Shown here in pieces: positions 1 through 64,000 of a stretch of DNA of 64,000 nt. How positions within the stretch are numbered: the first letter of the stretch is position 1; each line of letters opens with the position of its first letter. Location: positions 27,838,001 through 27,902,000 of the forward strand of contig OZ231126.1 of assembly GCA_965153355.1 (NCBI GenBank), in the 5' to 3' direction. Under the pieces are notes generated by a model that saw only the letters and a program-made list of their open reading frames with translations, was not told where the DNA came from and did no database searches. This DNA comes from Flaccisagitta enflata. Lineage: Eukaryota. A program made the position numbers and the translations under genes.

Positions 1-134
1 CTATACAGACTTCACGCCAACCAGACTCATAGATAGGGAGATGCACAGATGAATCTAGGTGTACACGCAAATTCATCACAGATCGATTAAGAAACTAGCG
101 ATGCATATATTCGGCTTTGTTCAATTCTTACCAG

Positions 135-332
135 ATGGTGGACAAACTACAAATCAAAACATTGGACACGATCAACTCGATGCGTCATCAAGGACAAACG
201 TCGCTGGAAGACGAAGCCGTTCTCGACGTCGCCGAACGAGTTTGCCGTGACGCGGAAAATGCCAAGCAGCTTCTTCCCAAATTACAAGCCGTCGGAATGC
301 AATGGGAGGCACCCGGCAATCCCATCGAACAG
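135..332 (+). CDS. CARMIL: CARMIL/LRRC16-family gene, internal exon (start of helical dimerisation domain)
   Basis: ccag|ATG...GAACAG|gtgggt, 198 nt, phase 0-0. MVDKLQIKTLDTINSMR...AERVCRDAENAKQLLPKLQAVGMQWEAPGNPIEQ resembles recalled CARMIL1 MIDRICVKVQDHLNSLR...[22 protein letters not shown]...SPIQE. Confidence 0.85.
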
Positions 333-772
333 GTGGGTGGGTGATGAGGCTTGGGAAGTAAAAAATGGAAATAGAAACAGAGGATATGAAAGAGAAAAAA
401 AAGAAAAAAGGTCCGTATTGTATAATACACAAAAGGACATGAGATGCATATTGACAGGTGGCAAAGTTGCGGTAGAAAGCAGTATCTCCACCTCTGGCAG
501 AAAATAAAATTGTGAGGTGGCATTCACTTGAAAAAAAAAAGCTTTTAAGCTACGACAATTTAAATTTATTTACGTAAAAAAACAGAAAATCCTTTACAAC
601 TTGAAATTATTGAGGTCTCGTAGATTGTGCAAGGAAACTGTCAACTCAGTAAAAAGATAAATTGGAATCACCAATCTTCGATAGAAACATATTTTGTGCG
701 AGAAATAGTTTTCTGATCCAGTTTATATTCTCTATTTTGATAAAAGTAAACTAAAGAGTAAACAAAAGACTT

Positions 773-990
773 CTATCTGACACAAACGACGCATTGTAGT
801 TCTCGGCCTTCTCTGTATCTCGGGCATGGTAGATCGTTGCAGCTGGCTTCCACCGGCGTGATTTTGGCGGCGACTCCGGCGTCTTGCTTCCCCAAAGCGT
901 GCACGTCCGGACTTCCGGCGACGCAGACGTAATTCGTCTTTAACGGTTGTTGACGCGACGTCGTCACTCGAGGATTCTCTTCCTCGTTAC
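773..990 (-). CDS. nested antisense gene exon 3: C-terminal part of C4-like domain
   Basis: ctctgttcag|GT, phase 1. NYVCV...VEASCNDLPCPRYREGRELQCVVCVR* matches the family C-terminus. The three exons total 1719 nt = 572 aa + stop. Confidence 0.9.
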
Positions 991-1766
991 CTGAACAGAG
1001 GAGAGAAAAAAAATCTCGTTTGGAATTTCGCAGGAAGAGAAATGAGAAGGAACACTGTCTTTGATCTAAGAGATTGGGAGATGTTATTAGATAAGTCAAG
1101 ATTTGAAAAGAATTCATTACATATCCCTCTATCTGCTCCATCTCTAGGTTACATTTTGCCGCCTTTTATTTTTAAGCTTTAATCTAACAGAAAGGGAGAT
1201 GTACAGATGAATGACAAAAGACACTGGCGATATTTGCCTCTCTGTGTACGCTAGAGGGGGTCATACAGGGTTGATTTTGGAAATTCCTTATGGAACTCTG
1301 GAATCTGGGGGTTGATTGTGTGTAGAAAAGGTAAGAAAAAAATTTGGGTATCTTTCTTTTGAGGAAAAATAATCCATTTTTGATAAAAAATGAGGTATCC
1401 AATAGGCGAAAATCGCGAAAATTGCAAAAATCGCGAAAATTGCCAAGATAGAGGCCATTGGTAGTAGCCATCAGGACACTACAAAACATTCATTTTTGGT
1501 TTAGATGATGTATTTTTGCCTTACCCTTACCATTTATGGTAAAGTTTAGGCTTTTAATGCAAGATTTTTCTCATTTTCAGAGCTTTATTCATAATGCTGT
1601 AAAGCCAAATATAAGCAAAAATCAAAGAAATCTGTTGTGTGATAGAAAAAATTGATCCTGATTATTCTAAAAAATAAGTGTTCTTGTTATTCTTAGATTC
1701 CTTTCCCTTGCATGTTAAAGAAATAACATTTTTTATCCATACAATAATTGCAAAAAAAGACAAATA

Positions 1767-1940
1767 CAGTAGAGCTTCACTAGAAGGCACCCGCTAATAG
1801 GGCATGCCCGCCTATAAGGCATACAACTTGCAGTCCCATAAGAAATTTTGTAGTTAATCTTATACTGGCAATAAGGCAGCTTCACTATTAGGCATAATTC
1901 AGCCCAGTCCCTTCGAATGCGCTCTAGTGAAGCTTAACTG
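1767..1940. mobile_element. pogo/Tigger-like MITE
   Basis: TA|CAGTAGAGCTTCACTAGA...TCTAGTGAAGCTTAACTG|TA. Absent from the partner TIR arm. Confidence 0.85.
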
Positions 1941-2148
1941 TATAAGCAAAATCAATAAAAAATGCAAAAATCAGTGCTCAAGCTTCTTCCTCCAGGACCT
2001 GGCATGGGTCTTTTACCTTAGTTTTTTCTGTTTTTTTTTTCCAGAGTTTATTTGTTTTTTTGTTTTTTTTTTTAAATCATATTTGCACCTACACAAATAT
2101 AGGTAGGGCTTCATGGTCAAACTAGAAACCAGTTCGATGAAATGGCTG

Positions 2149-2582
2149 TTTTTTGGGCAGCCGCCCCAAATAGGATGAAGTCCTGTAGAACAGGTGGGGA
2201 CTTTTATTTACTCGTTTGTTCGTTCGTCCTTTCATCTGTTTGTCCCCCCCAGGCCCTCATAGGCGTGAAATCTGCCCTCTCAGGCCTGAAATCTGCCCTC
2301 TCAGGCCTTAATCTCCCCTCTCCAATTCAGGGCTTAAGAGGGCGGATTTGAGGCCTGTGAGGGCAGATTTCAGGCCTGAGAGGGCAGATTTAAGGCCTGA
2401 GAGGGCCTGAGGGGGACTGATGGATGGACAGACAAACAACGAACAAACAAAAGTCCCCCTGTGTTCTACAGGACTTCATCCCTTTCAGTGCCGCTTCCTT
2501 GCTTCCTCTCATTCCGATTCACAACCATGCAAAGCAGGGCAACGGGTATCGCTGACCACATATAGCCCTGGGGCGACCTGTT
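2149..2582 (+). mobile_element. HINE/DINE-1-like element, family B (other copies ~5982-6125, 13117-13523, 13533-14155, 31296-31656, 31807-32928)
   Basis: Starts TTTTGGGCAGCSGCCCC, GTCY-type microsatellite, central 21-bp repeats (CAGGCCTGAAATCTGCCCTCT) in inverted arrangement, ends ...CTGTT in a T-rich site. Confidence 0.7.
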
Positions 2583-4518
2583 AACCACTTAAGACTTGAG
2601 CAAATGAAGAAGCAAACATGAAAAAATGTGCACATTTAAAAAAAAAAAACAATCTAAACAAAAACAACGAAATGACTGAGCAGGAGCTGTTTCAGCTCAC
2701 CAAAACCTCATTTATTGAGTAAAAGTTTTTAAAAATCCATTAGTTATGCAAAAAAACATATGAGTCACTAGGATCAGAACATTTGAAATTTCCTTTTATA
2801 GAATTACAGTTTAAAATCGTAACACTTTTTGAACAAATTACGTAAAAAAATCAAAACGTTCAATCTTATGACTTATGACTTTCTTGACTTTTAATGCTCT
2901 TTCAAAGAGATAGTCAAGAAATGGGTTGGAATTTGCCCAGACCAGCATGATTGTGATCACACCCCCATGCCATAAATGGTTTCACAGAAACAGTTACCAA
3001 AAAATTGATATCCCAGCTCAAGGAGTTTGGTTGGAGTCTGTCTCCACTTAGACTGCATGAGGTGCATTTGGAGGATTTTTGCCCTCTTTGGCACAAAAGT
3101 TAACCCCCCCTTTCCTCTGTTGCTGCAAGATAAACCCTGCTGAAAAATGTCTTTGACTGCACTGGTGTTGTGGACCAAAGTTCAAAGCTGCTTCAAAGGT
3201 TGACTGGTAATCAGCCAAGTTGACAGAGCCACCTTTCACTTTGGACTTCAAGGAAGCTGAACTACTTGCCATCAAAGAGAAATACCTCATTACCCATGCC
3301 ACACACAGTGCAGTGGAAAGGGCCATCATCTGTCTCTGAGGCTTCTGCTGCTGTGGTTGGACAAGAAGCTAGGGAAGGTTTCATCTCAGAATGATGAATG
3401 AGATTATTGAAAATAGTAAATGAGGTCTTGGTGATTTTGCACAAATCCTGCTCATTTACTTTTTTACCTTGATTGCATTTTATTTTCTTTATGACTTGTT
3501 ACTTAGGTCTTGGTGATCTAGCACAGAACGCGCTCAGTTATTAATCTTTACAATTTCTTTTCAATCTAATTTTCAATTTAAATTGTTCAATGTTTATTAC
3601 TATTTATTTTTGCCTTAGTGGTTTATATTTTTACCTCATCACCTAATTGTGCATTTAAGGGTACTTTAGGTGCTTTAAAGGTGATTTTACATTTTTGTCC
3701 GCTTTTGATGGAATTGCCTTAGTGATTAAAGATTTTGTCAAATTGGTTTCTAGTTTGACCATGAAGCCCTACCCATATTTGTGTAGGTGTTAACATTGAT
3801 TTGAGAGAAAAAAAACCAAATAAACTCTGAAAAAAAAACAGAAAAAAATTAAGTAAAACACCCATGCCAGGTTGCAAGTCCTGGAGGAAGAAGCTTGAGC
3901 ACTGATTTTTGCAATTTTTATTGATTTTGCCCTTTTTTGCCTTTTTTTGCAAATATTCTATAGATAAAAAATGTTATTTTTTAACATACAAGGGAAAGGA
4001 ATCTTAGAATAACAAGAATACTGATTTAAACTAACATCTTCAGAATAATCAGGAACAATATTTTCACACAACAGGCTGAACAATTTTATCCATTTTTAAA
4101 GATTTCTGCAATTTCTTTGATTTTTTCTTATTATTGGCTCAATGGCATCATGTGTAAAGCTCTGAAAATGAGAAAAATCTTGCATAAAAAGCCTAATTAT
4201 TACCATAAATGGTAAGGGTAAGGCAAAAATACAGAAATGAATGTTTTGTAGTGTCCTGATGGCTACTACCAATGGCCTCTATCTTGTCAATTTTCGCGAT
4301 TTTTTTCAATTTTCGCAATTTTCGCCGATTGCATACCTCATTTTTTATCAAAAATGGATTATTTTTCCTTAAAAGGGAGATACCCAAAAAATTTTCTAAC
4401 CTTTTCTACACAAAACCAACCCCCAGATTCCAGAGTTCCATAAGGAATTTCCAAAATCAACCCTGTATGACCCCCCCTAGTGTACGCGGTACTGAAGTTA
4501 GAAGAAAAAACCACACAC

Positions 4519-5865
4519 CTTCGTTTTGTTCCGCCTGCGCCGGTCGCGAAGGATAAGTGGATCCACTGGGATTATTTTGTTCGAAAAGTTTCTTCATTCT
4601 TTCCGCGGCTTCGTAATACGTGGCGCAAGATTGGATGAATTTCTCTCGGTCATCGAGTGGGGCCGTGGTGGCCACTTGACGAAATGCCGGCTGACCTTGT
4701 CGCGGTTGTGGGTTCCACGTCGCTTGACGGCCGTACCTCATCGACGTTCCACTTCCAGTGGCTGTGCCTCCAATGTCGGTGCTGTATCCAATATCGCTGA
4801 AGCCGGCGTCGCCTGGCATACCGGCGGTTGCGCCGCCGCCGCCGCCACCGTCATTGGCCGGAAAACCGGCAGCTGGGAATCCCGCGTTACCGGCGGCTGG
4901 GAATCCGGTGTTTCCACTTGCCGGGAATCCCGCGTTACCACTAGCCGGAAACCCGGCGTTGTAATCCGTCCCGGCGCCGGGATTATAATCGGCGGATCCG
5001 TAGTTGGGATAAGAGGTTTGGTAGGATGGATAAGATGGATACGACGGGTATGTAGGAGCTGAGGAAAAGGCGTACATCTTTTGCATGCTAGACCAGTAGT
5101 CGTACCAAGTACCGCACATTTGAACAAAGCGAGGGTCTAAAGGACGCGTCGTCGTTGGCGGACCGGAAGGCGCCGGAAATCCGACGGAAGGATTAAATCC
5201 CGGCTGAGGCGCCGGCGCTCCTTGTTGCGGGTTAAACGCCGGTGGAGGAGGAGGAGGTGGAGGATTTCCGGCGCCCATCGGCAGATTCATAGGAGGCAAA
5301 GGTGGGATATCGCCGTTTTGAGGATTCGTAGGAGGCAGAGGTGGAGGGTCGCCGGATTGGGGATTCATACCCGGCAGAGGCGGGACACCGCCTCCTCCCA
5401 ACGGGATTCCAGGTGGGAAATCCGGGAAAGCCGGCGTGGGAATGGGATCGTCCATTCCCGGAGGCGGATCGGCAGATTCGCCGAAATTGGCGCCCGTTTG
5501 TCGCTTCTTCCGGTAGTAAGGATAATAGGAGTTGGAACTGCCGCTTGGTTCGCTCGCCATCAAATAACCCGAGTAAGCCGTGCGCCAATTGTACGGACAG
5601 TTGTATTTGCCCGGAATGACGAGATGCGTGGATGTGCGGAAGAACAAGCAGACGGCGCACGGGACCGCGTTGCCGTTAAAGTCCTTCGATTCGTCGACGC
5701 CGTCGTACTTGGCCCGGTACGTTCCGAGAATATCCGAACGCCGATCGACTTGATATTCCACCCGGAAAATCTGAGTATACCGATTTTGTTTGCCCGGGTC
5801 GAATCGACCGTATGTAGGATTGTTCGGGAGACAAAGATGTTTGTTTACCGATGATTTCACGCCGT
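4519..5865 (-). CDS. nested antisense gene exon 2: C4-like core plus Pro/Gly/Tyr-rich insert
   Basis: actcag|AC...GAAG|gtgtgt, phase 1-1. Motifs HLCLP, VEY, VPCAVC and VIPGKYNCPYNWRTAYSGYLMA are typical of this domain family. Confidence 0.9.
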
Positions 5866-5968
5866 CTGAGTTGTGGTGTCGTATGTGTTATGGAAGGGGA
5901 GGGTAGGGGGGTTTCAGGTGAATGATTAGATGTTAAGATGCCCTGGTTGTTGAAAGGATGCCCTAGTA

Positions 5969-6839
5969 CTATCTTAGAAATAACAAGTCATCCAAGGATC
6001 GCACATGGTCAGCGGTACCCGATGCCCTGCTTGGAGTGATCAGCTGAAGAAGTTGAGTGAGAGCAGGGCAGCGGCCCCAAAGGACCGATGTCCTGTAGGA
6101 CACAGGGGTGAATTTCCTTACGTCCCGCACGTTTACATGTATATTTCAGGCTAGAATCAACGAATCATCAAAAAATTGATGAGATTATTAAAGCCCTTCA
6201 AATTTGCAAGTAATCTACGCAAACCGCATCTCTATAGCTCAATGCATCCAAAAGTTTCTCAACTTTGAATGAAATGTTTCAATTTTGCTTTTGCCATTTT
6301 ACATAATGCGGACACGCAACTCTATAAGAGGCTTCGTCCATCCGTCCGTCCGTCCGTCCGTCCGTCCGTCTGTCCATCCGTCCGTCCGTCCGTCCGTAAC
6401 CATCGAGTCGAAAAGTGGGAAAACACGCATTTCCGCCCCTGCCCACCCGTCCGCAACTGGTGGCCGTGTATCCGGCCTTGTTTTTAAATTACTTCTAAAC
6501 GCATTGAGCTAGACAGATGCGGTTTGCGTAGACTGCTTGCAAATTTGAAGATCTACATTTCTGTCACCAATTTTTCTATTGTTTGTTGAATCTCTTTGGA
6601 GTTACAAGTGTAAACGTAGCAAAAGAATGGATCAAGAAAATCGTTAAAAAGGTTTGGAATGCCATCACTCCAGAGTACCTAGAAAGGCTCTGCGAACTGC
6701 TTTCCTGATGAACGGCGGTGGTGATTCAGTCAAATGGGGCTAACACTAAATATTCATGGATTTGCAACTGATTTGTCTTCATTTTATGTCAATAAATGAA
6801 CTAATGTTACAGGTTGGAACCTTTTTATTTCTAAGATAG
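5969..6839 (+). mobile_element. Tc1-like deletion derivative with nested insertions
   Basis: TA|CTATCTTAGAAATAA...TTATTTCTAAGATAG|TA termini enclosing a transposase C-terminal relic. Confidence 0.7.
6622..6756 (+). pseudogene. Tc1 transposase C-terminal relic
   Basis: KEWIKKIVKKVWNAITPEYLERLCELLS**TAVVIQSNGANTKY matches the Tc1 W..I....L..L..SM.RR..AVI...G..TKY terminus, with two in-frame stops. Confidence 0.8.
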
Positions 6840-7504
6840 TAGTTGAAAGGATGAATTTGAAAGCATGAGATATGATCAAATAAGATATTACTGACAATCA
6901 TGAAAAATGTTGAACCAGGGTATGAAATGATGAATTAAAAAAAGAATAAGAAACGAGAACAAAAAAGGAAAATATTTGATGGAAAATAGTGTTTTGTTGC
7001 TTGTTATTGTTAGGTAATCGGTTACCAACTTAAACCAGAATGAGAACTACAAGAGTTACGTTAACGTTGGCGCGGTGTTATTCCTCCTTTCTTTGTTGTC
7101 AGTGTTTACTTTCCTTTTCTTTCAGCGAGCTTTGTCCCTCGTGACCCATCACTTTATCTCTCTTTCTCTCTTCTCCTGTCCATTCAAGTTAACCTGATTA
7201 TCGGCTCTCTCCACGGTGCACGCCCTGTGCGCCTCGACTTAATCTTATTTTAAAATGTTTTGAACTGCTATTGATCCCATATGGGCCAATGCCCTCCTGA
7301 CACTATCCTTGACCAGCAGACAACCTCAACGGCTGCAGGCCAATAAATTTGACTTTTTAGGTCGGTATAATCGTGTTTCCCCTTAATTGTATCTCCAAGT
7401 GACATGACATTTATCAAACGTATGTGGTCGCTCCTTCAATCTCTAGATTCAGCCATACCTTAGTCTACACAGCACAGTCATTAATTACAGATTCAATGAT
7501 AATA

Positions 7505-7872
7505 CAATGAGAGGGGCAGCAAAATCGCTAGCACCCCTACCCACAGCTTTGATGGGAAATGTCACAAAGATAACTAAGATGGCAGCTGGAAGCTTATCCC
7601 AAAACAATTCCCGCCATCGAGGCGTTTTTCGGATTTCCTTCTCATTCCATAGAAAATGGACATAAAGGGGCTAAATTCAACACTTCTGAAAATGGTCGAT
7701 TTTCACCCTAAAAAGAGCTGTATCTCTAAAACTAGGTTGAGATTACAAAATCGCCTCGATGGCGGGAATTGTATTAGGATAAGTTATCAACCACCACCTT
7801 TGATACCCCTGTGGTAATGATCATCTGAGCTACAGGTAGGGGTGCTAGCGATTTCGACTACCCCTCTCACTG
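7505..7872. mobile_element. MITE, TA TSD
   Basis: TA|CAATGAGAGGGGCAGCAAAATCGCTAGCACCCCTACC...GGTAGGGGTGCTAGCGATTTCGACTACCCCTCTCACTG|TA. Core resembles 52415-52610. Confidence 0.8.
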
Positions 7873-7945
7873 TAATATCATTGCTTCTGTACGCCTGTTA
7901 CTTTTCTGGTGGAATTGCGGTATCGCCTGCCATCAAGTTTCCAAC

Positions 7946-8099
7946 CTGTCTTAGAAGGTCCGGCCATTAATCCTGAATAGACGAGTTCCGCTCCCCGCCC
8001 TTCGCAATCGCGGCGCCCCCATTGTACTAGAACCACGTCACTGGACGCCAACTGGGCCACAGAAACAATGATTCCCAAGAGCGTTGTGAACCACCACAT
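7946..8099 (-). CDS. nested antisense gene exon 1: signal peptide plus start of short-chain-collagen-C4-like domain
   Basis: MWWFTTLLGIIVSVAQLASS signal-like N-terminus, then VQWGRRDC...ELVYSGLMAG (family motif xRWGxxxCP...ELVYxG). Donor ACAG|gttgga, phase 1. Confidence 0.85.
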
Positions 8100-8844
8100 A
8101 GTCCGAGAGATACAGTGAAAATGGAAGAAAAAAAAAGAAATAAAAAAGACACGAGGCGGAAATCCAAACTTTTTCTCTAGTTTTCTTTTTTGTTAGCGTT
8201 ATCAGTTTCCGTCTTCACTCTTTGGTAGCGTTTTTCCTCTTTCCTCCAAGTTTTGCTGGTCGTTCGCTGCTTTGTTTCTCCTTTTTGCCTTTCTTTTGGG
8301 TTGCAAGGAAAAAAATCTTTGTCTGATATTTTACACTTGTTACCTATTGATTACGCGTTTTCCTTCTTTTCATTTTTCGTAAGCGGCTTACGGGGCAAGA
8401 AATCCTCGGTGGTTGTGTGCGTTGCGTAATTTTTGGTGTGTGCTTCATTGACTTCTTGTTACTTACTAATACTAAGCGAGGCAAATTGATTGATTTATTC
8501 ACGATTTAAATGGATTCGAGACCTTTTTTTTTTTTTTTGCTACGGTTATTAGTTATTGATCTTTCTCTTTTCATGTTATCTCTTCACAGACGATCAAAAT
8601 CCCGTTCTGCCCCCTATTTACTTTTGTTTACTTTGAATCAGATCTTTATTTGGCAGGGATCACTTTAAAGAAAATTGTAAATTCCAATGCTCTTTCATTC
8701 CAAAACCAGCACCAACAAACTTTTTCATTCATTTGATCGTTCATTGAATCATTCATTCATTCATTCACTTACTCATTCAAAGAGGACTCCTCGTTGGCCT
8801 ACTTGGCCTTGTAATGTCATCTCTTAACTTGTATCCCAACTTAG

Positions 8845-8958
8845 TGCTTGGCGAATGTTTCGACCGACATTACCAGATTGCTATGTGAGCAAATGGAGGA
8901 ATGCGTGGCCTCACTTTTAAACGTCACTTCGTCCAGCATGCCAGAGATCATGAGAAAG
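8845..8958 (+). CDS. CARMIL: CARMIL exon (HD domain)
   Basis: acttag|TGC...AGAAAG|gtgagg, 114 nt, phase 0-0. CLANVSTDITRLLCEQMEECVASLLNVTSSSMPEIMRK continues the alignment to CARMIL1 ([38 protein letters not shown]). Not in the ORF track. Confidence 0.85.
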
Positions 8959-9149
8959 GTGAGGGGAAATGGATATAGGATGTCTTTAGTTGGGGGCGAA
9001 TCATTGCTGTAGTGGAATGACGTTAAACTGCGATGATTTGCTTGAGGGTGTAAGGGCGGCAATGGCTAGTTGCAATTAGCAGAGGGCCCAGCGGGCCAGA
9101 GGCAGATGATTATTCCAGTAACCGCCGGTCTTTGCCTCTTTCATGAAAG

Positions 9150-9262
9150 GATCTTATGGAAGAGTTGTCGTTCAACTGTCGGCAAAAGTACGTGATTCCG
9201 CGGGATTTTATCGACCGAGAATTCGTCAACCATTTGTATGGGACATTGATGAATAAGATGAG
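9150..9262 (+). CDS. CARMIL: CARMIL exon (HD domain)
   Basis: catgaaag|GAT...ATGAG|gtaagc, phase 0-2. DLMEELSFNCRQKYVIPRDFIDREFVNHLYGTLMNKM matches the CARMIL V/ITIPRxF...ILNKI motif. Confidence 0.85.
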
Positions 9263-9619
9263 GTAAGCTGGGGATTGTGATCATTACGTGCGTCACCATT
9301 GATAAGTGAAATTTCTGTCTCATCTTCTTTGGTAATCTGAATGCAACGCAGCAATCTCTTCACAGGCACAGGATTTTAATCGTTTTATGGGTAGCCGTTT
9401 TATCAATTCTTTTAAGTGATGATGCATGTTTATTATGTTATTGATTGCTGCTTTTATGGACGGGGGAGGGGTATGACTTCACGATATCCTTGACTGCTGT
9501 ACTGCTATGGCAAATTTTTCCCTAGTTGGAATTTTTTATATTACAATTGCAAGCAGCTGGTCCATTGGTCCATAAGTGCGTCCATCCGCCCTTCATTATC
9601 GGGTCGAAAAATATCAATA

Positions 9620-10837
9620 CAGGGTGATTATTGTTAAATGCAAAAGAGTATTAAGCTTTTACTCCTAGATGCTTTATTTTTATGACTTTGAATGACTTTT
9701 CTCTTTGACGTTTCTTTTTTTTTCTCTCTGACATTTCTCTTTGACGTTTTTTGTGTCAAAATTTTATGGGTCTGAGTTGGATAGTTTGTCCACAATATCA
9801 AATTAAAGTAAAAGAGGCATTTCCAGAAGAAGCTTATTTTCCTCTCAAAATCTTCTTTTTTAATCAGGGAAGTTTGCCTTGGATTTGCTCTCATGACTTT
9901 AGCTATTTATGCTGGATTGGTGTCAAATGGAAGATAATTTGTCCTTCTTACATTGGAGACCAAAGAAGCATCTGTAGTTAAATCATCTTAACATTTTTAA
10001 AGTTCTGGCGTCTTAGGGTAATGGTTGGTCTGTTAGTCGGCTGTTAGAACTAAGAATAGGCTAGAGCTAATTCTGAATAAGTAGAGATAACTGTAACACG
10101 TAATAGCTGCTGATCAAGGATGAACTAAGTATCTCAAGTTTTGAGTATCAAAAGGCTAAATTTACAAAGCCCAGTTTCTTACGGATATATAGAATTTATT
10201 AAAGGATGAGAAGGAAGGTTGTGCGCAGAGAAAGGTTTGAATCAAGACTGAATAAGTGGAAAAGTTACTTTCTTACGATGCAGTTTTCACACACAAAGAG
10301 AATAACAGTATTCAGCTGAGAACGTAATGGAATTACAGTATCCAATCAGAAAACAGAATGCAATAATATTGACCAATAGGCTTTCATGCCATTTCACTTT
10401 TTACCGGAACTAAATTGTAAATTATAAGTTACAAAGTTCTCTTTCTCAAGAAATCATTGTTTTAGTTATAACGGAAAAGTCGTCGCCTTCTCTGTCTGGA
10501 AATTTATAGGATATTTGAGAGGATAGAAAAAGATAGACAGAGACAGAAAGATAGAACATAAAAATGGTCAAATTCATAATTCCATTTTTAATAACATCCA
10601 AACAATATAAAAAAAAATTGCCAGGATAAAAAAAGTCTGTAATCAAGCTCAAGCTGTAGATATTCATTTTACTTCAAACTAATGTTATGAACAAACTATT
10701 CAACTCAGACCCATGAAATTTTGATAAAAAAATGTTATGCATAGTATTATAAGAAAAAAATGATTCTATGGTTAAGAAGATGAAGCATAAAGGAGTAAAA
10801 GCTTAATACTTTTTTGCATTTGACAACAATCACCCTG
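9620..10837. mobile_element. mariner-like non-autonomous element, TA TSD
   Basis: TA|CAGGGTGATTATTGTTAAATGCAAAAGAGTATTAAGCTTTTACTCCT...AGGAGTAAAAGCTTAATACTTTTTTGCATTTGACAACAATCACCCTG|TA. Confidence 0.85.
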
Positions 10838-11208
10838 TACTCGCATTTCCGCCTTTGCCCACCGCCCCCTCCTCCGTCCGCGATCTTATCACCCCGTGTG
10901 GCTAGTTTTCCCCTTCGAAGCTCATTTCTTTGAATCGAGTGGTGCTTATCTTGTCGCCTGGTTTACATTTGTATGTTATGCGTCACGATCGATTGAATGA
11001 TCTCGTTTTGTGACTACTGGACTGGGAATAACCGCGTTTTATCAGGGTCGACAGTCGCAGAATTTATCGGGGCTTTTCAGCTTTTCAGCTTTTTCCATTT
11101 TTCTGTTTTTTCTTTTCTTCGCGTATGAAAGGCAAATCGACAACCAAGGAAATCTTTACTCATATTGGATTTTTTTTGTTCCTCTTTTTTCCCCCTCATT
11201 GTTTTCAG

Positions 11209-11296
11209 CGAATTGAATTTTAATACATCTGCGAATTTGACGGATCGAGTAATCGATGAAGCCCTCGAGGCCTTAGACAAAAGTCATTCAAAGTTG
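11209..11296 (+). CDS. CARMIL: CARMIL exon (end of HD domain)
   Basis: ttttcag|C...AAGTTG|gtaagt, phase 2-0. SELNFNTSANLTDRVIDEALEALDKSHSKL resembles CARMIL1 [30 protein letters not shown]. Confidence 0.9.
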
Positions 11297-12048
11297 GTAA
11301 GTATTCCGAATACTAAAAGAACGCATGTAAAAATTCATTGCACATTTAAAAGTTTGTTTTCTTTTTCCAAAGCTCGACCAAAAAAATGCTTGTACTAAAA
11401 TTTGTAGCCTGTATGTTTCGCATGTTGGGCTTAACGATGATGGAATAGTAGTTACATATTAAACAAGGTCATTAGACCTAAGTCGCGTGCGTCGGTACTC
11501 TCAAAAAAAGGCAGGCAGGCAGACAGACAGACAAACATTTTTTTTTTCAAAAAGACATTTGGAATGGCTGCCTACTCCTCAAATTTCCTTCTCTCCCATT
11601 CAGAAACATTAAAAACGCTTTAAAAAGCCTGTAAAACAGTTTTGTGACGGACCGACCGACCGACGGACCGACTGACTGACCGACCTAAAAGTGGCTTACA
11701 GAGTCGCGTAGCACGCGACTAAAAATCCATAATATTTTCCCTGAGTGCGACCGTAAAATTATTTATAGTATGTATGTTTCGGTTGTTTCGTATGCTGGGC
11801 TTGACGACGATGTTCGTAAAGGTGGTAGTGCCGAAAAAGTCTTGTTCATGCTCTGGTAGCTTATCATTCTCTTACATCATATCATTACGGTTGAAATAAA
11901 GACGCACAAGGTATGATCATTCTTTTTTTATCGCTACAGTCGGTTGTATGTGTTTAGGGACTCCAACGCACCTCTAATCATGAGCGGTCGTGTCTGTCCG
12001 TTGTTTGGTTGATCTGTCCGTCACACTAACATTATGGCGCGCCTACTA

Positions 12049-12461
12049 CACATGGACGCAAAATATAGCGTGATGAGGCGCCAAAAGCCAAAAAAAAATT
12101 AGCACCCCCCACTACAGCCATATTGGCTGATTGAAAATTCTTTTAGAAAGTCATTTTGAGTAACTTAGGGGAATACAAAGGGCGTCATCAGAGCGATTTT
12201 TGAGATTGTAACTAAAACCTTGAAATTTATCACTTTTACTCATAAAATATACACTCTTGGAAAAGGATAGAAAATAGAGTAAAAAGTGACAAATTTCAAG
12301 GTTCTAGGTACAATCTCAAAATTCCCTCTGATGACGCCACTCATATTCCTCTTAGTGACTCAAATCATCTTTCAAAAGAACATTTCATTCAGCCAAATGG
12401 GCTGTGGTGGGGGGTGCTAAAACTTTTGGCGCCTCATCACGCTGTATTTTGCGTCCATGTG
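12049..12461. mobile_element. palindromic MITE, TA TSD
   Basis: TA|CACATGGACGCAAAATATAGCGTGATGAGGCGCCAAAAG...CTTTTGGCGCCTCATCACGCTGTATTTTGCGTCCATGTG|TA. Arms pair over nearly the whole length. Confidence 0.85.
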
Positions 12462-12702
12462 TAATTGATTGATTTTTTCCCCCAAGTCCCGATGGTTTTT
12501 TTTCATGATCACTATTCTCTTCCCCGTGTTTGCCTTTTAAATCAAATTCATACACAAATTAAATCGTGAACCAGCGCCACTCCAATGATATGGTAGTATA
12601 GCGGATTTTTTTTGGGAGATGGTGGTATTTTAATACAAGTCTAAGCGCATGAATCTAACGACTATTTTTTGTTGATCGAAGTGTTTTTTGTTCTCCATTC
12701 AG

Positions 12703-12805
12703 TCCAATTTGGTTCATCTTCGCAAGAAATGTAATCCAAACGGCAGCATGGCATCCATGGACTCCATTTCCACGGACATTACCACTTCTCCCAGCTCCGG
12801 AAAAG
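12703..12805 (+). CDS. CARMIL: CARMIL exon (start of disordered tail)
   Basis: ccattcag|TCC...AAAG|gtaatt, phase 0-1, in frame with the previous exon: SNLVHLRKKCNPNGSMASMDSISTDITTSPSSGK. Confidence 0.8.
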
Positions 12806-14233
12806 GTAATTTAGGATGCACTGCGTTTCAAAAGATAGCGAAAAAAGAAAGGGAAGAAAAAAAAGCCGCAACAAAGGTATAAAGAAAAATGAAACAAAGC
12901 AGAAAGAAAGAGAAAGATAGAAAAACAGACGAAGGTAAAGAAAGTAAAAGAAAGAAAAAGTATGAAAGAAAGAAACAGAGAGACTGAGACAGAATAGAAA
13001 AAAACAGCAAGCAAAAAAGACAAAGGGAAAAGAAAAAAAGCGACAGGGCAGGAAGGAAGGAAGGAAGGAAGGAAGGAAGGAAGGAAGGAAGGAAGGAAGG
13101 AAGGAAGGCAGGCAGGCAAGTCATCCAAGGATCGCACATTGTCAGCAGTGCCCGATGCCCTGCTTGGAGTGAAAGCTGAAGAAGTGGAGTGAGAGCAGAG
13201 CAGCGACCCCAAAGGGCCGATGTCCTGTGGGACACAGGGGTGAATTTCCAAACATCCTGAGAGGGCAATTTTCCATGACATTCAATGGGGTTTTCTATTG
13301 TCATCAAATTCGCATCAATTTGCCATGTTATTCAATGGGAATTTCATATTTTTTTCATCAGTTTTCCATGTTATTCAATGGGAAGTTTGCATTTTTTCAA
13401 TTTCCCATATTATTCAATGGAAATTTGAGGCTTGAGAAGCTCGGGGGGGGGGACGGACGGACGTATGGAAATACACTTTTGTGTCCTACAGGACATCGGC
13501 CCTTTGGGGCCGCTGCCCAAAAAGGAAGGAAGGAATAGTCGCAAAAGCGTTAGATGGTCAGCGGTACCCGTTGCCCCTATGTGAGTATATGTGGGTTGTG
13601 ATGGTGAGAGGGGCAGCGGCCCCAAAGGGGCCGATGACCTATGCTCAGTAAGTTTCTGAAGATCTAGGGTTGAAAGTGAGCATCAATAATAGGATTTTAG
13701 CCTCGAGGTTGGGATTTGGGATTTGAGCCTCGAGGGTGGGATTTGAGCCTCAAGGTTGGGATGTGAGTCTGTGGCTGGGGTTTGAGCCTTAAGGCTGGGA
13801 TTTGAGCCTCGAAGCTGGGATTTGAGCTTCAAGTTTGGGATTTGAGCATCAATGCTAGGGTTTGAGTCTCTTGTTTGGGATTTGAGCTTCTAGGCTAGGA
13901 TTTGAACCTCAAAGTTGGGATGTGAGCCTCGAGGTTGGGATGTGAGACTGGAGGTTGGGATTTGGGCCTTGAGGCTAGAATTTGGGCCTCGAGACTAGGA
14001 TTTAGGCCTATAGGTTGGGATTTGAGCTTCAAGGTTAGAATATCAGCTTCGAAGGGGGTGGACGGAGAAGAAGAAGGAGGAGGAGGAGAAGGAGGAGAAA
14101 TTTCTCCTGTGTGAAAGCATAGGTCATCGGCCCCTTCGGGGCCGCTGCCCAAAAAGGGATTATTTGCTCTCTCACTTGCTGTAACAAAACCTCACCTCAT
14201 TAAAATAAAAAACAAAATACAAAACTGTTTCAG

Positions 14234-14535
14234 CTTCTCCGAGCCTTTCTTACGGTCCGCCCAAATCGCCTACATTTCCGTCGAGGGAATCTCTCGTCGA
14301 ATCCACTTCTTCCGGCGTCGAATTCCAAGACTCGGTAGTCGAGATTACCGCCGTCAAAGACGCCTCATTCGCAGATTCCGAAGAGTCTGGTCAACCGCCT
14401 CCGCCGCCGATGAAAAAACGAACTTCCGTCAACGCCAACCCTCCAAAAGACGCGCCCGCAGCCTCAACTATCGACGCCGAGGAGAAAACCGAGAGCCCAC
14501 ACAAAAACTTCGATGCTAGTCAACCACATCACGAG
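14234..14535 (+). CDS. CARMIL: CARMIL tail exon (Ser/Pro/Glu-rich)
   Basis: gtttcag|CT...CACGAG|gtaaat, phase 1-0, open frame ASPSLSYGPPKSPTFPSRES...PPPPPMKKR...QPHHE. GC-rich island in an AT-rich intron. Confidence 0.75.
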
Positions 14536-14806
14536 GTAAATCAAGTCATTTCTTTCTTATTTTCCCATTGATCCGGCGCTTTAGTCTATGATCTCTCTGA
14601 TCCGTCGTTGGTCTTAGGTCGTTGGTCTGTTCGTAAGACCGTTGAAGTCGTAAATTTATCGTTACCTCATATTACAACTAATTTCTCGCAATCAATGTAA
14701 GAAGAAATCCTTGCAATGATCACTACGGGCTTAACCTAACAGCATGAATACGGCTTATTGATTTTTTTTTTCTGCGCGCTTCTTTTTTCTCACTCGCCAA
14801 AAATAG

Positions 14807-14869
14807 ATCCCTATTCCGCGGCTTACCCCCAGCCGTCAAGCCCCCAAGCCTCGATTAGTGGCTTTTCAG
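14807..14869 (+). CDS. candidate 63-nt cassette exon
   Basis: Polypyrimidine tract + aatag| ... TTTCAG|gtatac. Phase 0 reads IPIPRLTPSRQAPKPRLVAFQ; phase 1 is also open. Confidence 0.35.
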
Positions 14870-15650
14870 GTATACAAGCGTTAAAGCTCCACAAAACTTC
14901 ATGAGATTGCCGTGGGATGATCCATCACTCACATGATAGTGTAGCACTTTCTTTTTTGTTTTGATGTTTCACGTGATTTCCCACGATATTTCAAGCATCA
15001 TTCTCTCGAGCTCTCAACTTTTGATAGCATAAAAATTTTAAGATGATTTGCCGTGACACAGCTTTTGCGCCGTTCGTCTGTGGACCTATTTGCTGGATGG
15101 GGTAGTCGGGTCGGGTTGATGACTTAGGAATTGGTTTTCCGATTCGAAGCCTCACCCAGCGATAAAGCCAGAAATTTCATTGATTTGCACCACAATGAAT
15201 AACTGCGGTGATATTTTACACTCTCGTGGACCCCTACCGCGCCGCGCCGACCGCCGTGTTCTCTCCGGTTTCGCACATTAGGTTTCCCACCATCTTTCTC
15301 TCTTTCTCTCTCTCTCTTTCTCTCTTTCTCTCTTTCTCTCTCTCTTTCTCCTCATTTCTCATTAACTGTGCCGATTTTTCTGTCTTGTCCTCTTTTTCAC
15401 GATTGGAAATTTTCCTCGAGTCACCGCACTTCATGTCTATCATCAGAGCTCTCCCTGAGTTCAAACGTCATCTTACCTTATTTTTTCCCACGCCTTTGTT
15501 TCTCTCTTTTTTTTTTAACTTATCCGTTCTACCATTTATAACAATCCAACAATAACAACGACAACAACCTTAAAGAAACGAACGGTAACCGGATTCTGGA
15601 AGTCTTTTCGGCGTCGTCCCGCCCGTTGCCACGCCTCTGATCACGCTCAG

Positions 15651-16883
15651 TCATCTCACGCCCTCTTGCATTCCACCTCTTCCTCTTCTCGTTCTTCGTC
15701 ATCATTCTCACTCGACGCCGGCGGCGGCGGTGGCGGCGGCGGCGTTTCCAACAGCGCCGCTCTCGACGCCGCTTCGCCCATCGTCCATTTCTCGGCTTTT
15801 CCTCGTCTTCTCAAGCAGAAAATGAGAAAGGCCGAAAGTCCTTTGAGAGTCAAATCGGCGATAGGAGGAACCGCCACTGCGGCTAAAGCAGGAGCAGAAG
15901 CGGCAGTTACAACATCAATCGAAGCAGCAGCAAGTGCAACTACACAGGCTCTCTCATCTAACCAAGCCGCTCCTCCTCCACCACCTTTGTCTAGTAAGAA
16001 TGATTCCCCTTTGGTCGTTCGGCATTTGCTGCCAGGCTTACCGGCCGATGGGATACTTCCGTATGTCATGGATCGCAGCGTCTCTTTCACGCTCGGTCGG
16101 TCGCGACATCGACGCTCTTCTAACGCCGTCCCATCCGCCGCCGCCGCCGCTTCTGGTTCCACTCTACCTATTCGAGATGAAGGTGGCCTTTCCCGCGCTT
16201 TCAGCGTTCAAAAGATTCACCTTCGACCTTTGCCGCCTACTCCCGCACCCACGCCGGTATCCTCCGGCAGAAGCGAATCGGCGAAAAGTCGCGAATCCGG
16301 CGGCATTTCAGCTCCTTCGCGAAATTCTACATCCCACGATTCACCAACGACATGGAGGGAAGAAAATGCCACCGAGAAGCGCGGCCCACTTCCGGTTACG
16401 CCTCATTCTTGCCGACGCGTGTTGATGAAGGCCGTCAAAAATTGCCGGAAAAACAACAACAACAACGGCACCTACAAGCGCGAAAGAATGTCCAGGTCCG
16501 AGGACTGTTTGGATTCGAAATTGAGAATGGAGGACAAGGCCAAGGCGGCGGTCAAGGGCTGGCCACTGGATGAGTCTGTCGTGAACAGCCGCGAAGGGAA
16601 CGCAGAAACTTATCGCGAAAGACGATCAAGCATCGACGAGCTGACTTATTATTCCACGTGGTGCGTCGTGCGGAGAAGTGGGAAAAAAGAATTTGGTTCT
16701 CGTGTCTGTTTGCGTCCGCGATCCATGGACGTTGCTCTTTTGTTAAAACGGAGTTCCGGGTCACCGATGCTGCTGCCATCTTCGAGCGGAGATCGGGAAA
16801 AATGTTCCTTGGACCATAGAGGAAAATTTTACGTCATGAAGCGCACTCCGTCGCAAGAGTCGATAGAACGGTGTGATCGCAAA
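15651..16883 (+). CDS. large low-complexity exon (~411 aa), possibly an alternative CARMIL tail exon
   Basis: ORF 15666-16892 extends to a phase-0 acceptor (ctgatcacgctcag|) and ends at AAA|gtgagt. GC-rich, Ser/Ala/Arg/Pro-rich. The 5' boundary is uncertain; it could instead start at the ATG at 15822. Confidence 0.55.
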
Positions 16884-16977
16884 GTGAGTTGAGTTTAAGA
16901 AAAGATGAGAAAAAAATTGTACTCAGTCATGATGAATGATGATGCAATAATTGTACCGTATTTTATGATACAATCAT

Positions 16978-18012
16978 GGGTAATTTCAGGAGAAACCAAC
17001 CAAATCATAAAACCCTCAAATCATGGATTTTGCTTATTTATGGTGTACAGGTGCGCCCTGGGAAGTTATTTACAGATCTTGAATCTTTTCGTTTTACGAC
17101 CAATATTTTAGATTTTATGGCCGTTTGAAATTTTTGAAATTTTGGGAAATTTTAGGAATTTTGCAATGTTTGAAAGGTCATAACTCCTATAGAATTTTGA
17201 GAAAAGAGGTGATCATGGTATCAGTCTTCTAGTTTTAACCTAGAGAATCTAATGGAGCAAAAAAATTTTCCAAAAAAAGTTGATATGATAGTTTTTTTGC
17301 CTATGCGGGGCCATTTTGGGTACCCCTAGGTACCTAGTACGATGAAATTTGGTGAAAAAATTTGGAAAAAGCTCTTTAATGTTTTTTTATTCATATTCAA
17401 AAGATAAAAAAAATGGCCCTTTTTCTCAAAGATATCGAAATAAGGGGTCAAAGTTGACTCCTTTGAATCCTAGCTCCTGATTGGCTGTTTAGTCCAATCG
17501 CTGACCAATCAGGAGCCAGGATTCAAAGGACTCGACTTTGACCACTTATTTTAGGATCTTTGAGAAAAAGGGCCATTTTTTTTTCTTTTGGATATGAATC
17601 AAAAAACTTTAAAGAACTTTTTCCAAATATTTTTTTACCAAATTTCATCGTACTAGGTACCTAGGGGTACCCAAAATGGCCCCGCATAGGCAAAAAAACT
17701 ATCATATCAACTTTTTTCAGAAAATTTTTTTGCTCCATTAGATTCTCTAGGTTAAAACTAGTAGATTGATACCAAGATCACTTCTTTTCTAAAAATACTA
17801 TTGGAGTTATGACCTTTCAAACATTGCAAAATTCCTAAAATTTCCCAAAATTTCCAAAATTTCAAACGGCCATAAAATCTAATATATTGGTCGTAAAACG
17901 AAAAGATTCAGGATCTGTAAATAACTTCCTAGGGCGCACCTGTACACCAAAAATAAAGAAAATCCATGATTTGAGGGTTTTATGATTTGGTTGGTTTCTC
18001 CTGAAATTACCC
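16978..18012. mobile_element. ~1-kb near-perfect palindromic (foldback-like) element
   Basis: GGGTAATTTCAGGAGAAACCAACC... pairs with ...GGTTGGTTTCTCCTGAAATTACCC. ~510-bp arms, ~20-nt spacer near 17495, no clear TSD. Confidence 0.9.
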
Positions 18013-18070
18013 TTATGCACCCACAGACGCTTGTCAACGCGCAGTCACAAATACACGCGGTCGCACTTAA

Positions 18071-18151
18071 CACACGCACACACACGCACACGCACGCACA
18101 CACACGCACACACACGCACACACACGCACACACACGCACACACACGCACAC

Positions 18152-18218
<67 letters not shown>

Positions 18219-18260
18219 CACACGCACACACGCACACGCACACACAAACACGCACACACT
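18071..18260. repeat. (CA)n/(CACG)n microsatellite
   Basis: Direct inspection. Other microsatellites: (GGAA)n 13050-13116, (CTTT)n ~38840-38915, (TC)n 52650-52725, (GA)n 55070-55135 and 57316-57380. Confidence 0.95.
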
Positions 18261-18353
18261 CTCTGACTCTTAAGATACGCAGGCGCCCGTTGCACTCATA
18301 ATCGCTCTTTTATCTCCTCGCTTCATCCTCCCAATGATTCCATCACAATTCAG

Positions 18354-18989
18354 CTGAGGCATTCCATTTCCGCTGACTCCAACATTCATCGCGCCTCTGC
18401 GTCAAAATCAACCCTACAACCAACGCCAACTCAGAGCAGCCCAAATTTGATCCCTGTGAAATATCTACTGCCTCAACAATCAGAATCCCCTTCTTCATTT
18501 TCTACCTTCGATGGCCACGATGGACACTCTCCTTCGTTAGCGAGCGAGAGGAAAAAGGAAAAGGGAAACAAGAAGGAGGAAGATCCTTGTCTGAATAATG
18601 ACCGGCGATGTTACTACGCGAGGCGCGCGAGTGGAAAAGAAAATCAAGCGAGAAAAGAAGCCGGTTCTGACTGGCGCGATCGAGCGGAAATTCGCGCGGG
18701 TCATAATGTGTGTCATTCGCCGGCTGAGGTGAGCGGCGCCGCGCTTAGTAGCGATGAAACCGCTGCTTCGCGGACCTTCGTTGGAAGTGACGCCGCGCTC
18801 AGTGCCACGGAAATCAATACTACAGCTTCGGAGAGTGCCGCGCAGGTCGATGTCATTTACGACGCGCCGTGGCGAAGTCTAGAATGGCGGCGAGATTCGC
18901 CGTGGCTTAGCCTTCCGTGGCGCCGTAAATTGCATCATTGTCGTCTGTCGCACCGTCATACGCGCGAGGATATGGTTGAGGTCACTTAG
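18354..18989 (+). CDS. exon continuing the 15651-16883 frame (LRHSISADSNIHR...); 3' end uncertain
   Basis: acaattcag|CTG phase-0 acceptor in frame with ORF 18447-18989. Ends at TAG 18987-18989 or at an internal donor (e.g. GAG|gtgagc at 18728). Confidence 0.5.
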   Translation: MRHSISADSNIHRASASKSTLQPTPTQSSPNLIPVKYLLPQQSESPSSFSTFDGHDGHSPSLASERKKEKGNKKEEDPCLNNDRRCYYARRASGKENQARKEAGSDWRDRAEIRAGHNVCHSPAEVSGAALSSDETAASRTFVGSDAALSATEINTTASESAAQVDVIYDAPWRSLEWRRDSPWLSLPWRRKLHHCRLSHRHTREDMVEVT

Positions 18990-19232
18990 CTGACTTTGAA
19001 GGAGCGCTGCTCCTAAACAAATAGAGCTACTAACCCCAAATTGGTCGGGTGGGCGGGGGCATCCAACCCCCATTCACGCCCTAACTCCCTCCTCACACAC
19101 AAAATATACACACAAAGTATCTAAAACGCTTGTATTTCCACTTTACCATTCGATCACCATGAATGGAACATTGGACCGACGGACTAACAGATGGACTGAT
19201 GGACCCATGGACGGATGGTTAAAACCTCTTAT

Positions 19233-20016
19233 GTCGGGATGCAAACGAAGGCAAAGTTCCGATTTCAGACTCTTTTTACAATTATATGAATACCAGATTA
19301 TAGATCATTAAATGAAATTTATAGTTTTGTAGTTTAGAAATATCTTATTAGTAAAGAAAACCTAGTATAATAAAGTCATTGGCATTGCTTCAATTTATTA
19401 AGACAAGAAATGATCACTCAAAGCAATAAATTCTTTCAAAATGATAGAGTAAAAATTCAGAACTTCTGAAGGGAAAATTTTAAAACTTAAATGAATTGAA
19501 TAATTTTCCATTTGTAAGAACATGGCCCTTATCTTATATGTTCTTAGAATGAGGCCATGTTTTTAAAAATGCACTGTTTTTCAGGGGTGTATATAATTGA
19601 GCGGCTTTTGATTTTATTCCCCCCCTGCCTTTGATTTTCTTTCCCGCGACGCGTCACATCACGTTATAAAATCTATGATTTTCTTCCCCACAAAGCAAGA
19701 AAACAGTATATTTGAGGTTTGAATAGTGTTAAAATGTATTGAAGTAATCAGAGACTACCATTTGGAACTACCAAAAGTGTTAAATCTTCATATTTTTAGC
19801 TTTTAATTTTTTTCCCCATCTTCAAACCCTTAGATTTTATTCTCAACTTTATACACACCTGCTGTTTTTTTATCTACCAATTTTTTCCCATGCAAAATCA
19901 AAATAGATGCAATATGATAATTATATTCTTTGATGAAAAAAATAAAAGCAGTAAAATTTTTAATATTAAAAAAATTGATTTGACTCTTGAAATTTGGTCT
20001 TCGTTTGCACCTCGAC
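19233..20016. mobile_element. TIR element with 4-bp TTAT TSD
   Basis: TTAT|GTCGGGATGCAAACGAAG...CTTCGTTTGCACCTCGAC|TTAT. Confidence 0.75.
19582..19861. mobile_element. hAT-like MITE (related copy 48017-48291, opposite orientation)
   Basis: CTGTTTTT|CAGGGGTGTATA...TATACACACCTG|CTGTTTTT, 8-bp TSD. Confidence 0.85.
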
Positions 20017-20695
20017 TTATTGAGTTACATTTCTGCAACTAAAAAGTTGTTAATACTCTTTCTAGGGTCTGTAGCTTTATTCGTTTAGGAGCAGCACTCT
20101 TTGGAAGTTGAGAGCTAGTCCAGATGTCTCCGGTCATCCTGTTGACCTATTTGTTAAGACATTTGCGATGCGATGATGGTGAATGAATTTCACTCTTTGA
20201 TTGAATGTTTTTCCAAAACTAGTTCTTGGGGCGCCAAAGATATGCGTCCGCGTGTCAGTCTTGTCCTGCTAAAAATTGCATGCTTGAAATATCGCTGGGT
20301 AATTACACTTAATGCAGTAGTCATTAGTCTTGTATCTTGTGTTTCAGTAGTTGCTAGCTAACTTGCTAGTATAGTAGTTTCTCTTGGGGAGATGGAGTTC
20401 AGGGGTAGTCCATGAGCTAATTTACCCACTGTGATTGGCATAAATTTACTGAGCCCTTCACCCCGATTGCTAGTCGCACCGGCTTAGATGAACCCTCAAC
20501 ACTCCTAGTTCAACTTGGCTCTCTTTTTAGGAACCTGAAAGACCAACCCCTGCCACTGCTGCAGACTGGAGGAACTTCACACTGACACGAAAATCGCGAC
20601 CACAGTCTTCCATCATACGTAAGTGTGTTTCATGTTTTTGATATCAAGGTGTGTGTGTGTGCGCGTGCGTGTGTTTGTGTGTGTGTGTGCCCCTA

Positions 20696-21012
20696 CCGTA
20701 TTTTTTTCTAAAAAGCGCCCCGGGCTCTTTTGAAATTGAAATAAGACTTTGCTTTTTAACCCTTCAATAAGCGCCCCTTTATATTGTAGATGAACTGTCA
20801 TTCAGTCTATCTTTTTCATGAAAGGCTACCAAAATGCTAAATTTGACTGAAAATGAAGATATTCATTGCGTATATCTGATTGAAAGTCTCTGAAAATGTT
20901 TTTTTGCGTTATATTGTTTCATCATTTTACTCAATATTTCTGAACAAATCTCTGTTGAAAAGTGTAATGCTAAGATAAAAGAGGGGGGGGCGCTTTTTAG
21001 AAAAAAATACGG
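20696..21012. mobile_element. Tc1/mariner-like MITE inside a (GT)n tract
   Basis: TA|CCGTATTTTTTTCTAAAAAGCGCCCC...GGGGCGCTTTTTAGAAAAAAATACGG|TA. Confidence 0.85.
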
Positions 21013-21112
21013 TATTTGTGCGTATGTTTGTGTATGTGCGTGTGTGTGTGTATGTGCGTGTATGTGCGTACGTGTGTGCGTATGTGTGTGTGTGTATGTG
21101 CGTATGTGTATG

Positions 21113-21328
21113 CAGTCTATGGACAAAACGATATTTGTGTATATTGCGGTGGTGTGACATGATTCATTGATGAAGATTATTGTAAATGGTAGAAATAGAA
21201 TTAGACCGTAGAACATTCCGACCTGTATTCTAGGGTCTAATTTTATTTCTACCTTTTTCATTAATCTTTGTCGGTGAATCATCTCATGCAACCGCAATAT
21301 ACACAAATATCGTTTTGTCCATTGACTG
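21113..21328. mobile_element. MITE with CAGTCTAYGGACAAAACGA termini
   Basis: ~38-bp TIR; same termini as 53533-54013. Confidence 0.8.
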
Positions 21329-24300
21329 TATGTGTGCGTAGGTGTGTGTGTATGTAATACTACGTATGTGCGTGTATGTGTGTATGTGCGTGTATGTGCA
21401 TGTGTGTATGTGCGTACGTGTGTGCGTATGTGTGTGCGTATGTGCGTACGTGTATGTATTTGCGTGTGCGTGAGTGAGCGCGTGTTTGTATAAACTGGGT
21501 AAAGATGATAAAGCTTCATCGTGGGAAACCGGGAAAGTTAGAATTTTTTTTTGTCATGCATTATTGTAGGCCTATATAGATAGAAAAGGCAAAGATTCGT
21601 TTTGCAGCTACCACATTTCATCATGAAAGTATTAATTCTAGATTACGCATATCACGATGACTCATAACGGTTTTCTAGATCATCCATCACGAAAATAGAA
21701 ATGACCGGCCATCCTCACTCAAGAGAAAAAAAATCTTCCTCGGGTGACGTAAAATCCATTAATTTTCGTCGTAAATTTTCTCGACTTTTGGGCGATGTTC
21801 TCACACGAAACTACTCCTTTTACATCTTCCGTAGTGAATCGTGCGAAAATAATATCTCCCAACTATATTCGATTCAGTCGGGTTTGCGTCTCTTCATGGT
21901 TTATGGAATTGAACAGCATCAAAGTATTCACACTGACATTCGACATCCCAGAACTGTTGTTTTTAAAAACCTCAAACAATTACTGCTCACGACCAAAGCC
22001 CTCTGAAAATTATAACGTGTACTCTTGAAAAAAGAAGAAATTAGTTGGCAACCGAATCGAGTGTTAAATGATTCGTCAAAATCCCTTAAATTCTTTCAAA
22101 TGTTGTCTTTCTTAAAATTCCCATGTTTGTCTTCCCCCGTCGCTGGTTGTAGGGAGGGAAAAACTATTTGGAGAAAAAAAACAAGGCCAAGTACGCCGAT
22201 GTGTGCGGCGAATGGATGAAGATATGGATTAGGTCATGAATGAGAGAAAGAGAGAATGTGTGAGTGCAATATTGCTGGAGTAATTCATTTATTCTAGCAT
22301 GCCGCTAGGTAAGCGTTAACTACAGAAGTAATGAATGCATACCTGCGCGTAGGGCTAGGAATTTGTGCAAATATGATTGCATTCATGAAGGAGAAAGTGT
22401 TGGCGGACGGGCATATCCTACAGTAGATGTGCGAGGTCAAACCTAACGCTAGACGCTCTCTCTTTCTCGGCAATCAAAACTGATCATCCCTCGATGATTT
22501 CGTTTTGATATATCAAAGATCCTTTTCTTATCCCCCGATTCCATTCTTTCGGTTTTAAAAATCCTTTCTCCCTTCTTCACGCTCGCTTTTTTTTCAAAAT
22601 AGAAGATTTTCTCTGGTTTTTCTTTATTTGGTTGCGTTTAATCCTTGGATCGAGTTCCAGTTTATTTGTCTTTCCCTTCTTTTCCGTTTACAACCTGTAT
22701 TTGCCTACTCGTCGTCGTTTGATCCCGCCATAGTTTAGCAACCGACGGACTATTGGGGGCCTTTTTTCTGGGAAAGAAAAATAACATTTTTTCTTCTCCT
22801 TTCTGGGACAGCGGCTTTAAAAGGGTCAACTTCCAGATGTACAGAGAATTTATTACTCCTCACCCACAACAGCTTTGAAGTTGGATATTTTGATACCAGA
22901 AACATCACTTTGCAGCAGACTCAGGCTATTATGACGCTTAAATCTAAAAATGGTAACCTGTATACAAGGATTTGGGCCCGATTCTTGCAATAAGTGTGTT
23001 TGCGGCCATTAATTAGCCATTTCAAGATGCTGTCCTGCATGTATACTTTTCATGCAGTTCTCGTGGCAGGGTCACCACTGACCATGTGAGCCTGGACGAA
23101 TGTCTCCCTCTCTCTTTTTCCCCTCCCCTCTTTTTCCCCAGTTTTCACTGGATGGCATTGAATCGACTTGACTGATGTTATTACTGTCAAATGTTTGCCA
23201 CGCAATAGCATGGTCAACAAACAAGATACAGTAAATGGACAAAAAATCCTCAAAAAGAAATACGGCTCATTCCCTATCTCGTACTTAAGTTTCAAATTCA
23301 AGAGCGATTAAAAATGGGGAAAGAAAAAGGAAATCTCCACTTCTCTTTAATATCTGCATCTTTCGTATTCTATTTGTATGAGCACAAAAAAGTGTATGGT
23401 CACCACTCCCATCCACTTCATATCATATTTTTTTTTCAAATCACAAGAGGGAAAGGCGATTAGATGTGAGGGCCTTTGAGGGGATAAATATATCCTGAAG
23501 TCGCTGCTCCTGATGGTCGGAGCTTCTGGCTGTCCGTTCGGCTGTGCTTCCGCCTGCTATGTCACTGAACACGTACCTCAGGCCTTGTTTAACATACCAC
23601 TCAACCGCTACTGAATTAGGTCGGCCTAATTCAGGGAACGAGCGTCTTCTGCTGTTAAGGCGAGCTTTTATCTCTCTCCCAGCTTCCCTTCGTCGTCGTA
23701 GTCGTCACCTCCGCTCCTTTTATCTCCCCTTCAACGTTATCAGTAAATTCTAACATAGGTTTGCGAAGTAATGAAGCGTAAGATACACGAATAAGGGAGT
23801 TCTCTCAGTTTCCAACGCCGTCTGAGTCCATTTTACGGTTTCGCTTTTTGTTACGTTTTCGTCGTCATAACAACGTAATCGCATTATTGTCGTCATCGTC
23901 GTCGTCATGGTAATCGTCATCGATTACCATGCTAATCGTCATCGATTACGTCATTTTTGTCAAATTTTCATTATTGCATTCTTGATTCCACGCCATTGCC
24001 CGCGATCGTCTTTCCCCCACGGCCTCTACTGTCTCGTCATTAGTATGGATGAAGTTCTGACTCTTTCTCTATCGGCGCTACCACTACCAATAAAGGCGGC
24101 TCTCGCCGACCGGAAAAAAGTCGTAAATGGGAGTCTTTTTTTCATTGCATCTTCTTCTGTGTGCATCTCATGATGTCTGGTTGACTGCCTGCCTGTTTTT
24201 GTTATTCAATCTGTCTCTCTGCGTCTCTTTTTTGGTCTTCCTTTGTCTTTTAGTGAGTGCGTGTGTGCTTGCGTGTGTGTGTGTGTCTCTCTCTCTTTCT

Positions 24301-25949
24301 CACTCACTCTCTCTCTTTTTCTCTCTCTCTCTCACACTCTCTCACACTCTCTCTCTCTCTCTCTGTTTTTCTAGTATGTATATGTGTGAGTCTCTGTCTT
24401 TCTTTTCTTTCTCTCTCTCTCACAGAATAAAATGCAAAAGCTAGCGTCATAAAACTCAGGCTCAATTTGTGTAACATCCTGACTAATCTGTAGTGTTACA
24501 TAGAAGCCAAAAAATAGGATCAATGAAAAATCTCGATTTTTGCAAAAAAGCGAAAAAATAAAAGATTAAAAAATTCATAGCGCCAAAACTAATGATCATA
24601 GAGACTTCTGGTTGGCGCCATTTGAAAGAGAAAAATAAGCTCTTTCTTAGTTATGAATAAAAAAAAATGTATCATCCCAGTCAGGAAATGGCTCAACTTC
24701 CTCAAATGCCTCAAATCGAAAATGGAAGACCCGATTTCTCCCCTACGTTTCAAAAAGTCGAATTACGTAATTCGACTTTTTTCCAATGATCCCATCATTT
24801 GTCCTATGATAATTACTCGCGACTGACGCTAGCGTAAATACATTTCGGACCTGAAAATATTTCTTGAAATATTTGTATATATCGCGAGATTCTAATTTCT
24901 ATCTCGTCGCCTCCATCCTTGTGTGTTTTTCAAGATGTTAAAACAGATTTTTGACATTTTTCCAGCATAACTCCTCTTCTATTCTGGTGTTCCTTTTTTG
25001 TGGATTTGAGGAAACTGAGCCTCGTTCATATATGTTCATCTGGTATATTTTTGTTCAAATGTCTAACGGGGAAAATTGATTCAAAACTATGAATTATCTG
25101 GAAAAAAGTGTCTGCGATAAAAGGCCTGTAGCTCGTCATCCATTGAAGACGTCTCTCATTTTACGTACTTCTCAAGTTTTTTTCTAAATCGTCGTTTGGG
25201 ATCGAATGGATTTTTTATTTTAAAGAGACGTCGACAAGAATGAATCATATTCATGGAAATGAGTTGCCTCCACTTTCCCGCTGACTTTTCTTTTTGCGTC
25301 TCCGATCGAAGTCAGATTCTGTCTCGCGGGAGGTCGCCCAATTTCGCCTACCTTAACCAATTTTGCCTACCTTAACCAATTTTAACCTTCCCACTGCGGG
25401 ACGATAAAAGATAGTTTTCAGTTCTCTAAAAAGTTTGAGCTTTTTTAGCATTTGATGGTTTTATACTAAAATGATTCAATTGAGTTATGATTTAAAAAAA
25501 AAAGAACAGATAAGGAAATTAAACTAGGAACAAATAAGGTCCATAGACCAATGTTGCATGTGTTAGCACTCTCAGAAAAAGTTACGGGCTATAAGACTAA
25601 GTCAGGCAAACAAATTTGAACTAGCTGTCTGTTCTTCCAAAATGTAAAGACTATGAAACAACTTTTAAACAGACCAACAGACATACAGATGGACCGACAG
25701 ATAGCCTGACAGGTTTGGAGAGCTGACTGACTGACCAACAAGTGGTTATAGATGCTAAAAAACCTTTAAAAGTCTTTAATACCCAGGAAAAACCTTTGGA
25801 ATAACTTTGAGAGACAGGTGGACAGACCAATTGGAGGACTGACTGACCGACTGAAAAGTGGCTTAGACTATTGAGTCCCGTAGCACGTGACGTAAAGTAG
25901 GAACGACTGAGAAGTTTCTCACAACTCATAGCAGAAGAAGATTTGATTA

Positions 25950-26122
25950 CAGTAGGACTCCGCCTCATCGGTCCTATTAGGACTGAAGACTTTTTACCTT
26001 TATCTTAGGATAATCTTTATGGAGAGGTGAAATCACAAAAACTATCATTTGGGACTTCAAAATATTGACCTTCATTGATAGGGAACCTTTAAAAGCGAGG
26101 CTGTTATTGCGGGGTTCCACTG
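25950..26122. mobile_element. pogo/Tigger-like MITE
   Basis: TA|CAGTAGGACTCCGC...GCGGGGTTCCACTG|TA, ~173 bp like 1767-1940. Confidence 0.7.
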
Positions 26123-26132
26123 TATTTACAGC

Positions 26133-26464
26133 CAGGGTGGCAGAAACAGGGGCACACTTGGCACATTGTGCCTCGGAACTATAGCACAAAAGTCGGACTT
26201 ATAGATTTGATAATGGAAAAAAATTGGGGAAAAGAAGAAAAAAGTAGGCGTAAAATGGATAAATCAGAAGGATAAATAGGGTATTAGTTTTGATCACTTT
26301 TACTTTTGTTGTAAGAACTCTTAGTTTCCATGAATTGAAAAGAAAAATGCAGAAAACTAATAGTTTTATGCAATATTTTTATAATAATGGTTGATCTTTA
26401 AAAGTCGGACTTATAGCACTGTGAAACCTTGTGCCTTGGACCTATAGAATTTTCTGCCACCCTG
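26133..26464. mobile_element. hAT-like MITE
   Basis: TTTACAGC|CAGGGTGGCAGAAA...TTTCTGCCACCCTG|TTTACAGC, 8-bp TSD. Confidence 0.9.
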
Positions 26465-27250
26465 TTTACAGCATCCCATCTCGCAGTGCCGGGTCCCGTG
26501 TCCTAACAAGTTACTCTAACCACTTTTGAATTATTTTCTTTCCCCCAAGAAATAAAAGAAAAAAAAAATTCATTCTTTGGAAAATTAGTCATCAATAAAA
26601 TCGATCTTTTGACTCGATGACGAGCGACAAAAGACATTTCGCTCACTTTCGATGACATTTTCCCCTGATTTCAAAAGGACGATGTTGAGACACGAACACG
26701 GAATGCTCAAAATCACCACACGATCAGCTCTAACCCTGTCGTCAAGATTTGACGCATCCTGCTTTGTATTGTCCGAGCATCCAATCCTCTCGACAGGGTC
26801 CCTTGGTGTTCTTCCGAGGGAGTCGCCCTCTTTTTCTTGGCCATCCTTGTCGTCTGTCTTTCGCCACTTTCTGCATCGAGAGACGATGTTTGACAACGGG
26901 TCGGTAACTTCTTCCCCATCATTCCCTTTTGCGAGTACTCCGCCTGGTGCCTTCAATTTCGTTTAAATTCTCGTCATTTCAATCCGCCTTAGTGACGTGA
27001 TTTCTTTCAAAATTGTTAGTCTAGATTTTCAGTGGTGACGTCATTTGCGACGCCTCAAGGGGTCGCCAAACCCGTCAGAAGCGACGATATTTGCCAACAA
27101 TTTCGACGGAAGGGACCCAATTTTACAACCGTTTCCGACCGGCCAGTCAACTAGTCTTTCGAAATAGGACTCCTACCGTTTTCAGAAGGTTAAAATTCAA
27201 GCAATTCAATTTGTGCTTTTAAGTTTCCTTATCGCTAAAATCGCTACTCA

Positions 27251-27429
27251 TTTTTAGTCGCGGACAAGCGACTCTATAAGAGGCTTTGTCCGTCCGTCCG
27301 TTGGTTGGTCGGTTGGTTGGTTGGTCGGTTGGTCGGTCCGTGGTGATCGAGTTGGAATGTGTGAAAACGCGCATTTCCGCCCCTGCCCACCCGTCCGCGA
27401 CTGGTATTGGCCGTGTATCCGGCCTTGTT
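27251..27429 (+). mobile_element. HINE/DINE-1-like element, family A (other copies ~6306-6484, 11461-11725, 33555-33705, 37793-37993, 39298-39468, 46150-46392, 50301-50534, 53405-54243, 57025-57180, 60558-60715)
   Basis: TTTTTAGTCGCG..GCGACTCTA 5' hairpin, (GTCC/GTCG/GTTG)n microsatellite, CCCCTGCCCACCCG block, 3' GGCCGTGTATCCGGCCTTGTT hairpin; T-rich insertion sites. Confidence 0.8.
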
Positions 27430-28156
27430 CAAGATAAATCAAGGATATGGCGTACAATTGATGCTCATATTATGATTGTATTAGCAAACTTAAAAGGATG
27501 TATCGGACAGCTTTATTTAAAGCCAATGGAATTAAACACTGGCGAATTTGTTAAATTGTTTGTCGACTGTTTCAAGTTTTCAGCTATTTCACGTCCAAAA
27601 GGGGTACCTCGCCTTTCTGAACAAAAAGGACTGATCGTTTCTTATCGTTATCGCTCACGCTGAAACTCCGTCAATTTATCAGTCATCGCCGGATTAAAAT
27701 CAGATTTGATCGAAAAACATCGATCGATCGCGAATCTGGTATTTTAAAGGCATATCTTTATTTTCAAACTTCTTGGAAAAAATAAAAGCAAAGATTTATC
27801 ATGAAAATAGAGAATAACAATAAAGATTTATCATGATGGCTAAATCCAAGGGGCACTACGATCGCTTTGCCCCAACTGTGCTGTAAAACTAAAAAGGTCA
27901 AAACGTCGCTTCGATTTTGATTGGATTAAATAAATTCGTTGATTTCTTCGCTCTAGAATCTGCGTTTCATCCTCAAATTTATCCTTACCACGTCCAATGT
28001 GAGGTGGAACTACCCAAAATGGCGCGTAAAACATCTAGCGTATTGAGTGCATGACGCATGGCATACTGCATTGATTCAAAAATGTTACGCATGATGGATG
28101 CTTCCATCTTTACCAACCTCCACTGACACTTACCCTGAAATAAACGCTGAAACGAC

Positions 28157-28507
28157 CCGGGGTGCCGATTCAGGGTAGCAGGGTAGCAATGCTACGCGGC
28201 AGGACAGCAGCCAAGTGCGGCAGTGGCGGCATATCGTTGGGGTAACAAATCAAAATTGAGAAATGAGGATAAATAATAAAGAAAAATAAGAAGCAAAAAG
28301 TTGTTTTTGTGAGAAGTGGTATGCAAATTGAAATGAAAACCGAAATTATGTGGAGTAAAACCTATTTCTATCCTTATAAATTAGCAAAACAAATGTCAAG
28401 TAGGCTTCACAGGGCTAGTTTTAAAAGAAATCATAGGTAAAGGTAGTGCGGCAGCTTCGGTTGGAATTTTCTTGCTACGCGGCAGCTTAACAGAATCGGC
28501 ACCCCGG
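28157..28507. mobile_element. hAT-like MITE
   Basis: GAAACGAC|CCGGGGTGCCGATTC...GAATCGGCACCCCGG|GAAACGAC, 8-bp TSD. Confidence 0.9.
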
Positions 28508-28949
28508 GAAACGACAAAAACAAAAGTTATGAGAGTCTTTTTCCCTAATTTCCTCATTTTTCGCGTTTGAATGAGCTTTGTCGTCCGGCGCCAGACCTAA
28601 CGAGGGAAAAGAGAGGGAGATGTGAATCTGAAGTGCAAAAAAAAGGGATAAAGATTATCTCCATCGTCTTCTTCGGTTTGTTTTCTCATTTCGCGCTTCA
28701 CATTACGTCTTTCCCCCTTCTATATTTCTCGCCTGTTTTAAAAGGAGAAACTCGCGAAGTATTTGTTGATCCTGGATGGTTAGGAAAAAAAGGATAAAGA
28801 ACGGAGAAAAAATCAAATAACGAACAAATTTACTTTTTCTTCTCTGGAAAAAGAGAAAGATACATATCGTGCCAAAGGATCATAATAACGTGGTTACTCT
28901 TCACCTACTCTAATAGTTGGAAGACGCCTTTTTGTGCCCCTTTAATTCT

Positions 28950-29000
<51 letters not shown>

Positions 29001-29001
29001 C

Positions 29002-29165
29002 ATGGGTAACGGTTCCTCCTCCGAGTCCACCTCTTCTTACTCCATGGTTGTCCGCGATGCTGAATCTCCCTTTGCGCCTCCTCGCGGGGTTTTTCGGCGT
29101 CAGGGAGAGGGTGGCGTACATTTGGTCCGTCGATTCGATGGCGTTGCCGGGGAATTTCGCAAGAG
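29002..29165 (+). CDS. candidate alternative first coding exon (MGNGSSS..., N-myristoylation-type start)
   Basis: ACCATGG Kozak context after a (TC)n(AC)n tract. Donor AG|gtcgga is phase 2, matching the acceptor at 29450. Confidence 0.55.
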
Positions 29166-29449
29166 GTCGGATATGGATGTATCATAGGCTTTCATTTAAT
29201 GGGAATAGTCCACTGCTACTGAGCACCATAATTCACTTTATGTTCCACATCAAATGAATTGGTTTCTGTATTGGCTCTATTGCACATCCAGTTATCCACT
29301 CATTTATTTGTATTAATACCTTGTTTGAATAAAAAAATTGAAGATAATTTCGATTAAAAAGTTCTTTAAAGAGAGGAAAAAGATCGGGAAACCCTATATC
29401 TGAGCTACTTGCATCTTGATACATCCATTTCTGATCGAATGAAATTCAG

Positions 29450-30132
29450 CGTATCCAAATACGACGTGCGATTGGCGCAGCCTTCTATCGGCGGTCTCCC
29501 CGGCGTCTTCAAACGGACCGGAAGTTTCCTCGTCAATCCATACTCGACGCCGCAGTCACGCCTACGTGAGCGTCCATTCCAGTCAGCGTCTAATTTAGAC
29601 AATACACGAATGACCCCTTCACGATCTTCTTCCAGACACTCTTTCGTGTCGGCATTATCAGATGAACACGAATCTAACATCTCTCATTCGACGGCGGATG
29701 CGGAAGAGAATGACAACGATAAAAAGAAACAGGACAACAACAGCAAACACCAAAATCTCAATGACGATGACCATGACAACATCAACAATAACGCGTCGTC
29801 GTTCGACGTGCCCAATTCTCCATGTCCACGTTGCGTGGAAGAACTGAGCGCGCGTGCGCGCGATGATCGTACTTTCGTTTCATCATCTTCCCGCGCTCCG
29901 AAGCGTCGGAGAGACGACGGAAGCAAAGAGCGCAGACTTTCCGCTAGAAACGCGCTCTTCGATTCCGGGCGTCGTTTTCGCGGGAGGAAGGAGCAAAAGT
30001 CGAGTGAGGAGGAGGAGGAGGAGAGAGATGGAGATGCTTGTAGTTGCGCCAGTGAGTCGTCGTACCACACGGTGGCGGAGGAAGTCGATCTTTTCCCTTA
30101 TTTTGAGCTGGACCCGGCTTGGCTGCATCCCG
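29450..30132 (+). CDS. low-complexity exon linking 29002 to the 35863 exon
   Basis: aattcag|C ... CCCG|gtaacc, phase 2-1, inside ORF 29409-30155. The phase-1 donor fits the acceptor at 35863. Confidence 0.6.
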
Positions 30133-32245
30133 GTAACCACAATTATTCTCAATAAATGCTTCGCGATTAAATGTTGGTCTTAATAGTATCACTAGTCATC
30201 GTGATATGGAATTAATGTTATGGAAGATGAGGCGTCAAACAGTCAGTGAAGAGTGCATAGTTATAATTAGCCAATGATACATCCCACACTTCGAAAGACT
30301 TCGGAAGAAGCCTCATGAAAATTCCATGTCATGAGACTTTGCTTGGTGTTCACCAATATTATGGAGAAGGTCAGAAAAATAGGGGCAAAAAAATCTGTAT
30401 TGTAGGAGTACAGTAAATGACTCCTAAAGTTAATGCACAAATAGTATCTTTTCTAGTAAAATTCATTTGAATCTGATTGTTTAATTGCCTACAGGGGCTT
30501 CTTTCCCAATGCCTTACTTGTTCTTATCATGTCCCAGAGCATTGAAATACTAGTCCTTCTTGTCCTAGATTTGTTCCAGATTTGTCCTGAAGTTGTCCTA
30601 AAAGTATATGTAGCTCATTCAAAAATATCAAGAAAATTCCCTTTTAACCAAAAATATTTTTGAAAAATGTTTTAGTTTTAGCAAAATTGTCCTAGATTTG
30701 TCCTAGACTTGTCCTACAATTATCCTAAACTTGTCCAAAATTATATCTCTTGTCCTAGAGTTGTCCAAGGCTTGTCCTAATTGTCCTAAAGTTGTGCAAA
30801 ATTTAGCATTGAGTTGCCTATAATCTTTTAGTAGAATTTTTATTCACTAACTCCAAGATATGAAGAAAATTCTTTTTCAGCCAAAAGTTTTTTGAAAAAT
30901 GTTCATTGATTCTACTAGAATTGTCCCAGAATTGTCCCAGAGTTGTCCCAAAGATGTCCCAGAGTTTACCTGAAATTATCCTTGAATTGTCTCAGTTGTC
31001 CTAAAGTTGTCCAGATATTTTCCTACTTAACCTTAGGTTCAACACATTATGATAATGTTATGCCAGTTTCCCCAGAGTTGCCTTAGACCTAAGAAATATT
31101 TTTCCTACAAATGTTTTAAATTTGTCCTGGAGATGTCCTAAAACTGTCAAACAGCTGTCCAAAATGGTTTTTTTTCATGTTTGAAAGTTTACAGATCTGA
31201 TTGAGTAAACATAATAATGTTCAGTACTTGTCTCGCCTCATATTAATCCTCAAGCCTCATATGCTCTCTTAGAACTCTATATTCTAAAATCAGCCTTTTG
31301 GGCAGCGGCCCCAAAGAGGAAAAACTTTTGTTGAATGCAGGGGATTTTTGTTTGTTTATTTGTTTATTCTTTTGTTCATTTGTCCCCCCAGATCCTCTTA
31401 GGCCTGAAATCTGCCCTCTTAGATTCAAGGCCTGAGAGGGCAGATTTCAGGCCTGAGAGGGCAAATTTCAAGCCTGAGAAGGCCTAGGGGGACAGACGGA
31501 CAAACAAGGAATAAATGAACAATAGTCCTCAGTGTTCAACAGGACTTCATCCCCTTTGCTTTGGGGCCGCTGCCCTGCCTCTGATTCTGATTTACCACCA
31601 TGCAAAGCAGGCCAACGGGTATCACTGACCACATAATGCCCTTGGGCAACCTGTTTAAGCCTCTTTATCAGCTTCATGAGGCTGGTGTCTGAACCTTCAG
31701 GATATGATTTGGGCTTTGAGGCTAAAATTTAAGCCTCAAGACTGGGATTGGGCATATGTCTGAAAGCATAGGCTATTGACCCCTTCAGGGGAGCTGCTCT
31801 GCTTCCTTTTTGGGCAGCGGCCCCAAAGGGGTCAATGTCCTATGCTTTTACACATGTGGGGAATTTTCTTCTCCTCCTCCTTTCCTCCTTCTCTTTCTTC
31901 TTCTTCTTTATCCCCCCCTTCAAATCCTAGTCTCAAATCCTAGTCTCAAAGCCCAAATCCTAGCCTTGAGGCCCATATCCTAATCTCAAAGCCCAAATTA
32001 AGCCTCGAGGCCCAAATCCAAGCCTCGAGGCCCAAATCCATGCCTTGAGGCCCAGATCTCAGCCTTTAGGCCCAAATCTCAGCCTTGAGGTCCATATTTC
32101 AGCCAAGAGTCCCAGATCCCAACCTCAAGAGGAGGAGGCGAAAATCCCCATATGTGTGAAAGCATAGGTCATCGACCCCTTCAAAGCCACTGCCCTGCCT
32201 CCGCTTCAACTTCAAACACAACCTACTTAGGAAGGGCATGCATAC

Positions 32246-32890
32246 TAGCTTGTACCGAAATGACAATAAACAATAATATCAGAATTCTACAAGTAGTTCT
32301 TGTTGTGGGGCTGTCTTGGGCTTCTAATGACATCAATTTCAGTTTGAAAATTTTGCATCTTGCTGTCCGCGCCTTACCTTGAAATTTCCTTTAGCCTATA
32401 GGAAACCAAAAAATTCAAGTTACTAAAATATCATTTTTGACTGCAGATTTGAAATCTGCATGAAAAACTGATAATTGAAAGTGCTCTTCTTTTTTCAAAA
32501 TTCCTTCGGGATCATAGTCAAATTTCATCTTAAAGATATGACAAAAAGGTAAGTTCGGCGATTTTACAAAGAAATAAAAGAGAAAGGTAAGTTTTGCAAA
32601 CTTCAACGCTTATTTTGAGCATCTTCTTGTTGGAATATTGAAAAAAGGAAAGCACTTTCAATTAACAGTTTTTGCTGCAGATTTCAAATCTGCAGTCAAA
32701 ACAGATATTTAAGCACTTTGAAATTTTTGGTTTCCCATAGAGGTAGGTTTTACCAAGGGTAAGATGCGGAAAGCTTAAAGTAGGATTTGAGTGGCAAAAC
32801 TGATCTTAACAGGAGCCCAAGACAGCCCCACAGCATAAAGTGCATGTAGAATGCCAAATTTATCACTTTCTGTCATTTAGGTACAAGCTA
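32246..32890. mobile_element. hAT-like palindromic element (related copy 50649-51673)
   Basis: ATGCATAC|TAGCTTGTACC...GGTACAAGCTA|ACGCATAC (7/8 TSD). Interrupts a family-B HINE. Confidence 0.75.
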
Positions 32891-34120
32891 ACGCATACTG
32901 CTGACCATCTGACGCTTTTGCAATTATTAACATCGAGCACAACTTACTCAGGCAGATCATGGGTACTGCTGACCATCTTTTGCTTTTTGAACTATTTGCT
33001 TTCCACACCTGTGTACAAGTAAGGTCATCAATCCCTTTGGGGCTGCTGCTCCCTCCCTCAAATTATATTATTAACTACCTAAGTAATAGAATGGACACAA
33101 AGTGGGTGTTTGAAAGAAAAATCATTTTCAAGCACTTTTCATATTCCATTTGTATGATTAAAGCCCAATCTACTTGGAAAATTGATTTGGATATGATCTA
33201 GGAACTTTGTCATCAATGCTGTAGTTGTATAGAATGTCTATGGAAGAAATTTCTCTCAAAACTCCAGCAATTAATTCTTCACCACTACAGCATTGATGAC
33301 TGAGTGCCTAGATCAAGTCCAAATTGATTTTCTGATTAAACTTACTTTTTAATTATGCTTATGTTTGGAAATAAATTTTCATTTGAATGCCCTTGTTAAG
33401 CTCCTCCTATTGAGTAGAGCATCTGACGCTATTTCCCTTATTGAGCTTTAAAAAATTGAGGATCCTGATTGATCTTTCCCTGTTTAATCAAATACCAAAT
33501 ACTTTCTTTTTTTTGATTAGTTAATGAGGCATCCTTTCATCGTTCTTGTGAATGCAGGGGCCGTATTTGAGGTCACTTGATCACTTGGGCAGGAGCAGTG
33601 AGGCCATAGACCGCACCCAAAAAAAGAAGTGTGACGGACGGACCAATGGACCAACGGACGGACCGACAAAGCGGGGTGTAGAGTCGCGTAGCACGAGATT
33701 AAAAATATAAATACCCAGCCCACTGTTAATCTGTTTAGCCTGCAAAAATTGTAAGGAGCGGACCTGACAGGCCAAAAAAAACAAAACACTGATATCAGGT
33801 TTGATAATTCCCGTGTGCAGTCTGAGACTAAACTTTTAGACCAGATAGAAATTTGCAGGGCTTCAGAGCTGTTTTAAGGGCTGAGAGGCAGATCAAAGGT
33901 CTAAAGGGCAAGCTTCAGGGTATTAGGCATGGAGGGCAGACTTATGCCCCAGAAGGGTTATTTGAAGCTCAAAGGGCTAGATTAGTGTTTGGAAGGACTA
34001 GTTTGAGGGCTTGGAGACCAAAAAATCATGCCTGGGAGAACTATTTGAAGTCTCAATATGGAAGGAAGACAAACTGATGGATGGACAGACAGATTGACAG
34101 ATGTTGAATAATCACCCAGG

Positions 34121-34532
34121 CAGGCCTGATTTTAGAGCAAGCCCGCGAGCCTGATACTCACTATTTTGCTCTTGGGCTCTCATGTTTTGCAAGCTCTGAG
34201 CCCGGCTGGCTCTCTGTCATTGATGAGATGTATTCAGAGTGCTCAAGCTGATTGAATAAAATATATGAAAAATCATCAAGTTGAATCGTTTTTCTATTTT
34301 TTCACAAACTACTAAATGATATTCAAATTATGGATGCATTACAATGTCTATAACATGGTGACTATTTTATCATCACATAAAATCATAGCTGCTTTTACAA
34401 AGCTTAGCTGATATGATTGCAAGATTTGGCATAACATTTTTACCAGGCTCATGGTTTTCTTCTCGGGCTCTGTCAAAATGTGAGGAGCGAGCCCGACTGG
34501 CTCAGTGAAAAGAATGACTAAAATCAGGCCTG
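34121..34532. mobile_element. MITE with CAGGCCTGATTTTAG termini
   Basis: 15-bp perfect TIR; TSD degenerate. Confidence 0.65.
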
Positions 34533-35111
34533 CTCCTGGGTATTTTACAGGACATTGACCCTAAGAGACCAGTTTGAGGCCTGCATGAGGTCTTATGGGA
34601 TGGAGACAAAGAGTGACCAACAAATGAGGCCTAAGAGGTTCGATTATCCAAAGAAAAGTTTGAGGGCAAATGTATAAACAGACATTTTGACAAAAAAGCT
34701 CAATTGCAGGACATTTACTTATCGGAAGATGCTGAGACAAGTATTGAACAACTTCATAAAGTATTAACTAAAACCACTCAGTGAATTTTCAAGCAACTTT
34801 CCAATGCTCAAAAGGCAACATTTGAACAACTGGTGGACACCTGTGGACAACTTTGGAAAATTCTACTAAAAGATTAAGAGGCAACTTAGAGGTTGGCACA
34901 ACTTTGGGACAACTTTTTTTTATTTCAGGACAATTAGGACAAGCCTTGGACAGCTCTAAGACAAGTGATATGTTGTAGGACAAGTTTAGGATAATTCTAG
35001 GACAAGACTAGGACAAATTCTAGTATAATTTTGCTAAAACTAATAAACATTTTTCAAAAATATTTTTGGCTAAAAAAGAATTTTCTTGATATTTTGGAAT
35101 GAGCTACATAC

Positions 35112-35450
35112 TAGGGTGACCAAAAGTGTGGTCAAATTCGAATTTCATCTTCCTTGCGGGAGAAACGTGAACATTTCCATAACAGATGATGACCCTAAAA
35201 TCTGGTGATGATAAGATAAAGTTTACTCATGACCGCCACTCCCATCATATCCCATAGAATATGCATGGGAAGGATTCTGGTCTTATTGCAGCCCTATGTT
35301 TTACAATAGGAAAAGGGGTTGGGTGGCGGTCATGAGTAAATTTTATCTGATCATCACCAGATTTTAGAGTCATCATCTGTGGTGGAAATGGACACATTTC
35401 TCCCGCGAGGAACACTAAATTCGGATTTGACCATACTTTCAGTCACCCTA
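35112..35450. mobile_element. hAT-like palindromic MITE
   Basis: CTACATAC|TAGGGTGAC...GTCACCCTA|CTACATAC, 8-bp TSD. Empty site visible in the left arm near 30605. Confidence 0.9.
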
Positions 35451-35862
35451 CTACATACACTCTTAGGACAACTTCAGGACAAATCTGGAACCACTCTAGG
35501 ACAACAAGGACTAGTATTTCAATGCTCTGGGACATGATAAGAACAAGTAAGGCATTGGGAAAGAAGCCCCTGTAGGCAATTAAACAATCAGAATCAATTG
35601 AATTTTACCAAAAAAGATACTATTTGTGCATTAACTTTAGGAGGCATTTACTGTACTCCTACAATACCGATTTTTTTTCCCCTATTTTTCCGACCTTCTC
35701 CATAGTATTGGTGAACACCATGCAAAGTCTCATGACATGGTATTTTCATGAGGCTTTTTCCGAAATCTTTCGAAGTGTGATCCAGTTCGCCACAAAAACA
35801 GGCACTCTACATAGCAAAGTTGTGAGACAATTGACATCGATGGGTAATTTATCGTGTTTCAG

Positions 35863-35931
35863 ATACGACTTCTTTGGAGGCGGACGCCCAGTCGACGGCA
35901 TCCTCTGAGAATCTTTCCGTCAGTAACAAAG
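35863..35931 (+). CDS. tail exon DTTSLEADAQSTASSENLSVSNK (probably CARMIL)
   Basis: gtttcag|AT...AAAG|gtgata, 69 nt, phase 1-1. Confidence 0.6.
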
Positions 35932-36140
35932 GTGATATGATTTGTTTGCCTGTCGCCCTTGTCTGCATGTCTCCCTTCAAACACTTTCCTTATTCTATTT
36001 TAGGCTACTGTGGTTGTTGAAATGTCCGATGGCCGTGAAAATTGTTCTTTTGCTTTTAGTGGTATGCTGCGCGTCTCTACATCCTGCCCTTTTCTATCAC
36101 TGCCCCTGCCTACCCGCACGCGACTAGGGTAGCCGTGTAA

Positions 36141-36723
36141 CAGGGTGAGCAAAAAATTTCGTACTTGGTCTATAGCTTGAAAACCATACTTGTAATGGGA
36201 GTTATGAGTTGAAATTTGAACCAGAGTATCTCAGTTAGTCATACTAAAAGTAGAAACTAAGAACAGCTGATAAAATTTTCATGAATGGCCATGACATGTA
36301 CTTAAGAAAAAACAGAAAATCAGATTTTGACATGATTTTATTTGCAGAACTGTATTTTTCATAAAATGAAGGTTTTTGCAACTTGATTGGCCCCTAGATG
36401 GATTCTTTGAGAATAAATGCATCAAGGGGAGTTAGTTAGGTCATCTAAGAGGGGTTTCAGTTAACAAAAGTGATATATCAATCAAATTTAGATAAAAGAT
36501 AAATGTTTTTTCATCAAAATATGGATTCTTTTGTGACTTTATATTTACGTCCCTATTGGTCTCAAAACGTATTAATCTGTCTACCATTCATCATTTTTCC
36601 TTATCTAAAGTATGAAAAATAACCTAGTATTTAATTTTAAACATTAACTTGAAAGAATTTCTCTAAATCTTGATGTCTTTTCTATAAATATGATGGCTAG
36701 TACGAGATTTTTTGCACACCCTG
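36141..36723. mobile_element. mariner-like MITE
   Basis: CAGGGTGAGCAAAAAATTTCGTACT...AGTACGAGATTTTTTGCACACCCTG. Confidence 0.75.
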
Positions 36724-36759
36724 TTATAAACTGATTGCTCGTTACCTTGTTACCCACTA

Positions 36760-37380
36760 CCAGCCAAAACACGGAATGAGTTGAGGTAGAATGGTCGTCT
36801 CTCACTTTGTTAGTTTTTGGGTTATTGTAGTGTGTACAATATAAATCTAAAGGAAAATCACTTTTGGGGCGGTTTTTAAAATATATGCAAAAATGGTGCA
36901 AATTTAGTACATTTTTCATCATAAATCTTTGTGGTGATGTTTTCCGGTATTTTTGACTGCAGATTCGGATTCAGCGAGTGGTTTGTGATTTGATTGATAT
37001 GTCACACTATATAGTTTTGAAAAAGAAATAGAAAGTTAGTTTTTTCATTACATTGCTATGAAATACATATATTTTTAATGATTTTATAAAAGAATAAGCT
37101 TATACTTCTTTTTCAAAAGTATATAGTGTGACATATCAAACGAACCGCAAGCCACCAACTGAGTCCAAATCTGCGGTCAAAAATACTAAAATAAATCATC
37201 ACAAAGAGTTATGATGAAAAATGTACTAAATTTGTACTATTTTTGTATATATTTCAAAAAGCGCCCCAAAAATGATTTAGCTCTTTTCAGATTTGTATTA
37301 TGCACACCCCAAGGATTCAAAACCTATCAGAGTTGTAGACGATCATTTCAAGTCAACTCATTCCTTTGGAACCAGCTTGT
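36760..37380. mobile_element. palindromic element (ends approximate)
   Basis: GGAATGAGTTGA...TCAACTCATTCC arms; mirror ORFs 36644-36922(-) and 37211-37402(+). Confidence 0.7.
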
Positions 37381-37480
37381 TATGTGTATTTCAAAAGTAT
37401 GATTATAAGTCCACCCTACTTGTTGACACACATTGCGACATAATGGTAAATTGTATTGATTGTATTGTTTACTTTTGCAG

Positions 37481-37666
37481 ATGTCGATTTGAACGAGACA
37501 TTGGAGGCGTCGACGCCGGCGATCACCATCACCGAGTCCAAGTCTTCGTCACATCACCAGCCTCAACCAACGACGCGATCACTTTCAGCAGCCTCGGACT
37601 GCGATGACAAAAGCCTCGCCGGTTCCAGTCTCACCGCCACGCCCACGGCACAATGCGGCTCTGAAA
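37481..37666 (+). CDS. tail exon DVDLNETLEASTPAITITES... (probably CARMIL)
   Basis: ttttgcag|AT...GAAA|gtgagt, 186 nt, phase 1-1. Weak resemblance to CARMIL1 DLDKALEEVPIHIE upstream of the CPI motif. Confidence 0.7.
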
Positions 37667-38849
37667 GTGAGTGGTCTATCTTTATTTGCGAGAATCGTTT
37701 GGTTCACCTTCAACCTGCCGAGAAATAGGGCGGAAAAGCTCAGTGAGTTAAAATCTTCCGATGCGTTTAATACCTTTGCTCCACTTGGTCACTTTTTAGT
37801 CGCGTGCACGTGACTCTACAACCCGCTATGTCCGTCGGTCGGTCCGTCCGTCTGTCCGTCCGTCTGCGTTAGCTTTTTCGGTGTATGGGCGGTTTTTGCG
37901 TTACTGCTCCTGCCCAAATGCTTGGGTAAGCCTTTATCATCATTGCCCCTGCCCACCCGCACGCGACTTTGGCTCGTGTATACGGCCTTGTTTGATCTTA
38001 CCCCTGTTAAAGTATGAACAACATTTCGTAAAGACTGATGTATGAGCCACACGATGACATCAAAACCTCTTGTGGATTGAGGATGGGAGTGATATTGACA
38101 CTCATAACTGATTTTGACACCCATAACTGATTTAGATTTGTATTATGTGTGTTTTAACGGTGGCATTTTTGCTAAAGCTACCGGTTTTGTTTCTCCCTCC
38201 AAAGAGAAGACCATGATACACGGCCACCTTAGTCAGCTTCAAGTGGACGGGGAAGAGGGTCACAAGGGCATTTAGGCAGGGTCAAAAAGCTCACAAATGC
38301 TAAGAAAGTGACACGGGCCGACAAAGCTTGGCATAGTCGCGTAGCACGCTACCAAAGAGAACACGGCAGCTGCGAAAGGCATTGAAGTCATAACTTTGTC
38401 TGGCGGGTGATGAGTGAAGACTGAAAAAAAAGTATGTCGGGATTGGGGGCAATTTTTTTCGGATCCCTTCCAGCCGTGTCAAGCTTGTTATTCGAATTTA
38501 TTGCCCATAGATTCTTGACACGTCTTGTAACCTCTCAACTCGCTTATTAGTTTTCAATATTTCTCTTCCCCCTTCCTTTTCTCACCCGATTTCATTTCTT
38601 GGTCTCCTGTATGTTTGTCTGTCGTGATGGTTTTATTTGTCCGTGTGCTTACGAGTCCAAACTTCATCATTCGTTTTTCTTAAAGATCTGGTTTTTGTGA
38701 ATGGCCGTCTTTATGTCTATTTATCGGTCCGTATTTCTTTTTCTTTCTTTCTTTCCTCTCTTGCCTTATTTCTTTTCCCTCTTTCCTTCTTTATTTTCTG
38801 TCTAGCCTTCTTTATTTTCTCTCTTGCCTTCTTTCTTGCCTTCTTTCCT

Positions 38850-38900
<51 letters not shown>

Positions 38901-38986
38901 CTTTCTTCTTCTTTCTCTCCGCTTTGCTATATATGTGCAATATTATATTTATGTAACATTCTCTCTCTCTCTCTCTCGTGTTTCAG

Positions 38987-39094
38987 CGGGTAGTTTCCTG
39001 GCGTCAGTGATGGGCGTGATGGCGTCTCCTTCCGATGGAATATCATCTTCCAATGACGTCGCTTCCTCGTCTCCTGTCTCGCCAACTACACCGG
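38987..39094 (+). CDS. tail exon TGSFLASVMGVMASPSDG...SPTTP (probably CARMIL)
   Basis: gtttcag|CG...CCGG|gtaagt, 108 nt, phase 1-1. Confidence 0.7.
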
Positions 39095-40647
39095 GTAAGT
39101 TCATTTGAAGGGGGAGACTTGACTTATAGCTCTTCTCAGTATATATTCCTTCTTCCCGTTTCTTAATCTTTGGCCCTTTGCTCTGTTATGTTGGATGAAT
39201 GTCTTTATTCCAGGATGCCGTAAGTTATCATCAGCAGTAAATTTCGCTAATGCCATCTATTGGTTCGTTGGCCAGTTTGACGGAGTTGAATTGGTATAAA
39301 ACAAGGCCGGATACACAGCTACCCCAGTCGCGTGCGCGTGGGCAGGGGCTGTATTTGAGGTCACTGGGCAGGAGCATTAAGGCCAAAGAGCGCAAAAACC
39401 CATAGAGAGTAAAGTGTGACGGACGGACGGACCGACGGACGGACCGACAAAGTGGGGTGTAGAGTCGCAAGTTTCTGTCTTATGGTGTGACATGGTTGGC
39501 ACAGAAACCACCTGCGTCCCGCAAGGCGTGGTAAAATTTACATTGTATTTGATTTGGCCGACTTAGTTTGTCGGTTTCTTCGCTTTCTGACAAAACGGGA
39601 ATGTATCGGTTGTTTTTCAGTTGAACAAAGGGTTCAAATGAGAAACCGATTTTTGTCGCGAGGTCGAATTTCCAATACTGAGTGATGCGACTGATGGCGT
39701 ACGTAAAACAGACCGCTTGCGGTAAATGGGGTTTATCAAGGTGGTTGTAAGTCATGATGGAAAGGCTTCCTTTGGGGTGTGAAGGCGCTTGAGCGCTTTC
39801 AATTTACTAACTGGGATTCCTACAAGAATTTATACTGCATAATAATTGAAGCGGAAATGAACGCTTCCGAATCCCTTGTTCTAATTGTGAAACTAAACAA
39901 CATCTATTCGTGTTCTCCACAAATTGTCCGCGTCATTTTTCGTGATATTTCACCGCAACTCGGGAATTATGAATTTTTGATTTATCGATTTGGTTGGATG
40001 TTCTATGAAAGCTAGACATCATTACTACTCAACCCCTATCTTACTTATGTTCAATCGCGAGTGAGATGGATGCGATTTTGGCAGAGAAATGATTACATAA
40101 GATTGCATCGGTTGGGAATCCGGACAAGGAACATGTTGAGATGGACTGATGCCTGATGGATAGCTTCCAATATAAACGAATGAAACGAACGATGCTGATA
40201 ATAAGAATCCAGACTTATCATTGGACTGAAGCGATCAATTGACAAAAACGCATGACATAACCTCTTGATTTGGTCTCAAACGACGCACATTTTGAGCAAG
40301 GGCAGTTTCGCGCCGCCTGTTTGTCTGTTTGTCTCTTGTCGCCAACAACTTGATTGTTCCACTTTCCCCTCCACTGCATGCACCTTATGAACTGAAAGGC
40401 TTTAACAGTAGTTGGCATGATCACAGTGTAATAGTATTCCAGAATCAAGTCATTTCCATGTTCAAGTCTATTCCAGACTCAAGATTCTCAGCTAGCTGAG
40501 AGGGAAAAAAACTCAAACATTATCTACTAGTTTGGCTTATCTCTTATCATATGTGATCCATGGTTCTATTCCCGAATCAAGTCTTTTCTATGTATGAGTC
40601 TATTCCAGATTCAAGAATCTCAGCTAGCTGAGAGGGAAAACTTATTC

Positions 40648-43096
40648 TTTTTGTCCCCGACGAACAGTTTTCGTCGGTGACTATGAGTTAGCCTGTTTGT
40701 GCTAGTCTGTGTGTCTGTCTAAAACCTTCTCTAACTTTTGAACTAGACTTCAGAAGTTCATGAAACTTTACCAGTGTTGTTTTTATGTCAATGGGAGCTT
40801 GTGTACTAATTTTCAGAAAAATTCATAAACTTTTACTACCCTTTGCCTATTATTTTTGTAGTAATATTTAGTTGGGACTTAGATGGTTTACATAGGTAGA
40901 GGGTAGTAAAGATTTATGATTTTTTTTTTAATTTGGTATACAAGTAGAGGGTAGTAAATAAACAACCCCTGCAAAATTTGAATTAAATTTGAAGTCTGGT
41001 TTATGAGATATTAGCTTATTTATGTAGTAGTATGTTGCTAGGACTTTGGCAATTTACATAGGCAAAGGGTAGTAAAGGTATGTGAATTTTTTTCTAATTT
41101 GGTACACAATTAGAGGGTAGTAAATAAATAACCCCTGCAAAATTCGAATTAAATCTGAAGTCTGGTGTATGACATATTAACTTATTTATGTAGTAATATG
41201 ACATATTAACTTATTTATGTAGTAATATGTTGCTGTGACTTAGGCAGTTTACATAGGCAAAGGGTAGCAAAGATTTGTGAATTATTTTTTAATTTGGTAT
41301 ACAAGTAAAGGATATTAATTGAACTGCCCCTGCAAAATTTGAATTAAATCTGAAGTCTGGTTTATAAGATATTAGCTTATTAATGTAGTAATATGTTACT
41401 AGGACTTAGGCGATTTGTATTGAGGATTGGAGTTGATGAATTCTTTTACTTGCTCATTTGTTACATTCTGATTTTTCTTTAGGTTTGCCATCATACTGGA
41501 ATTCATATGCCGTTGTTTTTTTTTATTTGATTTCACCATCATAACAGTCTCTTATGCTAAATTATAAGGAAACTACAAGCTTAAACATTGAAAACTGATG
41601 AAAAATTGAGGTAGAGTGTTGTTGTCTTGTGGTTCCCTTAATTAGAAATTGTTTTTGACTTGCCGCTTAAGGGCTGGGCGTTCTGCCCTCGGTGAGGTCA
41701 TTAAAATAAGAACAGCTTATATATTGTCCTTTTATGGACCTAAACACTTCGATCTATAAAGAGATTTTCCCACTTCTTACATAACTAAAGATCATACTAC
41801 CTTAGTTTATGTAAATCAAATTTTATGATAGTCTAAATCATTTTGACTCGACAAATTCATCCAGAATAATATGGTTTGCATTTTAAGAGAGGTGTCAGTC
41901 CTTATCTTCAGCTGCCAGTAGTGCTGACCTCGAAACTTGAAAAAGAATCATCTGATATTTCACATTCTAAGACATAGTGAAGAGACTATGACCAAGCACT
42001 AAGCCACTATGATTTTTGTTGACATAGTGAGAAATCGCTCTCTAAATTCTGCTAGGATCTGCCAATACCGAATTGGCGTTGCTTTACTTTTTTCACACTT
42101 TTTTTCATATTTTTCCTCCATTTTCAATTAAAAACTAAAAAAGATCAAAATACATCAAAAATGATCTCGTCATGAACAATGATGATGCTGACAATTGAAA
42201 TTGACAATGACGACAACAATGCTGACAACTACGACAACAACGGCGATGACAATTACAACAACAATAATAACAGTAACAACTTAGGGTACGTCTATCATAC
42301 TTTTAATTAGTAACTGTCCCAACTCGTTATAGGTTGATGCAATTAGGCCCTTAGAAGACTTTTGTAAGCTATTTATGTTTGAATGACCTTTCCGGGGGTA
42401 GAACACCCAGCCCTTAAGCTTTAGAAAAAAAAATTCAAAAGATTAACTTTTTTCAAAATCATTGAAAGGTGCAGGGTAATACCCCTTTTTAGGCTTCCCC
42501 AGCGGCGCTCTTCTTTACACATGCATGGATTTCAAGATTCATCTTCAACTACTGTCATCATCTTCAACTACTGTCATCATCTTCAACTACTGTCATCATC
42601 TTCAACTACTGTCATCATCTTTAACTACTGTCATCATCTTCAACTACTGTCATCATCTTCAACTACTGTCATCATCCTCATCTACTGTCATCATCTTCAT
42701 CTACTGTCATCATCTTCGACTACTGTCATCATCTTCAACTACTAAATTTTTTTGAAGATTTTTTGAAATTTTTTTTGAAAATTTTTTGAGATTTTTTTTT
42801 TTTAATTTTTTGAAAATTTTTTTTTTTGAAAATTTTAAAAAGAAAATTTTGAAATTTTTTTTTGGAAATTTTTTGAATATTTTTTTTAGATTTTTGTTGT
42901 CATTATCATTCATTGTTGTCATCATCATCATCCACTATTGTTATCATTATCAAGTTTTGTCATCAAAACAATATTGAATATTTTTTTTTCTTTCTTGAAA
43001 TTGCTGTCATATATCTCATCGAGTTGCGTTTATGCAACGAGAAAGCTTCAAAAATTACAGTCCCCCGTCGGGGACTGTAATTTTGAAGCTTTTTTT
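40648..43096 (+). mobile_element. HINE/Helentron-like element, family C, with 166-bp central repeats
   Basis: 5' GTCCCCGACG..CGTCGGTGAC hairpin, GTCT microsatellite, 166-bp repeats (40830-41415), 3' hairpin AAGCTTCAAAAATTACAGTCCCCCGTCGGGGACTGTAATTTTGAAGCTT containing the subTIR. Confidence 0.8.
42539..42745 (+). repeat. 19-bp minisatellite (ATCTTCAACTACTGTCATC)~11
   Basis: Direct inspection; no spacers. Confidence 0.9.
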
Positions 43097-43815
43097 CTTA
43101 ATGTTTAGCTCACTTTTTTGCATCATAGGTAGGGTAAAGAAGTAGACTAAAGATTTCAAATATTTTCCCCTCTCAACTAGCTGAGAGGCTTTGTTACGGA
43201 AAAGCTTTGACTTAGGAATAGTCTTGAGGAAAATAGGTAAGCAAAACAAGAAGAAAACCAAACTTTGAAATTTTTCTCTCAACTAGCTGAGAGTCTCGAG
43301 TAACAAATAGACTTGTACAGGGAAATGACTTGATTCTGGAATACTATTATAGTGTGAGCATGTCGCCCACTGTTAATGAACAGCTTTTTCTATGTTTTAC
43401 AATATTTTTCTTTGGTTATGAACATTGCGTATTGCCACTTGGGGCATTCAGTGGTTCTACTTGTGATTCTATCTAATTGTTGTTTGCTCATTCTTCGATT
43501 GTTCAATCATTCTAAGTTCTAACTGTCTACATCCGCTCACGCCAAAGTGGATCGAGAGAAGCGACCGTTATTTTTACTCCTCTTTCGATTTATCGAATCT
43601 TCATCGGGCATCTCGAATCTTTTCGAAAAGTGAAATTTTAATGGGAGGGGTTTTAAGAGTCACTAAACGCGAGGCAACATGTGGGTGAAGAAAGTGGGGC
43701 TCTTCAATGCTGTGGTTGGTTCTTTCAAACGACTCATCGCCCCTTATTGGCTCACCTTCTTTGTAATTTAATAAAATGAAGGGGACAGGAAGAGAAAAGG
43801 AAATAAAGGAATCAT

Positions 43816-43821
<6 letters not shown>

Positions 43822-43905
<84 letters not shown>

Positions 43906-44157
43906 CAGACATGGACAGACATGGACAGACATGGACAGACATGGACAGACATGGACAGACATGGACAGACATGGACAGACATGGACAGACATGGACAGAC
44001 ATTGACAGACATTGACAGACATTGACAGACAGATGCAGATAGTGACACACAGAAAGAAATACAGACAGAGCCATTGGTAGACAGAGCTGAGATACAGAGA
44101 GAAACCTTGACACGGATGGACTGACCGAGAAACGGGGAGGGACCCACTGTAAGTCAA

Positions 44158-44246
<89 letters not shown>
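43822..44246. repeat. (GA)n tracts flanking a 10-bp (ATGGACAGAC)n array
   Basis: (GA)n 43822-43900 and 44161-44246; decamer array 43901-44030. Confidence 0.95.
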
Positions 44247-44250
<4 letters not shown>

Positions 44251-44604
44251 GAAGAAGAAGAAGAAGAGAGAAAAGACGAGATATGGAAAGAAAGCGAGTG
44301 GATGAATTTCAAAAACAACGAAGGCATCTACAGTTTGGTCTCTTTTTTTCTGGATAAGGGGAAATAGTTTCCCTTTCTCTCTCGTTCCTTGCCAAGATTT
44401 TACTGACCGGATTAGTCATCCTTGCCAAGCCAGAATCTGAAATTGTTTTTCTCCCCTGCTGAACTTGAATCAATCTTCGACTTAAGACTTTGTTTTTGAG
44501 TTTTAATGATATCGACCTTAAGAAAAAAAATAAAATCTTCAATCAATCCTAAAACTCTAATTTTTCTTCGTTTGTCATTCTCTCGCTCAATCTCCGCACC
44601 CGGC

Positions 44605-44636
<32 letters not shown>

Positions 44637-45196
44637 CACACACACACACACGGGAAAGAGTCTCCGATAATGTTCTTGAATTTCATCCGGAATTTAGTAC
44701 TTCAGTCCCGGATGTCGTTTCTTTTGCTACAGCAGTGGGATTGCAGCTGGATGAGGAACGGTCGCGTATGACGTCATCCTCTTCGCATATTCCATGGCAT
44801 CTCGCCCCTTTCTATGAACCCAAATCGACCGTTGATCTAAATTTTTCATCGCCTTTTGAAATCACCGGGTTGCACGCATATTTACCATGCGGGCTGTGAA
44901 GAAGCCCCCATATCCCAATAGAAAAACCACTGTAATGAAAAAAGGATTCTGATGACGCAATAAACAATAACAACAGACTGTTTATCATGCCCGGTGGGAG
45001 GGTCGGTCATACAAGTAATCTTCACTTTAATGCGGAAGCATTTTGATGCGAGACGCAAGGAAAACAAACAAGCTAACACTAGCTAAACAAAAAAGTAAAC
45101 AAATTGAAACAGCTAAGAAAGCAACAAAAGTAAACCAAGAAGCTCCGAACGAGTCTACCACAACCGACATTATTAGTCCTCATCTCGTACGTGAGA

Positions 45197-46140
45197 ATGA
45201 CGCCGTATCAACCCCCACGCTTCCGACGTTTTCATGCCTCATTTCTTGCCATATTCGTGTATATTTTATCGTCGAGACATTCAACTCTGGCGGCTCGCTT
45301 CATTCACACTGCCATGCCGAAAGGAGCGCCGCGCGTGACGTTCACTTGCGACTCTTCCTCTTGGATCAAAGAGGATTTGAAGAAAGTGGACACGGTGATT
45401 TCTCTCGGCACTCAATTGGCCGCCGACGTCCCGGGAGGCGTGGACAAATACCGCCTCGCCCGAGATGGCAAAGAGTTGACGGTGCAAAACCTGGTCGAGG
45501 AAGACTCGGGCGTTTTCAAGTGTAAAAACTATAAATGCTCTTTGACGGTGGCCCGGAATCCCGAGTGTAAACCCGTGAAAGTTACGTTTCAAGAAGGCAA
45601 AGAACAAACTCTGACTTGCGGCGACATTTTCGTTAATCCCGGCGCCACTTCCGCTTCCCACGCGGCCGCGGCGCCGCGCGTCGATTGGCTTCTTGACGAC
45701 GCAATCTTGCTGTCCGAGGAACCAACCGAATATATCGCCGCCGCCGCAGCCAACGCCAAAGCGGCGTCGCCCGCGGCCAACTCCGGCGCCGCGGATGAGG
45801 ATGAAACGGGCGCCACTTCCGCCCGCAGCACCGCCGCCGAGACGTACGCCGTCGACTTCCGGTTCGATCCCAAATTCACACACAATGGCAAAAGACTCTC
45901 CTGCGTGTTGGAATACTCGCATTGGAACGCGTCCTTTCCTAAACCTTCCTGTGGAATCGATAAACTGGACGTAAAGTTTGAACCGCGTATCGAATGCCCT
46001 GAAATTCAGTATTTGAATGAAAACAATTCTCGACACGAGGCCTTTTGCGAGATACTCGGCAATCCACGGCCCTCGCAAGAATCCATTTTTTGGAAGGTGA
46101 AAGGAGATAGCCGTCGATTCTACGTCAAAAGTGATGACAG
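45197..46140 (+). CDS. Ig-superfamily type I membrane protein, exon 1 (signal-like region, Ig1, Ig2, half of Ig3)
   Basis: Hydrophobic FLAIFVYIL near the N-terminus. VTFTC..W...ELTVQNLVEEDSGVFKC (I-set-like), TLTC..W...HNGKRLSC (C2-like), FCEILGNPRP..IFW. Donor AG|gtaaaa, phase 2. Confidence 0.85.
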
Positions 46141-46558
46141 GTAAAAAAGTTTTTTAGTCGCGTGCTACACAAACTTTTAAAAGGTGTTTTAAATGTTTTA
46201 GGGGTCGGTCACAAAGTTGTTTAAAAGGCATTTCAAACTTTTAAAAGGTGTTTTAAATGTTTTAGGGTATCAATAAGAACTTGTTGGCTAATTGAAAGGT
46301 CATTTGGAAAACTTTAGTCTGTCTGCCTGTCTGTTTATCCAACGTTTTGTGAAAATGCCGACGCACGCGACTTAGGTCTAATGACCTTGTTTAAAGGCGT
46401 GCGCAAGAGTGCTGAAGAAAAAAACGGGACTATTTCTTTTAAAAAAAGGAAGTCATTTGATGGACAACAAAATTAGTTCAGTTATTTTACTACATCTTTG
46501 CCCATCTGTTATCTCCTAATGGAACCGTTACAACCCTTTTGTCACTCTCATTATTCAG

Positions 46559-46955
46559 GCAAAGACAAGCGGTCAAAGATTTGCCTTACGGCATTCGATC
46601 TTCCCTTTTTCTGAATCAAGATTTAATCAACAAGAATTTCACGATCAACGTCCCCTTTGCCGGAAAGATTCTGACGCGGGATGTGGCGCCAATTCTCGTT
46701 TCCGGTCCTTATCTCACTTGTCCGCGATCCATGCGGCTCGTCAGACGCGATAACAAAGTGGAAATTGGCTGCGAGATCAGAACGGAGCCTCTGATCCCGG
46801 CGAATAATATCACCTGGTCCGTAAAGGGTGAGAAATCCCTTGAGCAAAATGGAGGACAAATGGAAAAAACGTCCTATGGGCAAAATATTGTCATGCTTTT
46901 TGATCTCACGAAGCAAGTAGAACGGAATGATGAGGAAATCAAGATTTCAGTTCAG
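46559..46955 (+). CDS. IgSF protein exon 2 (rest of Ig3, Ig4)
   Basis: attcag|G...CAG|gtatac, phase 2-0. VEIGCEIRTEP..NITW. Confidence 0.85.
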
Positions 46956-47064
46956 GTATACGACACAGTAGAGCAAATTTATATGGCGATGTTTTGGGCT
47001 TTATCATGAATATTTGCCTCACTTTCTTATTTTAAAGTAACTACACCGCTTATTGTTTTAACAG

Positions 47065-47389
47065 GTGACCGGGATATTTGTATCGGCGAAAAAAAGTGTG
47101 TCCATCATACTTAGAGATGCCGCGTCGGTGGAGCAAACGATCAGCGATATAAATGATTGGGTGAACCAGAATGCCGGGTTGTTGTTATTATCCGGCGCTC
47201 TGTTCTTAATGGCCCTCCTCACTTTTGTGGTCATAGTGGTGGCTTGTAGGAAAGGGCTTTTGTGTAGCCCACCTCAGCAGCGGAAATACAACCGACCGAT
47301 GTCACACAATGCGAGAATACCTTCAGCTACGCTGCTTGACGCCCTCAATGATCTTGAATACAAGGCTGCTAGGGGCACAAACACAGCAG
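47065..47389 (+). CDS. IgSF protein exon 3 (transmembrane helix)
   Basis: aacag|GTG...GCAG|gtattg, phase 0-1. LLLLSGALFLMALLTFVVIVVA followed by a CRK stop-transfer sequence. Confidence 0.85.
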
Positions 47390-47473
47390 GTATTGGCGTT
47401 GTCGGGAATGACTTGCATAGTTTCAGATGCCTCCCATAATGCAGATTTCAAATACACGTTCTCTCCCTCTCAG

Positions 47474-47826
47474 GTAACCGAAGATCTTCGTTTACTTTCT
47501 ATGGTGGCGGAGGAGGTGGTGCTACTGGGACAGTGAGCTCAGCATCTCAACCCTTGACCATTGGTCGCGATTCTGTTGACAACTTTGAATGGAGTCATGG
47601 TTTCTCAAAATTGGCTAATGCACTAATTGCCAAAGACACTGATCAAGATGGATACATTCAGTCGCAAGATGCACTGGCTACTGTAAAAACTTACTCCCAA
47701 ATATACAAGCTCAAACTCGATGACGGCATCATCAACAATGCAATGATGACCTGCTCCAACGGTGCTCATGTTGATGTGGAAAGTCTCACGAGATTACTTG
47801 CAAATGCCCATGATACCCAAGCTTAA
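47474..47826 (+). CDS. IgSF protein exon 4 (cytoplasmic, EF-hand-like motif, stop)
   Basis: ctctcag|GT, phase 1. Contains the DTDQDGYIQSQD loop and TAA at 47824-47826. The four exons total 2019 nt = 672 aa + stop. Confidence 0.8.
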
Positions 47827-48635
47827 AGGGGCGGTTTATGACATTTACCAAAGCACCGTTACTTAACCAATATTGTTCACACTTTAAAGACTGTTGAATA
47901 TTTAGTACACCTTTTAGCCATGTGAAATCAAAATCATCAGATGTGAAGCTGTGAACTGACTCATAGTTGTGATACAGTTCCATTCACCTCATCGGTGATA
48001 TGGAAATACCCATAACCAGGCCTGTATATAATTGATATCAAAGGGTCTGGAGATGGGGAAGGAAATCAAAGAGGGAAAAAAAAGAAAATTCTGGGAAAAA
48101 ACAACTTTTGACAGTACCAAATCATAAAAACTAGTTAGTAAAACACAATTTAACACTATCTAAACCTTAACTACACTGTTTTATAGTTTTAAGGGGAAGA
48201 AAATCATAGATTTTAAAACGCAACATGTCGCGGGGAAGAAAATCAAAGGCGGGGGGGGAAATCAAAAGCGACTCAATTATATACACCCCTGCCCATTATC
48301 TATCCAACTGCGCCAGTTGACTGGCAGGCTGTCACGGTATGAAAGGAGTCATCTCTGCTGTCAAGTATTGCTTCTAAGCATAATCTTCTGAGGGCCGAGG
48401 TAAAACACCACGGATTCAAGCTTATTGTTGCTGGGGTTATGTCTGTATTTGTATAGGCTTGCTGTCTTGTGCATTTTTTCTTTTTTTTTTCATTTTCATG
48501 CTACATTGTACGACAATCATTTGATATTGATTGTTGAAAAATACTAATAGCCAGAGCTTCTGTATTTTTGGGTTCATCACGTTCATTTTGAGATTTAAGT
48601 GTGTGCATGTAAGTGTCATGGGGTACTAGATAGAA

Positions 48636-49250
48636 CACCATCCGTTCTAACTACCGCCAGGTGGTTTTCAGTATTACTCTGGATTTTCCGCTTGTTTTCA
48701 CTCAATATGGACCTCCTGAACATGAATCCAGCTTCAAAAAAATCTTTCTTGTGGCGCCTTTTGAAAAAAATCCAAAATTGATAGTTTTTTCTCTTATTTT
48801 GAAGTCAGAATTTTTAAGGTTGTTGGAAGATCTTTTTAGATAGCATATCTGAATTCCTGATAAAATTTCCTTTCATTTGATAGGTCGCACTATATATTTT
48901 TGAAAAGAAATAAAATTTTTATTTTTTAATCCACCGTTACAAAAAGGAACGGTGAGTAAAAAATTGAAAATTTGATCTCTTTTGAAAAATATATAGTGCG
49001 ACCTATCAAATGAAAGGAAATTTCATCAGGAATTCAAATATGCTATCTAAAAAGGTTTTCTAACAACCCTCTAAAACCTGGGTGCATTATAAGATGAAAA
49101 ATTATCAATTTTTGATTTTTTTCAAAAAGCGCCACAAGAAAGATTTCTTTGAAGCCGGATCCTAGTTCAGGAAGTCTATCCTGAGTAAATACAAGCGGAA
49201 AATTCAGAGTAATACTATAAACCACCTGGCGGTAGTTTGGACGGATGGTG
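48636..49250. mobile_element. Chapaev/CMC-like palindromic MITE
   Basis: AGAA|CACCATCCGT...ACGGATGGTG|AGAA (CAC ends, 4-bp TSD). Arms pair over ~290 bp. Confidence 0.85.
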
Positions 49251-52200
49251 AGAATGGTAGAATTTTAGTTGTAAGGTTTATTTTCTGATGCATAATGATT
49301 TTTAACGAATCAATTTTAATCTTTTTTGACATTGAACATGCAATTTCCCACCGTTTTCATCTTTGCCGGTTCTGTACTTCATTAATAAAATTACATAATT
49401 TATTAAGTCGATACTTTCAAAGATATTCACCTGTTTAGCCCTTAGCATAATTGTATACTTCCCTTCATTTTTGAAATCTTGATGCATTGATTTGTTGACT
49501 TCTAATTAAAATTGGCAACCTAGTTTTCTTTTCTTTATATACAACACGGTTCCACTTGATATTGAATATTTCTGATGGTTCTGATTTTATGTTTTCAACA
49601 AATGGAAAGGATATAGAATGTTACGGCGGAATGCTTCTGATTTTGAAAAGAGGGCTGCAATGCTGATAAGCTAGCTGATACTGATCTCTTAGAGACAGAG
49701 ACAAATATTACCAGTATAATTTAACTACTTTTCTTTTCAAGTGATGTGCCAACATAGCTTCATGAAACCCTCCTTATTAAATCAAAGTGATGTCTTTAAC
49801 CAGGTCAGTCAGTATGTTTTTTCAACAGGGTTGTTTTGGTTGAGAAATTGGTTTTCTAACGGATCAATGCATATTGCAGATGCTTACCTCAATGGTAGAG
49901 ACTAGAGACATGGAGCGAAGATCTGCATGTGCTGAAACCATGCTTATCTCGGGAGAATAAAAGAAGCTACTAAGAGCTGCTCCTCTAATTTTTATGTGGG
50001 CCAACACACGTCAATACGAGGCTGTGTCCTATTGGTTGGTTCGTTACACGTGTGACGGTCCACACTACACCCCACTATGTCCGTTGGTTGGTCAGTCAGT
50101 CCCCATTTTACTTTTTTATATTTTTGTGGTCTTTGACCTCACTGCCCATGCCCAAATGCTCAAGTACACTAGTAATTGTAATTCTGCCCCTGCCCACCCA
50201 CACCCGACTCAGGTAGCTGTGTATCCGGCCTTGTTTTATTCCACTTTTTCAAAATGGCCGCCGTGAAGTATGGGGACATTGATCTTAGGAATACTACGGG
50301 TTTTTAGTCGCGTGCTGCGCGACTCTACACCCCGCTTTGTCCGTAGGTCAGCCGGTCAGTCGGTCGGTTGGTCAGTCGGTTGGTTGGTTGATCGGTGGGC
50401 TGGTCGGTCCCCATTTTACTTTTTTTGTTTTTGCGGTCTTTAGCCTCACTGCACTTGCCTAAGTGCCTTAGTAACTCAAATACTGCCCCTACCCACCCGC
50501 ACACGACTAAGGTAGCCGTGTATCCGGCCTTGTTTTCTTTAAATTTCATTCGTCTTTTTTTCTAGCCTTGTGTACCCCTCATGATTTATATATTGTTATG
50601 TTGTTGATTATGCATCAAATTATTGATAGTAAGGATACAAATAATTACTAGCCTGTACTGAAATGACCGAAACCAAAAAAATCGGAATTCTCCGAGCAGT
50701 TCATGTTGTGGAGCTGTCTTGGGCTTCAATTGTCATCATTTTTAACATTAATTGTTTACATTTTGGTTGCTGCGTCTTACCTTGTACTTCCTACTGATCT
50801 ATAGAATAAAAAATTCTAATTGCTCCAATATGAATTTTGACTGCAGTTTTGAAACTTGCATGAAAAATGGTCTGTTGAAAGTGCTTTTCTTTTTCTAAAA
50901 TTCCTTCGGGATCATTATCAAAATCCATGCAAAAGATTTTTAAAAAAGGTAAGTTCAATGATTTTACAAGGAAATTAAAAGGAAAGGTATGTTTTACTAC
51001 ATTTGACAGTACTTTTGACCACCTTCTAGTTGGAATATCAAAAAAATTATCAATTATCAGTTTTTTCTGCAGATTCCAAATCTGCAGTCAAAATTGGGAT
51101 TTGAGTACTTTAAAATTTTGGATTTGCTATAGGGGTAGGGTTACACGCTTTTCATGGATTTTTAACTGAGCCTTAGCGTTCTTATTGTTAGCCTTGGCGT
51201 TCTTATTGTTAGCCTAGAGGTTCAAACGTTCTTAAGATGTTCTTATTTTTAGATTGAATTTTTTTTTAAGTCTGTAATTATACTTAATTGTTACTATATT
51301 TTGTTATTCTAAACAATTGTTCTTAAATCATGATTTATTTAAAAATTATTTTTACAATACTTGTTATCAGATATTTCATCATATTTTATTAGCTTTTTTT
51401 TTTTGAAAACTAATTTTCTCATCTTTAAATCTACGGCTCGGCATGTTCTTAAGATGTTCTTATTTTTTTGCTAAATCTGATGCTGATGTTCTTATAAACA
51501 GTGTTCTTATAAAACATAAAGCGTGTTATAGAGGGTAAGGCGCGGCCACCTAAAAGTAGAATTTTAAAGCCAATAGTTATTTCAAAAGAAGCCTGAGACA
51601 GTCCCACTGTCTCCCACAACATGATCTGCTCGAAGAAGGTCGATTTTATTGCTTGTTATTTTGGAACAGGCTACTAAGTACTCATGTCATTTTATTTGCA
51701 ATTGTGAAATATCGTTTTTATCGCGAGTGAAGAAAAAATGATATAAAATTGAGTTTTTGATCGAATATGGAGGAACAAGTTCATTAGCTAATGAAGTCGA
51801 AAATTTCAGAAAAAAACCTTGTGTTTTGCACTTGCATCTCCTTACTCTATAAAAAACTCGAAGTGTAGCCTTTTATCAGTGCATGTCCATTTGTCAAATT
51901 AAAAAATGTTTTTTTCAAGATTTCATGAGTCACGGGAAGAAAAGATATTTTTGACTATCTTTACTTTCGCTGAAATAATAGGAAATGATTCAATTTGAAA
52001 ATAGATATGAATAATTGTCCCCATATTCCCTAATGATTTGATTAACAGACGTTTCTATTTCTCTCTCTCTATTTTGAAGAGTTCACGAATCAATAACCTA
52101 AACTATCGGCTACCTACCGCTGCAATGGAAAACTAAATAGGAAAAAAAACAGATGTGGAAAAAGTTATCAGTATCTCCCAATTATTGTCCCCGTGGCTAC

Positions 52201-52648
52201 ACTTCCATATGATGATGATCTTGTCTAAAGGCCTTTGGCATATTGACATATCAGATGTAAACACTCTAGACTGATTCCACTTAGCCACAGCTAGAGTACA
52301 GTTGCAATGAAAATACAATGCGAGGAGCCGCCAAATCTCTAGCAACCCCCCCTGCAGCGTTTACCGTGAATATAACAGGGGTGAGTAAAATGGTAAATGC
52401 TAGTATATTTCAATTCAATTCCCGCCATCAAGGCAATTTTTCAATTTCTTCATAGTATCCGAAATAACAGCCATAATGGGCAAAATTCAACAGTTGCAAA
52501 AATGGTTGATTTTGACCCTTTAAAAGGCTGTTTCTTGAAAACTAAATTGAAATGAAAAAATCGCTCCGATGGCGGGAATTCTATTAGGACAAGTTATCAG
52601 CTGCTACCTTAAAAATCAACTTAATATTAATCGTTTAAGCTGCAGGGG

Positions 52649-52728
<80 letters not shown>

Positions 52729-53532
52729 ACTTCGTAAGATGTGTTGCAAACCAAATGAAATGAACTTCTTCCATCCCTCTGGGCTCTGGCGACTTACTAC
52801 GACCCAAAGATTTTCAACCAGCATTGATTTCTCCTTTTGAAATTGAATCTTTGCATCGCCGGTCGGATTGCGATCATTTGAATCTGATAGTTGGTTGGTC
52901 CTTTGGTACTTCATTCACCATCTTGCAAGTGCTGTTTTTAGCCTTTTTCGTCGCCTGCGCGCTTTGACTCAATGTGAATAAAAAAGCAGATTAGTTCTTT
53001 TTGCCTGGTACTTTGCATCTCTATAAGCCACTTATTGGTCATTTGTGTCGATGTGGCGCGCATTTCGCTTCGCTGCTCCTGCCCACGTGCTTGACTGGTC
53101 TCATACATCTCCGCTCCTGTCCATCCGCTCGCGACCAAGTTAGCTGTGTATCCGGTTTGACATATCTATTCATCACGTAAATATCGATACACCCCGCTAT
53201 GACGGACCCAAGAATAAGGAAATCCGCCTATTATAGAAAATCTTGGTACTTTCAGGTGATTTCTTAGTGATGACAATAACAGAAATCTGCCTATACTGTA
53301 TTTTTTTGTAATTGGCGCCCCGGGCACTTATGAAATTAGATAGTAACATTTTTATTTTACCCTCTTATAACAACCCCTTTGATTTGAAAATTTTGTCATC
53401 TAGTGTTTTTAGTTGTGTGCTTCATGACTCCATACTTTGCTTCGTCTGTCCATCCGTCTGTTCGTCCGTTTGTCTGTTCGTCCGTTTGTCCCGTCACGTT
53501 GGTCCATCACATTTTAGTTTTATTCCTTTTAA

Positions 53533-54013
53533 CAGTCTACGGACAAAACGAGGAGAGTAGATTTTGCTGATCACCGTTATCATGCTTAGACGTAGTTTGT
53601 TTTAAAATGTAGGCTTGTAATTACCTCATAGAAAATTACTGAGGACTGAAAGAAACTAACGCAAGAACGATTACTACAGGGAGGCCATGTAAAATCATGA
53701 AAGAAGTTTCTTCATGATTGAAAGCAAATATTGCCATCATGTTGCAGGGTCGGCCAGAGGGGGTCAATCTTAGCCCAGATGGAGGTCTCAAGTCCCAGGG
53801 GTGACTGCATGCCAACTTTTGCTTTCAATTAAAAAGAAGTTCTTTTTATGATTTTACATGGCCTCCCTGTAGTAATCGTTCTTCCATTAGTTTCTTTCAG
53901 TCCTCAGTAAGTTTCTAAAAGGTAATTAAAAGCCTACATTTTGAAATAAACTATGCAAAAGCATCATACCGGTGATCAGCAAAAACTACTCTCCTCGTTT
54001 TGTCCATAGACTG
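53533..54013. mobile_element. palindromic MITE inserted at TTAA within a HINE
   Basis: TTAA|CAGTCTACGGACAAAACGAGGAGAGTAG...CTACTCTCCTCGTTTTGTCCATAGACTG|TTAA. Confidence 0.85.
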
Positions 54014-55065
54014 TTAAGTCATTGTGAGTCAAATAATATCATTTTAAGTTATTATAGGTCATTTTAAGTACATTTGTCATTTTAGGTCATTTTAAGTACA
54101 TTTGTCATTTTAGGTCAATTTTCGTCATCAGTCATTTTAGGTCATTTTTAGTCTAATTCATTGAAAGTGATTTTAATCATGTAGTTATACAATTAGGTAA
54201 TTATGTAAGTCTCGCACGTGACTTAAAGGTGTTGGCCTTGTTTTTAACGAATGCTACTAGAAATACAAAGATTAGGATAAAGTTTATGCATGTGGTGTGT
54301 TTTGCCTATTATCTTTTTGGTATTGTTAAAAAAAATCATAATCTAATAATATAAAGAGCAGAAAGAGGGGCAATAAACGGAAAACCTACAGTAAAATGTT
54401 AACTGTGATGGCTCCTTGACACACGTTTTTTCCGGTTTAATCGTAGTAAGGATGATATTTACAGAATCTAAATCACAAAAAAAAAGCGCTTCATCTGTGG
54501 ATTTATGCAGTTATAAGAATTTCACGGATACCTCTGTGGATTTATGCAGTTATAAGAATTTCACAAATACCTTTTCTCATCATTCGTGGCATGGTATCGG
54601 TCAGTTTTTCCATCTCCACTTTCCAAATTTGTGGCCGATCTACGAATAAGGCAAAATGACATCGTGTGTCGACGTGTCTTTCTCTAAAGAAAGTTTTTTT
54701 TCCCTTAGTTAAGTCAAAAATCACGAATTTGCCGGGAAAAGGATTCTCTTGTTTCTCTCTCTCTCTCGTCTTTCTTTTCCTGGCTCTAGACAGTGCAACA
54801 GAGAATCTAAGCGGGATCTTCCATACTAATCCTTTGTTAAGTTTGCTATCTGAGTCTGTTAAATGGTATTTCACAAATTTTCTCAAAATATTTTTCCTCT
54901 GCTACTCACAATATCGCGTTTGTCTTTCGCTCCTAGATATTATTTGAAGAGAGGAGAAATTGGAAGAGGATTGTTAAGGTGATCCGAGATGTATAAATTT
55001 TATGCCCTCGCGCTCAAATTGCCTGATTTTGGCCTTGCGCATTGAAGGTTGTCATTCTATGTATC

Positions 55066-55137
<72 letters not shown>

Positions 55138-55996
55138 GACAGACAGACTGACTCGTGAGCACACACACACAGATGCAGGTGAGCACACACACAAACATAG
55201 ATGCTGGTGAGCACACACACAAACACAGATGCTGGTGAGCAGTTAGCACACTAACCGAAGATCCGAAGATGAAAAGATAATGGGTAGAAACTAAATGAGA
55301 CATAAAAAGAGACAGAGGGGAAAGAACAGACACATTTAGAGACAACCACATACAGAAACCCAAAGCGAGAACGGGAGAAAAAATTTAAAGGGAATGAATA
55401 TGATTGTAGGCAAGGAATAGTGTTGCCTTGTCTTCAGTTCCTGTGGTTTTAATTCGACATTTTCAGCGTTCTATCTTTGTGTCATTTTCTTTCCAACTGC
55501 GGCTTTTCTCTATTTCTCTCTCTCTCTCTCTCTTCAAGTTATAAATCTGGGTATCCACACACCAAAAAAGAACAAAAAAGATGAATCTTCAATGGCGTTT
55601 CTCTTCATCTTCTCCCTTTTTTTGAGACAAAATTTGATTTTTGCACATTTTCGCGGACCGATGAAGAAAAAAAAACGAATTAATGACTTCTTGCTGTTTC
55701 AATCTCTCAATTCAGAAAAAAGATTATCTTAATTCAAGAAAGAATTTTCTTCGAACGGTTTCATAATTCATTCTCGAATTTTTTCTCCCATCCGATTGGA
55801 ATGTGCTGTAAAATTTGAATCGCCCAAGTGCAACGATGATCCACTGCTCGGTCTACTCAAATGTTTGTTGCGTGTGGCAAGGACGATGAATCGTCAAGCT
55901 ACGTCGCGTCAGCTGTTTCGTAATGTTACGTGAACGTACACATTTTGAAGATCAAATAGAACGGTCTTCTCGCGTTTCTTCCATCCACTAGTCAAG

Positions 55997-56348
55997 ATGG
56001 GGTTATTTCAGAGCGTTTTCTCGATTTCCGACGAAGCGGATGCGGACTTGGATCCATTCCAGTGTCAAGAAGGGACTTACAAGAAGTTGGATATTGACGC
56101 TGTCGCCGCCGCTGCCAAAGCCCGAGAAGAACAAGCCACGGCGAACAAGAAATCCGCTCATAAGATATTTCTTACGGCGCCTCGTCGGAAAAGGAAAGAA
56201 GGGGGAGCGGCGGAAACAACGACGCGGAATGGAAAGAGAGTCGTCGCCTTGAAAAGCAGACATTCGGAGAAGGTCGTCGTCATTAAAGACAGACCTAAAC
56301 CCATCGTCCTTGGGCCCGAGGCCTCCTTAACCGTCGATGGGCCGGCAG
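55997..56348 (+). CDS. candidate first coding exon (MGLFQS..., basic/Ala-rich)
   Basis: AAGATGG Kozak context, GC-rich coding-like 117 codons, donor GCAG|gttata in phase 1 (same phase as the donor at 39094). Confidence 0.6.
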
Positions 56349-57315
56349 GTTATATGCGCAATTGCTTTTCAGTCTCGTGCATTCGACTATGTACCAGCTT
56401 AGGGGCTTTCGACTCTAAGTGCTGAGATTCTTACTCTTTGCTGGATATGTGCACCATTTGATGGTGGAGGACAGCCCCTGAAATTTCTGATCCATTGGAC
56501 AATGCAAAACCTGGGCCGTCACCCCCTCATTTCCAATAGATTATGTAAATGAGGGAATTAAGCTCTTTTTCCAGCATATGTTTTACTTAGGGAAAGGCGA
56601 TGGGTGGCGGCTTAGGTTTTGCCGTATCCAATGGGTCTTGAATTTTAGGGGTGTCTTTTATCATCAAATGGCCAGCGAACATGAAGGATCTGAGCACATT
56701 GGGCCAAAAGACCCCGGGCTGCTCTATACCCCCACTTAGTCCGTTCACTTGCTTTGGCTTCCAATAAGGGCTTGTAATCAAGTCACACATTTTCCACGGA
56801 TCTACTCGTTCAAGCGCGGCTTTTGCAAGAAGGCTTCTGCTCAAAAAGGTCAAATTGTTTTCCTACGTTACTTCCGCTACTCACTCGCTGGTGACTGATG
56901 TTGCGAGCATCTGTCCGTCAGTAACGGTTTTTTTTGTGTGATAACCTCATGTCGGAAGAAAGCGCAAAGGAATTTGGCCCTATTGTCCTTGTTTTGCGGT
57001 TGAAATTGGTTTTCGTGAATCCTCAACAAAGCCGGATACACGGCTACCCCAGTCACGTGCTGGTGGGCAGGGACCTTATTTGAGGTCACTTGACCATTTC
57101 GGCAGAATGAGTGAGGTCAAAGAATAAAAATTTTAAAAAAGTAAAATGTGACAGACCAACTGACCCGCAGACGGACAGACTGAAAAATTGACAATTACGT
57201 ATTATTGTTGTACTTCGGATCCTTAAGTATTTTCAATAATGAATGTCAAATAACTTGAAAACATGGCCGAAATTCGACCTGCGGATGCGTCCTTAGTACT
57301 TTTCACTGCGCATTT

Positions 57316-57384
<69 letters not shown>

Positions 57385-57500
57385 CTTGATATTACGTTCT
57401 CGAAAAAAAAACCGCCAGATGGACGGACGGATGGACCAATAGATGGACACGGAGTCTTTTTGATCGAGGACACGTCATGTTTAATAAGGCCGGTTACACG

Positions 57501-58115
57501 GCTAACCATGGGCAAAAAAAAAACCGTACATGGCGGTTTTTGATGCCTTTGACCGGCTTGGTTTCAATGAAAATATAAAAAATTGGTGACCGTTTGAAAG
57601 ATCGTCGAAAGTTCTTCAAATCTAGACCAAGCAGAAAGTTGTAGCTCAATTCCTTTAGAAATGGCAACCGTTTGAAGTGAGCATCCCCATAATCTGTCAA
57701 TTGAAGGGATTCAGTTCTTTTAGTTTTGTCTTTAAAAGCATGAAAAACATATTTGACAAAAGGAAGCTAAAAAAAATTTAAGGGAAAATGAAAATATAAC
57801 TTATTATCTACAAAATGGCGCCAAGCAGACCTTTTTAAGTCAATCCGTTTAGAAATGGTAATCAACTAAAGACATTTAGTCCATAAATACAGGTTAGTGA
57901 AAAATGTCATATCTGGCAGATTTCAATTTGATACTTTTTTTTTCAAATTAATATATCTTCTAGAGTTTTCAAGTTAGAATTTCGTTCAACGACTCATATC
58001 AAAGATTTTTCGAAGCTCTTTAAAATGGTCACAGATTTTATGTACTTTCTCAAAATCAGCGCCAAGTTAGTGTAGAAATAAGCAATGTACGGTTTTTTTC
58101 TTGCTCATGGTTAGC
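57501..58115. mobile_element. TIR element interrupting a family-A HINE
   Basis: GCTAACCATGGGCAAAAAAAAAACCGTACAT...ATGTACGGTTTTTTTCTTGCTCATGGTTAGC. Confidence 0.65.
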
Positions 58116-60214
58116 TTCGCGTGTGGGTGGGCAGCGGCATTGATAAAATGGCTAAGTCACAGTGCAAACGAGTTCGCAATTTGACAAGTCAAAACGATTT
58201 ATATGATATTTTTTATCTTATCTATTCAAAGAATTTTTATGTAGATAAAGGATTTGTGGTTGGTAATCATCAATTTTTTGCATAGAAAAACGTTTTTCTG
58301 TACCATATGCTTAGGAAATGTGAGAAAAAAGCATGCGAAATTGATGGATTTTTAACAAAAATTGATTCTTGTGCATTGACATGTCTCACGTAAAAAACCG
58401 AATCTGTCTCTGAATTCAAAATTTTGCATTTTGAAAAACATGGCATCAGTCTAAACACTTTTAAGAAACAGGCCATGTGTTTAGAAATGCAAAATTTTGC
58501 ATTCAGAGACAGATTCGGTTTTTTACGTGGCAATATCTAAAGTTTTCCGTGCAATTTTTTTCCAAGAATTCTGTTGTTTCACTGAGTATGCTGTGACTTT
58601 ACCGATGCGAGATCAATACCATTGGTCAGTTAACCGGTTTTTAATTAATTTAGGGAGTATAAAGCATGCATAACACTTTAGTTTTTGCCACATTTCCGCT
58701 GCATAGCAGTGTAATCTATCACAGTACAGAACGATTTGTCAAATTTGGCGCTGTTCTGCACCACGACCTAACCAAGCGTTTTGGCAGGAGCAGAAATGCA
58801 AATAAGGCCCGTGCACACGCGGCCTCACACTGTGTATCGTAGGTGTATCAAGCGTGCACGCGAACGGAAAGCGCCTGACTACATAACACCTAACGCTCAA
58901 TGGCTCCTTTCCTTCAGGCTACAGCCGTTTCGCACAGGCATAACAATAGTGAAGTTGCAACAATATTTTGAATCATACAATGAGATTAAGGTGTCATTTT
59001 TGGGAGGCGACACCGTCATTGTTTATTCAAGGGAATTGAGTCTTCTCTTCTTTTTTTTGTAACAGACAATCGCGAAAGTTTTTAAAATGTGCCTGATGAC
59101 GTCAGTTTGACACGTTTATTTTTGGTGGTTTTTCCCTCGATGTTGTTTTGAAGTTTGCGATGACAAACTTGGAACTAATTTTCTGCTTTAACTATAGTTA
59201 ATGACAAGACAAATACTTCAACACGGTGATGATTCTACTTCCTCGCAAGATCCGGCCCGCCATCTCCCGGCGGTAATAAGGAATTAGTTCCTTTGGCACA
59301 GCCCTCGAAATATTCCATTCAAACATTAAGAAAAAAAATCTACCGAAAATGACAAGATCCCGGGATTTTATTTTTCTCACTTAGGCCAATACATTTCTCC
59401 AGATCGGAGTGTTTTTCTGGCGTGTCGAGGTGGATTTTCGGGTGTCAGGTTTTTTTTTTAATTGGGCAGATTGTTGCAACGTTAAGTGGTCAGAGGCGTG
59501 TGAAACGTGAAAGGCTTTGCTTTGTTGAGTGCAGAGAAGGTAAGATGGAAGGAAGGCAAGAAAGATGTAAGAAATCAAAGCTCAAGGAAGAAAGGAAGGA
59601 TGGACCTGAGAGTAAAGCTGTAATGAAGGAAGACTGGAATTAAGGGAAGCTTGAATATAGGAGAAAGAGAAGATGGAAGAGAGGTAAGGAGGGTGACTGG
59701 TTAGTGGTAAGAGGGAAAGATGGATGAAAGGGGAAAGAGGAAAGGAAGGAGAGATGGAAAAGAATGGACAGTTGGAATCGATGGAGAAGTTTAAACAAAT
59801 GGAGAGGATGGGGGGGGGGTTGAATTCGGCGATGAAGCGATGGGGAGAGTTGAAAAACGAAGATGGGAGAGATTATGAGATATAACTCATATAAGTCATA
59901 AGTTTAAAGTCATAAGACAAGATTCTTACTCACACTCAGTGGATTTCAAATCAAATTAAATGATGAAAGAATATATGTTGCAACTCTTTGTGGTATACAA
60001 GATTTCCCGTGGCATTTCCGGTTCTCAACTCTGTGTCCACTGGTTGATTTCTTTTCCCTCTAGGAATTATGGAGGCTCCAAGTTTTTTTGTCCCCGACGA
60101 ACTGTTTTCGTCGGTGGACTATGAGATAGCCCGTTTGTGCTAGTCTGTCTGTGTCTGTGTCTGTGCAAAACCTTCTTTTGATCCAGACTTCAGAAGTTCA
60201 TGAAACTTTACCAG

Positions 60215-61054
60215 CAGGGTTGGAAGGGTGGATTAATCCATTTGAAAAAATCCTAGATTAATCCAAATGGATAAAATGGATTTTTTCAAAAGAATTTTTG
60301 AAAAAATCTTGATTTTTTGGATTTTTTCAAATTTTGGCAAAAATGACTGGACTTTGGAGGAAAATGTTTTTAAATGATTTCTAGTCCTAAATGAGACTAA
60401 CTTTAGTTTTCTCACGTTCACTAGATTCATAGATTCTGTTCAGCCTCCAAATGTGTTCTGAAATATTTTCACCTCCTCATGACCTCAAGCACCTTCAACT
60501 CAGTGCGATTGAATCCATGATACAGTTGACAGCTAGCAATCTATTGCATAAATAACATTTTAAGTCGCGTGCTACACGACTCTACACCCTGCTTTGTTGG
60601 TCACACTTAAATTAGGATTTTTGGCCTCGCTGCTCCTGCCCAAATGATCTGGTGACCTCAAATAAGGCCCCAGTCCACCCGCACGCGACTGAGGCAGCCA
60701 TATATTCTGTCTTGTATCAAGAATGCGTTCATATTATCTTATTAAACAAATAGTTTTATCTTTTTATCATATCTTTGTGTATGTAATTTTCGCAGGAATA
60801 TACCTTTGAACTTAAATGATAAATCCCATTTTCTTTATCTACCACAGGCCATTGCTGTTACAATCGCGATATATTCATTATATTAATCGTTTCTGTTATT
60901 CATCACATTTCATCATTTTTTGCCCTATATCAACTTTATCATATTGTATAGCACATTTTTGAAAAAATCCACAACACGATTTTATCCAGATTAATCCAAA
61001 TGGATTAATCCAATTGGATTTTTTCAAAAAAAAATGGATTTTTTAACAACCCTG
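60215..61054. mobile_element. hAT-like element
   Basis: TTTACCAG|CAGGGTTG...CAACCCTG|TTTACCAG, perfect 8-bp TSD. Empty site in the paralogous HINE near 40770. Confidence 0.9.
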
Positions 61055-61839
61055 TTTACCAGTGTTATTATTATGTCAATGGGAGCTTGTGTACCAATTT
61101 TCAGAAAAATTCACAAACTTTTACTACCCTTTGCCTATTACTTTTGTAGTAATATTTAACTGGGACTTAGGTGGTTTACATAGGTAGAGGGTAGTAAAAG
61201 TATGTGAAATTTTTTCTAATTTGGTATACAAGTAGAGGATAGTAAATAAACCACCCCTACAAAATTCGAATTAAATCTGAAGCCTGGTTTATAAGATATT
61301 AGCTTATTTATGTAGTAATATATTACTAGGACTTAGGCAGTTTACATAGGCAAAGGGTAGTAAAAGTTTATGAATTTTTTTTTAATTTGGTATACAAGTA
61401 GAGGATAGTAAATAAACAACCCCTGCAAAATTCGAATTAAATCTGAAGCCTGGTTTATAAGATATTAGCTTATTTATGTAGTAATATATTACTAGGACTT
61501 AGGCAGTTTACATAGGCAAAGGGTAGTAAAAGTTTATGAATTTTTTTTTAATTTGGTATACAAGTAGAGGATAGTAAATAAACAACCCCTGCAAAATTCG
61601 AATTAAATCTGAAGCCTGGTTTATGAGATATTAGCTTATTTATGTAGTAATATGTTACTAGGACTTAAGCAGTTTTCTTAGGCACATAGGCAAAGTAAAA
61701 GTTTATGAATTTTTTTAAAACTTAGTAAACAGATAAATAATGTCAATTAAACAGCTCCTGCAAAATTCGATTTAAATCTGAAGTCTGGTTTATGAGATAT
61801 AAACTTATTTATGTAGTAATATATTACTGTTGTGGGGGC

Positions 61840-61871
<32 letters not shown>

Positions 61872-62804
61872 GCCGTCAAGGACTCCAAGGACCAAGGTTT
61901 GCCTTCTCGGACTTCAGTGTTTAATGTTCAAGGTGTGCCGTCATGGACTTTAAGATATGCCGTCATGGACTTTAAGGTATCCCGTCATGGACATCAATTA
62001 TTTTTTCAAAAAAAATTTTGGATCGAATTAGTTAAAGATGTCTCATGTAGGGTAGCAAGGGGTGGGAGGGGCCCCCCGGTGGGGGGGTGAGACCACCCCT
62101 CGCCCCACCCCTCCCACCCCTCGGTTGAAATTGACCACCCCTTGGTTTACCCCTCCCACCCCTCGGTTTACCCCTCGGTCCACCCCTTGGTCCTCCCCAC
62201 CCCACCCCCCACCCCACCCTTCACCCCACCCCTCGGTTTTTTTTATACTTCAAAAATTTGATAAAATTGCTAGTTTGCAAAAAATACAAAAATCTCATTT
62301 ACATATTGCAGTATCAATACCTTTAAGTTCCGGGGATTTCATAATTCAAAAAACCAAAAAGGGTGGTGGTGGGGGAGGGTGGTGATTCAAACTGAAATTG
62401 TTTATAAAATACACGACTATTATTTAAGCTAAAATGAAAACGTCTACCCCTCGGTCTACCCCTCGGTCAACCTCCGGGTCTACCACTGGGTCTACCCCTC
62501 GGTTCTTTTATATACTTCAAAAATTTGATAAAATTGCTAGTTTACAAAAAGTACAAAAATCTCATTTACATATTGCAGTTTCAATACCTTTAAGTTCAAG
62601 GAATTTCATAATTCAAAAAACCAAAAAGGGTGGTGGTGGTGGAGGGAGGTGGTTCAAACTGAAAATACACAGCTATCATTTAATTTACAGCCTAGATAAA
62701 AGAAACATTTTGCAGATATATATATAGACAATTTTCCCATAGCAAGTAAAATATTTCATTCGTGGTAAAACAAAACCTTTTACCTTAAGCAAGTTAAAAT
62801 GTGC

Positions 62805-63740
62805 CTAACCCCAACACAACCCCTCACCCTAACACAACCCTTAACCCTAAACTCAACTTTACCCCTAGCCCTAAACCTAACACAACCCTTAACCCTAAAC
62901 CTAATACAACCCTTAACCCTAAACTCAACATTACCTCTAACCCTAAACCCAATACTACCTTTAACCCTAAACTCAACATTACCCCTAACCCTAAACCTAA
63001 CACAACCTTTAACCCAACTTAACCAACCTTAACCCTAAACCTCAACAGCAACCTTAACCTAAACCCAACACTACCTGTAACCTTAAACTCAACACTACCC
63101 CTAACCCAAAACCAAACACAACCCCTAACCCTTAACTTATGTTTAGTCCTTAATGTTAAACCTTATTAAGACTAACTTGAAACAGACCCTAACCCTTTCC
63201 CACAAAGGCACTTCATTTATGCAGGTTATTGATACAGGTTATTTATGCAGGGTTATGATTTCAAATTAAAGGTTAAGGTTGTGTTTTTTTAGTTAAGGTT
63301 AGGGCTGGACATAAATGTTAAGGTTAAGGTTAGGGGTTGTGTTGGGTTTAAGGTTAGGGGTTGTATTAGGTTTAGGGTTAGGGGTTGTGTTAGGTTTAGT
63401 GTTTTTTTAATTAGGAATAGCGCTGGATATAAATGTTAAGGTTAAGGTTAGGGACTGTGTTGGGTTTAGGGTTAGGGATTGTGTTGGGTTTAGGGTTAGG
63501 GGTTGTATTGGGTTTAGGGTTAGAGGTTGTGTTGGGTATAGTGTTTTTTTCAAATAAGGTTAGAGCTGGATATAAATGTTAAAGTTAAGGTGAGGGGTTG
63601 TGTTGGGTTTAGGGTTAGGGGTTGTATTGGGTTTAGGGTTAGGGGTTGAGTTGGGTTTAGAGTAAGGGGTTGTGTTGGGTTTAGGGCTAAGGGTTGTGTT
63701 AGATTTAGGGTTAGGGGTTGTGTTAGGTTTAAGGTTAAGA
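62805..63740. repeat. inverted pair of 24-bp telomere-like minisatellite arrays
   Basis: (AACCCTAAACCTAACACAACCCYT)n at 62805-63135 and its reverse complement (GGGTTAGGGGTTGTGTTGGGTTTA)n at 63270-63740. Confidence 0.85.
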
Positions 63741-64000
63741 GCTTTATCAAGTTAGAAGCTCATTACCCCTCACTACCCCTCGAACCACCCCTCACCCCAC
63801 CCCTCGCCTTACCCCAAACCCCACCCCTCGCCCCACCCCTCACCCCACCCCTCGCCCCACCCCTCACCCCACCCCTCGCCCCACACCCCTCGCTTTACCC
63901 CTCCCACCCCTCGCTACCCCTACATAATTTCAAACCACCCTTCACTTTTTGACCACCCCTAGCTACTCCTCACTACCCCTCACTTCCCCTCATGAGACAT

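Follow-up and report, generated by a model that had tools for sequence, protein, structure and literature searches.

Structure and expression of the gene

Within the 64-kb stretch of DNA analyzed (the window in what follows), the plus strand carries at 45197..47826 a gene that was confirmed as a real, expressed gene of animal type, coding for a cell-surface protein. Its four exons with GT..AG borders are separated by three introns (Table 1), and they join into 2019 coding bases without internal stops, running from the ATG at 45197 to the stop codon at 47824-47826 and encoding a protein of 672 aa. No in-frame ATG was found upstream of 45197 in the open frame, which begins at 45134. The gene, its coordinates and the features enumerated in the original prediction were all present in the sequence as stated there.

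Concerning expression, the evidence consists of assembled contigs from RNA libraries, the runs X1, X2 and X3 being marine metatranscriptomes of one study. Each of the three exon joints (46140/46559, after the donor CAG/gtaaaa of exon 1; 46955/47065; and 47389/47474) was present in contigs of both X1 and X2, the second of them additionally in X3, and a 1188-nt contig of X1 spans exons 2, 3 and 4, the joint 47389/47474 included. DNA carry-over is possible in general for contigs of this kind, but a joint that lacks its intron does not come from genomic DNA. In the raw reads of run X7, of which about 6 in 100 were read, a single read fell at the locus, which speaks neither for nor against expression. 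The joining of the tail exon to the Ig exons through 47389/47474, on which the original prediction depended, is borne out by these contigs of two runs and by two colinear relatives. The latter, P0006 (656 aa) and P0007 (619 aa), align with the window protein from end to end, gapless at the three exon borders, with identities of 72% and 67%, respectively, and they begin at the same place, each with its own signal-like peptide.

Considering the differences seen among the RNA-library contigs, 31 of the 33 that fall in coding sequence were synonymous, versus 23% expected for random changes, and those in exon 4 were synonymous in every case (10/10). The locus is intact, transcribed and under purifying selection.

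No second copy of the gene was detected within the window by tblastn with eight family proteins. A scan of the neighboring open reading frames (100, six-frame) yielded only a CARMIL_C exon and two low-complexity matches, so that the neighborhood is uninformative on function. Over 44000-49000, Rfam gave nothing except a far sub-threshold match to a miRNA family on a hairpin. As to intron 1, there is a 34-nt direct repeat inside it, and its stretch 46268-46495 displays very high depth in the RNA-library contigs.

Table 1. Features of the gene in the window and of the protein that it encodes
Feature	Residues (aa)	Positions	Strand	Content
5′ UTR, minimum extent		45004..45196	+	RNA-library contig of run X1 covering 45004-45161
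Exon 1		45197..46140	+	Start codon, signal-like peptide, Ig-like domains 1 and 2, first half of domain 3
Signal-like peptide	1-33	45197-45295	+	Basic residues, then hydrophobic run ASFLAIFVYIL; by eye
Ig-like domain 1 (putative)	~38-120		+	C51/W56/C109, full Cys/Trp/Cys set
Ig-like domain 2 (putative)	~121-255		+	C141/W164/C236, full set; Ala-rich insert
Ig-like domain 3 (putative)		Split between exon 1 and exon 2	+	C284, W299; without second canonical Cys
Intron 1		46141..46558	+	418 nt; codon split after its second base
Exon 2		46559..46955	+	Second half of Ig-like domain 3, then Ig-like domain 4
Ig-like domain 4 (putative)	~361-447	Exon 2	+	C386, W400; without F-strand Cys
Intron 2		46956..47064	+	109 nt, phase 0
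Exon 3		47065..47389	+	Membrane-proximal stalk, TM helix, basic stop-transfer RK, juxtamembrane segment SATLLDALNDLEYKAARG
TM helix (predicted)	484-508	47173-47247	+	Kyte-Doolittle 19-residue mean 2.8; then RK
Intron 3		47390..47473	+	84 nt, phase 1, GT..AG
Exon 4		47474..47826	+	Cytoplasmic linker, DUF5580_C / predicted EF-hand-pair domain, stop codon
RRSS	558-561	47479-47490	+	Cytoplasmic linker
Gly run	566-571		+	Cytoplasmic linker, exon 4
EF loop 1, DTDQDGYIQSQD	610-621	47635..47670	+	D-T-D-Q-D-G-Y-I-Q-S-Q-D
EF loop 2, TCSNGAHVDVES	648-659	47749..47784	+	T-C-S-N-G-A-H-V-D-V-E-S, non-canonical
3′ UTR, minimum extent		47827..48035	+	RNA-library contigs of X1 and X2 extend to 48035

Ig-like ectodomain

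About four Ig-like domains had been claimed for the extracellular part. With the Pfam models, the window's own exons gave Ig matches that were all below cut-off (Ig_3 19.8 bits vs 30, ig 14.3 bits vs 21.8), those at aa 49-110 being to Ig_3, I-set and V-set. Domain 1 exceeded the cut-off solely in the relative P0007 (Ig_3, 34.8 bits vs 30), and domain 4 solely in the relative P0006 (residues 357-446; I-set, 24.6 bits vs 23.7). For domains 2 and 3 weak Ig signals were obtained, namely C2-set_2 with E 0.007 in P0006 and kappa constant-domain matches with E 0.002-0.016. Against PDB sequences, the ectodomain matched antibody light chains best, with NCAM2 at rank 20. The AlphaFold2 full-length model, with a mean pLDDT of 44.9, was too poor for domain counting, and residues 139-361 of P0006 were left unmodelled; when this poor full-length model served as a Foldseek query, most matches were to Ig V domains, with OPCML and the Nav beta2 subunit also among them (E ~0.007-0.02). 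When the four putative domains were compared with each other by their profiles, a weak match of domain 3 to domain 4 (E 0.024) was obtained and nothing else.

Judged by these matches, the ectodomain of about 450 aa is probably made of four Ig-like domains; of the count originally proposed, domains 1 and 4 stand at the Pfam cut-off in relatives only, while domains 2 and 3 stay at the level of weak signals. It seems improbable that the 5′ end or the domain count is wrong and that the same tail belongs to an Ig-poor receptor or to one with another β-sandwich, for instance a FN3- or cadherin-like middle. The weak signals of domains 2 and 3, the absence of the second canonical Cys from domains 3 and 4 and the unmodelled middle of P0006 would fit with that arrangement, but no other domain family scored in Pfam on the ectodomain parts at E up to 10 (window) or 0.01 (relatives). 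The spacing of C284...W299 and of C386...W400, together with the motif FCEILGNPRP..IFW, is what we take to be typical of Ig domains of the I-set/C2 kind, and the start position and the possession of a signal-like peptide are shared by the relatives.

Membrane topology and cytoplasmic linker

The N-terminus, judged by eye from its basic residues and hydrophobic run, is signal-like as had been predicted, and the single strong hydrophobic segment at aa 484-508 agrees with the one TM helix of that prediction. The four N-x-S/T sites all lie N-terminal of this helix. Hydropathy and inspection, that is, the hydrophobic N-terminus, the one TM helix and the RK following it, suggest a type I single-pass membrane protein. 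In the tail, the RRSS, the Gly linker, the loop DTDQDGYIQSQD and the stretch CSNGAHVDVES (aa 650-660) were all located as claimed. The linker peptides of the protein comprise the SFTFY region, coded in exon 4, where a motif SF.F[YIL] is conserved, and the LLDALNDLEYKAA helix; the juxtamembrane segment SATLLDALNDLEYKAARG of exon 3 is conserved too. The predicted EF-hand pair sits at the end of the cytoplasmic tail, about 110 residues inward of the membrane.

The tail as a DUF5580_C domain with a predicted EF-hand fold

The product of exon 4 matched the Pfam family DUF5580_C (PF20743) with 26.2 bits, above the cut-off of 24.1 and with E 8.6e-06, the match covering its residues 39-108 (47590-47799) and the profile positions 3-72 of 75. 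The same model scored 25.8 bits on P0007 and 23.2 bits on P0006, the latter slightly under the cut-off. A phmmer search with the tail among 1.84 billion representatives gave 20 matches, of which 17 are this domain, a C1orf87-like protein included. The C1orf87-like P0024, which has the DUF5580 N, M and C domains, was recovered with E 1.3e-4 library-wide, and by tblastn with 32% identity over 71 aa. By this profile evidence the tail is not an orphan; it belongs to DUF5580_C, the domain found at the C-terminus of C1orf87 proteins, a family that is cilia-associated and uncharacterised. An EF-hand/recoverin fold is assigned to DUF5580_C in a 2026 preprint (10.64898/2026.09.11.750891).

The tail was modelled by AlphaFold2 with pLDDT 89-93 over residues 41-110, as helix-loop-strand-helix repeated twice (helices 31-53, 63-76, 83-93 and 101-115; strands 60-62 and 98-100; pLDDT ~90 over these elements). 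In this model, a short sheet of two strands connects two helix-loop-helix units. At 23 residues the entering helix is unusually long, and loop 1 occupies residues 54-59, with the short strand 60-62 behind it and the exiting helix from 63. The original prediction of an EF-hand pair is thereby upheld at the level of structure prediction: the tail is predicted to fold as such a pair, with DTDQDG exactly at the canonical loop site.

Comparisons of fold and profile lead in the same direction. In Foldseek, at least 40 of the 47 matches listed for the tail model were EF-hand proteins by title, the best being the Mg2+-bound N-domain of CaBP1, with a weak score (E 0.05, probability 0.99). In VIA-align, a PBCV-1 capsid chain, the calmodulin-like domain of CDPK3 and 4gft tied at the best Z of 8.2, which is in the range rated common for small helical domains. 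Against PDB sequences, 14 of the 15 chains listed for the tail profile are named calcium-binding or EF-hand and were aligned on the loop (NCS-1 with E 0.017, calmodulin with E 0.029). The ESM Atlas gave for the tail a best score of 0.88 and mostly EF-hand clusters, to be taken as a lead only, and for the TM-plus-tail part of P0006 no usable match. None of the Pfam EF-hand models (EF-hand_1, 5, 6, 7 and 8) matched the tail of the window protein with an E of 10 or less, and in the relative P0016 EF-hand_1 appeared below cut-off at E 0.006.

In a canonical EF loop, 12 residues long, positions 1, 3, 5 and 12 supply oxygen ligands, position 6 is Gly and position 8 is hydrophobic. Loop 1 agrees with this and is near-canonical, with Asp in place of Glu as its twelfth residue. 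In loop 2 the ligands of positions 1 and 12 are missing and the family signature SNG..VD is present, so that CSNGAHVDVES, described originally as a degenerate partner, is indeed without the EF ligand set. In 12 aligned relatives, D1, D3, D5 and G6 of loop 1 show little or no variation, and the same applies to S94, N95, G96, V99 and D100 of loop 2, where the strand 98-100 lies; the helix SY..IY.L is a further conserved signature besides loop 1 and SNG..VD. Of the 16 family sequences whose loop could be read, 13 have an acidic residue (Glu or Asp) at position 12 of loop 1; the remaining three, P0013-P0015, have Val or Thr, so some members are unable to use a bidentate ligand there. A strict pattern of the PROSITE style matched one family sequence out of 17, that of the window failing by an Ala after position 12. 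A loose EF-loop motif was seen in 57 of 20000 protein shuffles; chance is accordingly an unlikely source of the motif taken by itself, and the relatives conserve it as well.

Relatives and conservation of the architecture

Apart from P0006 and P0007, no full-length relatives were found among 5.8 billion proteins in a search with P0006 and a profile search confined to longer proteins, an absence that weighs little on account of word crowding. The alignment of P0030 with P0006 is colinear, extending from Ig domain 4 across the TM helix as far as the C-terminus (28% identity, E 5e-28), and P0009, P0012 and an open reading frame of L001, the single locus found in a metagenome scan by narrow alignment, likewise have a TM helix and this tail. 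There are thus at least four more divergent marine sequences of the TM-plus-tail kind, with 34-49% identity in the domain. The distance from the start of the TM helix to loop 1 is 107-119 aa in all six membrane members. Such relatives with conserved spacing indicate that the fusion defines a small family and is not a one-off. The idea of a lineage-specific fusion, put forward originally, stands in a loose sense only, since such TM-plus-tail relatives occur in several other marine sequences.

It is worth considering here whether the tail exon could be an accidental or recent capture, a neutral, functionless and lineage-specific fusion. The linker and the domain lie on one terminal exon behind a phase-1 intron, which is the layout expected from exon shuffling, and the full-length relatives are just two among 5.8 billion proteins. 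However, within the protein conservation is highest in the tail (83-92% identity to P0005-P0007, vs 67-72% overall for P0006 and P0007), the exon 4 differences are all synonymous, and the distant relatives retain the TM helix, the tail and the spacing. These conservation data already contradict a capture, which we regard as very improbable.

Concerning novelty, no literature was found on Ig superfamily proteins with a cytoplasmic EF-hand, nor on the term carcinoma-related EF-hand. The architecture of Ig-like domains, TM helix and EF-hand, suspected originally to be new among characterised proteins, was not met with in any characterised family in the searches of relatives or of literature. It is rated as a new architecture assembled from known domains, for which these searches gave no counterpart among characterised proteins.

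Proposed mechanism

It seems reasonable to interpret the protein, with rather good though not strong confidence, as a type I receptor of the Ig superfamily in which the C1orf87-type EF-hand pair is a cation-responsive output module. The topology, the cation binding, the partner and the adhesion role are what we infer, as follows. The ectodomain would bind a ligand on another cell or in the matrix, and the EF-hand pair would serve as the output module in the cytoplasm. Loop 1 (D-x-D-x-D-G-Y-I-x-x-x-D) would bind a divalent cation, either Ca2+ or, as the Asp at position 12 makes conceivable, Mg2+ in the resting state and Ca2+ when its level is high; loop 2 would be a structural, non-binding partner. 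Occupancy by the cation would alter the grip of the pair on a helical partner, which might be a cytoskeletal protein or else a part of the receptor itself, namely its conserved linker (SF.F[YIL] motif or juxtamembrane helix). As a result, adhesion or signalling would be coupled to cytosolic calcium, and the predicted EF-hand tail may sense Ca2+.

The same gene could be read in another way, which we consider possible, on the doubtful side: the EF-hand pair would be "defunct", a metal-free module for constitutive docking. With C1orf87 proteins of motile-ciliated cells as the tail's only named relatives, a cytoskeletal or ciliary protein is a conceivable partner. The failure of the Pfam EF-hand models at E 10, the ligandless loop 2 and the residue at position 12 (Asp in the window protein, Val or Thr in P0013-P0015) are in agreement with such a module. 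So is the fact that, loop 1 apart, the top signatures are the non-ligand SNG..VD and the helix SY..IY.L, which points to a conserved binding surface. Among the fold matches are EF-hand modules that their titles mark as metal-free or non-binding, namely that of calcium vector protein (a defunct EF-hand domain), the C-terminal EF-hands of Nav1.2 and Nav1.5 and apo-calmodulin complexes, and 4gft, presumably the myosin A tail-interacting protein MTIP, would add another such module. On the other hand, the near-invariance of D1, D3, D5 and G6 in the 12 relatives is hard to explain without a metal, position 12 is acidic in most family sequences, and the predicted geometry of the loop is canonical.

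In adhesion receptors of the Ig superfamily, calcium sensing is normally indirect, via calmodulin or other adaptors. An EF-hand pair built into the cytoplasmic part of such a receptor would couple cell contact to calcium signals in a compact way. Taken further, the window protein might be the founding full-length member of an undescribed receptor family, with an Ig ectodomain and a C1orf87-type EF-hand pair, gated by calcium without calmodulin. Depending on calcium, it could also anchor a cytoskeletal partner to the membrane of the cilium or the cell, a thought prompted by the motile-ciliated cells of the tail's only named relatives; the proposal as a whole is speculative and rather unlikely. 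If true, it would offer a first way into the function of DUF5580_C and C1orf87. The orphan DUF5580_C is now seen in a second, very different context, and a context of this kind often shows the binding target. As the gene is small and represented in RNA libraries, and the tail of ~80 residues should express easily, the calcium question is directly testable.

Comparison with known systems

The closest known system is the C1orf87 family; C1orf87 itself we take to be the protein also called CREF. The window's tail scores above the cut-off of PF20743 and shares with the family the loop D.D..GY, the helix SY..IY.L and the CSNG signature. Proteins of the C1orf87 type are soluble, with the DUF5580 N and M domains in front of the C domain; in the window protein these places are taken by an Ig ectodomain and a TM helix. 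The N and middle domains (PF17743 and PF20742) were absent from the window exons at E up to 10 and from P0006 and P0007 at E up to 0.01. An identity as C1orf87 orthologue was considered and rejected, because these domains are lacking and the TM helix and Ig-like domains are in their place. A search by sequence found no solved structure of C1orf87. In the literature, C1orf87 is placed among the proteins of motile-ciliated cells.

With the lobes of the calmodulin superfamily (CaBP1 2k7b, CDPK 3hzt, troponin C, the calpain penta-EF-hand) the tail has in common the predicted fold, these being the leading fold matches, and a loop 1 in which positions 1, 3 and 5 are Asp, position 6 is Gly and position 8 is hydrophobic. 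It differs in the low identity (7-22% among the top matches), in the Asp at position 12, in the ligandless loop 2 and in the lack of a Pfam EF-hand match; moreover, those lobes are soluble proteins or domains of soluble enzymes. With the cell adhesion molecules of the Ig superfamily (NCAM2 2wim, OPCML/IgLON 5uv6, Nav beta2 5feb), the resemblance lies in the putative signal peptide, the tandem Ig-like domains, the one TM helix and the short tail. The matches to them are weak and generic, and no orthology to any named adhesion molecule was found. To our knowledge, the tails of known molecules of this class contain short linear motifs or kinase/phosphatase domains, never an EF-hand pair.

Membrane proteins with built-in EF-hands are represented by STIM1, polycystin-2 and NOX5/DUOX. 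In STIM1 the EF-hand faces the ER lumen and has a SAM domain as its partner, polycystin-2 and NOX5/DUOX cross the membrane several times, and we know of none among them with an Ig ectodomain or a pair of the DUF5580_C type. What the window protein would share with all of them is the principle of having an EF-hand sensor of its own instead of a recruited calmodulin.

Gene Model, Transcript Evidence and Selection

The window is eukaryotic in character (G+C around 40%, microsatellites and short GT..AG introns). The four exons of the gene under study, listed in the table below with the other features of the window, join into a frame of 2019 bases on the + strand (672 codons plus the stop), and this reading frame reproduces exactly the exon model of the original prediction. 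Public runs were sought over positions 45100-48000, and three RNA-library runs (X1, X2 and X3, as contigs) and one raw-read run (X7) were mapped to 44900-48300. The joint 46140/46559 and the predicted joint of the tail exon, 47389/47474, were both found in contigs of X1 and X2, and the joint 46955/47065 in contigs of X1, X2 and X3. The joints were output three bases leftward, and a cut three bases further also fits, giving GT..AG. One X1 contig of 1188 nt spans exons 2, 3 and 4 and extends to 48035; it differs from the window once in exon 2 and matches exons 3 and 4 without a difference. The RNA contigs left the introns uncovered or almost uncovered, apart from one stretch of very high depth in intron 1. 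This RNA evidence consists of assembled contigs from a single study of marine metatranscriptomes, while X7 contributed one read only over 44900-48300.

When the exon 4 product was searched against 5.8 billion proteins, three proteins were returned, including P0006 (656 aa, from a contig of 3245 nt) and P0007 (619 aa, from a contig of 4155 nt). Both align end-to-end with the spliced product, gapless at every exon border, with 72% and 67% identity, respectively; the architecture is conserved. Among the coding differences in RNA-library contigs, 31 of 33 are synonymous, versus 23% expected for random changes, and all ten differences in exon 4 are synonymous third-position changes. Therefore, the gene is intact, present in RNA libraries and under purifying selection.

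Two side observations concern gene calls. Codon 114 (position 45537) is Cys in the window, an odd extra cysteine beside C109, and it is Tyr (G>A) in one RNA-library contig and also in P0006 and P0007, so that Cys114 appears to reflect an allele in this assembly or an error. In the relatives P0005 (249 aa) and P0037 (134 aa), intron-like sequence runs directly into the tail exon (...LSLSGNRRSS and ...PPYLGNRRSS, respectively), evidence that the exon 4 acceptor is preceded by an open frame in relatives as well. P0005 additionally reads through the usual stop. Both look like calls on unspliced or genomic contigs.

Features of the gene and of its surroundings (window coordinates)
Feature	Position	Strand	Remarks
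Open frame, 476 aa	4460-5887	-	No Pfam match; Pro-, Gly- and PSY-repeat-rich; locally G+C-rich stretch
CARMIL_C open frame	11129-11395	+	Pfam 25.0 bits versus cut-off 25; E 1.8e-05
Open frame, 457 aa	15519-16889	+	No Pfam match; Ser- and Ala-rich
(GA)n/(TC)n arrays	43600-44700		Long; separated by a short tandem unit; immediately upstream of the gene
Exon 1	45197-46140	+
Intron 1 splice sites			CAG/gtaaaa ... attcag/G
Perfect 34-nt direct repeat	46170-46203 and 46234-46267		64 nt apart; inside intron 1
High-depth stretch	46268-46495		Inside intron 1
Exon 2	46559-46955	+
Intron 2 splice sites			CAG/gtatac ... aacag/G
Exon 3	47065-47389	+
Intron 3 splice sites			CAG/gtattg ... ctcag/G
Exon 4	47474-47826	+
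High-depth stretch	48092-48300		Downstream of the 3' UTR
Hairpin	48886-49000		53-nt arms, 85% complementary; 9-nt loop

Surroundings of the Gene

No second copy of the gene was found within the window. When 100 six-frame open frames were compared with Pfam, only the CARMIL_C exon and two low-complexity matches scored. The former is probably an exon of a CARMIL/LRRC16-like actin-capping regulator gene, located upstream on the same strand, and the frames of 476 and 457 aa may belong to low-complexity genes for secreted or structural proteins. The (GA)n/(TC)n arrays give rise to spurious long open frames on both strands. In the two high-depth stretches, the summed contig depth of X1 and X2 was 50-730, versus 2-20 on the exons, and loose ends and odd joints were abundant; these stretches are probably dispersed transcribed repeats (SINE- or MITE-like), common to other loci or organisms. 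The hairpin is probably a MITE-like inverted repeat; with Rfam, it gave only a far sub-threshold match to MIR6224 (30 bits versus a gathering score of 171).

Ectodomain and Membrane Segment

Residues 1-33 contain a basic stretch and the hydrophobic run ASFLAIFVYIL, and look signal-like by eye. The ectodomain that follows spans some 450 residues and includes four N-x-S/T sites. Its most recognisable Ig domain is domain 1 (C51, W56, DSGVFKC109), with an Ig_3 score of 19.8 bits in the window protein and 34.8 bits in P0007 (Pfam cut-off 30). Domain 2 (C141, W164, C236) carries an Ala-rich insert absent from P0007, and its sole Pfam signal is C2-set_2 in P0006 (E 0.007). Domain 3 (FC284EILGNPRP..IFW299), interrupted by intron 1, matched kappa constant domains only weakly (E 0.002-0.016). 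Domain 4 (C386, W400) reached 24.6 bits with I-set in P0006 (cut-off 23.7). Neither domain 3 nor domain 4 has the second canonical cysteine. AlphaFold2 gave a poor full-length model of P0006 (mean pLDDT 44.9, residues 139-361 unmodelled), and Foldseek with this model returned mainly Ig V domains, together with OPCML and the Nav beta2 subunit (E around 0.007-0.02). Since scores above the curated cut-off were obtained for two domains only, and in relatives only, the four Ig-like domains of the original prediction can reasonably be inferred rather than counted.

After a short stalk comes a single TM helix (residues 484-508, Kyte-Doolittle mean 2.8), followed by RK. On the predicted cytoplasmic side, a conserved juxtamembrane segment, SATLLDALNDLEYKAARG, precedes the exon 4 product, which contains RRSS, SFTFY, a run of glycines and the terminal domain.

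Family and Predicted Fold of the Tail

The exon 4 product matched Pfam PF20743 (DUF5580_C) with 26.2 bits (cut-off 24.1) over profile positions 3-72 of 75, and no Pfam EF-hand model matched it at E up to 10. A phmmer search with the tail against 1.84 billion cluster representatives gave 20 matches at E <=0.001, and the domain is present in 17 of them. The other three were rejected as spurious: P0026 and P0022 resemble bacterial repeat proteins (the former with Big_9 and cadherin-like Pfam domains, the latter judged from its sequence), and P0021 (1077 aa) is without an aligned stretch. One of the 17, P0024 (624 aa), has all three DUF5580 domains (N, M and C), which makes it a C1orf87-type protein. 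The aligned family has in common the loop D.D.DGY, the helix SY..IY.L and the signature (C/S/T)SNG..VD.E.LL.

The AlphaFold2 model of the tail, obtained from a 19-row alignment, had a pLDDT of 89-93 over its residues 41-110, with the elements helix 31-53, loop 54-59, strand 60-62, helix 63-76, helix 83-93, strand 98-100 and helix 101-115. The predicted topology is that of an EF-hand pair, as the original prediction had proposed, and loop 1 (residues 610-621 of the protein, DTDQDGYIQSQD) falls in the model exactly where a canonical 12-residue loop has its loop, its strand and the start of its helix. With Foldseek, no PDB match was below E 0.001. Among the 47 rows listed, at least 40 were EF-hand proteins by title, the best being the Mg2+-bound N-domain of CaBP1 (E 0.05, probability 0.99), followed by Tcb2, calpain-3, sorcin, troponin C, calmodulins and CDPK1. 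With VIA-align (48,161 chains), the top Z of 8.2, of a size common with small helical models, was shared by a PBCV-1 capsid chain, the CDPK3 calmodulin-like domain and 4gft, and many EF-hand domains occurred among unrelated helical proteins at Z 6-7.6. The family profile, searched against PDB sequences at E up to 10, retrieved 15 chains, 14 of them named calcium-binding or EF-hand, led by the loop-aligned NCS-1 (E 0.017) and calmodulin (E 0.029). A sequence search revealed no solved structure of any C1orf87-type protein. A 2026 preprint (10.64898/2026.09.11.750891) reports an EF-hand/recoverin fold for mouse DUF5580_C.

Membrane Proteins with the Same Tail

A TM helix lies upstream of the domain in three of the 17 phmmer matches (P0009, P0011 and P0012). 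P0030 (277 aa), which belongs to the P0011 cluster, aligns colinearly with P0006 over Ig domain 4 (IGCDVYVNP...NITW), the stalk, the TM helix, the linker and onward to the C-terminus (28% identity, E 5e-28), and a metagenome scan added one further sequence with TM helix and tail (L001, ORF 230-919). In all six membrane members, loop 1 lies 107-119 residues downstream of the TM helix start, and a linker motif, [ST]F.F[YIL], is found in the window protein as well as in P0009, P0011 and P0012. The remaining matches are mostly fragments too short to show whether a TM helix is present; P0010 and P0014 have none within the roughly 100 upstream residues available. As full-length forms, the protein searches gave P0006 and P0007 only, absence being weak evidence with this search method. 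Judged from these relatives, the Ig/TM/tail protein belongs to a small family and is not a one-off; the lineage-specific fusion first suggested applies only loosely.

Loops and Possible Cation Binding

In loop 1, positions 1, 3, 5 and 12 are Asp, position 6 is Gly and position 8 is Ile. The residues at 1, 3, 5 and 6 are invariant or nearly so in 12 aligned relatives. Of the 16 family members whose loop can be read, 13 have Glu or Asp at position 12 and the other three have Val or Thr. A loose EF-loop pattern matches the protein at one site and arises in 57 of 20000 shuffled versions; a strict PROSITE-style pattern fails on loop 1 because of the Ala after position 12. Asp at position 12 of an EF loop lowers the affinity for Ca2+ and favours Mg2+, as in EF-1 of CaBP1, the protein that is also the top Foldseek match of the tail.

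Loop 2 (residues 648-659, TCSNGAHVDVES) is without an acidic ligand at positions 1 or 12, so it would act as a structural partner. It is among the most conserved parts of the family, which despite the missing ligands points to a conserved surface. The main rival explanation, that the tail is a metal-free docking module, is to be considered alongside this surface and the Val or Thr found at position 12 of some relatives, and seems the less likely reading beside the near-invariant Asp residues of loop 1. On balance, loop 1 is favoured as a putative metal-binding site.

Proposed Mechanism and Origin

The protein would be a type I adhesion or receptor molecule with a C1orf87-type EF-hand pair as its cytoplasmic output module. 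Cation occupancy of loop 1 might alter the grip of the pair on a helical partner, which could be either the conserved linker of the receptor itself or a cytoskeletal protein. The linker and the complete domain are both encoded in the last exon, which follows a phase-1 intron; this arrangement would fit an origin of the tail by exon shuffling from a C1orf87-like gene.

Comparison with Known Proteins

In the literature searched, no characterised protein combining an Ig ectodomain, a TM helix and a cytoplasmic EF-hand pair was found, which agrees with the unfamiliarity of this architecture noted initially. Nothing relevant was found on DUF5580 or carcinoma-related EF-hand; C1orf87 is mentioned in the literature, with no title or abstract naming it among the papers listed, and one source places it among poorly known proteins of motile-ciliated cells. 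The window protein has the DUF5580_C tail in common with the C1orf87 family, being a member of this Pfam family above the cut-off, and it is not a C1orf87 orthologue because the DUF5580 N and M domains are absent. Its likeness to an Ig-superfamily CAM is outside the cell, and its likeness to an EF-hand lobe is inside. The parts are known, and as far as these searches go, it is the domain architecture that appears to be new.
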